Positions 1-64,000 of a stretch of 64,000 nt of DNA are shown here, piece after piece. Location of the stretch: positions 160,001-224,000 of the forward strand of contig CAWIKF010000001.1 in NCBI GenBank assembly GCA_963836755.1, in the 5' to 3' direction. Within the stretch, counting starts at the first letter, position 1. Each line of letters begins with the position of its first letter. The DNA is from an uncultured Verrucomicrobiae bacterium. Lineage in GTDB: Bacteria > Verrucomicrobiota > Verrucomicrobiia > Chthoniobacterales > Chthoniobacteraceae. The notes below the pieces were generated by a model that was given only the letters and a program-made list of their open reading frames with translations, searched no databases and had not been told where the DNA came from. The position numbers were made by a program, and so were the translations under genes.

Positions 1-663
1 CGGGATGGTGACGTTGTATAAACAGCCGGCGACACCACACGATTCCTCGCTGCTCAAAACCGGCACGTTGATGATCTTCGTGACCGCGCACAAAACGCGG
101 CTCCAGTGGCTCTCGTCGCCGAATTGCTCTGGCTCATCATCCGACGGGGTTCGCCTGTTTCTGCGGCTGAACAAAGCATCGCCCCAGATCAATCTGCCGA
201 CCACGGGCGACGAGAAAATCGCCTTCAAATTATAGCCGGTGATCGGCTCGATCGCGCGCACAGCGAAATCTCGCGGTGGTCGCGCGAAGCCCGCCGCTAC
301 CATGTCCGCGCGATCCCAAACCACGATATTCTTCGTCGGCACGCCCGCGCGCGAGATGCCCTCGGCGATCGCATCCACCACCGCGCGATGCGTGGAAAAA
401 AGCGGCCCGCCACGCGCAGAAACTTTGATGCCAACACGATCCGCGGGTTGCACGAGCGAGCGCCACGCCTCATCGAGGTTTGGCTTTTCCGTCACCGCGA
501 GCACCAGCGCATCGACCATTGCACGCACCACCGGCGCATTTTCCTGATAGTTTGAAATCGCGTCCGAATCCTGCGCAAAATAAACCGTCGCCCGCGGCGC
601 GGAATCCTGTGCGAGGCAAACCGAACCGGCAGAAATCCCGAGCAAAATCCAGGCGCGCAACAC
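1..663 (-). CDS. DUF362 domain-containing protein (3' end runs off window)
   Basis: Manual minus-strand translation from GTG at 663 is open to position 1: signal-like N-terminus, then ...LVQPADRVGIKVS..., NIVVWDR, KIINVPVLS...CGVAGCLYNVTIP, typical of DUF362. Absent from the ORF track because it has no stop in the window. Confidence 0.75.
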   Translation of the reverse strand, partial: MLRAWILLGISAGSVCLAQDSAPRATVYFAQDSDAISNYQENAPVVRAMVDALVLAVTEKPNLDEAWRSLVQPADRVGIKVSARGGPLFSTHRAVVDAIAEGISRAGVPTKNIVVWDRADMVAAGFARPPRDFAVRAIEPITGYNLKAIFSSPVVGRLIWGDALFSRRNRRTPSDDEPEQFGDESHWSRVLCAVTKIINVPVLSSEESCGVAGCLYNVTIP

Positions 664-740
664 AGCGCAGACGATGTCCGCGCCCGCGCCGAATTGCAAA
701 CGCGCCCTTGCCGTGTCGAAAAGTCGCTCGAATCAAAGTT

Positions 741-837
741 GGCCACGGATGGACACGGATGAAACACAGATGCGGATTGCTCACAGCCTTTCCTATTTTT
801 TTCCATATCCGTGGTTCATCTGGGTGCATCCGTGGCC
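741..837. repeat. REP-like inverted repeat built from CACGGAT units
   Basis: 741-771 GGCCACGGATGGACACGGATGAAACACAGAT matches the reverse complement of 807-837 (GGCCACGGATGCACCCAGATGAACCACGGAT) at 26/31; 35-nt pyrimidine-rich spacer. Confidence 0.85.
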
Positions 838-894
838 TAAGACCTCTCGAACGCAGCGAAAGAGTGGAAAGGCGAACCGCGCCGCTTTTCCGAT

Positions 895-1144
895 GGAGCA
901 ATTTGCTACGATGAATACCCTCCGGACTGCGATGCCGGAGTGTTTTGCTGCGTCATCGCAGCTATTTGCACCTTGACGGAGCTTTTTGCTCCGGTGGTGC
1001 AGTAAATTGCTGCGTGCTCGCAGCTTTTTGCATCCATGCCGATGCTCCGCGCTGCGATGTCGAACCTTTTTGCTGCGAGATGAGGCTTTTTGCTCCGAGG
1101 TCGGAGCTCCGAGGATGTTCCGCTATGCTTTTTGCTCTGATTTC
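895..1144. repeat. Degenerate tandem array, 12 units of 20-21 bp, consensus approx. GSAGC-TTTTT-GCTSC-GATGNC
   Basis: Units start at 895, 916, 937, 958, 978, 999, 1020, 1041, 1062, 1082, 1103, 1124; e.g. GGAGCTTTTTGCTCC (978), GCAGCTTTTTGCATC (1020), GAGGCTTTTTGCTCC (1082). Confidence 0.85.
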
Positions 1145-1194
1145 CGACCGGTCTTCTCTGTAAACGGACCTCGCGACGGCTCGCGCGAGGCTGC

Positions 1195-1704
1195 TTAAGC
1201 CGTCGCTGGAAGAGCGGTCGCAGCAGCAGCCGCCGCCGCAGCAGCCGCCTTGCGTCGCCCGGGGAAAAACGCGCTCATTTTATCGAGCAAACCCTTGAGG
1301 CTGTCAGGCGCGCTAATCTTAAGAATGCTGTAAACGCGCAGGGCGAAATTCGCGAGATCGACGCCGATGGCCATCTCCGTGTCGCTGGCCGCCTCCGCCA
1401 GCTTCGCGACGCGGGCAAAGTAGGGGCGGCATTGATCGAGCGAAGCCAGGTCGGCCTGCGCTTCCGCCGTGCCGGAGCCGGCCGGGATGTTATTGGGATT
1501 CTGCACCGCCGCCGTCACCGAATCGCGCACCAACTGCTCGCGTGAGGTGCCCATCTTGAAAAGGTGGGAACGCTGATCGCCGGTCAAGGAAACAAGATGC
1601 GGCAGGAACTTTGTTTCCAAAGTAGTGAGTGCAGCATCGATGGCAGTCAAATCCGCTGCCGGGATGCTAAGGGAAACAAGGTTTTCGTTGGGGTTGGATG
1701 GCAT
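1195..1704 (-). CDS. Uncharacterised alpha-helical protein (169 aa) with poly-Ala tail
   Basis: ORF MPSNPNENLVSLSIPAADLTAIDAALTTLE...LFKMG...DTEMAIGVD...VYSILK. Resembles, from memory only, a widespread unannotated family with an L-x-K-M-G motif. Confidence 0.85.
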   Translation of the reverse strand: MPSNPNENLVSLSIPAADLTAIDAALTTLETKFLPHLVSLTGDQRSHLFKMGTSREQLVRDSVTAAVQNPNNIPAGSGTAEAQADLASLDQCRPYFARVAKLAEAASDTEMAIGVDLANFALRVYSILKISAPDSLKGLLDKMSAFFPGRRKAAAAAAAAAATALPATA

Positions 1705-1831
1705 GCGCAAGCGGTAGCAAGCCGTCAAGTGCTAGGTCAAGGACTAAATGGGATTCTTTTTCAAGCGAGAGCCAACCTTCCCTTGTCGCACAGCGCAGCT
1801 TCTGCCATACAGCTTTCGAATCCGATAGTTT

Positions 1832-2130
1832 ATGAACGACTACTTGCGTGAGATCAAAGCCGCGTCCATCGACGCGACCAGGTTGAGCGTTGAGCTAAAG
1901 GACGGCTTCGCCTTCGAGCCGTGCCGCTGAACTTCTATCCCACGCTGCTGCTCGCAACCGATGAGTAGAACAGGCGATGGAAGTAAGTCCATACTCCCTG
2001 CATTGCGGAAGGGAGCTCACGACACTTGCGATCTGGGTAAACGAAGGTCTGCTGACAAGGCGCAAAAGAACATCTGAAGCTCGCGAGAAAGCATGGCAGC
2101 GTTCCGGCAGCACCGGTGAACAACCCACTA
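1832..2130 (+). pseudogene. DUF2442-like gene remnant, multiple frameshifts
   Basis: Joining frames gives MNDYLREIKAASIDATRLSVELKDG../VPLNFYPTLLLATDE../AMEVSPYSLH../CDLG/EGLL/QGAKEHLKLA, paralleling the DUF2442 pattern L.V.L.DGR...VPL.WYP.L..AT....IHW..LD.D..VEGLL.G. Confidence 0.6.
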
Positions 2131-2304
2131 AGGCCGGCTGTTTCTCCGCCAATGAGCTATAACCGAGGTTTTTAGACCAGATGGAGACGGAAGGCAGTGG
2201 ACCTGCTGCAATCGACTGCATGGCATTTACTCACTGCGACGGATTGCGGGCATGTTGAAGGCGAGAAATGGCACGAAGCTGCGAGAAAGCATGGCAGCGT
2301 TCCG
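2083..2304 (+). repeat. 24-bp exact direct repeat, 198 bp apart
   Basis: GCGAGAAAGCATGGCAGCGTTCCG at 2083-2106 and 2281-2304; both are preceded by GAAGCT and followed shortly by GTGAACA. Confidence 0.9.
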
Positions 2305-2492
2305 CTGCGCCAGGACGGGCGGCGTGAACATGGGGACAAGGACGGTGCTTATTTCATAGCGAAGAACGAATCGTTGTAACTATCTTCGACTGCTATCGAA
2401 AGCACGAACTCGAAAGAAATGTGCGTGCTCCTATTTTATCAATCTCTTCAAACCGCCATATTCCGTCTCCCTCCCATTGACCAAACTGACTT

Positions 2493-2608
2493 ATGAACCG
2501 ACTCTACTATGGCGATAACCTGGATGGTGTTGCGCGATCGGAAGAACTTTTCGGATGAGTGCGTGGATTTGATCTATCATCGATCCGCCGTTCAACTCGA
2601 AGCGCGAT
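2493..2608 (+). pseudogene. N-terminal fragment of an N6/N4 DNA methyltransferase
   Basis: Removing single bases near 2526 and 2578 gives MNRLYYGDNLDVLRDRKNFSDECVDLIYIDPPFNSKRD, the classic YGDNL...VDLIYxDPPF start of amino-methyltransferases. Nothing recognisable follows. Confidence 0.85.
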
Positions 2609-2628
2609 CAGCAAACATGACAGCGAGT

Positions 2629-3194
2629 ATGAAATTAGGAGACCTCGCTAACTACGCTCAAGTATTCAGCTTGCCGCTGACGGTTTTTTTTGGTGGGTGA
2701 CGGCAGATCGCTTTTCAAGATTTTGGAAGCAAAGAGGCAAGCTGATCCTTCTAGTTCTTTTTCTCGTAGCCATAGTTGCAGCGAAGCGGATCGGGTGGTT
2801 AAACCAGCAAGCTCCAATCTGGCTTCTAGGGTTGCTGCTCGCATGTTGCGTTCTGATTATGTGGTTCTACCAAAAGGTCGGTAGTATTCCTGCTAGGCAA
2901 CCTTGTTCTTCTGGGAATGTGGAGGGCGTAGAATGGAATTGGCGAATCGTCTATGGCAGGTTTCTTGAAAACAGTCTTGTTCCTATTTGTCCGAATGCCT
3001 CGTGTCGCTGCCAATTAGATCACGAAAGAGTGGAATACGTTGGAAACGAGCAAAGCTACCGGCGTGTCGATCATGTGAAGCTAAAATGTCGTCGTTGCGG
3101 GTTTAGCCGCGTTTTCGAGTGCAACTGGATCGACCTGTTGCATGATATTCGCATTGAGGTCGAGAGACGTTTTCGAACGGAGGAATATCATTAA
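2629..3194 (+). CDS. Membrane protein with C-terminal Zn-ribbon-like domain; apparent frameshift at T8 run 2684-2691
   Basis: ORF 2697-3194 has two hydrophobic segments plus CPNASC and CRRC motifs. The upstream frame MKLGDLANYAQVFSLPLTVFF joins it (...VFFWWVTADRF) if the run is T9. Confidence 0.6.
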
Positions 3195-3216
3195 CCTACT
3201 GCAAGCAACCAGCTAA

Positions 3217-4035
3217 CTAAGCTTTGCGCTTCGTATCTTTGACGCCTGCTTTGCGCACGGGGGCTTTTTTTGCACCGTTGCCGTCTAGCGTGGTTTGACC
3301 GGATTTGGGCGTCGCTTTTACCACTTGGAAGTCTTGCAAGGCGGGTGACTCGACGACGGTGATTTCGGCGTTGTCGTTCCATGGGGCTTTGACGTCTTTC
3401 TCGCCCTGGTCGCCTTCGCCGGTGGAGTCGTTATACCATTGGTCGACGATTCCTGGCGTGGGCGGGATGAGTCCGACTGCGAGCGGCGGTTTGCCGAGGC
3501 TGTCGAGGGCTTGCATGAAGGCGCGCATGTGGGTGATCTCGCGGGTCATCAGGAATTGGAGCGCTTCCTTGGTGCCGGGGTCGTCGCAGAAATTGATGAG
3601 GCGTTCGTAGACGATCTTCGCGCGCGCCTCGGCGGCGATGTTGCTCCGCAGATCGACGTCGAGTTCGCCTGTTACTTTTAAATAATCGGCGGTCCACGCG
3701 TCGCCCATGGAGTTGCAGAGCGCGACGCCTCCACCGCCCGCGATGGCGATGAGCGGATCGTGCTCGGCGGCATCGGCGTCGGTTTTCATCGGTTTCAAAT
3801 GCATGCGCGCGAGCGTGCCGATGATTTCGAGATGGCTGAGCTCCTCGGTGCCGATGTCCATGAGGAGGTCTTTGCAGGCAATGTCCTCGCAGTTGATGCC
3901 CTGGATGGAGTATTGCATGGCGGCGGCGAGTTCGCCGTTGGCGCCTCCGAATTGCTCGAGCAGCATATTGCCAAAGCGCGGCTCGGGACGGCCGACGCGG
4001 ACGGTGAACATGAGTTTCTTGATGTGATGATACAT
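3217..4035 (-). CDS. Manganese catalase family protein
   Basis: EQFGGANGELAAAMQY, DIGTEELSHLE, DLRSNIAAEARAKIVYERL, REITH motifs. Confidence 0.95.
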   Translation of the reverse strand: MYHHIKKLMFTVRVGRPEPRFGNMLLEQFGGANGELAAAMQYSIQGINCEDIACKDLLMDIGTEELSHLEIIGTLARMHLKPMKTDADAAEHDPLIAIAGGGGVALCNSMGDAWTADYLKVTGELDVDLRSNIAAEARAKIVYERLINFCDDPGTKEALQFLMTREITHMRAFMQALDSLGKPPLAVGLIPPTPGIVDQWYNDSTGEGDQGEKDVKAPWNDNAEITVVESPALQDFQVVKATPKSGQTTLDGNGAKKAPVRKAGVKDTKRKA

Positions 4036-4133
4036 GGGAGTGCGAGTTCTAGATTTTGATCCGAGCCGAAATGGCCGCGGCTGCAGGGGAAACGGCGCGT
4101 GGCTTTTGGCCGGTCGTAAAAAGATGGATCGAC

Positions 4134-4149
4134 GACGTTTCGAAACGTC
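4134..4149. promoter_or_regulatory. 16-bp perfect palindrome ~100 bp upstream of Mn catalase, candidate operator
   Basis: GACGTTTCGAAACGTC in the intergenic region. Confidence 0.4.
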
Positions 4150-4182
4150 TCCAATCGGAAGCCGCATTCGCGGGCAGCGTGG

Positions 4183-6063
4183 CTATTGCATCGCCGCGGG
4201 CGCGTCGGCGGAGAGGGAGATCGGCGGGCAGTAGGTGCCGATGAGTTCGCGTTTCCACCATGCCTCGGATTCGCCGGAGCGGGTGAATTTGTAATCGTAA
4301 ACAAGCGCGCGGACGTAGCGCGGCGGCTTGTTTGGAAAGGGGTTGTGCCCGAGCAGGTCGAGCACTTCGGGCGTGCCTTCGAGGAGGCGCTCGAGGAAGT
4401 TCACGAACCACGGATTGTCGCGGACGGTGCCGAGCGAGGCGAACCACATTTGCCAATCGAGCCGCGGCTGATGCGGCGCGACGAGGCGCGGACGACGCCA
4501 GACGTCGCCGGGTTTCCATTTGAACTCGTAGGCGGTCCACGCGACGCCGTCGTTGCTGCCTTCGACGATGATTTCCGGCCGGCTCGTGGTCATGACGGCG
4601 AAGAGGCCGTAGCTGTTGAAGCTGCGCAGGGGGGCGACGGCGTTGTAGAGCCGCATGAGCGGCGCGGGCCAATGGATGTCGAGGTCGAATGCGCCGAAAA
4701 GCTGCATCGTGGTGACGGCGACGCTGGTGGCCGCGACGGGGCCGGCGATCCAGGGCGACCAGCCGCCAGGGCGCTTGAAAGCTGGGCGCGCGAGCTTTCG
4801 CCATCGCGCAGGCCATGCGTCGTCATCGATGAGCAGAAGGCAAAGGCCGGCGGTGAGGTAATTGAAAAAGCAGTAGTTGCCGCTGATGGCGATCATGGCT
4901 TGCAGGCCGAGCATTGCGGCGCAGCCGAGACGCCGGACGCGCGTCGGCCCGATCATGGTTAAGGGCGCGCCGAGCTCGATGGCGAACATCACGAGCACGG
5001 AAAATTTTTCCCAATCGAGCGGCGATTGGTTGAGATACCAGCTCGTCCAGATCGGCAGCGGCTGCGTTTCGTAGTGGTAGTTCAAGGCGGTGAGCGCGCG
5101 CCATGTCTGCACGCCATTCTCGCTCGGCGGCGCGTTGAGTTTCACCACGCCCGACTCGAACATGAGCCGGAAAAGCAGCCACAACAAAGCGAGATGCGCG
5201 ATCTTTGTCCCGCTCCCGCTCACTCGCCAATCGGGCAGCAGGCGCAACGGCGGGACGAGGAAAATCGCGAGAAATCCGGTCTCCAAAAGCAGCGCGTCCC
5301 ATTGATAACCGAGGAAGGTCTGGCCGACCACTGAGAGCGAAAGATAAAGCGCCCAGAGCAAAATCAGCGACAGGCACGGCAGGAAGTTGAAGACGACCGC
5401 GAGCGACAAAACCGCGCCGGCCACGCAAAGAAAAATCAAAAACACGTCGTTTACACTCCACCAGCAAACTGTTGGCAGCAGCCAATGGCGCTCGGGGCCG
5501 AGTTGCGCCCGCGCAGCATTGAGATAATCCGCCGCCGGCAGGATGCCGTGCCGCCCGATCAACCCGCGCACTTGCACGAGCAGTGAAAGAAACGCGACGA
5601 AGTAAATCGCGCCGAGCAGTCGCAGAAAAACCCAGCGAGCAATGAAAAATGTGGGCCGGCGAAAACTGCTTCCCCAAAGCACGCGCGTGAAAATGGAAAA
5701 TGTCATCCGATGCGCTGCGATGAAGCGGTAGGCGATGCGCGAGATTTTTGAAAAACCGGGAATCCGTCGCAAAGCCCGCAGCCAGAACGGCTCGCTTCCC
5801 GAAATCTCGAACGCACGAAATACAGCGTCCGAGCCGGCGGTCACCGTGCCGTCGGGCTCGATGAGCTGCACGGCGTGTTCAAAATCGCGATGCGGGATTT
5901 CCGGAAAGCGCTCCGCGACCTGCTGCGAGCGGCGATAATCGATGCGCCGGCCCGTCCGCTCCCGCCAGCGTGCGATCCAGAAACGGCAGAAATTGCAATC
6001 GCCGTCATAAACCATCAGTGGTTCGCGGGGCGGGCGCCGCACGCGTTTTTGCGAAATGCTCAT
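4183..6063 (-). CDS. Lipase maturation factor family protein with N-terminal DCC1/DUF393 thiol-disulfide domain
   Basis: YDGDCNFC at the N-terminus; QWDALLLETGF, FRLMFESGVVKL, HYETQPLP, PHQPRLDWQMWFA are LMF motifs. Start uncertain. Confidence 0.9.
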   Translation of the reverse strand: MSISQKRVRRPPREPLMVYDGDCNFCRFWIARWRERTGRRIDYRRSQQVAERFPEIPHRDFEHAVQLIEPDGTVTAGSDAVFRAFEISGSEPFWLRALRRIPGFSKISRIAYRFIAAHRMTFSIFTRVLWGSSFRRPTFFIARWVFLRLLGAIYFVAFLSLLVQVRGLIGRHGILPAADYLNAARAQLGPERHWLLPTVCWWSVNDVFLIFLCVAGAVLSLAVVFNFLPCLSLILLWALYLSLSVVGQTFLGYQWDALLLETGFLAIFLVPPLRLLPDWRVSGSGTKIAHLALLWLLFRLMFESGVVKLNAPPSENGVQTWRALTALNYHYETQPLPIWTSWYLNQSPLDWEKFSVLVMFAIELGAPLTMIGPTRVRRLGCAAMLGLQAMIAISGNYCFFNYLTAGLCLLLIDDDAWPARWRKLARPAFKRPGGWSPWIAGPVAATSVAVTTMQLFGAFDLDIHWPAPLMRLYNAVAPLRSFNSYGLFAVMTTSRPEIIVEGSNDGVAWTAYEFKWKPGDVWRRPRLVAPHQPRLDWQMWFASLGTVRDNPWFVNFLERLLEGTPEVLDLLGHNPFPNKPPRYVRALVYDYKFTRSGESEAWWKRELIGTYCPPISLSADAPAAMQ

Positions 6064-6103
6064 CGCTGCAAAGAAGTTACGCAGCAAGCCGCCGCCACGC
6101 GTG

Positions 6104-7963
6104 TCAACGCACGATGCCGTCGCCGAGCCAATCGAAGGATGGCGTCAAAACTTTTTGCGCAAGCCGGTATCCGCGATGGTCCGCGTTGTGCGAAATGTCG
6201 TTAAACAGGGCGTTGATGCGCAACCGCGCGGTGCGGCAGAAAAAATCGACGAGCGACAGCATTTCGTCCGCGTTTTCCTTTTCGCAAAGCAGCGCCTGCG
6301 CCCGCGCGCATGTCGCGGCAATCGCGAAAAATTCCGTGCCGATATCGACGAATCGGCCAAGCAAAACCTGCTCGCGTTCCAGCTTCGGGCCATATTTTGC
6401 CATCGCGTGAAAAAGTGCGCGCGCGAGCCGTTTCGAGCCGCTCGCCACGCCCCGCATGTGCCGCGCGAGACGCGGATGAAAAGCGTCGCCACCGCCGAAA
6501 ACCGGCAGCCACTGGCGCGGATACCAACCGGCGTAAAAGCCCGTCGCGCCAAGCGCAGCCTTGATTCGCGCGGAAATGGGAAGTTGCGAATTCATCATCG
6601 GCGCGCCGATTTTTAAATGCGGATCGAGCGCCTCGCGCGCGATGAAAAGCCGCATGATTTCGCTCGAGCCCTCGAAGATCGTGTTGATGCGTGAATCGCG
6701 AAAAAGTCTTTCGACCGGCACCGGCTCTTCGCCGCGCGCCGCGAGCGACTGCGCGGTTTCGTAGCCGCGTCCGCCGCGAATCTGCATCGTGTCGTTCGTG
6801 ATTTCCCACGAGCGCTCGGTCGCCCACAATTTGCACAGCGCCGCTTCCAGCCGCACGTCCGCTTTTTTGTCGCGATCGACAATGCTCGCCGCAAAAAGCG
6901 ACATCGATTCCATCGCGAAAATGTTCGCGGCCATGCGCGCGATTTTGTCCGCGATCGCTGCGTGCCGGCCGATCGGCGCGCCCCATTGCACGCGCTCTGC
7001 CGCCCATTTGCGCGTGATTTGAAGACAACGTTTCGACAACCCGACGCAAGCCGCCGGCAGCGTGAGACGGCCGGTGTTCAACGTTGTCAGCGCGACGCGC
7101 AGCCCTTTTCCTTCCGCTAGCAAAATGTTTTCACGCGGCACACGAACGTTTGTAAAACGAACGACAGCATTATAGAGCGCCTTCAATCCCATGAAGCGGC
7201 AGCGGTGCGTGACCTCGATGCCCGGCGTGTCCATGTCGAGCAGGAACGCGGTGATCTGGTTGCGCCCGTTGCGCGGCGGCGTTTTCGCCATCACGACGAT
7301 CACGCCAGCCTTCACGCCGTTCGTGCACCAAAGTTTTTCGCCATTCAAAATGAAATGGTCGCCGTCCGGCTCCGCATGCGTTTCCATCTTCGCCGGATCG
7401 CTGCCGACTTTCGGCTCGGTCAGCGCGAATGCGGAAATTTCTCCGCCGGCCACGCGCGGCAAAAAACGCCGCTTTTGCTCCTCGGTGCCAAACATGATCA
7501 GCGGCTGCGGAACGCCGATCGATTGATGCGCGGAGATCAGCGCGGTGAGATTTCCGCAGTAGCTGCCGAGCAGCATTCCGGCGCGGCAGTAATTGGTTTG
7601 CGATAGCCCGAGGCCGCCAAATTCGGGCGAAATTTTGATTCCAAACGCGCCCATTTCTGCAAGCGCCTCGATGACGTCGTCCGGAATTTCACCCGTCCGA
7701 TCAATCTCGTCGGGATCGACGCGCGTCTTTAAAAAATGCTCGAGCCGTTGCAAAAACGCATCGCCTTGATCGCGATCCTCCGCGCTTTGCATCGGGAATG
7801 GATGAATCTGCCGCACGTCGCAACGGCCCATGAAAAGTCCGCCCGCAAAGCCGCGTTCCGCATGCGCCGCCTCGCGCGCGGACTCGGTCAATTCCAGCGC
7901 TGCGCGCTGTTCCGGCGACATCTTTGATGTGTCGATGACCGATGTGGCGTCGTCAGCTTTCAT
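6104..7963 (-). CDS. Acyl-CoA dehydrogenase
   Basis: AFALTEPKVGSD, LNGEKLWCTNG, QIRGGRGYE, IFEGSSEIMRLFIA. Confidence 0.95.
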   Translation of the reverse strand: MKADDATSVIDTSKMSPEQRAALELTESAREAAHAERGFAGGLFMGRCDVRQIHPFPMQSAEDRDQGDAFLQRLEHFLKTRVDPDEIDRTGEIPDDVIEALAEMGAFGIKISPEFGGLGLSQTNYCRAGMLLGSYCGNLTALISAHQSIGVPQPLIMFGTEEQKRRFLPRVAGGEISAFALTEPKVGSDPAKMETHAEPDGDHFILNGEKLWCTNGVKAGVIVVMAKTPPRNGRNQITAFLLDMDTPGIEVTHRCRFMGLKALYNAVVRFTNVRVPRENILLAEGKGLRVALTTLNTGRLTLPAACVGLSKRCLQITRKWAAERVQWGAPIGRHAAIADKIARMAANIFAMESMSLFAASIVDRDKKADVRLEAALCKLWATERSWEITNDTMQIRGGRGYETAQSLAARGEEPVPVERLFRDSRINTIFEGSSEIMRLFIAREALDPHLKIGAPMMNSQLPISARIKAALGATGFYAGWYPRQWLPVFGGGDAFHPRLARHMRGVASGSKRLARALFHAMAKYGPKLEREQVLLGRFVDIGTEFFAIAATCARAQALLCEKENADEMLSLVDFFCRTARLRINALFNDISHNADHRGYRLAQKVLTPSFDWLGDGIVR

Positions 7964-10055
7964 GAAACTTTTTTCCAGTCGCAGCCATTTGTTTCAGCAA
8001 CTCGCAAGGCGAGAACTGTGGTCCGCCGACAGCCGCGAGCCGCTCGAGCTCGGCGTGAATTTGCGCGACGCCATTCGCGTCTGCGAACCGCAGCGGCCCG
8101 CCGCGAAACGGTGCGAAACCTGCGCCCATGATCATTCCAAAATCGACATCGGCCGCTTCATTCACGACCTGCTCCTCGAGGCAGCGCGCAGCCTCGTTCA
8201 CCATTAATAAAACCATGCGCCGTTGCAGCTCCTGCCGGCCGACTTCGTTAGCCGAATCGCCCTGCCGGAATTGTTTCGCTTCTTCATTGGGCCGGGCTTC
8301 CGCGCCTTTTTTATGAATGTAAAAACCGCGGCCGTTTTTCCTGCCGAGCATGCCCGCCTCCATCATTCGGACGAGCACTTGGGGCACGCGCAGGCGCTCG
8401 GGAAATTTTGCCGCCAGCGTGTTCGCGACATCGGTCGCGATATCGACACCGACCTCGTCGATCAACCGCAACGGCCCCATTGGCATTCCAAAGTCCAGCA
8501 TGGCTTCGTCAATATCCGCCACGCTCGCGCCCATTTCAAAAAAGCGGCCCGCCTCGATGAGATAGGGCAGCAGGATGCGGTTGACTAAAAAGCCGGGACT
8601 GTCGCGCACGACGACCGGCAATTTTCCAATCTGCTGCACGAAACGCAATGCCCGCTGAGCCGCTTCGGTGCTTGTTTCGCGGCCAATCACGACTTCGACC
8701 AGCTGCATGCGATGGACTGGATTAAAAAAGTGAATGCCGACGACGCGCGACGGGTTTTTTGTCGCGGCGGCGAGCTCGGAAATCGAAAGCGCAGACGTGT
8801 TTGTCGCGAGAACCGTGGAAGGATCAACGACTCCATCGAGCTGCGCAAAAATTTGTTTTTTCAAATCCATTTTTTCAACCGCGGCCTCGATCACCAAGTC
8901 AACGTTTCGCAGAGGAACTTCAACAGCCGATGGTGAAATCCGATCCATCCCATCGCGCGCTTCGAGCCGGCTCATCGCGCGCTTTTTCACGCCCGCATCG
9001 TAAAGCCGCGAGATGCGCGCCATTCCTGCTGCAACCCGCTCCGCGTCTATGTCGCGCAGGATCACGCGCAGGCCGCGCGCGCTGAGCCATTGCGCGATTC
9101 CGGCGCCCATCACGCCGGCGCCAATCACCGTCGCGCGGCGCGCCTTTGGCATTTCCAAATTCGGTGCCAGCGCGATTTTTTTCGCGCGTTCCTGCAGCAT
9201 GAAAATGCGGAGCAAATTTTTGCACTCATCCGTTCCAGCCAGCTCCAGCACAGCTTTGCGCTCATGCTCAAAGGATTCATTTTCATTCCATGACGAAGCA
9301 GCGGCAGTCACGACTTCGAGCGCTTTCAAGAGCGCCGGATAATGGCCGCGCGTCTTGCGCATCAGTCGCGAGCGGACCCACGGCGAGATGATCTGGCCGA
9401 GCGCCGCATTCAAAAGTGGAAGCTGCAGTGCGCCATTTCGACGCCGCCTCATGCCTTTGGCAATCACCTGCGAAGCCACGCGCAGCAAGGATTCGCGGGG
9501 AGCGAGGTCGTCAATCATGCCGAGCCGCAGCGCCTGTTTTGACGACGGAGTTTTGCCGCCAAGAATGACATCGAGCGCGCGCCCGACGCCGATCAAACGC
9601 GGCAGCCGCGTCGAGCCACCCCACGCCGGCAGAATGCCGAGCTTGGTTTCTGGCAGCCCAATTTTCGTGACGCGATCCGGCGATGCGATGCGGTAATCGC
9701 ACGCGAGGCAAATTTCATATCCGCCGCCGACGCACGCGCCGTGAATTGCGGCGACAGTCGGAATTTTTAGCGCAGAAACTTTTTTAAAAACATTTTGGCC
9801 AAGCTCGATGAATTGCCGGAGATCGGCTTCACCAAAGGTTTGCAGCGAATGCAGGTCCGCTCCGGCAATGAAGATCGCCGGCTTCGAGCTGATGAAAATG
9901 ACGCCGGAGATTTTTGCGTCGGATGCGATCGCGCCGAGATGTTCGGCGAGCTCAGCGAGAGTCGCGCGGTCGAAAATATTTGCGGCGGAATTTTCGCGAT
10001 CAAACGTTAGCACGCAAATGTTGTCGTCGTTGATTTCGCGCCGGATGTTTTCCAT
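7953..10055 (-). CDS. Enoyl-CoA hydratase / 3-hydroxyacyl-CoA dehydrogenase (FadJ/FadB-like)
   Basis: FIAGADL, GACVGGGYE, GLPETKLGILP, VIGAGVMGAGIA, GIHFFNPV. Confidence 0.95.
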   Translation of the reverse strand: MENIRREINDDNICVLTFDRENSAANIFDRATLAELAEHLGAIASDAKISGVIFISSKPAIFIAGADLHSLQTFGEADLRQFIELGQNVFKKVSALKIPTVAAIHGACVGGGYEICLACDYRIASPDRVTKIGLPETKLGILPAWGGSTRLPRLIGVGRALDVILGGKTPSSKQALRLGMIDDLAPRESLLRVASQVIAKGMRRRRNGALQLPLLNAALGQIISPWVRSRLMRKTRGHYPALLKALEVVTAAASSWNENESFEHERKAVLELAGTDECKNLLRIFMLQERAKKIALAPNLEMPKARRATVIGAGVMGAGIAQWLSARGLRVILRDIDAERVAAGMARISRLYDAGVKKRAMSRLEARDGMDRISPSAVEVPLRNVDLVIEAAVEKMDLKKQIFAQLDGVVDPSTVLATNTSALSISELAAATKNPSRVVGIHFFNPVHRMQLVEVVIGRETSTEAAQRALRFVQQIGKLPVVVRDSPGFLVNRILLPYLIEAGRFFEMGASVADIDEAMLDFGMPMGPLRLIDEVGVDIATDVANTLAAKFPERLRVPQVLVRMMEAGMLGRKNGRGFYIHKKGAEARPNEEAKQFRQGDSANEVGRQELQRRMVLLMVNEAARCLEEQVVNEAADVDFGMIMGAGFAPFRGGPLRFADANGVAQIHAELERLAAVGGPQFSPCELLKQMAATGKKFHES

Positions 10056-10056
10056 A

Positions 10057-11286
10057 TCAATCGCGCTCCAGCCAAAGTGCCGCGCCCTGGCCGCCGCCGA
10101 CGCATGCGGAAACGAGCGCTCTCTTTTCTCCACGCCGCGCCAGTTCTTTTAACGCTGTTAAAACGAGTCGCGCACCCGTCGCTCCGACAGGATGACCAAG
10201 CGCAATTGCGCCGCCATTGACGTTGAGACGATCGCGCGGGACATCGATTGTTTTCAAATCCGCGAGCACTTGCGCGGCAAAGGCTTCATTGATTTCGACA
10301 ATATCGGCGGCGCTCGCTTTCAATCCGTTGGCTGCCTCGAGTTTCTGAATTGCGAAGATCGGTCCGAGCCCCATTCGCGCCGGATCACAACCGACGTAAG
10401 CGTAGGCCGAAAGCCGGCCAAGCGGCTTGAATCCCAGCTCCGCGGCCTTTTGCTCGCCCATCACGAGCAATGCCACGGCACCGTCAGTGATCTGCGAAGA
10501 GTTGCCAGCAGTGACGGTGCCGTGCCGATCAAAGACTGGTCGCAATTTGCCGAGTATCTCGAGCGACTGCTCGCGGCGCGGGCCGTTGTCGGCAGTGACG
10601 GCGCGGTCTTGTCCTGGAAGAAAAACAGGGCAGATTTCCGCCGCGAGTTTTTCCCGCGCCTCCACTGCGCGCGCGTGGGATTTGAGCGCGAATGCATCCT
10701 GCTCCGCACGCGTGACGTGAGCCTCGCGCGCGAGCACCTCGGCCGTTTCGCCCATGTTTAATCCGGAAACTGGATCAGTGAGCCCGAGCCGCAGACCGAC
10801 GCGCGGCGCAAAATCGGAGAAATGAAATGCGCTCCACGCGCGAAGCTTCGCGAAAAAGTTTTTCGCCTTTGCGAGTGCGGCAAATTTTCTCGCCGTCGAT
10901 TGTTTAAAGAATAGCGGGATCTGCGACATGCTTTCCGTGCCGCCGACGATGAATATGGAACCGCGTCCCGCAGCGAGGCGCTCGGCGGCGAGCGTGATTG
11001 CCTCAAAGCCGGAGGCGCAATTGCGATGCACCGTCACCGCCGGAACGGACTCGGGAATGCCCGCCCGCAAAGCGATGACGCGGGCGACATTGGCGGCTTC
11101 ATGAGGTTGCGCAACGCAGCCGAAAATCACTTCGTCCACAATGTTCGGATCGATGCCGGTGCGCAGCAGCATCGCGTTGACTGCGATGCGACCGAGCTCA
11201 TCTGCGGCAAGTCCGGCAAGGTCGGTGCCGGCTTTGCAAAAAGGCGTGCGGACCCCGTCGATGATCACGAGGCGCTGGTCATTCAT
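10057..11286 (-). CDS. Acetyl-CoA C-acyltransferase (thiolase, FadI-like)
   Basis: HRNCASG, NEAFAAQ, GHPVGATG, CVGGGQG. Confidence 0.95.
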   Translation of the reverse strand: MNDQRLVIIDGVRTPFCKAGTDLAGLAADELGRIAVNAMLLRTGIDPNIVDEVIFGCVAQPHEAANVARVIALRAGIPESVPAVTVHRNCASGFEAITLAAERLAAGRGSIFIVGGTESMSQIPLFFKQSTARKFAALAKAKNFFAKLRAWSAFHFSDFAPRVGLRLGLTDPVSGLNMGETAEVLAREAHVTRAEQDAFALKSHARAVEAREKLAAEICPVFLPGQDRAVTADNGPRREQSLEILGKLRPVFDRHGTVTAGNSSQITDGAVALLVMGEQKAAELGFKPLGRLSAYAYVGCDPARMGLGPIFAIQKLEAANGLKASAADIVEINEAFAAQVLADLKTIDVPRDRLNVNGGAIALGHPVGATGARLVLTALKELARRGEKRALVSACVGGGQGAALWLERD

Positions 11287-12752
11287 GCGCCGCTCCCGTT
11301 TCGTGATCGACGCCATTTGGCCGATGATCGACGACGCGCTGCTCCTTCAACGCAATGCCGACGCCTTGCAGGCGGCGCAGTTCCGCTTCGTTGTGAAATA
11401 AAATCCGGTTCGGATGAATCTCCGTCTCAGCCGCAAAGCGTTCGTTTAACTCCATGCGAAGTTGCTCGTCTGGCACGTCATCGCGTTTTTGCACGTGCAG
11501 GATCAATTCGTCCACATCCAGCGGCATCGTCATTCGCCTTGCGGATCTCGAGCTGCCAGGTTCCGACGTGGCCGGCGTTGTCCAGCACGTGCTCGAGATG
11601 ATTAAAATCGACGAGCGTGCCCTTGAGTTTATCGAGCCGCATTTCCTTGACCTCGGAGCTGCGCGAAATATTCCCGATGAGCCGTGGAAGCTGGCGGCGG
11701 CAATGCGGACAGCGCTCATGCGTGAGGCCGCCCTCGATGAAATCGCCGGTGCGATAACGAAGCACCACGCTGCCACGCGCATCGAGCGGAGTCCAAACCA
11801 GCTCGCCCGGCTCGTGGTCGCCGCGCGGCTCTCCGCTCGCCGGGTCAATTATTTCAAAAATGCCAAGATCGGGGTTCAAATGATATCCGCTCTGTTGCTC
11901 TCCCGCCGGGCATTGCGCCCACGCCATTTTCGCCTCGGTGAATCCATAGGTGGGCAGCACATCGACGGTTTCTGCGCCGAGTTGCCGCGCGAGATGACGC
12001 AATTTTCGTCGCATTCCCGAGGGCACTTTTTCGCCGCCAAGCACGATTTTTTTAAGCTGAGGGCAGCGCACTCCGTCCAGCAGTGCCGCCCGCAAAACAT
12101 GATAGGTAAAGGTCGGCATGCCGATGAGCACATTCGGTTTTACTTTTTTGATGAGGCGCAGATTGCCGTCGGTGCCGAGTGTTTTGCCGCCGCCCGAGCT
12201 GACGACGAAGACGCCGAATTCCGTGCCGGCGTAATGCGTGACCCAAAACGCGAGGTGCGGCGCGAAGGGGAACATATTGATCATGCGCATGTCGCGCCGC
12301 GCGCCGCAAATTTGCATGACACGCGAGCCAGTGAGCCCGAGATGATCGATGTCGCGCTGCGTGTAAATGAACGGGATCGGATCGGCCGAGCGGCCCGTGG
12401 TGCTCGTCATCATGAGCGGGCGAAACTCGCGCTCAAATTTTTCCGTGACGTATTCGCGGCCGTGCAGAAGCGCATCGGCGACGGAGGAAAAACGGCGTGA
12501 AAGAATTTTGCTGTCAGGCGTGAGGACGATTTTTTTCGGATCATCGAGCAGATCGCTTTTCACCGTGAACGGAATGCGGCGAAGATCATCCAGGCTGCGA
12601 ATCGCCGACGCGCTGATTTTATTTTGCCGAAAAAGTTCGCGATAAAACGGCGAAAACGGGAGCACGGTGCGCTCGAGATAATTGAGCAGCTTCGCGGCTT
12701 GGGCCTTGTGGAGCGCGGATTTAGAAAGCGACTGCCAGAGGGGCGTGTTCAT
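11279..12752 (-). CDS. Phenylacetate-CoA ligase family (PaaK-like) adenylating enzyme, frameshifted at ~11525
   Basis: TSTTGRS, YGFTE, LRYRTGD motifs. The natural-looking C-terminus PLDVDELILHV...KEQRVVDHRP lies in another frame and ends at 11279, overlapping the thiolase start. Confidence 0.85.
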
Positions 12753-14718
12753 TTTTTCCAGCCAGCGCCTTGATTTGCGGCAGTTGATCTTCAGCGACCT
12801 TGCGGCCGAGGGCGATATATTTTCCGGGGTTTGTAAAATCGTGCCAGCGCGCGTCGCAAGTCCACGGACGCAACACCACGTCCGCCTCGCGGCCGGCATT
12901 TTCCGCGACGCGTGTCTGCACGCCGTGGATGCTGCGCAACATCGTGTCCAGGACGTTCCCGCGAGCGAAGTAGTTGAGGTGCCTGTTTAAAAACGTGCTG
13001 AGACTAAAGCGATGCGCATGCTGACGGCCGGCTTCTTTTTCCGCGTCGAGACAATGCCGCAGGCGCTCCGGTGTCGGAATCGTGTTGACGGCAATGACGC
13101 GCTCGATGCCCATCTCGCTCAGCACATCCACCGGCAGCGGATCGGCGATGCCGCCGTCGATGAATACTTTGCCGTCGATCGTCACTGGCACGCAAATTCC
13201 AGGGATGGCAATGCTCGCCTCGACTGCTTGCGCGACTTCACCGGTCGAAAACACCACGCGCTCCAGCGTGTCGAGATGAGTGGCTACGACGCGCAGCGGC
13301 CGGACCATTTCAGAAAAATGAGAACGCCCGATGGAGCGATGAAGCCGCCCCAGGGCGCGGCGCGTTCGCAAAAACCCCTGGCGCGGCGGAATGACTGGAT
13401 CGACCACATATAGTAGTCCCCATCGCTTCTCGACCTCGCGCGCAATTTTCTCGCAGACCTGGCCATCGTGTCCATAAGCCCAGACTGCGCCGACATACGC
13501 GCCCATACTGGAACCGGCGACCGCATCGATCTCGATGCCATTTTCTTCCAGCACCTGAATGACACCTATGTGAGCCAGTCCTTTCGCGCCTCCGGAAGAA
13601 AGGGCGAGACCTACACGCGACCTGCTTATTTCGCGCGCAAGACTGTTGACGTGCAAGGGATAATTTCCAACGCGATCCATGAGTCCGGTGGAGCCGACGA
13701 TCGGATAGCCTCTCAAGAAAGAATGCACAGGCTGGCCGAGGTGCCGGAGATCGGAGCTCAAGTCAGTGGCTGGTCCGCTTTGTTCAGCGCAAACGATCGG
13801 TCTGATGTGATGGCACTGGCCATTGGACTGTGCCTCAATTTGTTTGATCAGCAGACGGAAGTTGTAAAGGTTCCCGGCATCGGGTTGAAGAAAGACATAG
13901 GCCAGGTCGGATTGAATTAAACATTCGAGAGACGACGCGACTCCTATTTCATCGCTCACTTGCAGGATGACATAAGGAAAATGTGAACCGAAATGGCTGA
14001 GCAAAGGCGCGATGTAAGTCGCTTCACGAGGATCGCCACTGACAAAGAAGTTCAATTCATGAAAGCCATCACGTTCGCGCAAATCCCTGTAAAAACAAAA
14101 TTCTCCATTTATTTCGGAACCTATCCTAGCCCAGTCTCTCAGCGATAGCTTCTGCGGACTTGGCAGCAGATGAACCAACAGCACGCTGCCAGCGCCAATC
14201 TTATGCAGACTTTTGGCGAGCCGCTCGGCCACTGCCCATTCGTGAACTCGAGGAGACAACGAGAGCAAGGAGACAATTCGTTTTTCTCGTCTTGAACTTT
14301 CGCGCTCCTGCTTGAGCTTTCTTGTAACTGTTTCGGAAAATCGCCCGGCAAGACTCGGCTTTTCCTTAAAGAGCTCAAGTAACTCCTTGCCGGGGATGCG
14401 AAATAAAACACTATGAGTCACCACCGTGACTCTCGAGCGATAAGGTTCCTGATTCAGCAACTCGCGTTCACCCAGAGTATCTCCAGGACCAAAAACTTCC
14501 TGCGCCATTTCGCCATCTGCCACGCGATGAGACTCGCAGCGTCCACTGATGATCAAGTAGATTGCGTCGCAAGGATCGCCTTCACAAAAGACGATACTCC
14601 CTTTTGGATATTCCTTTAACGCAGAGCCAGAGATTAACCCCCGCAGGGTGATGGTGGGCAGCAACGAAAGCAGAGGATGCGACCGCAAAAAGTGAGGATT
14701 GATTCTCATATCCACCAT
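12721..14718 (-). CDS. cNMP-binding domain plus patatin-like phospholipase (NTE family)
   Basis: N-terminal cNMP domain (EGDPCDAIYLIISG, GDTLGE); patatin motifs SSGGAKG, GSSMG, DGG. Confidence 0.92.
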   Translation of the reverse strand: MVDMRINPHFLRSHPLLSLLPTITLRGLISGSALKEYPKGSIVFCEGDPCDAIYLIISGRCESHRVADGEMAQEVFGPGDTLGERELLNQEPYRSRVTVVTHSVLFRIPGKELLELFKEKPSLAGRFSETVTRKLKQERESSRREKRIVSLLSLSPRVHEWAVAERLAKSLHKIGAGSVLLVHLLPSPQKLSLRDWARIGSEINGEFCFYRDLRERDGFHELNFFVSGDPREATYIAPLLSHFGSHFPYVILQVSDEIGVASSLECLIQSDLAYVFLQPDAGNLYNFRLLIKQIEAQSNGQCHHIRPIVCAEQSGPATDLSSDLRHLGQPVHSFLRGYPIVGSTGLMDRVGNYPLHVNSLAREISRSRVGLALSSGGAKGLAHIGVIQVLEENGIEIDAVAGSSMGAYVGAVWAYGHDGQVCEKIAREVEKRWGLLYVVDPVIPPRQGFLRTRRALGRLHRSIGRSHFSEMVRPLRVVATHLDTLERVVFSTGEVAQAVEASIAIPGICVPVTIDGKVFIDGGIADPLPVDVLSEMGIERVIAVNTIPTPERLRHCLDAEKEAGRQHAHRFSLSTFLNRHLNYFARGNVLDTMLRSIHGVQTRVAENAGREADVVLRPWTCDARWHDFTNPGKYIALGRKVAEDQLPQIKALAGKNEHAPLAVAF

Positions 14719-14823
14719 CTCACCCGCAGCGGATGGCTGTCATTTACGTGGATCGGCAGTCTATTGCTGCTGGCTTAGACTATCTTATAGCACAAGCCAT
14801 ACTAACTCCAGCGAAGCTGCTTG

Positions 14824-16044
14824 TCAAAACGTATGGATGAAAAGTCCCGAGCGCAGCTTCGGCTCAAACCATGTGCTTTTGGGAGGCATGATTTGGTCCG
14901 CATCGGCGATATTCATCAGCTGCTCGACCGTGGTTGGATACATTGAAAAAGCAACCGCGGCGCGCCCATCGCGGACACGTGATTCCAATTCATCTGTGCC
15001 CCGAATACCTCCGATGAAGTCAATGCGTTTGCTGGTGCGTGGATCATCAATGCCTAGCACTGGCGAAAGCAGCTTCTCCTGCAGGACTGTCACATCCAAA
15101 CGCGAGATAGGATCCGCTGCGGCGTCTGGTTTCCAGGTTAGCAAAAGCCATTCACCATTTAAAAACATACAAATCTCTCCTGACTTTTTCGGAGTAGCGG
15201 CTCTTGCGGGGACTACTTGGAAGATCCCTTTTACCTTATCAAGGAACTCCGCGCTGCTATGCCCGTGCAAATCATGCACAGCACGGTTGTAGGGCAGTAT
15301 CTGGAGCTGGCTTGCAGGAAATAAGACAGCTAGGAACCAGTTGTAGTCTTCCGTCCCATTGTGGTTGGGATTTTTCGCACGGCGTTCGCGGCCTACGCGC
15401 GCGGCGCTGGCGGTGCGATGATGGCCATCCGCGACATATGCCACGGCGACTTCAGTGAAGGTATCGACAAAGTTCGGATACTTTGCAATTCGCCAGACCG
15501 TGTGCTGGATCTCATCCGGTGCAGTAAAATTGTAGAGCGGGGCTTCCTTCTTTTCGGCGACTATCATTTCATTCAGAGCAAGATTGTCGCGATAAGTCAA
15601 AAACACCGGACCTGTATCTGCACTGAGAGTATCAATCAGACGCGTGCGGTCGTCTTCCTTGTCCTTGCGAGTTTTTTCATGCTTCTTGATGACATTGGCT
15701 TCGTAGTCTTCGACATGACATAAGGCGACGAGACCTGTCTGGGAATGCGCTCCCATTCTTTGTTCGTAAAGGTATAAGCAAGGGCTGGTCTCCCGAATCA
15801 ATGCGCCGCTGAATTGCATGGCGTCAAAGTTCTCCCGCGCCTTGGCGTAAACTTCAGGAGAGTAGGGATCAGTCGACGGAGGCATGTCTATCTCAGCGCG
15901 ATCAACATGGAGCAAGCTGTAAGGATTGTCTTTTGCCAAAGCTGCTGCTTCTTCGCGATCAACTACATCGTAAGGGACGCAAGCTACTTGCGAAACCAGC
16001 TTCTCGGCGGGACGGAGACCTTTGAAGGCGCGAATGCGTAACAT
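14824..16044 (-). CDS. DUF1015 family protein
   Basis: PYDVV, KKHEKT, YVADGHHR, MPPKSTWFEPKLRSGL. Confidence 0.92.
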   Translation of the reverse strand: MLRIRAFKGLRPAEKLVSQVACVPYDVVDREEAAALAKDNPYSLLHVDRAEIDMPPSTDPYSPEVYAKARENFDAMQFSGALIRETSPCLYLYEQRMGAHSQTGLVALCHVEDYEANVIKKHEKTRKDKEDDRTRLIDTLSADTGPVFLTYRDNLALNEMIVAEKKEAPLYNFTAPDEIQHTVWRIAKYPNFVDTFTEVAVAYVADGHHRTASAARVGRERRAKNPNHNGTEDYNWFLAVLFPASQLQILPYNRAVHDLHGHSSAEFLDKVKGIFQVVPARAATPKKSGEICMFLNGEWLLLTWKPDAAADPISRLDVTVLQEKLLSPVLGIDDPRTSKRIDFIGGIRGTDELESRVRDGRAAVAFSMYPTTVEQLMNIADADQIMPPKSTWFEPKLRSGLFIHTF

Positions 16045-16111
16045 TTGATGAGTCTAAGTGTTCTCGGACCACGGCCAAGCAAATCCGAGCTCCAGCGAAT
16101 TCCTTCAGTCG

Positions 16112-16309
16112 TTAGCCGCCGGCGACGATGCGGATAATTTCCACGCGGTCTCCGTGCCGCAATTCTGCGTTCCATTCCTCGCGGTGCAGCGCAAGGCCAT
16201 TCTGCTCTACGAGAAGCGCGGCGGCGGGCAGACCGAGTTCGGTGACAAGTGCGGAAATAGTTTGCGCCGTGGCAATTTCGCGCGCGTCACCGTTGAGGAA
16301 AATCCTCAC
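16112..16309 (-). CDS. thiS: Sulfur carrier protein ThiS
   Basis: 65 aa ending GDRVEIIRIVAGG; GTG start overlaps the thiH stop. Confidence 0.93.
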   Translation of the reverse strand: MRIFLNGDAREIATAQTISALVTELGLPAAALLVEQNGLALHREEWNAELRHGDRVEIIRIVAGG

Positions 16310-17421
16310 GAGCCGAGGATCGCATGGTCCCAGTCTTTCCAAACGGGATCGTAGCCGCGCCGACGCAGCAATTCCGCTACTTCGTGAGGCGAGCGCTCAT
16401 CGGCAATCGCAAATTGCTCCGTCGCGTTTGCCGCGGGGTCGAGATGTTCTGGCGTGATTTGCCGGCCGTGCACCGTCTGGTGCAGTGCGCGTTTCCCCTG
16501 GCCGGTGTAGCCGCCCGGCTCGGTGTGGCTGCCCGCGCTCATCATCGTCACGCCGAGCGGCAGCAGACTGTCACGCAATCCAGGCGCCTCGCGAGTGCTG
16601 AGCACCATGCCGACTTGCGGAAAAGTGAGGCGCAGTGCGCAGAGGAGCTGCGCGAATTCGCGGTCGGGCAGGGGATGTGTAGGCTGAAACTCGCCCGGCG
16701 CCGGGCGCAAGCGAGGGAGGCTCACGGTGATCTGCGCCTTCCAGCAGTTTCTTAACAAATGATTGACGTGTGCTGCGAGCATCAGCGCTTCCTCGCGCCA
16801 ATCCCAAAGGCCAAAAAGCGCGCCGACTCCTATGCGCCGAAACCCCGCTGCGTAAGCGCGCTCGGGGCACGCGAGTCGCCAGTCATAATCTTTTTTCGGT
16901 CCGCTCCGGTGCATCTCGGCGTAGGTCGCGCGATGATACGTTTCCTGATAAACAACCAGCGCGTCTGCTCCGGCGCGCACCAGCGGTTCGTAGTCCGCCG
17001 TCTCCATCGGGCCGACCTCGAGCGACACGCTCGGAATTTCCGCCGCGAGCCGCCGCACGCACATTTCCAGATAACCGTTGGAAACAAACTTCGGATGCTC
17101 GCCGGCCACCAGCAGCACATTGCGAAAACCTTCCGCCGCGAGATGCCGCGCCTCGCGCATCACCTCGTCGATTTCCAGCGTCACGCGCAGGATCGGATTT
17201 TCGCGCGAGAATCCGCAGTAAGCGCATGAGTTGATGCATTCATTGGAAAGATAAAGCGGCGCGAAAAGCCGAATTGTGCGGCCAAAATTCTGCAGCGTGA
17301 GCGCCTGCGCATCGCGCGCCATTTTTTCCAGATCCGCATCGCTCTTCGGCCCGAGCATCCCCGCGAAACGGCGCAGCACGGGCGTTCGCAGGGAGTGGAC
17401 GAGCGATTCGGCGAGCGTCAT
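16306..17421 (-). CDS. thiH: 2-iminoacetate synthase (radical SAM)
   Basis: LFAPLYLSNECINSCAYCGF, VYQETY, SLPRLRP, MSAGSHTEPGGY, QFAIADER. Confidence 0.93.
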   Translation of the reverse strand: MTLAESLVHSLRTPVLRRFAGMLGPKSDADLEKMARDAQALTLQNFGRTIRLFAPLYLSNECINSCAYCGFSRENPILRVTLEIDEVMREARHLAAEGFRNVLLVAGEHPKFVSNGYLEMCVRRLAAEIPSVSLEVGPMETADYEPLVRAGADALVVYQETYHRATYAEMHRSGPKKDYDWRLACPERAYAAGFRRIGVGALFGLWDWREEALMLAAHVNHLLRNCWKAQITVSLPRLRPAPGEFQPTHPLPDREFAQLLCALRLTFPQVGMVLSTREAPGLRDSLLPLGVTMMSAGSHTEPGGYTGQGKRALHQTVHGRQITPEHLDPAANATEQFAIADERSPHEVAELLRRRGYDPVWKDWDHAILGS

Positions 17422-17546
17422 GGAATGCTTAATATGAAGCGATGCGGCACGATGACAACGCGTTTTCGTCCGTCGGATGAAACAACTTGCGCCGCGTGGA
17501 AAAGGCGGCGTTTATGCGGCGCGATGCGCAAAGTTTTTCGACCGCT

Positions 17547-18737
17547 GTGAATCATTTTTGGATTGCCTATCACGCGGTGGTCGTCGCGTTGCTGCTCCTT
17601 TCGCTCGCGATGCTTGCCATCAATCTCACGGGATTTCCGGCGATGAAGCTTCCGAAAAAGTCCGCAAAAATGGATGCAGACGCGCCGCTGATTTCCGTGC
17701 TCGTGCCGGCACGGAATGAAGAGCGGCGGATCGGCGCGTGCGCCGGTTCGCTGCTCGCGCAGGATTATCCAAACTACGAATTGCTTGTGCTCGATGATCG
17801 CTCCGACGACGCGACCGCGGAGATCCTCGAGCAGCTCGGCATTTCCGAAAGCGGCGGAAAAATAGGTCGCAGGCTCAGCGGAACGGAGCTGCCGGCGGGA
17901 TGGACCGGAAAAAATTGGGCTTGCCATCAACTCTCGCAGCAGGCGCGCGGCGAGTGGCTGCTTTTCACCGATGCCGACACGACGCACGCGCCACAAACTT
18001 TGACGGCAGCGATAGCGCTCGCGCGCAAGACGCACGCGGATTTGCTTTCGGCGTGGCCGCTTTTGGTGACGAAAACGTGGAGCGAAAAAGTGGTCATCAC
18101 CGTGCTGCATCTGCTCGGTGTCGTGAATTTCCCGCACGCGCTCGTCGCGTGGCTGCAGCGCGATCCTGCGCGGGCGCGGCGCGTCCCGCCGCAGATTCGG
18201 CGCGCTCTCGGCGGTGCGAATGGCCAGTTTATTCTCTTCCGAAAAAGTTCCTACGACGCGATCGGCGGGCACGCGGCGGTGCGGCATCATCTTGTCGAGG
18301 ACGTGGCACTTGGGCGCGAAGTCGCGCTGCGGATGGGCGAGGGAATGCGCGTGGTCAATTGCGACGGCGGCAGATTTTTGACGGTGCGGATGTATGAAAA
18401 CTTTCGGGAGGTCTGGGAAGGTTTCACGAAAAATGCATGGGCCGCTTTTGAAAATGCGCTCGGGATTTGGTGGACTCTCGGCATCGGACAGTTGTGCATC
18501 TTTCTGTTGCCATTCGTGTTCGTTTGTTTTCCCAGCCAGAGAAAGCCGGCGCTCATCGAGATTGCGCTGATTTATCTGCTGCGAATCATCCTCGCAGTCC
18601 GTTTTCGCACCTCATGGCTCGGCGTCTGGCTGCATCCGCTCGGGCAGGCGCTGGCGATGGCGATCGCGCTCAATAGCTGGTGGCATTCCACGCGCGGCGG
18701 CGTGACGTGGAAGGGGCGCGTCTATCGCACGGAGTAG
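17547..18737 (+). CDS. Glycosyltransferase family 2 (carotenoid/hopanoid GT-like), membrane-bound
   Basis: VLVPARNEE, GWTGKNWACHQL, FTDADT, ANGQF, VEDV. Start uncertain. Confidence 0.9.
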   Translation: MNHFWIAYHAVVVALLLLSLAMLAINLTGFPAMKLPKKSAKMDADAPLISVLVPARNEERRIGACAGSLLAQDYPNYELLVLDDRSDDATAEILEQLGISESGGKIGRRLSGTELPAGWTGKNWACHQLSQQARGEWLLFTDADTTHAPQTLTAAIALARKTHADLLSAWPLLVTKTWSEKVVITVLHLLGVVNFPHALVAWLQRDPARARRVPPQIRRALGGANGQFILFRKSSYDAIGGHAAVRHHLVEDVALGREVALRMGEGMRVVNCDGGRFLTVRMYENFREVWEGFTKNAWAAFENALGIWWTLGIGQLCIFLLPFVFVCFPSQRKPALIEIALIYLLRIILAVRFRTSWLGVWLHPLGQALAMAIALNSWWHSTRGGVTWKGRVYRTE

Positions 18738-18773
18738 TTGCAATTCGTCAGAGCCGACAACATGGTGCGGATT

Positions 18774-19253
18774 ATGACGAGCAGCGATTTCTGGCACGTC
18801 CTGTCGAATCCCTTCACGCTCGGGCTGCTGCTCGGGCTCGTTTTCACAGGCATCGCGCTTTATCAGCTGTTCACGCTGAAGCTCGAGATGAAGCGCTACA
18901 AACGGCATCTCAGCGACAAACTCGAGATCGAGGCGGAGTCGATGAAACGCCTTCGCAGCGAGACAGAAGTTTTGCGAAAGGAAAATGAAAACCTGCGCGT
19001 GAAAGTCGCTGCGCTCAATGAAATGCCCGATCGCCGTGCGCTGCGCGACCTCGAGATTTTCGCGCGCGCCGAAAAGCATATGCTCATTTCCGTTCCCGGT
19101 TTTGCGCCGGCGTGGGAAAGCGCGAAGAACGACGCAGCCGGAGAACTCGCGGATGAGGAAATGGGAAAAAGTTTGCCGCAGCGTGTCTTCACGAAACTTT
19201 TCGGCGCACCGCGTCGCGACGAAAAGGCGCTGCCGGAATCGGAGACGGTTTAG
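18774..19253 (+). CDS. Hypothetical protein, single TM plus coiled coil
   Basis: One hydrophobic segment followed by a charged heptad region; host-like codon use. Confidence 0.8.
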   Translation: MTSSDFWHVLSNPFTLGLLLGLVFTGIALYQLFTLKLEMKRYKRHLSDKLEIEAESMKRLRSETEVLRKENENLRVKVAALNEMPDRRALRDLEIFARAEKHMLISVPGFAPAWESAKNDAAGELADEEMGKSLPQRVFTKLFGAPRRDEKALPESETV

Positions 19254-19317
19254 CGCGGCGGCAGGATGAGGGCGCACCTTGTTTTTTCGCGCGCCGTCCG
19301 TTAAATTTGCAGAAGAA

Positions 19318-19785
19318 ATGAGTAAACCCGTCGTCTTGGTGCAGGTGCGCGCGGTGCTGCCGACGAGCGCCGGACGCGCGGTTTTTCTCGGCAACGACGA
19401 AAAAGTTTTCGTGATTTACGTCGATGAAAGCGTCGGCGCGGCGATCACGATGTTCATGAGCAGCGCGCAAAAAGAGCGGCCGCTCACGCACGACTTGATG
19501 GGGCATCTCATGACCGCACTCGGCGCGCACGTGGAGCGCGTGATTGTCAACGACCTGAAAAGTTCCACCTATTTTGCGCGGCTGATCATCGTGGCTGAAA
19601 ACGAATTGCAGCAACGCAAGATCATCGAGCTGGACGCGCGGCCGAGTGATTGCATTGCGATGGCGGTGGCGCAAAAGGCGCCGATTTACGTGAGCCGCGA
19701 AGTCTGGGACGAAGTCGAGGACATGTCGAATGCGCTGAAAGAAATGTCCGAGGGCAAGAGCGAGGAAGGCGAGAGCGAGGCGTAA
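19318..19785 (+). CDS. Bifunctional nuclease family protein (DUF151)
   Basis: RPLTHDL and DARPSDCIA motifs. Confidence 0.93.
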   Translation: MSKPVVLVQVRAVLPTSAGRAVFLGNDEKVFVIYVDESVGAAITMFMSSAQKERPLTHDLMGHLMTALGAHVERVIVNDLKSSTYFARLIIVAENELQQRKIIELDARPSDCIAMAVAQKAPIYVSREVWDEVEDMSNALKEMSEGKSEEGESEA

Positions 19786-19830
19786 AATTTTTCCGCCGCA
19801 CGCTGAATTTGCGGCGCAAATAATCTGCGG

Positions 19831-20124
19831 TTATTCGGCGTCTTCGCGATCGGCCCCGCACTTTTTGCACGGGCAATCGAGCAGGTCGCAGATCGCGCCA
19901 GTCGGTTCCTCCTTCACGATGAAACGCATGGTGCCATTTGGCAGATCGCGCACGATGAGCAGCAGATGCCGCGGCGCGAGTTCCTCGCGGCTGAGCCGGT
20001 TGAGCTTCGCCAGGAGATCGTGCCGCGTGAGTTCGTTACTGGAATGCTGGCGTGCGAGCTGAGACAGAACGATTCGAACTATCTCGGGCGGACGCCGATC
20101 CCGCGTTGCAGGGAAACTTGCCAT
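19831..20124 (-). CDS. Hypothetical protein (97 aa)
   Basis: Fills the gap downstream of the response regulator; plausible composition, C-terminal CPCKKC. Confidence 0.55.
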   Translation of the reverse strand: MASFPATRDRRPPEIVRIVLSQLARQHSSNELTRHDLLAKLNRLSREELAPRHLLLIVRDLPNGTMRFIVKEEPTGAICDLLDCPCKKCGADREDAE

Positions 20125-20194
20125 GATTCATTCTCCACCCAGCGGCGGAAATGAGGTATCGGGCGGCGGCAGGAAAACTACATCCAAAGTTTCC

Positions 20195-20914
20195 CTATCC
20201 GCGGGGCGAGGCGGCGAACGAGCGATGGCCGTCGTGATTTCCCTCACTCTCGTGCTCGACCCAAAGCGTCGCGTGCTGAACCATTTCCAGTGCGCTGCTG
20301 AGGTTCAGCTTTTCCTTGATGTGCGCGCGATGACTCTCGACCGTCTTCGGACTGAGGTGCAATGCGGCCGCGATGTTGCGCGTGCTTTTTCCAGTGCCGA
20401 GCATTTCAAAAATTTCGATCTCGCGGTCGCTGAGCAATTGCAGCGGCGAAGGCGAAGCCGTTTTGCCCGGACCGCAGGTGCCGAGCGCCTTGTGAAAAAT
20501 TGCGCCGACGATGTTTTTGCTGACGTGATAATCGCCCGCGAATGCTTTGCGCAGGGCGGCGATGACTTCGGCGACGCTCTCTTTTTTCATCACATAGCCG
20601 AGCGCGCCGGCGCGCAACGCGCGTTCCGCGTAGATGCTTTCGTCATGCATCGAGAGGACGACGGCGGCGATGCGCGGATGCTGCGCCTTCATGTTTTTTA
20701 AAAACTCGATGCCGTTCATTCCGGGCAGCGAAATGTCCGAGACGAGCGCGTCGGGCAGCAGCGCGTTGATTGCGGAGAGCGCCTCAATCGCATTTTCGGC
20801 TTCGCCGCAAACTTCCATGTCCGGCTCCTGCTCGATGTAGAGCTTCAGCGCCTGCCGGACGATACAATGATCTTCAACGATGAAGATTCGCTTCTTTGCC
20901 TGTGCTTTTTTCAT
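20195..20914 (-). CDS. NarL/LuxR-family response regulator
   Basis: IVEDH, SDISLPGMNG, LSDREIE...LSPKTVESHRAHIKEKL. Confidence 0.95.
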   Translation of the reverse strand: MKKAQAKKRIFIVEDHCIVRQALKLYIEQEPDMEVCGEAENAIEALSAINALLPDALVSDISLPGMNGIEFLKNMKAQHPRIAAVVLSMHDESIYAERALRAGALGYVMKKESVAEVIAALRKAFAGDYHVSKNIVGAIFHKALGTCGPGKTASPSPLQLLSDREIEIFEMLGTGKSTRNIAAALHLSPKTVESHRAHIKEKLNLSSALEMVQHATLWVEHESEGNHDGHRSFAASPRG

Positions 20915-22424
20915 CGAGTTGACCGAGTTTCTTTTCGGAAAAAACGCAGAGCACCTTCGTCCCGCGTTTCCCCGCCGCGCAGGCTTCAAAGGAGCCGCCG
21001 AGCAGGTTCGTGCGGTATTGCATCGAGTGGAGACCGATGCCGTGTTTCTTTGCCGATGCGCGCAGGATGCCGACGCCGTCATCGGAAATGCTCAGGCGGA
21101 TCGAGCCATCCACCTGGCTGAGATCAATGGCGATGTGCCGCGCGCGGCTGTGGCGCACGGCGTTGTTCACCGCTTCCTGCGCGATGCGGTAGAGATGAAT
21201 GGCGGCGTTTTTGTCCGCGATGGAAATTTGGCCGGACATAGTGAATGTGCACGGAATTTCGCAGCGCACGCTGGTTTCGGCTGCAAGATCTTCGAGCGCC
21301 CATGCCAGTCCATCGCGGCCGACTTTTACCGGAAAAAGTCCAGCGGCCAGCTGCCGCATTTCATCGGCGCTGTCGCGGACCATTCGCGAAAGGTCGCGAA
21401 CTTTTTCCGCGAGAAGCGGGTGATCGCGATCGAGATCACGCGCGATCACCTCGGCCAGCATCGCGAGGCCGGTGAAACTTTGGCACGGGCCGTCGTGCAA
21501 ATCCTGGCCGATGCGCGATTGCTCGCGCTCGCCGATCTCGAGCACTTCGCGCTGGAGCTGCTTTATCTCCGTCACATCCTGGCCGATCATCAGCACGCAC
21601 GGGCGGCCCTCGAGCTCGATCAATTCCGCCGCGATCAAGAAATCGCGCATCGCGCCGGACTTTGTCCGCACTTGCGATTCGTATCCGCGGATCGTGCCGG
21701 CTCTTTGCAGATCGGCGACCCGCTGATCGCGCGCCGTTTCATCAGCGTGAAAACCGAGCTCGATCGAAGTGTGGCCGATCGTTTCCTTGCGCGAAAATCC
21801 GGTGATCTTGCAGAAGCTCGCGTTCACATCGAGGAAGCGCCCATCCTCCAGCGACGTGATGGCGATGGCGCTCGGGCTCGCGCGGAACGCGATCGCGAAG
21901 CGCTCCTCGGATTGCCGCAGCGCGCGCTCGGTGCGACGGCGGTCGGAAATATCGCGCAGCACCGAGCGGCTCACCGTCTGGCCCGTGTGCGTGTCGATCA
22001 CCGGCACGCTGAGGAACTCGATCAACGGACGCTTCCGGCCGGGCGGTCCGATGTTGATTTCGCAGACATTTTTTTCGCGGGCGCTTCGGCAAAGGCGCAG
22101 ATGATTGAGAAAAGTCGGCATGCACGCTTTTTCCACAAACGGCAGCAGCGGCACGCCGATGAGGTGCATCCGCTCCTTGCCGAGAAGCCGCGCGGCCGTG
22201 ACGTTCAGCTCGAGGATGCAGCCGTGGTCATCGAGCGTGACGCAGCCGAACGGCGCGAAATCATAATGGTCGGCGTAATGGCTGCGCGCCTCCTCGAGCA
22301 ATTGCACAGTGCGCTCGAGCTCGAGGATTTTGCGCTCGAGCTCGGCGGGATCGGAGTGGCGCGTCGCGCGTCGTAGCGGCGGTGCGGGCCGGGATTTTCC
22401 ACGGCCCGAAATCCGGCCGCTCAT
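20874..22424 (-). CDS. PAS-domain sensor histidine kinase (HisKA_3 type)
   Basis: Two PAS-like regions, RIGQDLHDG, QEAVNNAVRHS, DDGVG, GIGL. Confidence 0.93.
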   Translation of the reverse strand: MSGRISGRGKSRPAPPLRRATRHSDPAELERKILELERTVQLLEEARSHYADHYDFAPFGCVTLDDHGCILELNVTAARLLGKERMHLIGVPLLPFVEKACMPTFLNHLRLCRSAREKNVCEINIGPPGRKRPLIEFLSVPVIDTHTGQTVSRSVLRDISDRRRTERALRQSEERFAIAFRASPSAIAITSLEDGRFLDVNASFCKITGFSRKETIGHTSIELGFHADETARDQRVADLQRAGTIRGYESQVRTKSGAMRDFLIAAELIELEGRPCVLMIGQDVTEIKQLQREVLEIGEREQSRIGQDLHDGPCQSFTGLAMLAEVIARDLDRDHPLLAEKVRDLSRMVRDSADEMRQLAAGLFPVKVGRDGLAWALEDLAAETSVRCEIPCTFTMSGQISIADKNAAIHLYRIAQEAVNNAVRHSRARHIAIDLSQVDGSIRLSISDDGVGILRASAKKHGIGLHSMQYRTNLLGGSFEACAAGKRGTKVLCVFSEKKLGQLDEKSTGKEANLHR

Positions 22425-25345
22425 CCCGGCTGCTCCTCGATCGAGAGCAGGATCACCGGCTCGCCCTGCACGTCATGGTCGATGCGGCGCGCATTGAGCA
22501 GCATCCGCTTTTTTCCGATCTGCGGAAAAGTGTGGATGACCTCGAAATCCTGCACGCGCGTTTTTTTCGGCAGGATTTTTTCCAGCAGCGACCGGAGTTG
22601 CGGGATGTCCCACTGGCCGTTGCCGAGATCGTAGAGCAATTGCCCCTCGGTCTGCCGCGCGGTCACGACGAACGTTTTGTAAAATGCTGCGGTCGCCCAT
22701 TTCACGCGCAGCTCGCCATCGAGCACGAGAAATGACCCGCGCACCGTCTCCACGAACGCCTCCGCGTATGCGCGCGCCTGCTCCCTGTGCTTCGCCTCGC
22801 GCCGTGCCGCGTCGATGTCGAAAAGAATCAGCAGCACGCCGGTGATCTGGTTTTCCGAAGTCTCATACGGGCGCACCTGCAGCCGCCACCAATGGCCATC
22901 CTCGCCGCGCACCTCCGCCTCGCGCGTGTGCAGATGCGTGAGCACGTCGCGCAACATTTTCTCCAGATCCGGCAGATCGAAACCGAGTCGCAGGTTCGTG
23001 ATCGGGCGGCCCAAGTCGCCCGCGACAAGCTTGAACATTTTCTCCGCGACGGGCGTGAAACGGCGGATGCCCAGGTCGCGGTCGAGCATCACGATCGGGA
23101 TGTTCACGCTGCGCAAAAGATTGACGAGATCGTTGTTCACCTCGCCGAGATCGAGGTTCGTGTGCTTGAGTTCCTCGTTGACGGTTGTCAATTCCTCGTT
23201 CGTCGATTGCAATTCCTCCTTCGCCGTCTCGAGTTCCTCGTTCGTGCTTTGCAGTTCCTCGTTGCTCGACTGGATTTCCTCATTCGCCGAGCGCAATTCC
23301 TCGTTCGTCGCCTCGTGCTCCTCGATGACCGATTGCAAATGCTCGCGGCTCGCGGCCAGCTCATCCTCGAGCTGCTTCGCCCGCTCGTCACCGCCTTTCA
23401 ACCCGCCGCGCGCAGGCCGTGCGGATGGCGCCGGCTCCGGCGGACGCTCCTCGAAAAGCACCACGAAACAATGCTCACGCAACGCCGGCGAACCGAGCGG
23501 GATGACGTCGATATTCACGAACCGCGGCGGGCTCCCGCCGTGGCCGTTGATGCGGACATTTTCCTTGCGCACGGGCGAACCGATTTTTTTCGCGCGATTG
23601 ATCGCCGCCCGCAGCTCGATCTCAATCGCCGGCCGCGTCATGCGGAAAAGATTCAAGCTCGCCTCGCCCGACGATGGATCGAGAAAAGGCGCGACGCTGC
23701 CGCGGAACTGGATGATTTCCAGATTCTCGCCAACGACGATCGCTGGCGGACAATAGCGCGCCATCAACAGGCGGTCCGCCTCTTTTTGCACATCCAGCCG
23801 GCTCCAGATTTCCTTCTCGCCGCGCGGTTCGCCCGCCGAGCCGTGCGGCGCGGGCATTTCGAGATGTTCTTCCAAAACGGGATCGCCGGCACCGGCGCGC
23901 CGCACGAAGATTTTGTTTTTCGCATCCACGCTCTCGAAAATATCCGAGAACGCGCCGATCGATTCCGCGCTGCCGAGCAGCAGCCAGCCGCCGGGCTTGA
24001 GCGCGTAGTGAAAGATCGGGATCAACTTTTTCTGCGCCACCGGCTCGAAATAGATGAGCACATTGCGGCAGCTCACGAGATCGATCTTTGAAAACGGCGG
24101 GTCCTTGATCACATTCTGCCGCGCGAAGACGCACCGGTCGCGCACGGCCTTGCTGATCTGCCAGCCGGTTTCCGTGCGATTGAAAAAACGCCGCAGCCGC
24201 TCCGGCGAGACCTGCGCCTCGATACTCGCGGGAAAAATTCCTTTCCGCGCCTGCTCGACCACCCGCTCGCTCACGTCCGTCCCGAAAATCTGGATCGCAG
24301 GCGCGCCCGGCGTGTCACCCATGTATTCCAGCAGGCTGATCGCCAGCGAATACGCCTCCTCGCCCGTCGAGCAGCCGGGCACCCAGACGCGCACCGTGCG
24401 ATTCTGCCCGCGCTCCCGCATCAGCGCCGGATAGACCAGCCTTTCCATCGCCGCGAACGTTTCCGGCTCGCGGAAAAAACTGGTCACGTGGATGAGCGCG
24501 TCCTGGTAGGCCGCGTCCACCTCGTCGGGATGCGTCTGGAGATATTCGGCGTATTGCTCGTGATCGTCGATCCGGTGCACCACCATCCGGCGCTCGATGC
24601 GCCGGTGGATCGTCGTCTGTTTGTATTGGCTGAAATCGACACCCGTCGCGCTGCGCAACAGCGAGTAGATCTTTTTCAATCCATCCACCGGCGCCTCTCC
24701 GGCCTGCGGCTGCCGCCCTTTTACCACGAAGGGATGCTTGCCGAGCCGTGCGATCTCCTCCGCGATCTTCGCAGGCGGCAGCACGAAATCGACGCAGCCC
24801 GACCTCACGGCGCTGCGCGGCATGCCGGGATATTTCGCCGATTTTTCATCCTGCGCAAAGGTGATGCCGCCGTTGGCCTTGATCGCCATCAAGCCTTCCG
24901 TGCCGTCGCTCGCGTTGCCGGAAAGCACCACGCCGATCGACGTCCCGTCGCATTCGCCGGAGAGCGAGCGGAAAAATTCATCGATCGGCAGATGCGGGCC
25001 GTTGGTTTTCCCGCGCGGCCGCAGATGCAGCATCTCCCTGTCAATCCGCATCTCCACATTCGGCGGGATGATGTAAACGTGATCGCGCTCCACATGCATC
25101 CCATCGGTCGCCTCCGCCACCGGCATTTTCGTCGAGCGCTGGAGGATCGCGCTCAGGTGGCTCGGATGTTTCGGGTCGAGATGCTGCACCAGCGCAAAAG
25201 CGAGGCCGGTGCGCGCCGGGAGATGCTTGAAAAGTTCCGTGCAAGCCTCCAGCCCGCCCGCGGATGCGCCGATGCCGACCACTGGGCACGCCTCGGTGGG
25301 GCGGGGCTTCGATCCTTTCGCGCGGGAGGGACGCTTGCTAGCCAT
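22421..25345 (-). CDS. CheB methylesterase / CheR methyltransferase fusion with coiled coil and PAS domains
   Basis: GIGASAGGLEA, QHLDP, DGTEG (CheB); VTSFFREP, GCSTGEEAYS, SCRNVLIYF (CheR); NEELQSTNEE heptads. Confidence 0.95.
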   Translation of the reverse strand: MASKRPSRAKGSKPRPTEACPVVGIGASAGGLEACTELFKHLPARTGLAFALVQHLDPKHPSHLSAILQRSTKMPVAEATDGMHVERDHVYIIPPNVEMRIDREMLHLRPRGKTNGPHLPIDEFFRSLSGECDGTSIGVVLSGNASDGTEGLMAIKANGGITFAQDEKSAKYPGMPRSAVRSGCVDFVLPPAKIAEEIARLGKHPFVVKGRQPQAGEAPVDGLKKIYSLLRSATGVDFSQYKQTTIHRRIERRMVVHRIDDHEQYAEYLQTHPDEVDAAYQDALIHVTSFFREPETFAAMERLVYPALMRERGQNRTVRVWVPGCSTGEEAYSLAISLLEYMGDTPGAPAIQIFGTDVSERVVEQARKGIFPASIEAQVSPERLRRFFNRTETGWQISKAVRDRCVFARQNVIKDPPFSKIDLVSCRNVLIYFEPVAQKKLIPIFHYALKPGGWLLLGSAESIGAFSDIFESVDAKNKIFVRRAGAGDPVLEEHLEMPAPHGSAGEPRGEKEIWSRLDVQKEADRLLMARYCPPAIVVGENLEIIQFRGSVAPFLDPSSGEASLNLFRMTRPAIEIELRAAINRAKKIGSPVRKENVRINGHGGSPPRFVNIDVIPLGSPALREHCFVVLFEERPPEPAPSARPARGGLKGGDERAKQLEDELAASREHLQSVIEEHEATNEELRSANEEIQSSNEELQSTNEELETAKEELQSTNEELTTVNEELKHTNLDLGEVNNDLVNLLRSVNIPIVMLDRDLGIRRFTPVAEKMFKLVAGDLGRPITNLRLGFDLPDLEKMLRDVLTHLHTREAEVRGEDGHWWRLQVRPYETSENQITGVLLILFDIDAARREAKHREQARAYAEAFVETVRGSFLVLDGELRVKWATAAFYKTFVVTARQTEGQLLYDLGNGQWDIPQLRSLLEKILPKKTRVQDFEVIHTFPQIGKKRMLLNARRIDHDVQGEPVILLSIEEQPG

Positions 25346-25837
25346 CTTGGTCAATAGAAAAGGTTATCTGCAAAGATTTCGCAACGATATTTCCCGCGCC
25401 AATTCGCAGACAGATGCGCGGCTGCATCGACGGCAAACTTTTAAAAATTCCCGCGCCAGAATGCATCTTCCGCGCCACGCCCTCAAAAGGGTGCGGAAAA
25501 CCACCCACACATAGCAGGAATTATAAATTCTTGAGCTGTTCACGCAATTCTGGGGTAAAAAAGACGTTTTCTTCAGGTGTTGGGACCAATAGCGAGCGAG
25601 AAATTCGCACTCTTGAGGATCTCGAAAAATTCAGGCAACAAAATGGCAGTTTAAGGACCATTTTCAATACACTCAGGGACAAATTTCTCATTTTCGAGAA
25701 GCGATAAGTCCCGACCATGTCAGGAATTTCCGGCGGAAGCACTGGTGTGGTCACAAAACCTCTTCCGGTTTCGCCGGAAGCTCGTGTGTGGAGCTGTTGA
25801 TAAAATCGGTTGTAATTCACGTTCGTTTCGAAACCAT

Positions 25838-26794
25838 TCAGCCCTCAAAAGAAGCTTTTTCGACCGCCTTTTCGCCAGTCACGCCGACATTTTTAAATTC
25901 TTCAAAGGCCGGCTTGCGTGTCCCGTCGTGGCGGACGAGGCCCATGTGGTATTCGTGCTCGTCCACATGAAAACCCTCGATCGACTCGCGCGCCGGGTCG
26001 AGGTCCTGCAGGCAATACCAATAGACGCGCTCGCACGGCGCGGCGGCGGCTTCGTGCAAAAGCGAGCATTGCAGGTCGAGCCGCGCCTCGCATTTCTCCG
26101 CGCACGACCAGGTGGCGTAGCCGGTCTCGGTGATCCAGACCGGCTTTTGCGCGCGCTCGGCGATGCAATCGATTTTTTCGCGCCAGCCGTGCCAGTGCGA
26201 ATGCCATTCCCAGTTCGGGTGGTCCTCCCACCACATCTCTGGAAAGCCGTGGATCGCCACCACGTCGATGTGCGCGAGCGCGCCCGCGCGGCGCATGATT
26301 TCAAGCCAATGCGGATCGACAGGCATCATTCCGCCGAGCACCGTGCGGCGTCCGCGCTTTTTCGCCCAATGCGCGGCATCGCCGATCATGTGCGCGAACT
26401 TTAACCAGCCGGGGTCGCAGCGCTCGAAGTCCCATTTGTAGCGGTTGTTCGGCTCGTTCCAGAGCTCCAGCGTTTCAAAGTCCGCGCCGTGCCGCGTGAG
26501 GATGAGGTCGATGAAATCCGCATAATCGCGCAGCCGCCGCGGCGGGCTCGCGCACGTGCCGCGCTCGGCGATGGATGGCGGCGTGTGCCAGATGGAGAGC
26601 AGCACCTCGAACTCCGCGAGCTGCGTCATCTGCCATTCATACCATTCGCGCCCGCGCGGCCGCAGATAATCCGCCCACGAGATGCCGGTGCGCAGCTGCT
26701 TCACGCCCAGCTCGCGCAGCAGCGCCACCGCGCGCTCGACGGCCTCGTGGTCCTCGTAATGAAACCACTGGCAGAGACCGAAATTGCCCCTCAT
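25838..26794 (-). CDS. Clan GH-A glycoside hydrolase (beta-xylosidase-like)
   Basis: LRTGISWAD, ELWNEPNN (acid/base), VWITETGY (nucleophile). Confidence 0.85.
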   Translation of the reverse strand: MRGNFGLCQWFHYEDHEAVERAVALLRELGVKQLRTGISWADYLRPRGREWYEWQMTQLAEFEVLLSIWHTPPSIAERGTCASPPRRLRDYADFIDLILTRHGADFETLELWNEPNNRYKWDFERCDPGWLKFAHMIGDAAHWAKKRGRRTVLGGMMPVDPHWLEIMRRAGALAHIDVVAIHGFPEMWWEDHPNWEWHSHWHGWREKIDCIAERAQKPVWITETGYATWSCAEKCEARLDLQCSLLHEAAAAPCERVYWYCLQDLDPARESIEGFHVDEHEYHMGLVRHDGTRKPAFEEFKNVGVTGEKAVEKASFEG

Positions 26795-26961
26795 CGCACA
26801 CAAGTCGCACGTCGTCCGCGGAGCGGTCGTCGGTGGGGCAAAAATCGGGATTTTTCCCCTCCCGCCGGTAGGGGGTGCTCCTGACGCACAAACGTGGGGG
26901 TGACAGCGATTTTGATGGCAGCGGAGATATGGGCAAATCCCACCCGCTTATTGAATAGCCT

Positions 26962-28077
26962 ATGAAAAATGTTCTCATCACTGGCGGTGCCGGATTCGTC
27001 GGTTCACACCTCGCCGATGACCTTCTTTCGCGCGGCCACCGCGTGCGCGTCCTCGATAGCCTCAGCCCGCAAGTCCACGGCGACGACGCCGTGCGCCCGG
27101 CGTATCTCGATGGCGGCGTCGATCTGATCGCCGCCGATGTGCGCGACACGGATGCGCTCTCGCGCGCGCTGCGCGACATCGATGTCGTCTATCATTTCGC
27201 AGCCGCGGTCGGCGTCGGGCAGAGCATGTATGAAATCGCGCGATACACGGACGTGAACGGCATGGGAACCGCGCTGTTGCTCGAGGCGCTCGCGCGGCAT
27301 CCGGTCGAGCGGCTCGTGGTCGCGTCGAGCATGAGCATTTACGGCGAGGGCTTTTATAAAAACGCGAAAGGTCGCCGCATCCCCGGCCACGAGCGGAGCG
27401 TCGCGCAGCTCAGGCGTCGCGACTGGGAAGTGCGCGGCGACGACGGCGAAGCATTAACGCCGATAGCTACAGACGAAAGCAAGTGCCCAGCGCTGCCGTC
27501 GGTCTACGCGATCTCGAAATATCACCAGGAACGCCTCTGCATGACGGTCGCCCCGGCATACAACATCGAGCCGGTCGCGCTCCGTTTTTTCAACATCTAC
27601 GGCCCGCGCCAGGCACTCTCGAATCCCTACACGGGCGTGCTCGCAATCTTTGCCTCGCGGTTTTTAAACGATCGCCCGCCGCTGATCAACGAGGATGGAA
27701 ATCAGCGCCGCGATTTCGTAAGCGTTTACGATATCGCGCAGGCGTGCCGGCTCGCGATGGAAGTGCCGGACGCCGCGGGAAAGGTTTTCAACATCGGCAG
27801 CGGCCAGTCGTGGTCGGTGCGCGAGATCGCGGAAAAATTCGCGCGCGTGCTCGGCAGACAACATCTCGAGCCGGAGATCACCGGCAAATATCGGATCGGC
27901 GACATCCGCAATTGCTTCGCGGACATCACGCTCGCGCGCCGCGTGCTCGGCTACGAGCCGCGCGTGGAACTCGACGACGGCCTGGCCGATCTCGCGGAAT
28001 CGCTCGAGGGACAAATCGCGATTGATCGCGTGGACGAATCGCGCCAGGAGCTCGCAGTCCGGGGGCTTGCGATATGA
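26962..28077 (+). CDS. NAD-dependent nucleotide-sugar epimerase/dehydratase
   Basis: TGGAGFVG, YAISK, FFNIYGPRQ. Confidence 0.95.
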   Translation: MKNVLITGGAGFVGSHLADDLLSRGHRVRVLDSLSPQVHGDDAVRPAYLDGGVDLIAADVRDTDALSRALRDIDVVYHFAAAVGVGQSMYEIARYTDVNGMGTALLLEALARHPVERLVVASSMSIYGEGFYKNAKGRRIPGHERSVAQLRRRDWEVRGDDGEALTPIATDESKCPALPSVYAISKYHQERLCMTVAPAYNIEPVALRFFNIYGPRQALSNPYTGVLAIFASRFLNDRPPLINEDGNQRRDFVSVYDIAQACRLAMEVPDAAGKVFNIGSGQSWSVREIAEKFARVLGRQHLEPEITGKYRIGDIRNCFADITLARRVLGYEPRVELDDGLADLAESLEGQIAIDRVDESRQELAVRGLAI

Positions 28078-29135
28078 AACACCGCGTCAACGGAACGCAC
28101 CCGGTTGTTATAACAGGCGGCGCGGGCTTCGTCGGGACCAATCTCGCGCACCGGCTGCTTTCGCAGGGCGAAAAGGTCTTGCTCTACGACAATCTCTCGC
28201 GGCGCGGCGTGGAAAAAAATCTGCGCTGGCTGCAGGAAACGCACGGCGAACTTTTAAAGATCGAAGTCGCCGACACGCGCGACGCCGACGCAGTTTCGCG
28301 AGCGGTCGCGCGCGGCTCCGCGGTTTTTCATTTCGCCGCGCAAGTCGCCGTCACGACAAGCCTCGCCGATCCGCGCGAAGATTTTGAAATCAACGCGGGC
28401 GGAACTTTCAACGTCCTCGAGGCCGCGCGCGCGGCGGGCATTCCGCTTGTTTTCACATCGACAAACAAAGTTTACGGCGCGCTCTCCGACGTGCCGCTGC
28501 GCCGCCGCGGCGCGCGCTACGAGCCGGCTGATGCCGCGACGCGCGCGCGCGGAATTTCCGAGCGGCAGCCGCTGAGTTTTCACAGTCCGTATGGCTGCAG
28601 CAAAGGCGCGGCCGATCAATACGTGCTCGATTACGCGCGCAGCTACGGCCTCGCCGCGATCGTTTTTCGCATGAGCTGCATTTACGGCCCGCATCAATTC
28701 GGCACCGAGGATCAGGGCTGGGTCGCGCATTTCCTCATCCGCGCGCTCGACCGCGAGCCGCTCGTGATCTACGGCGACGGCGGGCAGGTGCGCGACATTT
28801 TGTTTGTCGAGGATCTGGTCGAGGCGTTTTTGCTCGCGCGAAAAAATGCGGAAAAACTCGCTGGCGAAGCGTTCAACATCGGCGGCGGCGCGGCGAACAG
28901 CGTGAGCCTTTTGCAATTGCTCAAGATGATCGGCGAGCTCGACGAAGGCGCGCCGGAAATCGAGCACGCGCCGTGGCGCATCGGCGATCAGCGCTATTTC
29001 GTGAGCGACTTTTCAAAGTTCACCGCCGCGACCGGATGGACGCCACGCGTCTCCGCGCGCGAGGGCGTCGCGCGGCTTTACGAATGGCTCCGCAGCACGC
29101 GCGCGCCGCACGAAAGCGAACTGCTGACGCACTAA
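28074..29135 (+). CDS. NAD-dependent epimerase (CDP-paratose 2-epimerase-like)
   Basis: TGGAGFVG, AAQVAVTTS, STNKVYG, YGCSK, EDQGWVAHF. Confidence 0.93.
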   Translation: MKHRVNGTHPVVITGGAGFVGTNLAHRLLSQGEKVLLYDNLSRRGVEKNLRWLQETHGELLKIEVADTRDADAVSRAVARGSAVFHFAAQVAVTTSLADPREDFEINAGGTFNVLEAARAAGIPLVFTSTNKVYGALSDVPLRRRGARYEPADAATRARGISERQPLSFHSPYGCSKGAADQYVLDYARSYGLAAIVFRMSCIYGPHQFGTEDQGWVAHFLIRALDREPLVIYGDGGQVRDILFVEDLVEAFLLARKNAEKLAGEAFNIGGGAANSVSLLQLLKMIGELDEGAPEIEHAPWRIGDQRYFVSDFSKFTAATGWTPRVSAREGVARLYEWLRSTRAPHESELLTH

Positions 29136-29139
29136 AAAA

Positions 29140-30153
29140 ATGTCCGCCGCGCTGGCCACACCTCCTGCCGTCGCAACGATGAATGCCGCGCGAATCATCG
29201 CGCCCGGAAAAGTTGAGCTGACGCGCGCGCCGGTTCCCGAGCCGCGCGAAAACGAAGTGCGCGTGCGGCTGGAAGGCTGCGGCGTTTGCGCGTCAAATGT
29301 GCCGCCGTGGGAAGGCCGCGATTGGTTTCAATATCCGATGGCGCCCGGCGCGCTCGGCCACGAAGGCTGGGGCCGCGTCGATGCCGTCGGCGCAAATGTG
29401 GACGCAGCGCTCATCGGCCAGCGCGTCGCGATGCTCTCGCAAAATGCCTACGCCGATTTCGATGTCGCGCCCGCCGACGCGATTGTGCCATTGCCCGCGA
29501 AGCTTGATGGGAAGCCGTTTCCCGGCGAACCGCTCGGTTGCGCGATGAATATTTTTCACCGTAGCGAAATCAAATCCGGGCAGACCGTCGCGATTCTCGG
29601 CATCGGTTTTCTCGGCGCGCTGCTCACGCGGCTCGCGAGCGAAGCGGGCGCGCGCGTGATTGCGATTTCGCGCCGCGACGATTCGCTCGCCTTTGCGAAA
29701 AAGTTTGGCGCGGAAGAAATCGTCCCGATGCGCGAGCAGTGGCAAATTATCGGGCAGGTCCGGCAGCTCACGCGCGAAAAGTTTTGCGACGTCGTCATCG
29801 AGGCGACCGGAAAACAATGGCCGCTGCAGCTCGCCGCCGAACTCGCGCGCGAGCGCGGCCGGCTCATCATCGCAGGTTATCATCAGGACGGTTTGCGCGA
29901 GATCAACATGCAGCTTTGGAACTGGCGCGGCCTCGATGTCATCAACGCGCACGAGCGCGATCCGGCGGTTTACATTGACGGCATTCGCCAGGCCGTGCGC
30001 GCGGTCGCGAGCGGGCTGCTCGATCCGCAGCCGCTTTACACAAACACGTTTCCGCTCGCCGAACTTGGTGCCGCGCTCGATGCCACGCGCAACCGTCCGA
30101 AGGGCTTCATGAAAGCGCTGGTGGCGATGCAATCGACCGCGCCGCGTGCTTAA
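29140..30153 (+). CDS. Zinc-binding dehydrogenase (MDR family)
   Basis: GVCASN, GHEGWG, GIGFLG. Confidence 0.92.
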   Translation: MSAALATPPAVATMNAARIIAPGKVELTRAPVPEPRENEVRVRLEGCGVCASNVPPWEGRDWFQYPMAPGALGHEGWGRVDAVGANVDAALIGQRVAMLSQNAYADFDVAPADAIVPLPAKLDGKPFPGEPLGCAMNIFHRSEIKSGQTVAILGIGFLGALLTRLASEAGARVIAISRRDDSLAFAKKFGAEEIVPMREQWQIIGQVRQLTREKFCDVVIEATGKQWPLQLAAELARERGRLIIAGYHQDGLREINMQLWNWRGLDVINAHERDPAVYIDGIRQAVRAVASGLLDPQPLYTNTFPLAELGAALDATRNRPKGFMKALVAMQSTAPRA

Positions 30154-30158
30154 GATTT

Positions 30159-31043
30159 ATGAAAAAATCCACGATGAAAGATCCACGTTCGCTCTATCCG
30201 CGCCCGCCGTTTCCCGAGCAAAAACAGGAACCGACTGGTTCGGAAAAAGAGATGACGCCAGCGGCGGACCATGGCGAAAAAAGTTACGAAGGCAGCGGGC
30301 GGCTCGAGGGCAGACGCGCGTTGATCACCGGCGCCGACAGCGGCATCGGCCGCGCGGTCGCGCTCGCGTTTGCGCGCGAAGGCGCGGCGGTCGCGATCGG
30401 ATTTCACGAATCCGAAAACGACGCGCAAACGACGGAAAACCTTTGCAAAGAAGCCGGCGTGCAAACGGTCACGATTCGCGGCGACATCGCTTCGGCAGAC
30501 GATTGCCGCGACATCGTGCGGCAGGCGACGAGCGAACTCGGCGGCATCGATATTCTCGTCAATAATGCCGCATTCCAGCGCACTTACGAAAAGTTCGAAG
30601 AGATTCCCGACGAGGAATTCGAGCGCATTTATCAGGTCAACATTTTCGGCATGTTTCGCCTTTGCAAACTCGTGCTGCCCGACATGAAACCGGCCGGCGC
30701 GATCATCAACACCGCGTCGATCCAATCATTCGATCCGTCGCCGAGCCTGCTGCCATACGCGTCGACGAAAGCCGCGATCGCGAGCTTCACGAAGTCACTC
30801 GCCGCGCATGCGATCGAGCGCGGCGTCCGCGTCAATGCCGTCGCGCCTGGCCCGGTCTGGACGCCGCTGATTCCTGCGACGATGCCGAAGGAGGACATCT
30901 CGACTTTTGGAAAAAACACAGTGTTTGGCCGTCCCGCGCAACCGGCCGAGCTCGCGCCCATTTTCGTTTTTCTCGCCAGCGACGAAGCAAGCTACGTGAC
31001 CGGCGAAATCTACGGCGCGACCGGCGGGCGGATGCCGATTTAA
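30159..31043 (+). CDS. SDR family oxidoreductase (YghA/YhxC-like)
   Basis: DHGEKSYEGSGRL, TGADSGIG, YASTK, VAPGPVWTPL. Confidence 0.95.
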   Translation: MKKSTMKDPRSLYPRPPFPEQKQEPTGSEKEMTPAADHGEKSYEGSGRLEGRRALITGADSGIGRAVALAFAREGAAVAIGFHESENDAQTTENLCKEAGVQTVTIRGDIASADDCRDIVRQATSELGGIDILVNNAAFQRTYEKFEEIPDEEFERIYQVNIFGMFRLCKLVLPDMKPAGAIINTASIQSFDPSPSLLPYASTKAAIASFTKSLAAHAIERGVRVNAVAPGPVWTPLIPATMPKEDISTFGKNTVFGRPAQPAELAPIFVFLASDEASYVTGEIYGATGGRMPI

Positions 31044-31046
31044 AAT

Positions 31047-32144
31047 GTGAGCGCGCGCACGCCGAAACGGATTTTGATGACCGGCGACACTGTCGGCGGC
31101 GTCTGGAATTATTCGCTTGAGCTCGCGCGCAGCCTTGCGCCGCACGGCATCGAGATCACGCTCGCGACGATGGGCGGGCGCGCTTCCGATGCGCAACGGC
31201 GCGAAGCAGCGCAGCTCAAAAATCTCGAGCTCGTCGAAAGCGATTACCGGCTCGAGTGGATGGAAAATCCGTGGGAAGACGTGCGGCGCGCGGGCCGCTG
31301 GCTGCACGAAATCGAGCGGCGCGTGCGGCCCGATCTCGTGCATCTCAACGGCTACGTCCACGGCGCGCTGAAGTGGAACGCGCCGTGCCTCATCGTCGCG
31401 CATTCGTGCGTGCTTTCATGGTGGCGCGCGGTGAAAGGCAAGGCCGCGCCCGCGTCGTGGGATGGCTACAAAAACATGGTCACGCGCGGCTTGCGCGGCA
31501 GCTCCGCGCTGTGCGGGCCGACGCGCGCCATGCTCAATACGCTCGCGCAAAATTACGGGGAAGCCCGCGGCGGCCGCGCGATTTTCAACGCGCGCGCGCC
31601 GTATCGTTACAAGCGGAACGTTAAACAGCCGTTCATCCTGACCGCGGGCCGGCTTTGGGACGAGGCGAAAAATGTTGTCGTTCTCGAGCACGTTGCGGCC
31701 GATGTTCCGTGGCCGATTCTCGCGGCGGGCGAACGGAATTTGCCGCACGACCAGGTGCGCGGCGGCGGCGCGATCGGCTACCTCGGCCAGCTTTCCAATG
31801 AAGCGCTCGCGCAATATCGCGCGACCGCGTCCATTTACGTGTTGCCGGCGCGCTACGAGCCGTTCGGACTTTCCGCGCTCGAGGCTGCGATGTGCGGCTG
31901 CGCGCTCGTGCTCGGCGACATTCCGAGCCTGCGCGAAGTCTGGGAGGACACGGCGATTTTTGTCGCGCCCGACGATCGCGGAGGTCTGCGCGATGCGCTT
32001 CGGCGCTTGATTGAGAGCTCGCGGGAGCGCCAGCGCTGGGCTGAGAGCGCGCGCGAACGCGCGGCATTTTTCACCCCGGAAAAAATGGCGAAGGAGTATC
32101 GGAATCTTTACGGCGACATGCTCGCGGGAGGCGCGGACGGATGA
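31047..32144 (+). CDS. Glycosyltransferase family 4
   Basis: DTVGGVW, GRLWDEAKN, YEPFGLSALEA. Confidence 0.92.
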   Translation: MSARTPKRILMTGDTVGGVWNYSLELARSLAPHGIEITLATMGGRASDAQRREAAQLKNLELVESDYRLEWMENPWEDVRRAGRWLHEIERRVRPDLVHLNGYVHGALKWNAPCLIVAHSCVLSWWRAVKGKAAPASWDGYKNMVTRGLRGSSALCGPTRAMLNTLAQNYGEARGGRAIFNARAPYRYKRNVKQPFILTAGRLWDEAKNVVVLEHVAADVPWPILAAGERNLPHDQVRGGGAIGYLGQLSNEALAQYRATASIYVLPARYEPFGLSALEAAMCGCALVLGDIPSLREVWEDTAIFVAPDDRGGLRDALRRLIESSRERQRWAESARERAAFFTPEKMAKEYRNLYGDMLAGGADG

Positions 32145-33274
32145 AGTTCGTCCTATTTTACCACTCGCTCGTTTCGTGCTGGAATCACGGCAACGCGCAC
32201 TTTTTGCGCGGCATCGCGAGCGAGCTGCTCGCGCGCGGGCACACGGTGGAAGTTTACGAGCCGCGAGACGCGTGGAGCGTGCAAAATCTCGTCGCCGGGC
32301 ACGGCGAGGAAGCGCTGGAAAATTTCGCGAAAGCTTATCCGAAACTGCGTAGTCATCGTTACGAGAAACTCGATCTGGATGCCGCACTCGATGGTGCGGA
32401 TCTCGTGCTGGTGCACGAATGGAACGACCACGAGCTCGTGCGCCGCATCGGAAAACATCGCGCCGCGAATCCCGGCTGGCGCCTGCTTTTTCACGACACG
32501 CATCACCGCGCCGTGACCGCGCCGGAAGCGATGGCGGGTTACGATTTGCGGCATTACGATGGCGTGCTCGCGTATGGAAAAGTGCTGCGCGATTTGTATC
32601 TCGAGCGCGGCTGGGCGCAGCGCGCGTGGACGTGGCACGAGGCCGCGGACGTGCGCGTTTTTCATCCGCATCCGGAAATCAAACGCACCGGCGATGTCGT
32701 CTGGATCGGCAATTGGGGCGACGAGGAACGCACCGTCGAGCTGCACGAATTTCTCATTCGGCCGCTCGCAACAATGCGGGTTGAGGCGCGCGTTTACGGC
32801 GTGCGCTATCCCGCCGCCGGGCTGCACGCGCTGGCCAACGCGGGCATCGAATACGCGGGCTGGCTGCCGAATTTTCGCGTGCCGGAAATCTTCGCGCAGT
32901 TCCGCGCGACGCTCCACATTCCGCGGCTGCCTTACACGCGCTCGCTGCCGGGGATCCCGACGATCCGGCCATTCGAGGCACTCGCGTGCGGCATCCCGCT
33001 CATTTCCGCTCCCTGGAACGACAGCGAACACTTGTTTTCGCCCGGCCAGGATTTTCTCGTCGCGAAAAACGGCGCGGACGTTGCGCATCATTTGAAGGCG
33101 CTGCTGCACGACAAGGCGATGGCGCGCGAGCTCGCGGCGCACGGCCGCAGAACGATCCTCGCGCGGCACACGTGCGCGCATCGCGTGGACGAGTTGTTAA
33201 AAATTCTGCGCGAGCTCGGCGGCGCGCGCGGCGAACTTTGCGAAGCCGGCGAAACTGCGAGCGCGACCCGATGA
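32141..33274 (+). CDS. CgeB-like glycosyltransferase 1
   Basis: SCWNHGNAHFLRG, HDTHHR, PTIRPFEALACG, HTCAHR. Confidence 0.88.
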   Translation: MKFVLFYHSLVSCWNHGNAHFLRGIASELLARGHTVEVYEPRDAWSVQNLVAGHGEEALENFAKAYPKLRSHRYEKLDLDAALDGADLVLVHEWNDHELVRRIGKHRAANPGWRLLFHDTHHRAVTAPEAMAGYDLRHYDGVLAYGKVLRDLYLERGWAQRAWTWHEAADVRVFHPHPEIKRTGDVVWIGNWGDEERTVELHEFLIRPLATMRVEARVYGVRYPAAGLHALANAGIEYAGWLPNFRVPEIFAQFRATLHIPRLPYTRSLPGIPTIRPFEALACGIPLISAPWNDSEHLFSPGQDFLVAKNGADVAHHLKALLHDKAMARELAAHGRRTILARHTCAHRVDELLKILRELGGARGELCEAGETASATR

Positions 33275-34359
33275 ACATTGCATTTTTCGGCTCCAGCCTT
33301 GTCTCGGCTTATTGGAATGGCGCGGCGACTTACTACCGCGGCCTCATCCGCGCGCTGCACGAGCGCGGGCATCGCACAACTTTTTACGAACCCGACGCGT
33401 ATGAGCGCCAGCAGCATCGCGACATGGCCGATCCGCCGTGGGCGCGCGTGGTCGTTTATCCTGCGACCGAGCGGGCGGCGCTTGCGCAAATCGAGCAGGC
33501 GCGCGATGCTGATGTGATCGTGAAAGCGAGCGGCGTCGGCGTTTTCGACGAGCTGCTCGAGGCGGAAATTGCCGCGCTGAAGACGCCGGAAAATGTCGTC
33601 ATTTTTTGGGATGTCGATGCGCCCGCGACGCTCGAGCGGATCGAAAAAAATTCGCGCGATCCGTCGCGTGCGCTCATCCCGCAATTCGATTTCGTCCTGA
33701 CCTACGGCGGCGGCGCGCCGGTCGTCGCGGCATATGGCGCGCTCGACGCGCAGGCGTGCGTGCCGATCTACAACGCGCTCGATTCCGCGACGCATTTTCC
33801 TGTCACGCCCGATCCGCGCTTTGCGGGCGACCTTGCGTTTCTCGGCAATCGCCTGCCGGATCGCGAGGCGCGCGTGGAGGAATTTTTCGTAAAAGCCGCG
33901 GAACTTTTACCGCGCGAAAAGTTTCTGCTCGGCGGCAGCGGATGGGATGGAAAAAAGTTGCCGCCGAATATCCGCCACGCCGGCCATGTTTATACAAACG
34001 ACCACAACGCGTTCAATGCCACGCCGCGCGCTGTGTTAAACATCAGTCGCGAGAGCATGGCGCGCTTCGGCTTTTCGCCGGCGACGCGCGTGTTCGAGGC
34101 GGCGGGCGCGGGTGCCTGTTTGATCACGGATTATTGGGAGGGAATTGAAACTTTTCTCGAGCCGGGCGAGGAAATTCTTGTCGCGCGCGATGGCCGCGAA
34201 GTCGCGTCGCATCTCGCGGAGCTGACGCCGGAGCGGGCGAAAAAAATCGGCAAAGCTGCGCGACTGCGCGTGCTCGCGGAGCACACTTATGCGCATCGCG
34301 CGGAGGAAGTGGAGCGACTGCTCGCGGAAAAGTTTGCCGCAACCGGAGCGCCCGCATGA
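33271..34359 (+). CDS. CgeB-like glycosyltransferase 2
   Basis: SAYWNGAATYYRG, WDVDAP, SPATRVFEAAG, HTYAHR. Confidence 0.88.
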   Translation: MNIAFFGSSLVSAYWNGAATYYRGLIRALHERGHRTTFYEPDAYERQQHRDMADPPWARVVVYPATERAALAQIEQARDADVIVKASGVGVFDELLEAEIAALKTPENVVIFWDVDAPATLERIEKNSRDPSRALIPQFDFVLTYGGGAPVVAAYGALDAQACVPIYNALDSATHFPVTPDPRFAGDLAFLGNRLPDREARVEEFFVKAAELLPREKFLLGGSGWDGKKLPPNIRHAGHVYTNDHNAFNATPRAVLNISRESMARFGFSPATRVFEAAGAGACLITDYWEGIETFLEPGEEILVARDGREVASHLAELTPERAKKIGKAARLRVLAEHTYAHRAEEVERLLAEKFAATGAPA

Positions 34360-35432
34360 ACCTCGTCGTCCTCGGCCTTTCAATCACTTCGTCATGGGGC
34401 AACGGCCACGCAACCACCTATCGCGCGCTGCTCCGCGAATTCGCCGCGCGCGGGCATCGCGTTCTTTTTCTCGAGCGCGACGTGCCGTGGTATTCGGCGC
34501 AGCGCGATTTACCGCGCCCGCCTTTTTGCGGGCTCGCGCTTTACGATTCGCTCGCGGATTTGCGCGAAAAGTTTTCGGGAAATATTTCCGACGCCGATGC
34601 AGTCATCGTCGGCTCTTATGTGCCGGATGGCATCGCGGTCGGCGAATGGGTGACGCGGCATGCAAATGGCGTGACGGCGTTTTACGACATCGATACGCCC
34701 GTCACGCTGGCGGCGCTCGCGCGCGGCGATTGCGAATATCTTTCGCGCGAATTAATCCCGCGCTTCGACATTTATTTTTCGTTCACCGGCGGCCCGACTT
34801 TGACGCGGCTGGAAAAAGAATTCGGCTCGCCGTGCGCGCGGGCGCTTTATTGCTCGGTCGATCCGCAATCGTATTTTCCGATTGCGACCGCGCCGCGCTG
34901 GGACCTCGGCTACCTCGGCACATTCAGCGCGGATCGCCAGGCGGGGCTGGAAGCGCGGCTGCTCGAGCCCGCCCGCCGCGCGCCTGAGAAAAAGTTTGCC
35001 GTCGCCGGTCCGCAATATCCGGCGGCGACGACGTGGCTGGAAAATGTCGAGCGGATCGAGCATCTGGCGCCGCCGGATCATTGTTTGTTTTACAATCAGC
35101 AGCGCTACACTTTGAACCTCACGCGCGCCGATATGCGCGCGGCGGGCTGGTCGCCGAGCGTCCGCCTTTTTGAAGCCGCCGCGTGCGGCACGCCGATCAT
35201 CAGCGACGACTGGCCGGGGTTCGATGCGCTGTTCGTTCCGGGCGAGGAAATTTTGCTCGCGGAAAATGCCGACGCCGTTTTGGAAATTCTCCGCGATCTG
35301 CCGGAAACGCGCCGCCGCACAATCGGAGACCACGCCCGCCGCCGCATCCTTGCCGCGCACACTGCCGCGCATCGTGCGCTCGAATTGGAAAAAGCGCTTC
35401 GCTCCGTTCGCCGCGAAGTCCTCACCGCATGA
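34356..35432 (+). CDS. CgeB-like glycosyltransferase 3
   Basis: SSWGNGHATTYR, YDIDTP, SPSVRLFEAAACG, HTAAHR. Confidence 0.88.
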   Translation: MNLVVLGLSITSSWGNGHATTYRALLREFAARGHRVLFLERDVPWYSAQRDLPRPPFCGLALYDSLADLREKFSGNISDADAVIVGSYVPDGIAVGEWVTRHANGVTAFYDIDTPVTLAALARGDCEYLSRELIPRFDIYFSFTGGPTLTRLEKEFGSPCARALYCSVDPQSYFPIATAPRWDLGYLGTFSADRQAGLEARLLEPARRAPEKKFAVAGPQYPAATTWLENVERIEHLAPPDHCLFYNQQRYTLNLTRADMRAAGWSPSVRLFEAAACGTPIISDDWPGFDALFVPGEEILLAENADAVLEILRDLPETRRRTIGDHARRRILAAHTAAHRALELEKALRSVRREVLTA

Positions 35433-36220
35433 AAACCGCCGCCGATCCCATCGCGGCGCTCGCGCCTTGGTTCCATAATCTCCACCTGCCGGGCGGCGCA
35501 CAGACGGCGCCCGACCATCCACTCGGCGATTTTCCCGCCTTCAAGTGGAACCAAATCGCGCCGCACCTTCCCGCCGATCTCACGGGCTGGCGTGCACTTG
35601 ACATCGGCTGCAACGCCGGTTTTTACAGCTTCGAACTCGCCCGGCGCGGGGCGCGCGTCACCGGCATCGACCCCGACCCGCGCTATCTCGCGCAGGCGCG
35701 CTGGGCCGCGGCGGAGCTTGGCCTCGACACGCGCATCACCTTTCGCCAGATGCAGGTTTACGAGCTCGCGGGCGAGGCGCGGCCGTTCGACCTCGTGCTT
35801 TTCATAGGAGTTTTTTACCACCTGCGCTATCCGCTGCTCGCGCTCGATATCGTGCGGCGCAGCACGCGGCGGCATCTGCTTTTCCAATCGCTCTCGCTGC
35901 CGGGCCGGGAACTTTTTCCAAATGCGGGCGACCCCGCGCGCGACCTCGCCGGCCTGCAAAACCGCGCGCCGCTGCTCGATCCCGGCTGGCCGAAGATGGC
36001 GTTCATCGAACACAGCTTCGCCGGCGACCCGACGAATTGGTGGATCCCGAACCACGCGGCGATCGAGGCGCTGCTCCGGTCGTCCGGGTTCAAAATTCTC
36101 TCGCATCCGACGGATGAGACCTATTGGTGCGAGACGGCGCCGATTCCGTATGGGGTGGAATGCGTCGGCTCGGCTGCCGACGGCCTTTCAAACGGGTCGC
36201 GAGCCTCGGCTAAAGAATAA
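35429..36220 (+). CDS. SAM-dependent methyltransferase (TIGR04290-like)
   Basis: PWFHNLHL, LDIGCNAG, GVFYHLRYP, DPTNWWIPN. Confidence 0.88.
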   Translation: MKTAADPIAALAPWFHNLHLPGGAQTAPDHPLGDFPAFKWNQIAPHLPADLTGWRALDIGCNAGFYSFELARRGARVTGIDPDPRYLAQARWAAAELGLDTRITFRQMQVYELAGEARPFDLVLFIGVFYHLRYPLLALDIVRRSTRRHLLFQSLSLPGRELFPNAGDPARDLAGLQNRAPLLDPGWPKMAFIEHSFAGDPTNWWIPNHAAIEALLRSSGFKILSHPTDETYWCETAPIPYGVECVGSAADGLSNGSRASAKE

Positions 36221-36229
36221 ACGCGACGT

Positions 36230-37111
36230 TCAATGCGTCGGAGCGCTGACCGTCCCTTCCTCCGTCGCGCGACGGCGCTGCTCAATAATGTCGCTCGCGA
36301 TTTCCTCGACCATCTGCTCGAGCAGCAGCCGCAGATGGCTGCCGGCGCGGAAATCCGACGGCGCGATGTGCCGCACCCGGTCGGCATGGGTGGAAAGTTG
36401 GTAACATTTTTTAAAACTCGCGCGCGTCGGGTCGTCGGGATTGTAAACCGCGATCGCCTGGCCGCCGTTTTTGCGCATGACGGTGAAGCAGGGGACATCG
36501 GTCGGCCCGTCGCCGACGTAAATCATGTGCGTGAACGGCACCGGGCGCAGGTCGGAAGGCATGTGGTCATTCACATCCTGCGCGAGGTCGAGCAGCCCTT
36601 TGTTGATGCGAAAAAGGAACTGCGTTTTCTGCGTATGACTGATGACGCGCTTCGGAAAAGTGATGCGGCCTTCCGCGTCCTCGGCGAATTCGCAGCCGAA
36701 AATCGCGCGGACAAATGGCGCGAGCCGCGAGCCCTCGATCATCACTTTCAAGCCCGACGAAATAATGTAGTGCTCGACGCGGATGCCGTGCGCTTCCTGC
36801 TGCGCGTTTAAAAGCCCGGCGCGGAATTCCTCAAACATTTCCGGCAGGCCCTTGTAAAAAGTCATGTCGCGGCCCAGCCCGCGCAGCTCGGTGTTGGTCG
36901 GGCGATCCATGCCGAGGTAGTCGAGCATCGCCTTCATGTAGGCGAGCTCGTTGTCGTAGCCCTCCTCCTTCACGAGCACGCGACAGCGCTGCCAGAACTT
37001 CGCGGAATCAATGCCGAATTTTGGGAATAGCACCTCCTCCTGCATGTAAGTCGGGCTGAGTGTCTGGTCGTAATCATAAACGATCGCGATGATGTTTTGC
37101 GGCGCGGGCAT
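36230..37111 (-). CDS. HAD family hydrolase
   Basis: YDYDQTL, IISSG, KTQFLFRINKG, YVGDGPTDVPC. Confidence 0.9.
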   Translation of the reverse strand: MPAPQNIIAIVYDYDQTLSPTYMQEEVLFPKFGIDSAKFWQRCRVLVKEEGYDNELAYMKAMLDYLGMDRPTNTELRGLGRDMTFYKGLPEMFEEFRAGLLNAQQEAHGIRVEHYIISSGLKVMIEGSRLAPFVRAIFGCEFAEDAEGRITFPKRVISHTQKTQFLFRINKGLLDLAQDVNDHMPSDLRPVPFTHMIYVGDGPTDVPCFTVMRKNGGQAIAVYNPDDPTRASFKKCYQLSTHADRVRHIAPSDFRAGSHLRLLLEQMVEEIASDIIEQRRRATEEGTVSAPTH

Positions 37112-37126
37112 CGGAAAACTTTGACT

Positions 37127-38029
37127 TCAGTGAGACGCCTTGTCGGTGAAAATTTCCGCAAGCGCGCTGTCGAGACGCGGAAATTGAAACGAAAAATCCG
37201 CGGCGAGCGCGACGCGCGGCACGATGCGTTTGCTGTCGAGCAGCTCGTGCGAAAGTTCACCCATCGCTGTCTTCACCGCGATGCCAGGCACGGTGAAAAA
37301 AGCCGGCCGATGCAGTGTTTGCGCGAGCTCGCGGGTAAAGTCCACGTTGCGCACCGGCTCCGGCGCGACGGCATTGACGGCGCCGGAGAGCGCGTCGTTC
37401 TCCGCAGCGTAGAGCAGCAGCGCGGCTTCATCGTCGAGATGAATCCACGGCATCCATTGCGTGCCGTCGCCGATTTTTCCGCCGAGTCCCGCGCGAAAAA
37501 TCGGCGTCATCTTTGCGAGAGCGCCGCCGCTTTTTCCAAGCACGATGCCGGTGCGCGGCAGCACCACGCGGACGCCGAAGTCGCGCGCGCGGTTCGCCTC
37601 GGTCTCCCACGCGACGCAAACGTCGGCGAGAAATCCGAATCCGTGCGCGGTCGTTTCATCTGCGGGAATGTCGCCCGTGTCGCCGTAAAAACCGACCGCG
37701 GAGCCGCTCACCAGCACGCGCGGCGGCTGCTCGGCAGCTGCGATCGCATCGACGAGCGCGCGCGTGCCGAACTTGCGACTGCGAAAGATGCGGCGCTTTT
37801 TTTCATGCGTCCAAATGCCGAAAATGTTTTCGCCGGCGAGATGGATCAGCGCGTCACAGCCGTGGACATTGATCTGAAAGCCCGGCGCGAACCGGCGCGT
37901 CTCGATGCAGCCGGGCACAGGGTTTTTCGGATGGCTCGTGTAGCCGATGACTTCGTGTCCCTGCCTGACCGCAAGCGTGCGGACGCGCCGCCCGATGAAG
38001 CCGGTGACGCCGGTGATGCCGATTTTCAT
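37127..38029 (-). CDS. TIGR01777 family oxidoreductase (YfcH-like)
   Basis: TGVTGFIG, HLAGE, SAVGFYG, GTQWMPWIH. Confidence 0.93.
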   Translation of the reverse strand: MKIGITGVTGFIGRRVRTLAVRQGHEVIGYTSHPKNPVPGCIETRRFAPGFQINVHGCDALIHLAGENIFGIWTHEKKRRIFRSRKFGTRALVDAIAAAEQPPRVLVSGSAVGFYGDTGDIPADETTAHGFGFLADVCVAWETEANRARDFGVRVVLPRTGIVLGKSGGALAKMTPIFRAGLGGKIGDGTQWMPWIHLDDEAALLLYAAENDALSGAVNAVAPEPVRNVDFTRELAQTLHRPAFFTVPGIAVKTAMGELSHELLDSKRIVPRVALAADFSFQFPRLDSALAEIFTDKASH

Positions 38030-38043
38030 GTGTTTAACGTTTA

Positions 38044-39081
38044 TTAGAAGCGGCTGTAGAGCCAGCGGTAGGGAAATTTGTCGCCGGGGCAATCGGTCGG
38101 CCATTGCGGCGGATTGATGTCCTTGTGCGCCTTCACGATTGCTTCCTTGCGATCGATGGTGCCGACGCGCTTGCGCAGATAGCGGATCAATTCGTCGAGT
38201 GCTGCAAGCTGCTCCGGCCGCGGCGTGTCGCGGTTAAAATCGCCGACGAGGCAGATGCCGAGCGCGATGTTGTTTAAATAGTCACTGTGGACATGGCCGC
38301 CGTTGATCTGGCGCGTCCAGCGGCTGCCGATCTCGATTTGGCCGTTGCCCGACGAGGAGCCGTTGCCGATGACGAAATGATACGCGAGGCCGTTCGGCAT
38401 CTTGCGCGTGTGCAGGTGGTAGTAGTCGAAAATTTTTGCGTTGCCCTGTCGCGTGCCGCTGTTGTGAACCACGATGTAGCGCCAGCGGTGCCGCGCGACC
38501 GGCGCGCGATCGATCGCTTCGCGGATGGACCGGGTGAGGTATTTGTATTTCGAGTCGTCGCCGCCGTTGAAACCAAACTGCCACCAATGATGTTTCGGCG
38601 CTGGAGGCGGCGGAGGTTCGAGACCGGTGGCTTCATCGAGCCCGGACTTTTCGATCGTGACCGGAGCCGGCTTCAAAGCAGTCGCGCGTTGACTGGGCGG
38701 AGTCGGCGCGGGCGTCGGCTTCGGAGTGGCCTGCGGCAAAGGCGTGCGCGCCGGTTCCTCGGGCGTCTGCTCTGCTGCGGGATGCGTGTTTTTAATAGGA
38801 TGCTCTGGCTCCGGCGTTTCCTTGTGATGCGGTCGCGGCGTTTCCTCCTCAGTCGGCGACGGCTTCGCAGTCGGCGAAGAATGGGACTTCCGGTGCGGCT
38901 TTGCCTTTGGTTTCGGCTTCGGCGCGGGCGTCGCTTCCGTGTCGGCGGGGACGGTGTGCATTTCCTCGCGCGCCCGCAGAAATGCCTTTTTCTTCTCGTC
39001 GTCGGTGAGTGCGGAAAGACGGACCGGCAGGGAAATCACCACCAGGAGTAAGGTCGTGAACACCAGCAAAAATCTTCGCAC
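38044..39081 (-). CDS. N-acetylmuramoyl-L-alanine amidase (Amidase_2) with Pro-rich linker
   Basis: Signal peptide; WRYIVVHNSG, AYHFVIGNG, GICLVGDF, TDCPG. Confidence 0.9.
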   Translation of the reverse strand: MRRFLLVFTTLLLVVISLPVRLSALTDDEKKKAFLRAREEMHTVPADTEATPAPKPKPKAKPHRKSHSSPTAKPSPTEEETPRPHHKETPEPEHPIKNTHPAAEQTPEEPARTPLPQATPKPTPAPTPPSQRATALKPAPVTIEKSGLDEATGLEPPPPPAPKHHWWQFGFNGGDDSKYKYLTRSIREAIDRAPVARHRWRYIVVHNSGTRQGNAKIFDYYHLHTRKMPNGLAYHFVIGNGSSSGNGQIEIGSRWTRQINGGHVHSDYLNNIALGICLVGDFNRDTPRPEQLAALDELIRYLRKRVGTIDRKEAIVKAHKDINPPQWPTDCPGDKFPYRWLYSRF

Positions 39082-39194
39082 CCGCGGATGCTAGCAGACG
39101 ATTTTCGCCATTCAAGCCGCACCCGATTTTTCCGCGCCGCGAGCGGCGCGATTCGGTTTGTCATTGCCGCGCGCGGGAGCTATTGCGGGCGCAG

Positions 39195-40304
39195 ATGAAA
39201 AAAATCCTCATCTTCACCGCTAGCTTCGGCGAAGGCCACAACACCGCCGCATTCAGCCTGAAAGCCGCTCTGGAGCAGGTCGCGCCGGGCGAAGTGGATG
39301 CGCGCGTCCTCGACATTTTCCACATCGCATACGGCCGACGGAACGAGCTCGCGAAAAAAGCGTATCTCGCCACCATCAATCACACGCCGCGGGTTTGGTC
39401 GAAAGTTTACGACCTGCTCGACCGCACGAAAATGCTCGAGTGGAGCCTGCCGACGATGGCCGCCGCGCGCAAAACTTTGCGCGACTTACTCGAGCGCGAG
39501 AAGCCGGACGCAGTGGTCTCGACCTATCCGGTTTACAACTTTCTCCTCGGCCAAATTTTCGATGGCACGCCGCCTTTCACGCAGATCACGATCGTCACCG
39601 ATTCCATCACGGTGAACTCCGTCTGGCATCGCGCGCCGAGCGGAACTTTCATCGTGCCGAACGAAGAAACTGCCGAAGTCATGCGCGCCGCGAAAGTTCC
39701 GGCGGAGAAAATCCGCGTGCTCGGATTTCCCGTCACACCTCGCTTCGCGGCCAATGACCACCTGCGGCTCGTCCCGTCGGACGCTGCCGGACGGCGCGTG
39801 CTTTACATGATTAATTTCGCAAAAGATTCTGCGCCTGCACTAGTTTGCGCGCTGTTAAACATCCGCGAGATTGAGCTGACGGTGACGGTCGGAAAGGACG
39901 AAGAACTGCGCGCGCGTGTCGAGGAGGTCGTGCGCAAATCGGGGCGCACCGTCGAGATTCACGGCTGGACGCAAAAAATGCCCGAGCTCGTCATGCGCAG
40001 CCACTTGCTGATCAGCAAGGCGGGCGGCGCGACGGTGCAGGAAGCGATCGCCGCGCGCACGCCGATGATCATCAGCCAGGTCGTTCCGGGGCAGGAGGAA
40101 GGAAATGCGCGGCTAATCGTAAACCGCAAATGCGGAGTGGTCGCTGAAACGCATGACGCGATCGTCGGCGCGGTGGAAAGCGCGTTCGCCGATGGCGGCA
40201 AAGTTTGGCGCGAATGGCACGAAAACATCTCGCAGCTCAGCCGGCCCGCGGCGGCGCTCGACATCGCGCGATTTGTCTTGTCCATCAAATCGCCGACTGC
40301 CTGA
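39195..40304 (+). CDS. MGDG synthase / UgtP-like glycosyltransferase
   Basis: ASFGEGHNTAA, ISKAGGAT, PGQEEGNA. Confidence 0.92.
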   Translation: MKKILIFTASFGEGHNTAAFSLKAALEQVAPGEVDARVLDIFHIAYGRRNELAKKAYLATINHTPRVWSKVYDLLDRTKMLEWSLPTMAAARKTLRDLLEREKPDAVVSTYPVYNFLLGQIFDGTPPFTQITIVTDSITVNSVWHRAPSGTFIVPNEETAEVMRAAKVPAEKIRVLGFPVTPRFAANDHLRLVPSDAAGRRVLYMINFAKDSAPALVCALLNIREIELTVTVGKDEELRARVEEVVRKSGRTVEIHGWTQKMPELVMRSHLLISKAGGATVQEAIAARTPMIISQVVPGQEEGNARLIVNRKCGVVAETHDAIVGAVESAFADGGKVWREWHENISQLSRPAAALDIARFVLSIKSPTA

Positions 40305-40909
40305 TGATCCGCGCGTTCATTTTCGACATCGGCAACGTGCTGCTGCGCTTCGATTTTTCGCTCGCGCAAAAACGGCTGCAATCAAGGACAGACCTTGCTT
40401 CCGAGGCACTCGTGGAGTTGTGGGAGCCGATCAAGCTCGCGTATGAAAACGGCGACATCTCACGCGTGGAATTTCAGCAACGCGTGATGGAAGTTCTGCA
40501 ATTCGCGGGCACCGAGCGGGAGTTTGTAACGGCTTGGGAGGAGATCTTTGCCGAAAACGAACCGATGTCGGAGCTGATTCGGAAGTTACACACGCGTTAT
40601 CCGCTTTTTTTGCTCTCAAACACGAGCGACTTGCACATGGATTACATCTTCCGCACGTATCCCGTCTTCTCGCTTTTCAACGACGCCGTTTATTCCTACC
40701 GTGCAAAATGTTCGAAACCGGGGCGTGAGATTTTCGAAATTGCCGTTCGGCAATTCGGCGTCACGCCGTCCAAAACGATTTACATCGACGATCTCGCCCC
40801 GAACGTGGAAACGGCTCTGCAGCTAGGTTTCCGGGCGATTCAATACGATCCCGACGATCACGCGTCGCTTCTCGATGCCCTCGCGCTTGCCGGCGTCGAC
40901 TGCGCCTGA
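40304..40909 (+). CDS. HAD family phosphatase (YihX-like)
   Basis: FDIGNVL, LLSNT, KP, YIDD. Confidence 0.92.
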   Translation: MIRAFIFDIGNVLLRFDFSLAQKRLQSRTDLASEALVELWEPIKLAYENGDISRVEFQQRVMEVLQFAGTEREFVTAWEEIFAENEPMSELIRKLHTRYPLFLLSNTSDLHMDYIFRTYPVFSLFNDAVYSYRAKCSKPGREIFEIAVRQFGVTPSKTIYIDDLAPNVETALQLGFRAIQYDPDDHASLLDALALAGVDCA

Positions 40910-42036
40910 TCGCGCTGCCGGAAAAACTTCAGTTGCAGCCGCGCGACGTAGGGATCGACGTGCGCGAGAACGAAATACGCCGCCCGTTCGAGCCAGCGCG
41001 TCCAGAATGAACGCGACTTCTGCCATTTGCTCGGATCAATCCGGCGGCAATATGCGAGGTCGTGCTCGAAAATTTCACGCGCCTCGTCGGATAACTTTTT
41101 GTCACACACGCGCATGAGCAACTCGTGATTGATGATGAGGCTGCGTGTGTCGAGATTCGCGGAGCCGACGCACACGAGGTCGTCGATGATGAGTAATTTC
41201 GCGTGAAGAATTTGCGGCTGATATTCAAAAATTTCCACGCCGCTGCGCAGCAGGGACTGATAAAGCCGGCGGCTTGCGAGATGCGAAACGCCCACGTCCG
41301 ACTTGCCGGCGAGGATGAGCTGGACGTGCCCGCCGCTGCGGCACACGCGCGCCATCGCTTTGCGCAGACGCCACGTCGGCAAAAAGTAGGCGCAGATGAT
41401 TTTGACGTCACGAGCCTTCGCGATGTCGGAACGCAAGATCCGGCGCAGGTGCACGCCGAGCCTGCCAGGCCCGCTCAAAAGCAGGCGCCAGCCCTCGCCC
41501 TCACTTTCGAGCTTTGTGTGCGTTTTGTTTAATAAACCCCAACGCTTTTGATGCGACGCCACAGTCTCAAAAATCTGGTCGAACGCGCGCACGAGCGCGG
41601 GAACGGGCGCGCCTAAAATCTCGAGCCCGAGGTCGCGCCAACCGTGTTTGACGCCGTCACCGTCGTAATCGTCGGCAAGGTTGAAGCCGCCGACGAACGC
41701 GAAGCGCTCATCGCAGACGAGGAGCTTGCGGTGGTTGCGATAGGAGAGGCGATGCAGGCTCAGCGGGTTGAAAAGTTTGAACTCACCGCCGGCATCGATG
41801 AGCGGCTGCCAGAAATCCGCCGGCAGGAAAATTGATCCCATCGCATCGACGAGCACGCGGACTTTGACGCCGCGCTGGCTGGCGCGAATGAGCGCTTCGC
41901 GGAACTTTTCGCCAATCCCGCCCGCGGCGAAAATGTAAGTCTCGAGCCGGATGGAAACGCTCGCTTCCTCGATCGCCGCGAGCATTTTTGTCAGCGCCTC
42001 GTGCCCCGTGCGCAGCCAACGAAACGTCCCGTCCAT
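40858..42036 (-). CDS. Phospholipase D family, cardiolipin synthase-like
   Basis: Two HKD motifs: RNHRKLLVCD and LHAKLLIID. Confidence 0.93.
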   Translation of the reverse strand: MDGTFRWLRTGHEALTKMLAAIEEASVSIRLETYIFAAGGIGEKFREALIRASQRGVKVRVLVDAMGSIFLPADFWQPLIDAGGEFKLFNPLSLHRLSYRNHRKLLVCDERFAFVGGFNLADDYDGDGVKHGWRDLGLEILGAPVPALVRAFDQIFETVASHQKRWGLLNKTHTKLESEGEGWRLLLSGPGRLGVHLRRILRSDIAKARDVKIICAYFLPTWRLRKAMARVCRSGGHVQLILAGKSDVGVSHLASRRLYQSLLRSGVEIFEYQPQILHAKLLIIDDLVCVGSANLDTRSLIINHELLMRVCDKKLSDEAREIFEHDLAYCRRIDPSKWQKSRSFWTRWLERAAYFVLAHVDPYVARLQLKFFRQRDQAQSTPASARASRSDA

Positions 42037-42042
42037 GCGGGG

Positions 42043-42513
42043 TCAGCGTGAAATATCGGCCTGACTCAAAATCCGAAAACCGTGGCTGCGCAGCACCGCG
42101 CCGGCACATTCATCGTCCTCCACGTGGAGCGCGAGCGCGCAGTTTCCGCGCGGACGCGTGAGCAGCGCGTAGCTGCCGTGGATGTTCACCTCGGCCATCA
42201 GCAGCGCGGTCAATAACTTGCCGAGTTCGTTCGCGCCTTCCTTCAACTCCACGACAACGAGGTCGCAGATCGAGCAGGGAATTTCCTGCATCGCGAAAAG
42301 TTCTTGCACGCGCTCCGGGTCGCTCACGACCACGCGGACGATCGCGGCGTCGGCGGAATCCTGCACGCTCAACGCGAGGACAAGCACCGCGTGCTCCTGC
42401 AACATTTTCACGACGTCGAGCAGCGCGCCGACTTTGTTTTTGAGGAAAATGGAAAACTGTTTGACCCGTGGGCCCTCAACTTTTTCGGTGGTGCGCGTTG
42501 ATTCGAAAGCCAT
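42043..42513 (-). CDS. ACT domain-containing protein
   Basis: QFSIFLKNKVGAL and VNIHGSY tandem-ACT pattern. Confidence 0.85.
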   Translation of the reverse strand: MAFESTRTTEKVEGPRVKQFSIFLKNKVGALLDVVKMLQEHAVLVLALSVQDSADAAIVRVVVSDPERVQELFAMQEIPCSICDLVVVELKEGANELGKLLTALLMAEVNIHGSYALLTRPRGNCALALHVEDDECAGAVLRSHGFRILSQADISR

Positions 42514-42517
42514 GTGA

Positions 42518-42946
42518 TTATTTGTAAGAATAGATGAGGCAGAAATTCGCCGGCTCGCCTTCCAGCTCCTCAATCTGCACGTAATACGGACCGCTCACGT
42601 CGGGCGAAAGCCCGGCCGCGGCGCGATTCGGATCAACATAAGGCTCGGTCGAAAGCGCCTTTCCGGTTTCGTCAAAAACCGTGACTGCAAGTTTCTGGCC
42701 CTTGTCGCTCGCGCCGACGGAAAACCAATATTGATTGCCGGCAAAAAGATTCACCTGCACGAGAAGTTTCTCTTTCGGATGGATAACGCCTGTAAAACTT
42801 CCGTCCCGCAGCTTGAATCCATCGTTTGAAAAGGCGCCGGCGAGATCGAGCACCGTTTTCCTCGCGGCAACTTCGTCATCGGTGGTCGCGCTGAGCGTCG
42901 TGGCGAACGCGCCGAAAATGAGGAGCAGGGAAGCGGCGCGAATCAT
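42518..42946 (-). CDS. Secreted hypothetical protein (beta-sandwich-like)
   Basis: Signal peptide; AGNQYWF, SGPYYVQI. Confidence 0.8.
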   Translation of the reverse strand: MIRAASLLLIFGAFATTLSATTDDEVAARKTVLDLAGAFSNDGFKLRDGSFTGVIHPKEKLLVQVNLFAGNQYWFSVGASDKGQKLAVTVFDETGKALSTEPYVDPNRAAAGLSPDVSGPYYVQIEELEGEPANFCLIYSYK

Positions 42947-43743
42947 TTTTGCATGATGCTTTTCTCGAGATCGCCCGCTGTGGCTTTCAAAGTTTTGACG
43001 GCGTCGAGCGTCGGAGTTTGATCGCGCGGAAACGAGACTTCCTGCTCAATGTCGGCGAGTTTTTTCTCCACGTTTTTCACCACTTCCTCGCTGCGCACTT
43101 TTTCCGGCAGGCTGTCGATTTTCGCGCGCAGAAATGAAACGGTCGCTGGCTGCCGGAGCAATTTTGCAGCGGGCGCCGAGTAATTGTCGGCGATCCAACT
43201 GCTCACAACTTCGGTCCCGCGAATCCAGCCGCCGAGCGTGACGAGCGTGACGAGATCCTGGTCGTGCTGCCCGTTCATCGCGATTTTGACTTCGTTTTGC
43301 GTCGCTTCCAATTCTTCTTTGAGCGCGCTCCAATCGTTGGTTTCCGCAAAATCGGTGATGCTTTTTCCGCGACTCATTACGTTTTCGCTCACGGCCAGCG
43401 CGCGCGCGAGCGTGATGATGTCTTTGCCGATATTTTTCACCTGCTGGCTGTCCTCAGCCTCGACCGCGAGATAGCCGTCGGCGATGAGACCGCCGAGGTT
43501 CAGCGCGATCTGCGGGCGGCTTGTGAATGTGGTCGGAATCGGCTGGCGATATTCCCCCTGCCAGTTTGGTTTGCCGACTTTATTGAGCGCCGCCATGAGT
43601 TCGCCGGGCGTTGGAATCGTGAGCGACTCGACCTTTGTCGCCTGCGCCATTTCCGCTGCGGTCAAATTTTTGACGCTAGCCGCGAAGCCGCATGAAATGG
43701 ACATCGCCAGCGCGACGCCCAGAATGCTTCCGCGAAAAATCAT
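42943..43743 (-). CDS. Secreted hypothetical helical protein
   Basis: Signal peptide; ALNLGGLIADG, LGGWIRG; stop overlaps the next start. Confidence 0.8.
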   Translation of the reverse strand: MIFRGSILGVALAMSISCGFAASVKNLTAAEMAQATKVESLTIPTPGELMAALNKVGKPNWQGEYRQPIPTTFTSRPQIALNLGGLIADGYLAVEAEDSQQVKNIGKDIITLARALAVSENVMSRGKSITDFAETNDWSALKEELEATQNEVKIAMNGQHDQDLVTLVTLGGWIRGTEVVSSWIADNYSAPAAKLLRQPATVSFLRAKIDSLPEKVRSEEVVKNVEKKLADIEQEVSFPRDQTPTLDAVKTLKATAGDLEKSIMQK

Positions 43744-43849
43744 GCGCGACTTTAGACCAACGCCGCACGGCATGTCAGCAGTTAATCTCGCGGCGCGGCG
43801 CGATGTGGCGGATGGAAAAGCGCGCGCGATCTGTTAGCTTCGCGCGCAC

Positions 43850-44644
43850 ATGGCCGACCAACCGGATTCACTCAAGATCGCCGACCGCGAGTTCACGTCG
43901 CGGCTGCTGCTCGGCACGGGCAAATTTTCCTCAAACCAATCGATGGCCGCTGCGCTCGCGGCCAGTGGCACGGAGATCGTGACTGTGGCATTGCGACGCG
44001 CGGATTTGTCGGGCAAAGGCGACGCATTTGCGAACATCCTCGATTTCATCGATCCGAAAAAATATCTGCTGCTGCCGAACACGAGCGGCGCGATGAATGC
44101 CGACGAAGCCGTGCGCCTGGCGCGTCTCGCCGCGGCTGCCGGACTGCCGCGCTGGGTGAAACTCGAGATCCATCCCGATCCGCGCTATCTCCTGCCGGAT
44201 GGCGTCGAAACTTTGCGCGCCGCGGAAATTTTGACGCGCGAGGGTTTCACCGTCCTGCCTTACATCAATGCCGATCCGGTGCTGGCAAAGCGTCTGCAGG
44301 ATGTTGGCGTGGCTACCGTCATGCCGCTCGGCTCTCCGATTGGCAGCAACCGCGGCATCGAGACGCGCGCGCAGATTGAAATCATCATCGAGCAGGCGAC
44401 CGTGCCCGTAGTCGTCGATGCAGGACTCGGCGCGCCGAGCCAGGCCGCGGAAGCGCTTGAAATGGGTGCCGACGCCGTTCTCGTGAATACCGCCATCGCC
44501 ATTGCCAGCGACCCGGAGCGGATGGCGATTGCATTCAAAAAAGCCGTCGAGGCTGGCCGCGATGCTTTTTTGATGGGACTTGCCGAGCCGCTTTCCGAAG
44601 CGTCGGCGACGAGTCCGCTGACCGGATTTTTGCGGAGCTCCTAG
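43850..44644 (+). CDS. thiG: Thiazole synthase
   Basis: [37 protein letters not shown]. Confidence 0.96.
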
Positions 44645-44721
44645 CCACGCGGAGAATTTCGGTCCGCCGCGCAGCAAGCGGATGACAAAACGCGGCGGAC
44701 GCGTTATGGGATTACGCGTCG

Positions 44722-45510
44722 ATGCCATTGCTCGAAGTCAAAAATCTCAAGACTTACTTCCCGGTTTACGGCGGCGTGCTCCGCCGTCACATCGATGACG
44801 TGAAGGCGGTGGACGACGTCAGTTTTTGCGTGGAGCAGGGGACGACGGTCGGGCTCGTGGGCGAAAGCGGCAGCGGCAAGACGACGATAGGCCGCACGAT
44901 TTTAAAGCTCGAGCCGGCGACATCGGGCGAAATTTTTTTCGATGGTCGCGAAATTCTCGCGATGCGCGAAAGTCAGTTCCGACCGTTGCGGCGCGAGATG
45001 CAGATGATTTTTCAAGATCCGTTCGGCTCGCTGAATCCGCGCATGACCATCGCCGCGATCGTTGGCGAAGCGCTCGAGATTCATTTTCCAAAAATGACGC
45101 GCGGCGAACGGCGCGAGCGCGTCGCGGAACTGCTGCGGCAGGTCGAGCTCAATCCCGAGATGATGGCGCGCTATCCGCACGAATTTTCCGGCGGTCAGCG
45201 GCAGCGGATCGGCATCGCACGGGCGCTGGCGGTCAAGCCGAAGTTCATCGTGTGCGATGAGGCGGTGAGCGCGCTCGACGTGAGTGTGCAGGCGTCGATC
45301 GTGAATTTGCTGCAGGATTTGCAGGAGGAACTCGGGCTCACGTATTTGTTCATCGCGCACGATCTCGCGGTGGTCGAGCACGTCAGCGATCACGTCCTCG
45401 TGATGTATCGCGGGAAGATCGTCGAGTCTGCAAGCGCCGAGGCCATTTACGAAAATCCGCAGCACGATTATACGAAAAAACTGCTCGCGGCCGTCCCGCG
45501 ATTCGCCTGA
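44722..45510 (+). CDS. Peptide-type ABC transporter ATP-binding protein (OppF-like)
   Basis: [25 protein letters not shown]. Confidence 0.93.
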
Positions 45511-45524
45511 TTTTTTAAAAAAAC

Positions 45525-46637
45525 ATGACACCGCTGCTGCGCAAATTTCTCGGGATGAACTGGGTGCTCTTCGGCCTGATGATGGCGCTCGCCATCTTCG
45601 GCGTGGTCGCGATCTACAGTGCGACTTTCATGCGCGACGATGTGTTCGTGCAAAACTTTTGGCGGCGCCAGGCGATGTGGGTCACGATCGGCTTCGTCGC
45701 GTTCATCGTCGCGAGCCTCGTCGATTACCGCTGGATCAAATGGGGCGCGCTGCCGATGTATCTCGCCGGGCTTGCTTTTTTAGTTTTGACGCGCTTCATC
45801 GGCTCCCGCGTTTACGGCGCGAAAAGCTGGATCAACATTGGCCCGATCAATTTCCAGCCGGCGCAGCTCGCGGTCATCGCGGGCATCATGGTGATGGCAC
45901 TTTTCCTCAGCCAATTTCGCAAAATGCATCCAATGCTGCGGCTCTTTTTCTGCGGCGCCATCTGCGGCGCGCCGATGTTGCTGATTTTGATCCAGCCCGA
46001 TTTGGGCGAAGTGATCATCTGGGCGCCGGTCATTCTCGCGATGCTCTTCGTCGGCGGAATGCCGCTTCGTTACTTGATCTGCATCATTTTGGTCGGGCTC
46101 GCCGGCATCCCGATCATGGTTTTTTTCGGCCTGAAACATTACCAATATGAGCGCATCACGGCGTTCATTAATCCCGACGTTGATCCGCAGGGATCGGCGT
46201 GGGCGATCAATCAATCGCTCATCGCGATTGGCTCCGGAGGCTGGGCTGGCAAAGGATTCAAGGCACCGAACACGCAGATCGAGCTCGGGTTTTTGCCGCA
46301 GACCGCGATTCACAACGACTACATTTTTTCGGCGATCGGCGAGCAGTGGGGCTTCCTCGGCGGTGTCGTGCTCGTGAGCGCCTTTGCGTTGCTTTTAATG
46401 ACCGGACTTTTCGTCGCATTCAAAGCGTCCGATGACCTCGGGCTCTTGATTTCGGTCGGATTCATCACGCTTATTTTCACACACATTTTCCAGAATATAG
46501 GAATGACGATTTCCATCCTGCCGATCACGGGCGTGCCGCTCCCGCTGATCAGCTACAGCGGCTCATTTGCGCTGATGATCATGTTCGCGCTCGGGCTCGT
46601 GAACAGCGTCTGGATTCATCGCAAGGCCATTGTGTAG
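45525..46637 (+). CDS. rodA: SEDS peptidoglycan polymerase, RodA-like
   Basis: GAKSWI, QPDLG, AIGSGG, HNDYIF, TGVPLPLISYSGS. Confidence 0.88.
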   Translation: MTPLLRKFLGMNWVLFGLMMALAIFGVVAIYSATFMRDDVFVQNFWRRQAMWVTIGFVAFIVASLVDYRWIKWGALPMYLAGLAFLVLTRFIGSRVYGAKSWINIGPINFQPAQLAVIAGIMVMALFLSQFRKMHPMLRLFFCGAICGAPMLLILIQPDLGEVIIWAPVILAMLFVGGMPLRYLICIILVGLAGIPIMVFFGLKHYQYERITAFINPDVDPQGSAWAINQSLIAIGSGGWAGKGFKAPNTQIELGFLPQTAIHNDYIFSAIGEQWGFLGGVVLVSAFALLLMTGLFVAFKASDDLGLLISVGFITLIFTHIFQNIGMTISILPITGVPLPLISYSGSFALMIMFALGLVNSVWIHRKAIV

Positions 46638-46642
46638 TCAGT

Positions 46643-47029
46643 TCACGGCGTCGCGATTTTTAGATATTCTTCGTTCGCGGTTTTTACAAAACGTGCGTCG
46701 CTGTCCGCCGGTTTCTGCGCGCGGTAAATGAAAAATATCTGGCTGTCGTCCATCCCAGCTTTGAGCATTTCCGTGTCGCGCGCCTTGATCTTTTGCGCGG
46801 CGATCAGCGGCTTGCCGTGGAATGTCCCGAGCGGCGTTTGCGGATCGGCGGCCGGCTTCACGAATTGTGAATCGCCGACCGCAGTTGGCTGAGTCACGTG
46901 CTCAAGTTGCGGGCGGCGGATGTCGTCGATCCACGTGAAGACACAAACGATGAACATGCCCGCAAGCATCGCGATGCCGAGGCGCGCCGCCCAAGGTGCG
47001 AATTGCAAGCTGTTATCGCTCTGTTGCAT
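46643..47029 (-). CDS. Hypothetical membrane-anchored protein
   Basis: N-terminal TM; last gene of the tyrA-aroA-cmk-plsC run. Confidence 0.7.
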   Translation of the reverse strand: MQQSDNSLQFAPWAARLGIAMLAGMFIVCVFTWIDDIRRPQLEHVTQPTAVGDSQFVKPAADPQTPLGTFHGKPLIAAQKIKARDTEMLKAGMDDSQIFFIYRAQKPADSDARFVKTANEEYLKIATP

Positions 47030-47059
47030 CAACGTTTATCCGACGAAGAAAACCTGCGC

Positions 47060-47680
47060 TCATTTTTCAGGCAGGGAAAGTGCGGCGATCCGCTCCATTA
47101 CTCGCTCGCTGAGCTTTTGGTAAAGATCGCGTCCGCTTCCGACGAGATCTTTTTCAGTAAAAAAAATCGGTTCGCCGACGACAATCGTGATCCGATGCGG
47201 CTTCGGATATTTTGCGCCCATCGGGAACGCTTCGAACGCGCCAAAGATGCGCATCGGCACCACTGGCGCCAAAGTTTTCGCGATGATCAGCCCGAGCCCG
47301 GGTTGCGCCGGCTGCAAATTCCCATCGCGCGTGCGCGAGCCTTCGGGAAAAACCGTCGTGCAATGACCGGCCTTCACAAGTTTGATCACGGTCTTCAACG
47401 CGCTCATGTCCGCGCGATCTTGGTCGACGGGCACGACGTTGAGCTTCGGAAAAATCGGACCAAGGATCGGCCATTTCAGCAAACTTTTACGCGCGAGAAA
47501 ATGAATCGGCCGTCGGCAGCAAATGCCGGCGAGCGGAGGATCGAGAAAGCTTTCGTGATTCATCGCCAGAATCGCCGGCCCGCTTTCGATGATCCGCTCG
47601 CGATGGATCACGCGGAAGCTAAACAGCGCGCGCGCCAAGAATCGCGAAAGGTTGTAGCCGAAGCGATACCAGCCGCTCAT
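47060..47680 (-). CDS. plsC: 1-acyl-sn-glycerol-3-phosphate acyltransferase
   Basis: NHESFLDP, FPEGSR. Confidence 0.9.
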   Translation of the reverse strand: MSGWYRFGYNLSRFLARALFSFRVIHRERIIESGPAILAMNHESFLDPPLAGICCRRPIHFLARKSLLKWPILGPIFPKLNVVPVDQDRADMSALKTVIKLVKAGHCTTVFPEGSRTRDGNLQPAQPGLGLIIAKTLAPVVPMRIFGAFEAFPMGAKYPKPHRITIVVGEPIFFTEKDLVGSGRDLYQKLSERVMERIAALSLPEK

Positions 47681-48336
47681 TGCGGTTGCAGTTGGAGGCC
47701 TTTCAATTTCAAGCGGCCAATGATCTCGCCCACCACGCCGTCGATCGTCAGGTGCGAGCTATCGATGACGTGAGCGTCCTCGGCGATCACGAGCGGCGAA
47801 GCTTTTCGCGAAGAATCGCGCCGGTCGCGCGTGTTGATTTCATCGGAAAGTCCCTGCAGCGCGCGCCGCCGCGCACGGACTTCGGCGGAGGCGTCTATGT
47901 AAAATTTGTAAGGCGTGTCGGGAAAAACCACGGAGCCGATGTCGCGGCCTTCCATCACGAGATTGCCGCGCTCTGCATAAGCGCGCTGCAACGCGACGAG
48001 CGTCTGCCGCACCTCCGGCAGGCTCGAGACGGTCGACACATTTTGGTTCACCGCTTCGTCGCAGAGGAATGGCGTCGGGTCGATTCCGTCGATCAGGATC
48101 GTCGACTCGGAATCGCGCAAGCCGCATTCGATTTTCATCCGAGCGAGAAGTCCGAGCACGGCGTTGAGGTCGTTTGCGTCGACTTGTTGTTGTAAAACAA
48201 ACCAAGTCACTGCGCGATACATCGCGCCGGAATTGACGTAAAGAAATTTTAGCCGGCTCGCGAGCGCTCGCGCGACGCTGCTTTTGCCAGAAGCCGCGGG
48301 GCCATCGATTGCGACGACGGTTTCCGGCACGCTCAC
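47677..48336 (-). CDS. cmk: Cytidylate kinase
   Basis: AIDGPAASGKSS, GAMYRA, MEGRDIGSVVFPD. Confidence 0.95.
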   Translation of the reverse strand: MSVPETVVAIDGPAASGKSSVARALASRLKFLYVNSGAMYRAVTWFVLQQQVDANDLNAVLGLLARMKIECGLRDSESTILIDGIDPTPFLCDEAVNQNVSTVSSLPEVRQTLVALQRAYAERGNLVMEGRDIGSVVFPDTPYKFYIDASAEVRARRRALQGLSDEINTRDRRDSSRKASPLVIAEDAHVIDSSHLTIDGVVGEIIGRLKLKGLQLQPQ

Positions 48337-49688
48337 GATCTGGAATGCGCGTCGTTCTGCGAGAGAAACCCGGTGATCACTGGCGTCTGCGGTTCCCTGC
48401 GCGGTTTCATGATTTGCTCGAGCGTGGCGTGAAAGCCGGGATACGAAGTCTCCACGCAATCGACATCCTCGATGATCGTGTCTCCATCGGCGAAAAGTCC
48501 CGCAACCGCAAATGCCATTGCGATCCGATGATCGCCAAAACTCTGCAGACGCGCACCGTGGAGCGGGCTGCCGCCGATGATCTCGAGGCCGTCTTCGCGC
48601 TCCGTGACTTCCGCACCCATCGCACGTAGATTTGTCGCAATCGCCGCGAGACGATCGGTTTCTTTGACCCGCAATTCCTTCGCATCGGCGATCACCGTGA
48701 TGCCGCTCGCGAGCGCGCCCGCGACGGCGAGGATCGGAATTTCATCGATGACATTCGGAATTTCCTTGCCCTGAATGATCGTCCCTTTGAGCCGCGTGCC
48801 CTTGATTTCAACGGAGCCGCGCGGTTCGCTTTCCTCGCCTTCCTCGATGATTTCGCGCACGTGCGCACCCATGCGCAGCAGCACGCCGAGCACGCCGGTG
48901 CGCGTTTCATTCAGGCCGACATCCTTCACGAGTAAATGCGAATGCGCGCGGGCGGCGGCGGCGACGAGCCAAAATGCGGCGCTCGAAATATCGCCCGGCA
49001 CAGTGAAATCGCGCGACTCGGGAGTCTGCTCGCCGTGGATCGAAACGCTGAGATCGTCCTTTTGCGGACGCACCAAAAAGTAGCTCAGCATCCGCTCCGT
49101 GTGATCCCGACTTTGACTCGGTTCGGTAACCGTCGTTTTACCTTTGCCAAACAAAGCGGCGAGCAGGATCGCGCTCTTCACCTGCGCGCTTGCGATCGGC
49201 ATGAAATATTGGATCGGCTGCGGCTTCGCGCCTTCGATAAGCAGCGGCGGCGTCTGTTTTGGGCCTTCCGCCGTGATGCGCGCCCCCATTTCCGCCAGCG
49301 GTTCCATCACGCGTTTCATTGGACGTTTCGAAAGCGATTCATCGCCGATAAGCCTGCTGCGAAAAGGCTGCGCGGACAAAAGTCCGGCGAGCAACCGCAT
49401 CGTCGTGCCGGAATTTCCGCAGTCGATGTCTCCCTTCGGCGCGGTCAGCTTCCGCTTTGTTCCGTGCACGACTAGCGTCGTCGGTTCCAGCGTTTCGATC
49501 TCAATCCCGAGCGCCTGCATCGCCGCGACTGTGCGCAGACAATCTTCGCTCGGGAGGAAACCTTTGATCACGCAGGGGCCGTTTGAAAGCGACGCAATGA
49601 TGACGGCTCGGTGCGAAATACTTTTGTCGCCGGGCACGCTGATTTCGGTATGGATGAGCGGCGCCTTCTGGACTTTCCAATGGGTCAT
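48333..49688 (-). CDS. aroA: EPSP synthase
   Basis: PGDKSISHR, CGNSGTTMR, SAQVKSA, RVKETDR, DHRIAM. Confidence 0.97.
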   Translation of the reverse strand: MTHWKVQKAPLIHTEISVPGDKSISHRAVIIASLSNGPCVIKGFLPSEDCLRTVAAMQALGIEIETLEPTTLVVHGTKRKLTAPKGDIDCGNSGTTMRLLAGLLSAQPFRSRLIGDESLSKRPMKRVMEPLAEMGARITAEGPKQTPPLLIEGAKPQPIQYFMPIASAQVKSAILLAALFGKGKTTVTEPSQSRDHTERMLSYFLVRPQKDDLSVSIHGEQTPESRDFTVPGDISSAAFWLVAAAARAHSHLLVKDVGLNETRTGVLGVLLRMGAHVREIIEEGEESEPRGSVEIKGTRLKGTIIQGKEIPNVIDEIPILAVAGALASGITVIADAKELRVKETDRLAAIATNLRAMGAEVTEREDGLEIIGGSPLHGARLQSFGDHRIAMAFAVAGLFADGDTIIEDVDCVETSYPGFHATLEQIMKPRREPQTPVITGFLSQNDAHSRS

Positions 49689-50545
49689 TTTTTGTTCCTT
49701 TTCAAAGTGTCGCGCCGCTGCTTTGCCTCGGTGAGAAAGCCCTCCAGCGAGCGTGCATCGGCAGTGTCGAGCAGTTTCAACACATCGCGCAAATTTTCAA
49801 TCATTGCGTTGACGGACTTCGCGAGCGCCGCGCGATTTTGCTCGAAAATTTCCGCCCACATCGCAGGCGGTCCCGAAGCGATGCGAGTCGTGTCGCAAAA
49901 ACCTGGGCCCGAAAAATCGAGCGCGTGCGGGTGCTCGGCAACGGCGAGATTCACGAGCGCGGCCGCGAGCAAATGCGGCAGATGGCTGACACGCGCGATG
50001 ATTTCATCGTGGTCAGCGGGTGAAAGAATTTGCACGCGGCCTCCGAGCATTTCCCATAATTCGCGCACGGTTTTGATTGCGAGCGGTTGAGTCGTCGGCT
50101 CGGGCGTGATGATGCATGCCGCGCCTTCAAACAAATCTACTCTCGCCGCCGCCAGCCCGCTCTGCTCCGAGCCCGCCATCGGATGGCTGCCGATGAAAGT
50201 TCCGCCTTGCGCGAAGATCGGTGAAAGTTTTTCGACGACTGAAAGTTTGACGCTGCCGACATCGGTGACGACGGTTTCCGGCGCGATCACCTGTGCGATT
50301 TTTTCCGCAAGCGCTGCCATCGAACCGATTGGAACGCAGAGCACGACGAGCTGCGCGTCGGCGACGACCGCCGCGAGATCCGTGGATGCAATCTCGCCGA
50401 GCCCAGCGTCGCGCACTTCCGCGATAGCACTTTCACGCCGAGCCCACAGCGAGATTTGCAGAGACGGCTGGCGCGCGCGCAATGCGAGTGCGAGAGAACC
50501 GCCGAGCAAACCGGGGCCAACGATCGCAATTTTCGAAACATTCAT
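49685..50545 (-). CDS. tyrA: Prephenate dehydrogenase
   Basis: GPGLLGGS, DVGSVK, HPMAGSE, SHLPH, DTTRIAS. Confidence 0.93.
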   Translation of the reverse strand: MNVSKIAIVGPGLLGGSLALALRARQPSLQISLWARRESAIAEVRDAGLGEIASTDLAAVVADAQLVVLCVPIGSMAALAEKIAQVIAPETVVTDVGSVKLSVVEKLSPIFAQGGTFIGSHPMAGSEQSGLAAARVDLFEGAACIITPEPTTQPLAIKTVRELWEMLGGRVQILSPADHDEIIARVSHLPHLLAAALVNLAVAEHPHALDFSGPGFCDTTRIASGPPAMWAEIFEQNRAALAKSVNAMIENLRDVLKLLDTADARSLEGFLTEAKQRRDTLKRNKK

Positions 50546-50614
50546 GCGACAAAAAATGAGGCGCGACACCGTGTGGCATCGCGCCTCATCAAACTTTCGT
50601 CTCGCTGCGCAGGG

Positions 50615-51034
50615 TTACGGAACGAGAAAAATCTTGCCGGTGTAAGGATCTTTGACTTCGGTGCCCGGCGGAAATCCGCGCACGTCAACGTAGCCGGAAT
50701 ACGGTGCATGCGGGCTCGTGACGAAGCCCGGTTTCCCTGGGACGGGCGTGCCGTAGGGATAATCTTTCCGCGCCGGCGCGTCGCCCGTCTGTGTCCTCTC
50801 AGTTTTGATCGATGGCGGCGGTGGCGGCGGGACATTCTGCGTGGTGGTGGTGGTCGTCGTCGTCTCAGCGGGGTTCGGCGTCGGCTGGACGTCTTGATTC
50901 AAAACCTCAGTCTCCGTGCCTTGATAACCGTAGCGGCTCTGTCGGCTGTGGTGCTGCTGCTGCTGGTCGCCTTCGCATCCGGTGAGCGAAAAAAGTGCGG
51001 CAAAAACGACGGTGGTGAAATAGATTCGTCTCAT
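50615..51034 (-). CDS. Putative lipoprotein with low-complexity linker and small C-terminal domain
   Basis: Lipobox LTGC; Q/T/P runs; C-terminal PVPGKPGFVTSP...DVRGFPPGTEVKDPYTGKIFLVP. Confidence 0.8.
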   Translation of the reverse strand: MRRIYFTTVVFAALFSLTGCEGDQQQQHHSRQSRYGYQGTETEVLNQDVQPTPNPAETTTTTTTTQNVPPPPPPSIKTERTQTGDAPARKDYPYGTPVPGKPGFVTSPHAPYSGYVDVRGFPPGTEVKDPYTGKIFLVP

Positions 51035-51095
51035 AAGTCCCGTGAATGGAGCGGCACTCTTAGCGGATTCGGTCCGTGGTGACAACTGCAATATC

Positions 51096-52073
51096 TCAAA
51101 CGACGCGCAGTCCCGTTTGTAGTTGCTCGCGCAAAATCGCCGTCATCTGTTCGGGCGCCTCGAGCGCGCCGAGCGGTCCGACGTTCGGCAAAATGACCAG
51201 GGTCCCGTTGCGCAGCGATGCGCGCAGCCGGTGCGCCCACTCGATCGGCGCAGTCGGCGTCGCGTCGCTCCATAGCAGCGTCACCGGCAGCGGGAGCATT
51301 TTGATTCGCGCTTCGAAATCAAAGCAAAGCCGGCCTGCGTGCAGGTTCGCAATGGCGTGCTCGGCGCCGTATTGCTGCGCGCAGGTCGCGTAGACATCGA
51401 CCACTTCGTCCGTCACGCGGCTCGCATCAGCAAAGCCAAAATCGGTCAGCCACGCGCGGATTGCGCCATTGGTCAACTGATAATTGCGATACAAAAACCG
51501 ATTCAGCAGCGGCATCGCGGCCGCCATTTTCGTGCTAAGCGAAAGCTGCCGCTGGCCAAACTCCGTCAGCCCCGTCGGCATGTGCAAAATCAAACGCGAC
51601 ACCAGCTCCGGATGCTGGCTTGCCACCAGCACGCAAAGGCCGCCGCCGAGCCCGCTGCCGATCAGCACCGGCGGCTCGTCGCACGTCGCGCGGATAAATT
51701 CTGCGAGCGCGCGTCCGTAATCCTCCGCCGCAATTTGGCCGCCGGGCCGCGCCGATTCGCCGAAGCCGATCAAGTCCGGCGCGATTACGCGGCACGTGGC
51801 GGCAAATTCCGGGTAAACGCGCGACCATTCATACGACGACGCGCCGGGACAGATGGCGTGCACGAACACCAGCGTCCGGCCCGCGCCGGATTCATGGTAA
51901 ACCATTTGGCCGAGGCTCGTGTGCAGCACTTTCGTCTTGAAAACCGCGGGCGAAATCGTGTCGGGCACGCGCGCTTGCGTCGCAGGACGCACGGCATATT
52001 TCAGGGCGACCAAAATCGCGCCGAGGAGACCTGCGCCGAGTCCGACGCCCCAAAATTTCCGGTCCCGCGCCAT
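51096..52073 (-). CDS. Alpha/beta fold protein with non-canonical active-site motifs
   Basis: APDLIGFGESARP; nucleophile elbow reads GSGLG. Confidence 0.85.
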   Translation of the reverse strand: MARDRKFWGVGLGAGLLGAILVALKYAVRPATQARVPDTISPAVFKTKVLHTSLGQMVYHESGAGRTLVFVHAICPGASSYEWSRVYPEFAATCRVIAPDLIGFGESARPGGQIAAEDYGRALAEFIRATCDEPPVLIGSGLGGGLCVLVASQHPELVSRLILHMPTGLTEFGQRQLSLSTKMAAAMPLLNRFLYRNYQLTNGAIRAWLTDFGFADASRVTDEVVDVYATCAQQYGAEHAIANLHAGRLCFDFEARIKMLPLPVTLLWSDATPTAPIEWAHRLRASLRNGTLVILPNVGPLGALEAPEQMTAILREQLQTGLRVV

Positions 52074-53111
52074 TTAAAAAACGAGCCGCACCTTGCCCGA
52101 ACCTTTTTCGATTCGGCCGATATTCTTTGCGCGCGTGAGCTTGATCGCAGCGGCGGCGTCGCGCTCGGCGACAATAATCACCATGCCGATTCCCATGTTA
52201 AACACTTGATACATTTCCGTTGGATCCACTTTTCCGCCGAGCTGGATGATCTGGAAAATTGCCGGCACTTTCCACGCCTTCGTTTCGATTTTTGCGTCGC
52301 ACTTTTTCGGCAGCACGCGCGGCAGATTGTCGATCAATCCGCCGCCGGTAATGTGCGCGAATCCTTTGGCCATGCCGATTGGCAGCGATGCGAGCAGCGG
52401 CTGGTAGTTCCGATGCACGCGCAGCAATTCCTCGCCGAGCGGCTTCGAAAGCCCCTCGCATTTACTCGAAAGTTTTAATCCCATTTGATCGAGTAAAACT
52501 TTTCGCGCCAGCGAATAGCCATTCGTGTGAAGGCCGTTCGACGGCAGTCCGAGCACGACATCGCCGGGCTGAACTTTGCTGCCATCGATCATTTTTTCCC
52601 GATCGACCACGCCGACGATCGTGCCGGCGAGATCGTATTCGCCGCGCTGATACATTCCCGGCATTTGCGCCGTTTCGCCGCCGATCAGCGCGCAGCCGGC
52701 GCCTTTGCACGCGGTCGTAAAACCTTTCATCAACTGCCCGAAAACCTCCGGCTCCAGCCGTTCCGCGCCGATGTAATCGAGAAAAAAAAGCGGCCGCGCG
52801 CCGACGACTGCGATGTCGTTCACGCAATGATTTACGAGGTCAGCGCCGACCGTATCGTGCCGATTCATCGCGAACGCCAGCTTCAACTTTGTTCCCACAC
52901 CGTCGACGCTCGAGACCAAAACTGGCTCGCGCATTCCTGTAAAATCCGGTTTAAACAATCCACCGAAGCCGCCGACCTTCCCGAGCACTTCCGGGCCGTG
53001 CGTGACGCGCACGCGCGCGTGGATTTTGCTTTTGATCCGGTTGCCGAGATCGACGTCCACGCCGGCGCGCGCGTATGCCTTTTTCGCCGAATGCTGCGCG
53101 CCGTTCTTCAT
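52074..53111 (-). CDS. purM: Phosphoribosylformylglycinamidine cyclo-ligase
   Basis: DGVGTK, GGETAQMPG, SNGLHTNGYSL, HITGGG, FNMGIG. Confidence 0.97.
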   Translation of the reverse strand: MKNGAQHSAKKAYARAGVDVDLGNRIKSKIHARVRVTHGPEVLGKVGGFGGLFKPDFTGMREPVLVSSVDGVGTKLKLAFAMNRHDTVGADLVNHCVNDIAVVGARPLFFLDYIGAERLEPEVFGQLMKGFTTACKGAGCALIGGETAQMPGMYQRGEYDLAGTIVGVVDREKMIDGSKVQPGDVVLGLPSNGLHTNGYSLARKVLLDQMGLKLSSKCEGLSKPLGEELLRVHRNYQPLLASLPIGMAKGFAHITGGGLIDNLPRVLPKKCDAKIETKAWKVPAIFQIIQLGGKVDPTEMYQVFNMGIGMVIIVAERDAAAAIKLTRAKNIGRIEKGSGKVRLVF

Positions 53112-54565
53112 TTCAGATCAGCGAAAAGCTCGGGATGCTCGTCAGTTTCCGCCAGGAGGTTCGCGCGATTTTGACGCCGTTCCATGATGAATTTGTCGAG
53201 CTTCGGATCGAACGGAATCGGGTAATCGCCCGTGAAACACGCGAGGCAAAAACTCGACTCCGGCTGCCCAGTCGCCCGCACCATTGACGCGGTGTCGAGA
53301 TAGCCGATCGAGTCGGCGCCGAGATATTCGCGTATTTGATCAAGCGAACATTGATTGGCGAGAAGGTTTTTCGGATCGGGAAAATCGATGCCGTAATGGC
53401 ATGCGAAGCGATGCGGCGGGCACGAGATGCGCATGTGGACTTCCGCCGCGCCAGCCTCTCGAAGCGTGACTACGCGGGCTTTCGCGGTCGTCCCGCGCAC
53501 GATCGAGTCGTCGACGACGACGACCCGTTTTCCGGCAACGGCTTCTTTGATGAGGTTCAGTTTTACCCGCACATTGAAATCGCGGATGAGTTGCGTCGGC
53601 TGCAAAAAAGTCCGCCCGATGTAGTGATTGCGCACAAACGCATGCTCGTAGGGAATCCCAAGCTCCTCCGCGAAACCGAGCGCCGCGTAATTTCCCGAGT
53701 CCGGCACCGGCACCACCATGTCCGCTTCCGCCGGATGCAGCCGCGCCAGCTCGCGGCCCATTGCCGTCCGCACGCGGCTCACATTGATATTGGAAATGAT
53801 TGAGTCAGGCCGCGCGAAGTAAACATACTCAAACATGCAGAACGCCTGCTTCTCCGTGTCGAACGGAAACTCCGAGCGAATCCCATTTTCATCAATGATC
53901 ACCACTTCGCCCGGCTCGATTTCGCGGATGAATTCCGCGTGGATCAAATCGAACGCGCACGTCTCGCTCGACAAAACGTAAGCGCCATCCAACTTCCCGA
54001 GCGAGAGCGGCCGGAAGCCGAACGGATCGCGCACGCCGATGATCTCCCGCTCACTCATCAGCACCAGCGAGAAGGCGCCCTCTGCCTTTCGCAACGCCGC
54101 GAGCACGCCGCCTTTCCCGTCCGGCTGCGCCAGCAAATGCAGGATGATTTCGCTATCGACCGTCGTCTGGAAAATCGAGCCGCGCGCCTCGAGTTCCTCG
54201 CGCAAAACCGCCGCATTGATCAGGTTGCCATTGTGCGCGATCGCGAGCTGACCGCGGCCGCAATCGACCACCAGCGGCTGCGCGTTTTTCACAGTGCTCG
54301 AGCCCGTGGTCGAGTAGCGCACATGACCGATCGCCCGAGTGCCTTTCAAATGCTCGATGTCCGTCGGCGAAAAAACCTGTGACACGAGCCCCATGTCTTT
54401 GTGCACTGCGAAAGGCGCGTTCGGTCCGCTTGCCGTCACGATGCCCGCGCTCTCCTGCCCGCGATGCTGCAGCGCGAAGAGGCCGTAATAAGCCAGCACC
54501 GCCGCATTCGGATGCCCGTAAACGGCGAAGACGCCGCACTCGTGAGTCGGTCGGTGAGATTTCAA
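53108..54565 (-). CDS. purF: Amidophosphoribosyltransferase
   Basis: ECGVF, QHRGQESAG, GHVRYST, VDDSIVRGTT. Confidence 0.97.
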   Translation of the reverse strand: MKSHRPTHECGVFAVYGHPNAAVLAYYGLFALQHRGQESAGIVTASGPNAPFAVHKDMGLVSQVFSPTDIEHLKGTRAIGHVRYSTTGSSTVKNAQPLVVDCGRGQLAIAHNGNLINAAVLREELEARGSIFQTTVDSEIILHLLAQPDGKGGVLAALRKAEGAFSLVLMSEREIIGVRDPFGFRPLSLGKLDGAYVLSSETCAFDLIHAEFIREIEPGEVVIIDENGIRSEFPFDTEKQAFCMFEYVYFARPDSIISNINVSRVRTAMGRELARLHPAEADMVVPVPDSGNYAALGFAEELGIPYEHAFVRNHYIGRTFLQPTQLIRDFNVRVKLNLIKEAVAGKRVVVVDDSIVRGTTAKARVVTLREAGAAEVHMRISCPPHRFACHYGIDFPDPKNLLANQCSLDQIREYLGADSIGYLDTASMVRATGQPESSFCLACFTGDYPIPFDPKLDKFIMERRQNRANLLAETDEHPELFADLK

Positions 54566-54806
54566 GCGAGAGGCGTCACGCTATCGGAACGCGAAGCGCA
54601 GTCAAGAATCTGGCACTCCCGCCGAAGGTGGAAGTTGTAGCGGCTGCTGCTTCGTTCCCTCGAATCGTGAGTGTGAAAAGACTTCGCCAATGATGAGGAG
54701 TCGCATCTCGCGAAGCGGAAAATGTTTTGATGCCGTTGGCGCATTCATTCCATTTGGTTGCTTTGCGTCTTCCGATGTTTATATATCGTTACAGCCCGAT
54801 ACGACG

Positions 54807-55196
54807 ATGCGAAATCTTCTTGCCACGACCAAGGCTTTCGCCGATCCGACGCGTGTGAGGGTCATCTTCGCCTTGCGCGGAAAGGAACTCTGCGTCTCCG
54901 AATTGTGCGATGCACTCCATCTGGTGCAGTCGACGCTCTCGACGCACCTGCAATACTTGCGTCAGGCCGACCTGGTGCAGACGCGGAATCGAGGCAAGTG
55001 GATCTATTATGCGCTCACGAAAAAGTTCGCCCGAGTGGCCTCCGCTCTGTTCCGGTTGCATCGGGTCGAATTGGAGGCCGATGCACGACTTCTGCGCGAC
55101 GCTGCGCGGCTCAAAAAACGCCTCTCGTTGCGCGAGAGCGGATCGTGCTGTCGCGGGTCCGGCCAGATCAGGCGCAACTATCGCGAGAAAGCTTGA
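54807..55196 (+). CDS. ArsR/SmtB family transcriptional regulator
   Basis: KAFADPTR, ELCVSEL, QSTLSTHL, GKWIYY, C-terminal SCC. Confidence 0.93.
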   Translation: MRNLLATTKAFADPTRVRVIFALRGKELCVSELCDALHLVQSTLSTHLQYLRQADLVQTRNRGKWIYYALTKKFARVASALFRLHRVELEADARLLRDAARLKKRLSLRESGSCCRGSGQIRRNYREKA

Positions 55197-55221
55197 GCGC
55201 TACCTGCCTTGAAAAAAAGCG

Positions 55222-55988
55222 CTAGCCTGCGTAGTCGCCGCCGATATCGCAGCCAGAGATAAAGCACGCCGACGGTTGAGATCAGGATTAGAGCTACGAT
55301 CCGTGTGTCATTTGAGCGCCTGGATCGGCCCTTTGAGCAATGCGAGGGGACGATCCCTTGCCGGCGACATTCGCCAGATGAATCGCTCCTTTTTGCAACA
55401 GCACGTAGCCGATCACACCAGGCAGAACCATCAGGAACACAGGCGTGATCTTCAGGCAGACCTGCACGTTTTCGGTCATCACCACTGCTTTCAATCCGCC
55501 GAGCACCGTGTGAAAGCACGATGATGGTCCAGATCATCGGCACTCCGAGGAAGCTCTCGAAGACCTTGGCTGCCGCAAACAAGCTGATGCCGATGTCGAT
55601 CAGCGCCAAGCAGCCCGATGAATGCGAGAAAAGTCCGGGCGGCCGGGCAGTAGCGTCTTTCCATGAACTGCGGAAGCGTCTTCACACCCGATCTGAAATG
55701 GAAGGCGTGAAGATGAGTGCCAGCAGGATCAGGGTGAAGCACGCCATCCATTCGAAATCACCGATGACCATTCCGTCGTGCGCTCCGCCCGCCGCGAGTC
55801 CGACAAGGTGGATGGTCGAGATGTTGGAAGTAAATACCGCCGCGCCGACGGTGAACCAATTCAGCGAATGATTCGCGAGAAAGTTTGCCCGGTGCTCGCG
55901 TGCCGGCGATAGCCCACGAGAATTCCGAACACGGTGATGCCGATCAGGTAAATCGCGATGATCGCGGCGTCGATGGGGATGCGTTCAT
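55222..55988 (-). pseudogene. Sodium:solute symporter (SSS) pseudogene with frameshifts and large internal deletions
   Basis: Fragments across frames: IDAAIIAIYL, FTSNISTIHLVGLA, FEWMA, TLPQFMERRY, TVLGGLKAVVMTE, LKITPVFLMVLPG, VLYLWLR. Confidence 0.88.
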
Positions 55989-56074
55989 AAAACCGGGCGC
56001 GTCGAATTCGCGGCTGAACTTTGAGGTCCGCTGCGGCTGCGAAAGGCCAGCGCAAAAAGAACTGGGATCAAAGT

Positions 56075-58969
56075 TTACGGCAAACTGGCGCGCGGCTCGC
56101 ACGACTGGCTTTGCACCGAAACGGTGGCGGGTTTCAATCCTTCGCCGGTGGCGGTGAGCGTAAGCGTGCCGGGCCATTTCGTCGATTGCACGATGACTTG
56201 CGCAAAGCCGTTGAAGGCGCTGCGCATCCAAGGCGACGACGGCATCACGGGCTCGCCGATGAGTTCGAGATTCACGTCGGTGTTGAAGCCGCCTTTTTCC
56301 GAATCCTTCGACACGCAAACGACGATGACGTTGTCGCCTTCGTGCAGCGATTTTTGGATTGGGAAAGGCGGCTGCGGCATCCAGTTGTTCGTCTCGCCGA
56401 TGCGCTTGCCGTTGACATACAGCAAGCCGTTGTCGCCCATGCCGGCAAAGCGAAGCTGGATCAGCGGATTCGCCAGCTCCTCCTTTGTGAGTTGAATGTG
56501 CGTGCGGAAAATCGCGGCCTTTCCCTCGGGCACGACCTCGGTTGGCCCGGGCTGCGGCGGCGGCGGGAGCTCGGGCCATGAAGAGTCGTTAAAGTCCACA
56601 GCCACCGCTTCCGGCGGGGCAGCGTCACGACGTTTCGGCACTTCGCCAAGTTTCCAGCGCCAGCCTGTTACGGGGACGTATTTTTTTCGCGGCTCGGCAA
56701 AGTAGGTATCCGCCTCGTGGCAATTAGGGTCGCCGTTGCCGACGCCGATGATGTTTCCCGCGCCTTCGAGTTGGAAATGGATCGCGTTCATCGCAGTCGG
56801 CACCACGCGGCCTTTCTCATCTTTTATCGCGACTGTGAAAACGCTCAGATCCTCGCCGTTGGCGTTGATCTTCGATCGGTCGGGCGTCAACTCCACCGAC
56901 GCCGGCAGGCCCGTCGTTTCGACCCTTGTTTCCGAGACGACCTTACCGTTGTCGTAACCCTTCGCGCTCAAAGTTCCCGGCGCGTATTTCACCTGCCACG
57001 TGGCGTGATAGTTACGCGGCACCGGTTTGCGACCGAGGCTTTCGCCATTGAGGAAAAGTTCGACCTCCGGCGCGTTGCTCAACGCATTCACTTCAATTTC
57101 CTGACCTTCTTTGCCCGGCCAGTTCCAATGCGGCTCGAGATGCAACACTGGCTTATTCGTCCACCAGGATTGCAGATAGTAATAGTTGTCCTTTGGAAAG
57201 CCGCAGATGTCTAAAACCCCAAATTGCGAGCTGATGGCCGGCCATCGATTCGACGGCGCTGGCTCGCCGCGGTAGTCAAAGCCCGTCCAATCAAAGGCGC
57301 CGCTGAGCCACGGGCGGTCGGCAAAAAATGGCCACCATTTTTCGATTCCGCCCAACCGGCAACTCGCGTAGCCGAGCTTCTGATCGCTGTTGTAAATGCC
57401 GCGCGTGCCGAGGTTGCTGCCCTGCTCGCTGCCGAGGTTCGGCTGGTTGGGATGTTTGGCGTGGTAATTTTCCACCATGGGCGCGCGGTCCGGGTTGATG
57501 TTGTAATTCCAGCCGCGCACTTCGAGCGTGCTCTCGAGGCCGGTGTAAACATCGCCCACATTTTCAGCCGCCGTGACCGCGCGCGTCGGGTCGAGCTTCT
57601 TGACCAGCGCCTGCATCGATCCGCCGACCTTGCCGCCATTCACATCGGTCTGCATCGGCTCCTCATTGCAAAGGCTCCAGAAGGCTACGCTCGGGTGATT
57701 GCGATCGCGCCGCACCTGCGATTCCCAGCGGTGAATATTTGCCTCGTCGCTGCCGAGCGTCCGGCTCTCATCCATCACCAGCATGCCGATCTGGTCGCAC
57801 GCATCGAGCAGTTCCGGCGTCGGCGGATTGTGCGCGGTTCGATACGCGTTGCTGAATTCCTTGAGCTTCGCGATACGAAAATATTGCAGCGCGTCCGGCA
57901 ATGCCGCGCCGACTCCCGCGTGATCCTGATGATTGCAGGTGCCGCAGATTTCGTAGTGTTTGCCGTTGAGGAGAAATCCCTCTTTTGCATCAAAGGTCGC
58001 CGTGCGAATGCCAAACGCCGTCTCCTGCCGATCGACAACTTTGCCGCCGACCGACACGGTTGTGACCAGCTTGTAGAGCCGCGGCGTTTCCGGCGACCAG
58101 AGTTCGTATTTGTCCAGCGCGAGATGCTGATTTGCCGCATCGGATGTGAAATCTTTTTGCGAGAGCGGCTCCAGGTTCACCTGTTCCTTCATCTCGCCGA
58201 CTCGCTTCCCGTTCGGATCAAAAAAAGTTTGCACCACACTCGCCTCCGCCGGCTTGTCGAGCGCGTTAACCAACCGCACCTCCGCATGCAACTCCGCTGC
58301 ACCCTCGGGCACATTCTTGGCGAACTTGCTGTAAACAAAAATGCCGTCGGCTGCGATCGCGACCGGCTCGGCTTTATCGAGCCAGACGTGCCGGTAAATC
58401 CCCGCGCCTTCGTAAAACCATCCCTCGAACCGGCTCGCATCCACGCGCACGGCAATCGTGTTCTTTTTGCCAAAGCGGACGAGATCGCTGATGTCCGCGC
58501 GGAAGGGATAATAGCCGCTCTCGTAATGCCCGACGAACCAGCCGTTGACGTAAACCGTCACGTCGCGAAACGCGCCGTCAAATTGCAGCCAGAACCGCTT
58601 CCCGTTGTCGCTCTCCGGCAGCTCAAATGTCCGGCGATACCAGGCGACGCTTGTCCGCGGAAATCCGGGGCCGACCGGCTTGAACCCGTGCCCCGGATCC
58701 GCCGCCGGGTCGAACGGCAACTCGACCGCCCAGTCGTGCGGCAGGTGGATCGTCCGCCACGCGGTGTCGTCAAAGTTCGCCGCAGCCGGCCCTTTATTGA
58801 CGCCGGCCTTGTTGAGATAAAGCGCGTCCGGCCAGTCATCGCCGAGGTGGAATCTCCAGTTCGCGTCGAGCGAAAGATGCTCGTGCGGCGACGCCTCCGC
58901 AGCGGCGAGATGAGGCGCCGCGCCGGCAACAGCAAAGGCGATACAGACAACAAAAAATCGGAGGTTCAT
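56075..58969 (-). CDS. Secreted glycoside hydrolase family 2 (beta-galactosidase-like)
   Basis: Signal peptide; LPHDW, GWFYEGAGIYRHV, NHQDHAGVG, RDRNHPSV.FWSLCNEE, WTGFDYRGEP. Confidence 0.95.
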   Translation of the reverse strand: MNLRFFVVCIAFAVAGAAPHLAAAEASPHEHLSLDANWRFHLGDDWPDALYLNKAGVNKGPAAANFDDTAWRTIHLPHDWAVELPFDPAADPGHGFKPVGPGFPRTSVAWYRRTFELPESDNGKRFWLQFDGAFRDVTVYVNGWFVGHYESGYYPFRADISDLVRFGKKNTIAVRVDASRFEGWFYEGAGIYRHVWLDKAEPVAIAADGIFVYSKFAKNVPEGAAELHAEVRLVNALDKPAEASVVQTFFDPNGKRVGEMKEQVNLEPLSQKDFTSDAANQHLALDKYELWSPETPRLYKLVTTVSVGGKVVDRQETAFGIRTATFDAKEGFLLNGKHYEICGTCNHQDHAGVGAALPDALQYFRIAKLKEFSNAYRTAHNPPTPELLDACDQIGMLVMDESRTLGSDEANIHRWESQVRRDRNHPSVAFWSLCNEEPMQTDVNGGKVGGSMQALVKKLDPTRAVTAAENVGDVYTGLESTLEVRGWNYNINPDRAPMVENYHAKHPNQPNLGSEQGSNLGTRGIYNSDQKLGYASCRLGGIEKWWPFFADRPWLSGAFDWTGFDYRGEPAPSNRWPAISSQFGVLDICGFPKDNYYYLQSWWTNKPVLHLEPHWNWPGKEGQEIEVNALSNAPEVELFLNGESLGRKPVPRNYHATWQVKYAPGTLSAKGYDNGKVVSETRVETTGLPASVELTPDRSKINANGEDLSVFTVAIKDEKGRVVPTAMNAIHFQLEGAGNIIGVGNGDPNCHEADTYFAEPRKKYVPVTGWRWKLGEVPKRRDAAPPEAVAVDFNDSSWPELPPPPQPGPTEVVPEGKAAIFRTHIQLTKEELANPLIQLRFAGMGDNGLLYVNGKRIGETNNWMPQPPFPIQKSLHEGDNVIVVCVSKDSEKGGFNTDVNLELIGEPVMPSSPWMRSAFNGFAQVIVQSTKWPGTLTLTATGEGLKPATVSVQSQSCEPRASLP

Positions 58970-59219
58970 TTTTTTTTGGAGGTGAATGTTTTGAGAAAAT
59001 CAACCTTCTGCCTTCTCGTGCGGAGAGGATCAAATTTCGTTTGAGGATATAGACCAACAGATGACGAGAAGTCTAGGGCGAAAGTTTAATCTCTCGCCCA
59101 ATCACCTTCCGTCCGACTATCGACAACGCCGCTCGCGCTTTATACAGTATCCCAACGGGCGGATCGGTCGTAAGCCGCTTCTGAGTCGCCTTTTAGAAAT
59201 CCGCAACAGCCCACCTATC

Positions 59220-60170
59220 GTGACACCTACTATCTCCGGTCTGCACCACGTTACCGCCATCGCCGGCGATCCACAGCGAAACCTGGACTTCTATGCCGGC
59301 GTGCTCGGCCTCCGCCTCGTCAAGCGCACCGTAAATTTCGATGACCCCGGCACCTACCATTTCTACTTCGGCGATGCGATGGGATCGCCGGGGACAATCC
59401 TCACCTTCTTTCCGTGGGCGGGGGTGCCGCGCGGGACTCGTGGGACTGGCGAAGTTCAGGCTACTTCCTTCGCCGTTCCGGCCAGCAGCGTCAGCTTTTG
59501 GATCGACCGCCTCAGAGCCAGTCACGTAGCCGCAGAGCGAGCAACCGAGCGGTTCGGCGAAGAAGTGGTCCGTTTCGCGGATCCCGATGGAATGGGCCTG
59601 GAGCTAATAGCGACAACGCCGCTGCCAAAGGTCGCTCCGTGGGACAAAAGTGGCATTCCGGAGGAATTCGCGATCCGCGGACTTCACAGCGTCACCGGCG
59701 CGCTCGAAGGCTACGAGCGCACAGCCGCGCTGCTGACTGATGTGCTTGGGTATCGCCTGCATTCCCAAGATCAAAATCGCTTTCGTTTCGCCATCGGCGA
59801 TGGCAAAGATCCCGGGCAGATACTCGACCTCCTCTGCACGCCCGACAATCATCGCGGGCGCTCCGGCGCTGGCAGCGTGCATCACATCGCCTTTCGCGCG
59901 CCCGATGATGTGCAACAGCTCGCATGGCGCGAGCGGCTCGTCGATCTCGGCTACAACGTCAGCCCCGTCATGGATCGCGACTACTTTCACTCCATCTACT
60001 TTCGCGAGCCCGGCGGAATTCTTTTCGAAATCGCTACCGATCCGCCTGGCTTCGCTCTCGATGAGTCCATCGACGAGCTCGGTCGGAATCTGAAGCTCCC
60101 GAAATGGGCTGAGTCGCAACGCGACCGGCTGCTACAGATTCTTCCCGTCATCACGGTTCCCCATGTCTGA
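59220..60170 (+). CDS. Ring-cleaving dioxygenase (MhqO-like, VOC superfamily)
   Basis: GLHHVTAIA, VKRTVNFDDPGTYHFYFGD, VHHIAFR, DRDYFHSIYFREPGGILFEIATD. Confidence 0.93.
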   Translation: MTPTISGLHHVTAIAGDPQRNLDFYAGVLGLRLVKRTVNFDDPGTYHFYFGDAMGSPGTILTFFPWAGVPRGTRGTGEVQATSFAVPASSVSFWIDRLRASHVAAERATERFGEEVVRFADPDGMGLELIATTPLPKVAPWDKSGIPEEFAIRGLHSVTGALEGYERTAALLTDVLGYRLHSQDQNRFRFAIGDGKDPGQILDLLCTPDNHRGRSGAGSVHHIAFRAPDDVQQLAWRERLVDLGYNVSPVMDRDYFHSIYFREPGGILFEIATDPPGFALDESIDELGRNLKLPKWAESQRDRLLQILPVITVPHV

Positions 60171-60795
60171 CGCGCTCGGATTCTCGCATCGCTTTATCGC
60201 CGGAGAGCAAGGCGACTCCGGGCCTGTGCTGCTTCTCCTGCACGGCACGGGCGGAAACGAGGATGATCTGCTCGATCTCGGGCGCACGCTTCGGCCTGGC
60301 GCCGCGTTGCTCAGCCCGCGCGGCAAAGTTTTGGAAAATGGAATGCCGCGTTTCTTCCGCCGCCTCGCCGAGGGAGTCTTCGACGAAAAAGATCTCATCG
60401 CGCGAACGCACGAGCTTGCGGACTTCGTCGCGCACGCAGCCGACGAGTATGCATTCGATATCGAGACTGTCGTCGCCGTCGGTTATTCCAACGGGGCGAA
60501 TATCGCTGCGAGCGCCTTGTTGCTGCGCCCCGGATTACTGGCGGGGGCCGTGCTGTTCCGCGCGATGGTCCCACTCGTCCCGGAGCAGCTTCCGGATCTT
60601 CAGCATCTTCCCGTCTTCCTGGCCGCGGGCCGGAACGATCCCATCATTCCGCCGCAAAACACGGAGCAACTCGCCACGATGCTGCGCACGGCTGGCGCCA
60701 AAGTAGTGCTGCAATGGAGCGCCGGCGGCCATGGACTTGGTATTGCGGAAATCGAGCAAGGCAAAGAATGGTTGGATTCCACTTACCCGTCTTGA
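60163..60795 (+). CDS. Alpha/beta hydrolase (MhqD-like)
   Basis: LLHGTGGNE, RFFRRLAEG, GYSNGANIA, GGH. Confidence 0.93.
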   Translation: MSDALGFSHRFIAGEQGDSGPVLLLLHGTGGNEDDLLDLGRTLRPGAALLSPRGKVLENGMPRFFRRLAEGVFDEKDLIARTHELADFVAHAADEYAFDIETVVAVGYSNGANIAASALLLRPGLLAGAVLFRAMVPLVPEQLPDLQHLPVFLAAGRNDPIIPPQNTEQLATMLRTAGAKVVLQWSAGGHGLGIAEIEQGKEWLDSTYPS

Positions 60796-60851
60796 TCCGC
60801 CGCAATTCGGTGGGATGAACATGGACGAACTCGACGCAGCGAAATCGTAGG

Positions 60852-61727
60852 ATGCTGCCCAGAATCCTGATTGGCACTGCCAGCTGGCAGGACAAAGAAT
60901 TCGTGCGGGACTGGTATCCGCCGGGCCTGAGCGCGCGCGAGTTGCTGCCATGGTATTCCGCGCATTTCAATTTCGTGGAGGTCAACTCCAGCTTTTACGG
61001 CATTCCGAAACAAAAGAGTGTGCAGACTTGGTGCGAGCAGACGCCCGAGGATTTCGTTTTTGACGTGAAGCTGCACAAAATTCTTTCGCGCCACTCTGCG
61101 GGACCGGAAATGCTCCCGCCCGATTTGCGGAACAAGGCGAGACTTTGGCGCGGCAAGATTGACCTCACGCCCGAACTCGAAGAAGCAGTCGCCGAGCGGT
61201 TCCTTTCCGAGATCGCGCCACTGCGGGAGAGTGGCAAGCTCGGCGCGCTGCTGTTGCAACTTTCACCCGCGTTCAGTCCGCATGAGCACCAGTTGGATGA
61301 GCTCAATCATCTGCTCCATGTCTTGCGCGAGCAGCCGGTCGCCATTGAACTGCGCAACCGCAACTGGATGACGGGCGAACAGCAGGAAGTGACGACTGCC
61401 TGGTTTCGAAAACGGAGTGTGCCGCTGGTGATGGTCGATGCGCCCGCGGCCGAGCATTTCACGATCATGCCGCGCTTTGACATCGTGACTTCTCCAGTCC
61501 TGGCTTACCTTCGGCTGCACGGTCGGGATGAACATGCCTACACCACCGGCAAAACGGTTGCGACTCGGTTCGACTACGACTACTCGGAAGAGGAATTGGA
61601 TGAAGTGGCTGAGCGAGTGGAGGTGCTCACCGAGCAGGTGCAACAGGTGCATGTAGTCTTCAACAACAACCGCTCCCGCTATGCGCCCAAAGCCGCCGAG
61701 AGGTTGCGGCAGGTATTGAAGGTTTGA
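60852..61727 (+). CDS. DUF72 domain-containing protein
   Basis: IGTASW, VEVNSSFY, YLRLHGR, YDYSEEEL, VFNN. Confidence 0.93.
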   Translation: MLPRILIGTASWQDKEFVRDWYPPGLSARELLPWYSAHFNFVEVNSSFYGIPKQKSVQTWCEQTPEDFVFDVKLHKILSRHSAGPEMLPPDLRNKARLWRGKIDLTPELEEAVAERFLSEIAPLRESGKLGALLLQLSPAFSPHEHQLDELNHLLHVLREQPVAIELRNRNWMTGEQQEVTTAWFRKRSVPLVMVDAPAAEHFTIMPRFDIVTSPVLAYLRLHGRDEHAYTTGKTVATRFDYDYSEEELDEVAERVEVLTEQVQQVHVVFNNNRSRYAPKAAERLRQVLKV

Positions 61728-62116
61728 TTGCGAAAGAACTCACCGAAAATTCGTGCGAGGCGAAACGGCCAACTCTTCCGGTGCAAGCGCTTTGATCGCT
61801 CCATGGAGCCGATTGTTACCAAAGGTCTCGTCCGTTCGCGTTTTGTAATAACCTTTATCACGTTACCTGCGGGAATTTTTCTGCCCTGGCGACAGCGGTG
61901 AACGTCACCGCTTTTCCCGCGGCTGTAGAGAGAGTCGCTCACACATCGGCCTCGGGTGCCCTCTGTGCGTGTTCCGCAAAAAAGCACAACGCTACACTCT
62001 AAATGACACACGAAAAAAGATGAAACCATCATAGCTACCACTACTCTTCATTCAGCCTAAACGGCTGTCTTTGACCAAGCTCTAAGACCGTTCCAGTAAG
62101 CTCCTCGATCCTCCAA

Positions 62117-64000
62117 ATGAAATACAAGCAGTCCTTTGCTCTGAAGCTCCGCAGCCACTTTGCAGCCATCCTCGCCGCCGGCGCCGCGGTCAGCGTGTCC
62201 GACCACTCGGCGCACGCACTTAATACCGAGAATGACTACCTCAATGCCTCCACCTCGCTGAACACCCCTGCAAACTGGAGCCTCGGACATGTGCCAACCA
62301 GTTCGGAGGATGCGACCTTTGGCCTCAACTCGATTTCCAACGCCACGATCACGGGGGCCGATCTCATTTGGGGTTCTTTGGATCTCACCGCCAATAAGAC
62401 GATTTCCATCATCAACAACAGTTCCACTACGGATAGCAGCCTTACCCTGAGCGGCGGAACGGGCGACAGCGTGCTCGGGGCGAACGCCAACGATCTCATT
62501 TACGTCGCCAGCGGTGGAACCATCTCCATCAGCAATGGCGGCACGAAAGCTCTCAATCTTATCTTAGGTAAAAGCGGCAATTTCGAAGCTGTCGGAACGT
62601 TGACAATAAATTCCGTCATCTCGGATGGAGGCAATGCCTACGGCATCACGAAGACCGGCGCTGGCACGCTGACGCTTGGCGGTGCCGACACCTACACTGG
62701 CACGACCGCGATCAACAGCGGCACGGTGACAATAAGCAACACCGGCAGTCTGGCCAGCGGGAACAATGTGACCTTCGCCGGCACAGGTGCCTTTGGTGTG
62801 ACAGGAAAAACCGGTGGCAGCACGCAGACGCTCGGCACGCTGCTCAGCAGCGCAGGTGATAACACGGTGACTTCCACCTTCGGCACCGTGGGCACAACGC
62901 TGGCCATCGGCACCTATACGCGCTCGGCAGGGGCAACGACGAATTTTGTCGTCACCAACGGCGCCAACGGTTCGACCAACAAAATCACCTTGGGTAACGT
63001 CACACCGAACACGTTCATCAGTCCGGGCACGTTCTTTGGCGGCAGTTCTTACGCCTTCTACGACACTGGTGGCTTCGTGCGCGCTCTGGACTATACGAAT
63101 GACGCCGCGGCAGCGAATGCCACCACGCAGACGGGAGTCGCCACGGCTTTGACGACAACTGGAACGCCCGCGACGCAGAATGCGCAGTATGTGGGATCGA
63201 CGGGGACGGCTTCCACGGCCGCGAGCTCGACCACTGCCAGCACCACCCTTCCCGTCGCCGCGGGGACGGGGGTGAATTTCGCGCCCGGCGAGGCCATCAC
63301 CGGCACCGGAATCGCGAACAATACCTACGTCACGGCCGTCACCGGCGACACCCTCACCCTTTCGGCGAACGCGACGGTTGCGTCGGGCGCGACTGTAACG
63401 CCCTACAATGAAATCTCGGCCCAGCCGACACAGACGGTCAACACGCTCAACCTTTCGGGTGCTGGTGCCTCGGTGGCGCTGGCCTCCGGTGCGACGTTCA
63501 CCACGAACGGCATCCTGCGTTCGGGTGAAGGAGCGACGGGCGCGATCTCGACGATCACTGGCGGCACGTCGGTCACGGCGGGCGGCAGCACGGACTTCGT
63601 CATCGCCACGCCCGTTTCGACGGACATTTTGACAATCACCACCGCCGTGAATACAAACGGCGTCCTGCTGATGAAATCAGGCTTGGGGACGTTGAATCTT
63701 AACGGAGTGGTCAGCGGCAACGGCGGCGTAGTTCTCAATAGTGGAACTTTGAACCTAAGTGGCAGTAACACCTACTCCGGCGGCACCTTACTATACGGCG
63801 GAAGTTTGGGACAGATCGGCAACGCCACAGCCTTCGGAATTGGCCCTATTACGATCGGTGCACCCAATAGCGGAAACAACATCAGCTTTGCTATCGGCGG
63901 AAGCAACACCTACGCGAATGCCATTACGGTAAACGCGGGCGGGCAGCGCTATGTCTACACTGCCGGCAGTCCAACGTTCACATTCAGTGGGCCAATCACC
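62117..64000 (+). CDS. Large secreted autotransporter-associated beta-strand repeat protein (3' end off window)
   Basis: Manual translation from ATG 62117: signal peptide MKYKQSFALKLRSHFAAILAAG..., then G/T/S/N-rich sequence with repeats ITKTGAGTLTLGGADTYTGTTAINSGTV and SGTLNLSGSNTYSGGT. Not in the ORF track, consistent with no stop before 64000. Confidence 0.9.
   Translation, partial: MKYKQSFALKLRSHFAAILAAGAAVSVSDHSAHALNTENDYLNASTSLNTPANWSLGHVPTSSEDATFGLNSISNATITGADLIWGSLDLTANKTISIINNSSTTDSSLTLSGGTGDSVLGANANDLIYVASGGTISISNGGTKALNLILGKSGNFEAVGTLTINSVISDGGNAYGITKTGAGTLTLGGADTYTGTTAINSGTVTISNTGSLASGNNVTFAGTGAFGVTGKTGGSTQTLGTLLSSAGDNTVTSTFGTVGTTLAIGTYTRSAGATTNFVVTNGANGSTNKITLGNVTPNTFISPGTFFGGSSYAFYDTGGFVRALDYTNDAAAANATTQTGVATALTTTGTPATQNAQYVGSTGTASTAASSTTASTTLPVAAGTGVNFAPGEAITGTGIANNTYVTAVTGDTLTLSANATVASGATVTPYNEISAQPTQTVNTLNLSGAGASVALASGATFTTNGILRSGEGATGAISTITGGTSVTAGGSTDFVIATPVSTDILTITTAVNTNGVLLMKSGLGTLNLNGVVSGNGGVVLNSGTLNLSGSNTYSGGTLLYGGSLGQIGNATAFGIGPITIGAPNSGNNISFAIGGSNTYANAITVNAGGQRYVYTAGSPTFTFSGPIT

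Follow-up and report, generated by a model that had tools for sequence, protein, structure and literature searches.

A helical orphan protein and its 21-bp arrays of inverted half-sites: a candidate DNA-coating module in bacterial genomes

The gene of an orphan all-helical protein (P0001) and an array of short palindromic units repeated at 21 bp occur side by side in 109 of 121 homologous loci. The pair was studied from a stretch of 64,000 nucleotides of an uncultured Verrucomicrobiae bacterium, which is referred to in its whole length as the window. An earlier note on this DNA had proposed an undescribed system composed of a gene and an array, and the linkage bears the proposal out. No earlier description of such a module was found in the openly accessible full-text literature searched. 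The arrays of the P0001 family are non-coding. With moderate confidence, P0001 is taken to bind them as symmetric dimers, one to each inverted pair, and, by coating about a dozen units, to form a lattice that has a preferred size. The observations behind this reading are the linkage itself, a consensus common to many arrays, the dyad geometry of the unit, a preference in array size, stand-alone arrays in gene-rich genomes, and arrays inserted in-frame into genes.

Features of the array locus, with positions counted in the window
Feature	Position	Strand	Basis or remark
Orphan all-helical protein gene P0001	1195-1704	minus	169-aa ORF, structure prediction
Hairpin CCTCGCG/CGCGAGG	1169-1175 + 1184-1190	minus	7-bp GC stem, 8-nt loop, just after P0001 stop codon
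TCTTCTCTGTAAAC	1152-1165	plus	Variant of TTTACTCTG[TG], a landmark recurring at many array ends in the window's genome (G000)
Array, 12 palindromic units	895-1144	no strand	Fits family consensus CGRRGC-N5-GCYYCG-N4
Module tail	848-894	no strand	Likely left end near 848, from soil DNA contigs
Long inverted repeat	741-837	no strand	Separate dispersed genome repeat outside the module
Frameshifted remnant	2493-2620	plus	Context only; translation read by eye

The layout described earlier for the window, namely a 169-aa gene, a hairpin, and 12 units at 20-21 bp, was recovered in full. Ten units are 21 bp long and two are 20 bp long (958-977 and 1062-1081), and the periodicity of the array is 0.438, compared with 0.282 +/- 0.015 in 2000 dinucleotide shuffles (maximum 0.339; z = 10.4). 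The make-up of the unit had been described less accurately. The three units quoted are present, but only one of the 12 contains a perfect 5-bp inverted pair, two match in four of the five pairs, three are devoid of the A/T tract, and the arms are 6 bp long. The U-tail of the hairpin is weak, and no terminator was called there. Two soil contigs, one 99% identical over 848-1123 and the other 84% identical, both diverge beyond 848, while a further one spans 768-962 with the window's arrangement; all of these come from one study at low depth. The long inverted repeat, which had been included in the layout, is real. However, similar copies occur about eight more times elsewhere in the genome, with core words in six to seven copies. 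Consequently, this repeat is not part of the array. Two copies of its family directly adjoin other 21-bp arrays (C1:273675 and C1:615850).

The neighbouring genes had been described as decayed DUF2442-like and methyltransferase genes. Neither of the two remnants, at 1832-1930 and 2493-2620, gave a Pfam match, so that the DUF2442 label is at most putative, and the second bears a resemblance, seen by eye, to the start of an adenine DNA methyltransferase. A Mn-catalase gene (3217-4035) and a low-GC orphan ORF of 165 aa (2697-3194) sit in a block that is apparently absent at this position in another genome, G001. The genes that flank the interval from 741 to about 4100 in the window adjoin each other in G001, as matched by eye.

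The view that P0001 belongs to no known family agrees with searches of Pfam, NCBIfam, PHROGs, and PADLOC, none of which contains one for it. Its profile nevertheless matches 2498 clusters at 50% identity. The predicted structure, modeled with 93 sequences (pLDDT 93, pTM 0.73), is all-helical, with helices at residues 16-36, 42-47, 53-68, 79-131, and 134-144, and residues 79-131 form one helix of 53 residues. In the family, G52, P74, D108, G114, Y125, and L136 are near-invariant, and basic residues are conserved at positions 45, 46, 50, 54, 60, 93, 98, 105, and 129, as well as in the C-terminal arm. Overall, the protein is about neutral and not basic, with a pI of 6.1 and a family median of 6.7. 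A sequence search of the PDB gave chance Arf matches only, and fold searches using Foldseek (PDB and BFVD) and VIA-align returned nothing at E <= 0.001 or Z >= 5. An empty fold search of this kind is proof neither of a new fold nor of missing relatives. The ESM Atlas matched P0001 to unnamed clusters only, no homologues were found in IMG/VR, in plasmids (two queries), or in phages, and a metagenome scan with P0003 gave no matches. Among 46 family members, there was no match to Y1_Tnp. A DUF6261/HagB-like identity was not supported: the 46 members gave no PF19775 match, and the own-genome search had no positive control.

The distribution of the gene is patchy, and it is sometimes present in many copies. 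It occurs in 13 of 61 genomes, including the window's own (G000), with 39 matches in genome G004, 15 in G028, and seven in G055, and in seven of 301 genomes across the phylum. Members of the family come from Verrucomicrobia and Proteobacteria, and clusters resembling it exist in other phyla. The 39 G004 copies (L084, L094, and part of L100-L142) are diverged paralogues, mostly free-standing units, which share a promoter-like motif, TTTTTGACATG, and a terminator-like hairpin. Several of them carry long low-complexity C-terminal extensions.

For the linkage count, 160 homologous loci were fetched, the 121 with both flanks of at least 400 bp were counted, and 39 short-flank loci were dropped; the threshold for an array was set against far-flank control stretches. 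A period-21 array lies no more than 600 bp from the gene on the downstream side in 96 loci, on the upstream side in 14, and on both sides in one, with no array in 12. The control stretches pass the threshold in 2 of 358 cases, and periods of 18, 19, 20, 24, and 25 are detected in 2-7 loci. The 21-bp arrays that the earlier note had suggested looking for beside homologues are thus present at most of them. Between 11 and 13 units are found in 32 of 57 gene-linked arrays, while 25 fall outside this range, with a tail reaching 24. Array words fall to background below about 70% protein identity, a turnover much faster than that of the protein. In the window's clade, the gene-linked arrays are colinear, and therefore inherited.

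In 23 of 74 loci, an RM gene or another gene of defence type lies upstream, a count made with no background control and among kin that are not independent. Upstream neighbours of the RM/nuclease type are divergent in 15 of 17 cases. A Pfam scan limited to the upstream side revealed no ParA/ParM/TubZ-type motor among 132 ORFs from the 74 loci, and none was seen by eye among the top recurring neighbour clusters. At two loci (L043 and L245), repeated translated motifs about 1 kb downstream of the gene suggest a CRISPR-like array.

Dyad symmetry exceeds z = 2 in 102 of 133 arrays, and the steps between units are overwhelmingly 21 bp (1230 steps, compared with 57 of 22 bp and nine of 20 bp). Once aligned on the dyad, 62 of the 75 arrays left after dereplication at 85% protein identity share a unit of approximately CGRRGC-N5-GCYYCG-N4. 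This cross-array consensus carries 1.97 bits, while the null reached 0.24 at most. When a matrix derived from 55 arrays outside the window's clade is applied to G000, the window array scores 6.97 and ranks first of 63, the next score being 3.66. The array of the distant second paralogue in the same genome scores 0.73 and does not fit the consensus. The fit also fails in the arrays of eight other distant homologues; of the 22 distant cases tested, about half fit. The consensus common to the arrays could partly reflect descent. Covariation between residues and bases was above permutation, but it was dominated by clade structure, and no clean code emerged.

The centres of the half-sites alternate at distances of 11 and 10 bp, and therefore all of them lie on one face of the helix. 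This agrees with the phasing suggested in the earlier note. Its further suggestion of bending by A-tracts does not hold in general, as only 14 of 133 arrays have the A/T tract.

The genome from which the window comes (3.2 Mb, 96% complete) holds many more arrays, which make up a genome-wide class that appears to disperse by itself. A scan returned 83 matches at period 21, compared with 3-10 at periods 18, 19, 22, 23, and 24; 14 of 84 matches were dropped as too short or coding, leaving 70 arrays. Of the 70, 21 flank orphan genes, which belong to several families with a distinct unit for each. Some arrays share their unit with a gene-linked array yet sit between housekeeping genes, and some dispersed arrays share their ends with a gene-linked copy. 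The window's own array has no stand-alone copy in G000. Comparison of the P0001 family with four other array-linked orphan proteins by hhalign indicated no homology, at the low power of a profile set against single sequences. Eleven array-adjacent proteins belong to no Pfam family, with the exception of one GIY-YIG. Among the further orphan families, some appear by eye to have a beta-rich C-terminal part, and one has its array upstream in 6/6 members.

Four G000 arrays lie in-frame inside genes (L151-L154, at C1:61209, C2:1021274, C2:52285, and C2:799678). Judging by their motifs, these genes are presumably alaS, ispG, nrdJ, and an RND transporter gene. The arrays within them carry unit sequences other than those of the P0001 family. 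The insert is missing from ispG in 5/5 relatives and from nrdJ in 3/3 full-length relatives, and in nrdJ it is flanked by a 7-bp direct repeat whose copies are 216 bp apart. Other inserts are carried by alaS and ispG too, and the alaS-like gene holds an in-frame Y1 transposase-like segment.

A motif similar to TTTACTCTG is found at or near 22 of the 70 G000 array ends, and 17 of its 24 occurrences in the genome are at arrays. It was rejected as a specific mark of arrays because it is also present in another repeat class in G008, a genome with no homologue. In G008 (L184-L203), there are 91 TTTACTCTG[TG] sites against a control of 4. The 20 stretches read there contain other repeats or none, many of them belonging to a different dispersed class with a period of about 10 bp.

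The paralogues in G004 mostly have no adjacent array: none was present in the fetched flanks (mostly 1.5 kb) of 27 of the 39. If the protein needs its sites, these are therefore to be expected elsewhere in the genome. The consensus pattern, defined from other genomes, occurs 282 times in G004 against 12 in the control, and 58 times in G028 against 10. Of the 61 genomes, only these two, which have the most gene copies, are enriched for it. The other 59 have no excess, including G055 (19 against 22). Fifteen G028 and G004 pattern sites, the first of many listed, were fetched, and one of them (L296) was without a full array.

The following concerns twelve G028 arrays among the matches listed, all on contigs without the gene. 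They have no common flanks, ten consist of 13 units (265-266 bp) and two of 12 units, and 133 of their 141 linkers are distinct. A single +1 step, at a varying position, is present in ten of the twelve, and no target duplication over 5 bp was found. Circular permutation among these arrays was tried and rejected, the best circular alignment being 0.451 compared with 0.450 when the order was shuffled. No linked master of the G028 pattern turned up in eight G028 gene loci, where it matched 0-1 times. Two G004 arrays among the matches listed (L297 and L298) are homogeneous, with 16-17 units.

In the preferred reading, the array would be non-coding and consist of inverted half-sites that follow one another at each helical turn; the helical protein encoded beside it is predicted to bind it as about a dozen symmetric dimers. 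The nucleoprotein lattice so predicted would have a preferred size of 11-13 units, or about 250-270 bp. On geometrical grounds, dimerisation may occur via the 53-residue helix, which at about 80 A nearly matches the 71 A spanned by 21 bp. Contact with DNA would probably be made by the basic RxxLxKMG segment and the C-terminal arm. The coated array could then be the cis-acting component of a small, selfish and mobile module riding in defence islands beside restriction-modification genes. Such a role is the favoured purpose of the coated array, and it is also the least certain part of the reading.

Several observations count against the lattice. The protein is about neutral, no clean residue-to-base code was obtained, G004 contains paralogues without arrays in the fetched flanks, and G055 has no excess of the consensus. 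In addition, the arrays of the second paralogue and of the eight distant homologues are off consensus, G028 offers no linked master, and 25 of the 57 gene-linked arrays lie outside 11-13 units. A bolder claim, tentative and on balance improbable, is that of a new class of selfish element. Here, the protein would assemble into a particle, with about 13 dimers on a lattice of 270 bp, and would itself make or mobilise arrays in which half-sites and length are fixed and spacers are free. Several unrelated orphan families would run parallel versions of it, seeding dozens of arrays per genome, some of them in-frame in essential genes.

The best placed of the rival explanations, though an unlikely one, regards the arrays as products. 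The protein, perhaps together with a host polymerase or nuclease, would write or amplify 21-bp units by means of a molecular ruler and place them genome-wide. Fixed length combined with random spacers would then be due to synthesis, not to selection on old copies. The G028 arrays agree with this, as they have length and half-sites in common, but not spacers, order, or flanks; the varying position of the +1 step and the absence of visible target duplications, among the matches listed, point the same way. Array abundance also tracks gene copy number, and Y125, D108, and several arginines are conserved. However, old copies with saturated spacers explain G028 as well. The colinear gene-linked arrays of the window's clade appear inherited, and the ends that some dispersed G000 arrays share with a gene-linked copy are those expected of copies.

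Next in rank, and doubtful as well, is a DNA-antitoxin or defence system, in which the protein would be toxic unless titrated by arrays, and array loss or phage-driven degradation would free it. The near-obligate linkage is consistent with such a system, and so are the extra arrays in genomes with many gene copies, the RM and defence neighbours, and the patchy distribution among relatives and across the phylum. Many G004 paralogues are nevertheless free-standing, equipped with a promoter-like motif and a terminator-like hairpin, which counts against it. Titration of a toxin is compatible with the binding proposed in the lattice reading and is a possible purpose of it.

Less probable again is an explanation in which the protein would be bound by a repetitive RNA folded into small hairpins (6-bp stem, 5-nt loop, 4-nt linker). 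It resembles the co-transcribed 3' RNA that the earlier note had offered as its alternative, and the present results weaken it. The window strand does fold better than shuffles (z -3.6), and a canonical terminator precedes the downstream array in 28 of 107 cases (8 on the opposite strand), leaving 79 without one; therefore, read-through is possible. At the arms, G.T slightly exceeds A.C on the gene's strand in one test (600 against 507), but the bias is reversed in another (155 against 188). Both strands of the arrays fold equally, with a mean z of -4.5 each and the sense strand favoured in 25 of 46. Arrays can also sit upstream, as in 14 of the 121 loci; where they do, a terminator directly follows the gene in 12 of 16 loci, and the array lies beyond the promoter region. 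Furthermore, RNA hairpins need no strict 21-bp period. A comparison with Rfam gave no notable match (best E 4.6). Complementarity of the arms is 0.529 within units and 0.538 between units (n = 62). Belonging to the same unit thus gives two arms no pairing advantage; this reveals no selection for hairpins within units and favours sites in duplex DNA over RNA hairpins. Action of the array as duplex DNA, rather than as RNA, is accordingly the favoured view.

It is very unlikely that a RAYT (Y1) transposase moves the arrays as REP-like clusters, with the helical gene as passive cargo. G000 contains two Y1_Tnp matches, neither of which is the P0001-family gene, and no RVT_1 match. In G036, REP-like doublets, GGGCAGGATGCCC, have a 21-bp spacing and fit the RRGC-N5-GCYY geometry of the family consensus, a shared geometry that speaks for this explanation together with the other inserts in alaS and ispG. 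A REP or the inverted repeat seen at 741-837 lies no more than 200 bp from 5 of the 70 arrays, compared with 12 of 500 random stretches, but 65 of the 70 are without one. The consensus, moreover, tracks the P0001 family across phyla, and the 48 genomes without the gene are not enriched for it.

Finally, an origin of the array as a decayed heptad-repeat open reading frame is extremely improbable: 21 bp equal seven codons, at least one open frame is kept in 76 of 79 arrays, and four G000 arrays are read in-frame inside genes, but out-of-frame spacings occur in 29 of 60 arrays, one array (L001) holds both unit orientations, and, among the matches listed, 7 of the 12 stand-alone G028 arrays are stopped in all six frames and 10 contain the +1 step. 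The non-coding character claimed in the earlier note is upheld by the out-of-frame spacings. A codon-phase test of the arrays was flat, and so was its coding control (n = 2). A 953-aa gene in the window contains a 21-bp period repeat (23171-23345) that appears to encode a coiled coil; it served as a control.

The P0001 family, with at least 2498 clusters, has no annotation, and it gains a candidate DNA site, geometry, and stoichiometry. The proposal would also account for an abundant class of 21-bp arrays, of which there are about 70 in one genome of 3.2 Mb; some of these supply essential enzymes with additional repeat peptides. Should P0001 prove to build or spread fixed-length arrays, it would represent a new mechanism by which repeats arise and perhaps a compact tool for DNA scaffolding. 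If it is instead titrated by arrays, a new kind of defence switch would result.

Among known systems, type III toxin-antitoxin modules have transcribed repeats that precede the toxin gene and are separated from it by a terminator. In contrast, P0001-linked arrays are downstream of the gene in 96 of 121 loci. Partition systems (type I/II/III) have phased repeats beside the gene of a binding protein, as does the P0001 module. ParR on parC and omega on parS are examples of centromere-binding proteins acting on iterated centromere DNA. For the P0001 module, no motor NTPase was seen among the upstream ORFs and top neighbour clusters, and the Pfam and fold searches gave no match to an HTH or RHH family. 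The module differs from the centromere-adaptors of partition in being chromosomal, located in defence islands, with the array usually downstream and copies dispersed in trans. Its likeness to TubR-tubC (PMC6009700) is the predicted spreading along phased repeats beside the protein's own gene into an assembly of defined size.

KfrA of IncP and IncU plasmids resembles P0001 in being all-helical and coiled-coil-like, and it is proposed to polymerise given its cognate DNA site (PMC8124265). KfrA is a longer plasmid protein that acts with KfrC and KorB, whereas the P0001 family gave no plasmid match in two queries and has a 12-unit palindromic array. REPIN/RAYT systems (PMC3116915) share the tie between a gene and its own repeat class and the many dispersed, non-autonomous copies. 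They differ from the present module in that P0001 is not a Y1 tyrosine transposase and its arrays are tandem rows of 11-13 units at a fixed 21-bp pitch, with no selection at the level of hairpins. The BrickBuilt MITE of Porphyromonas gingivalis is similar in its dispersed tandem arrays, its unit of about two helical turns, and its leader and tail parts (PMC4596501). Its single unit of 23 nt is conserved, its terminal repeats are IS5-like, no gene is linked to it, and its position is always intergenic. The arrays described here, by contrast, comprise many unit families with freely varying spacers, and some of them are found in-frame within genes.
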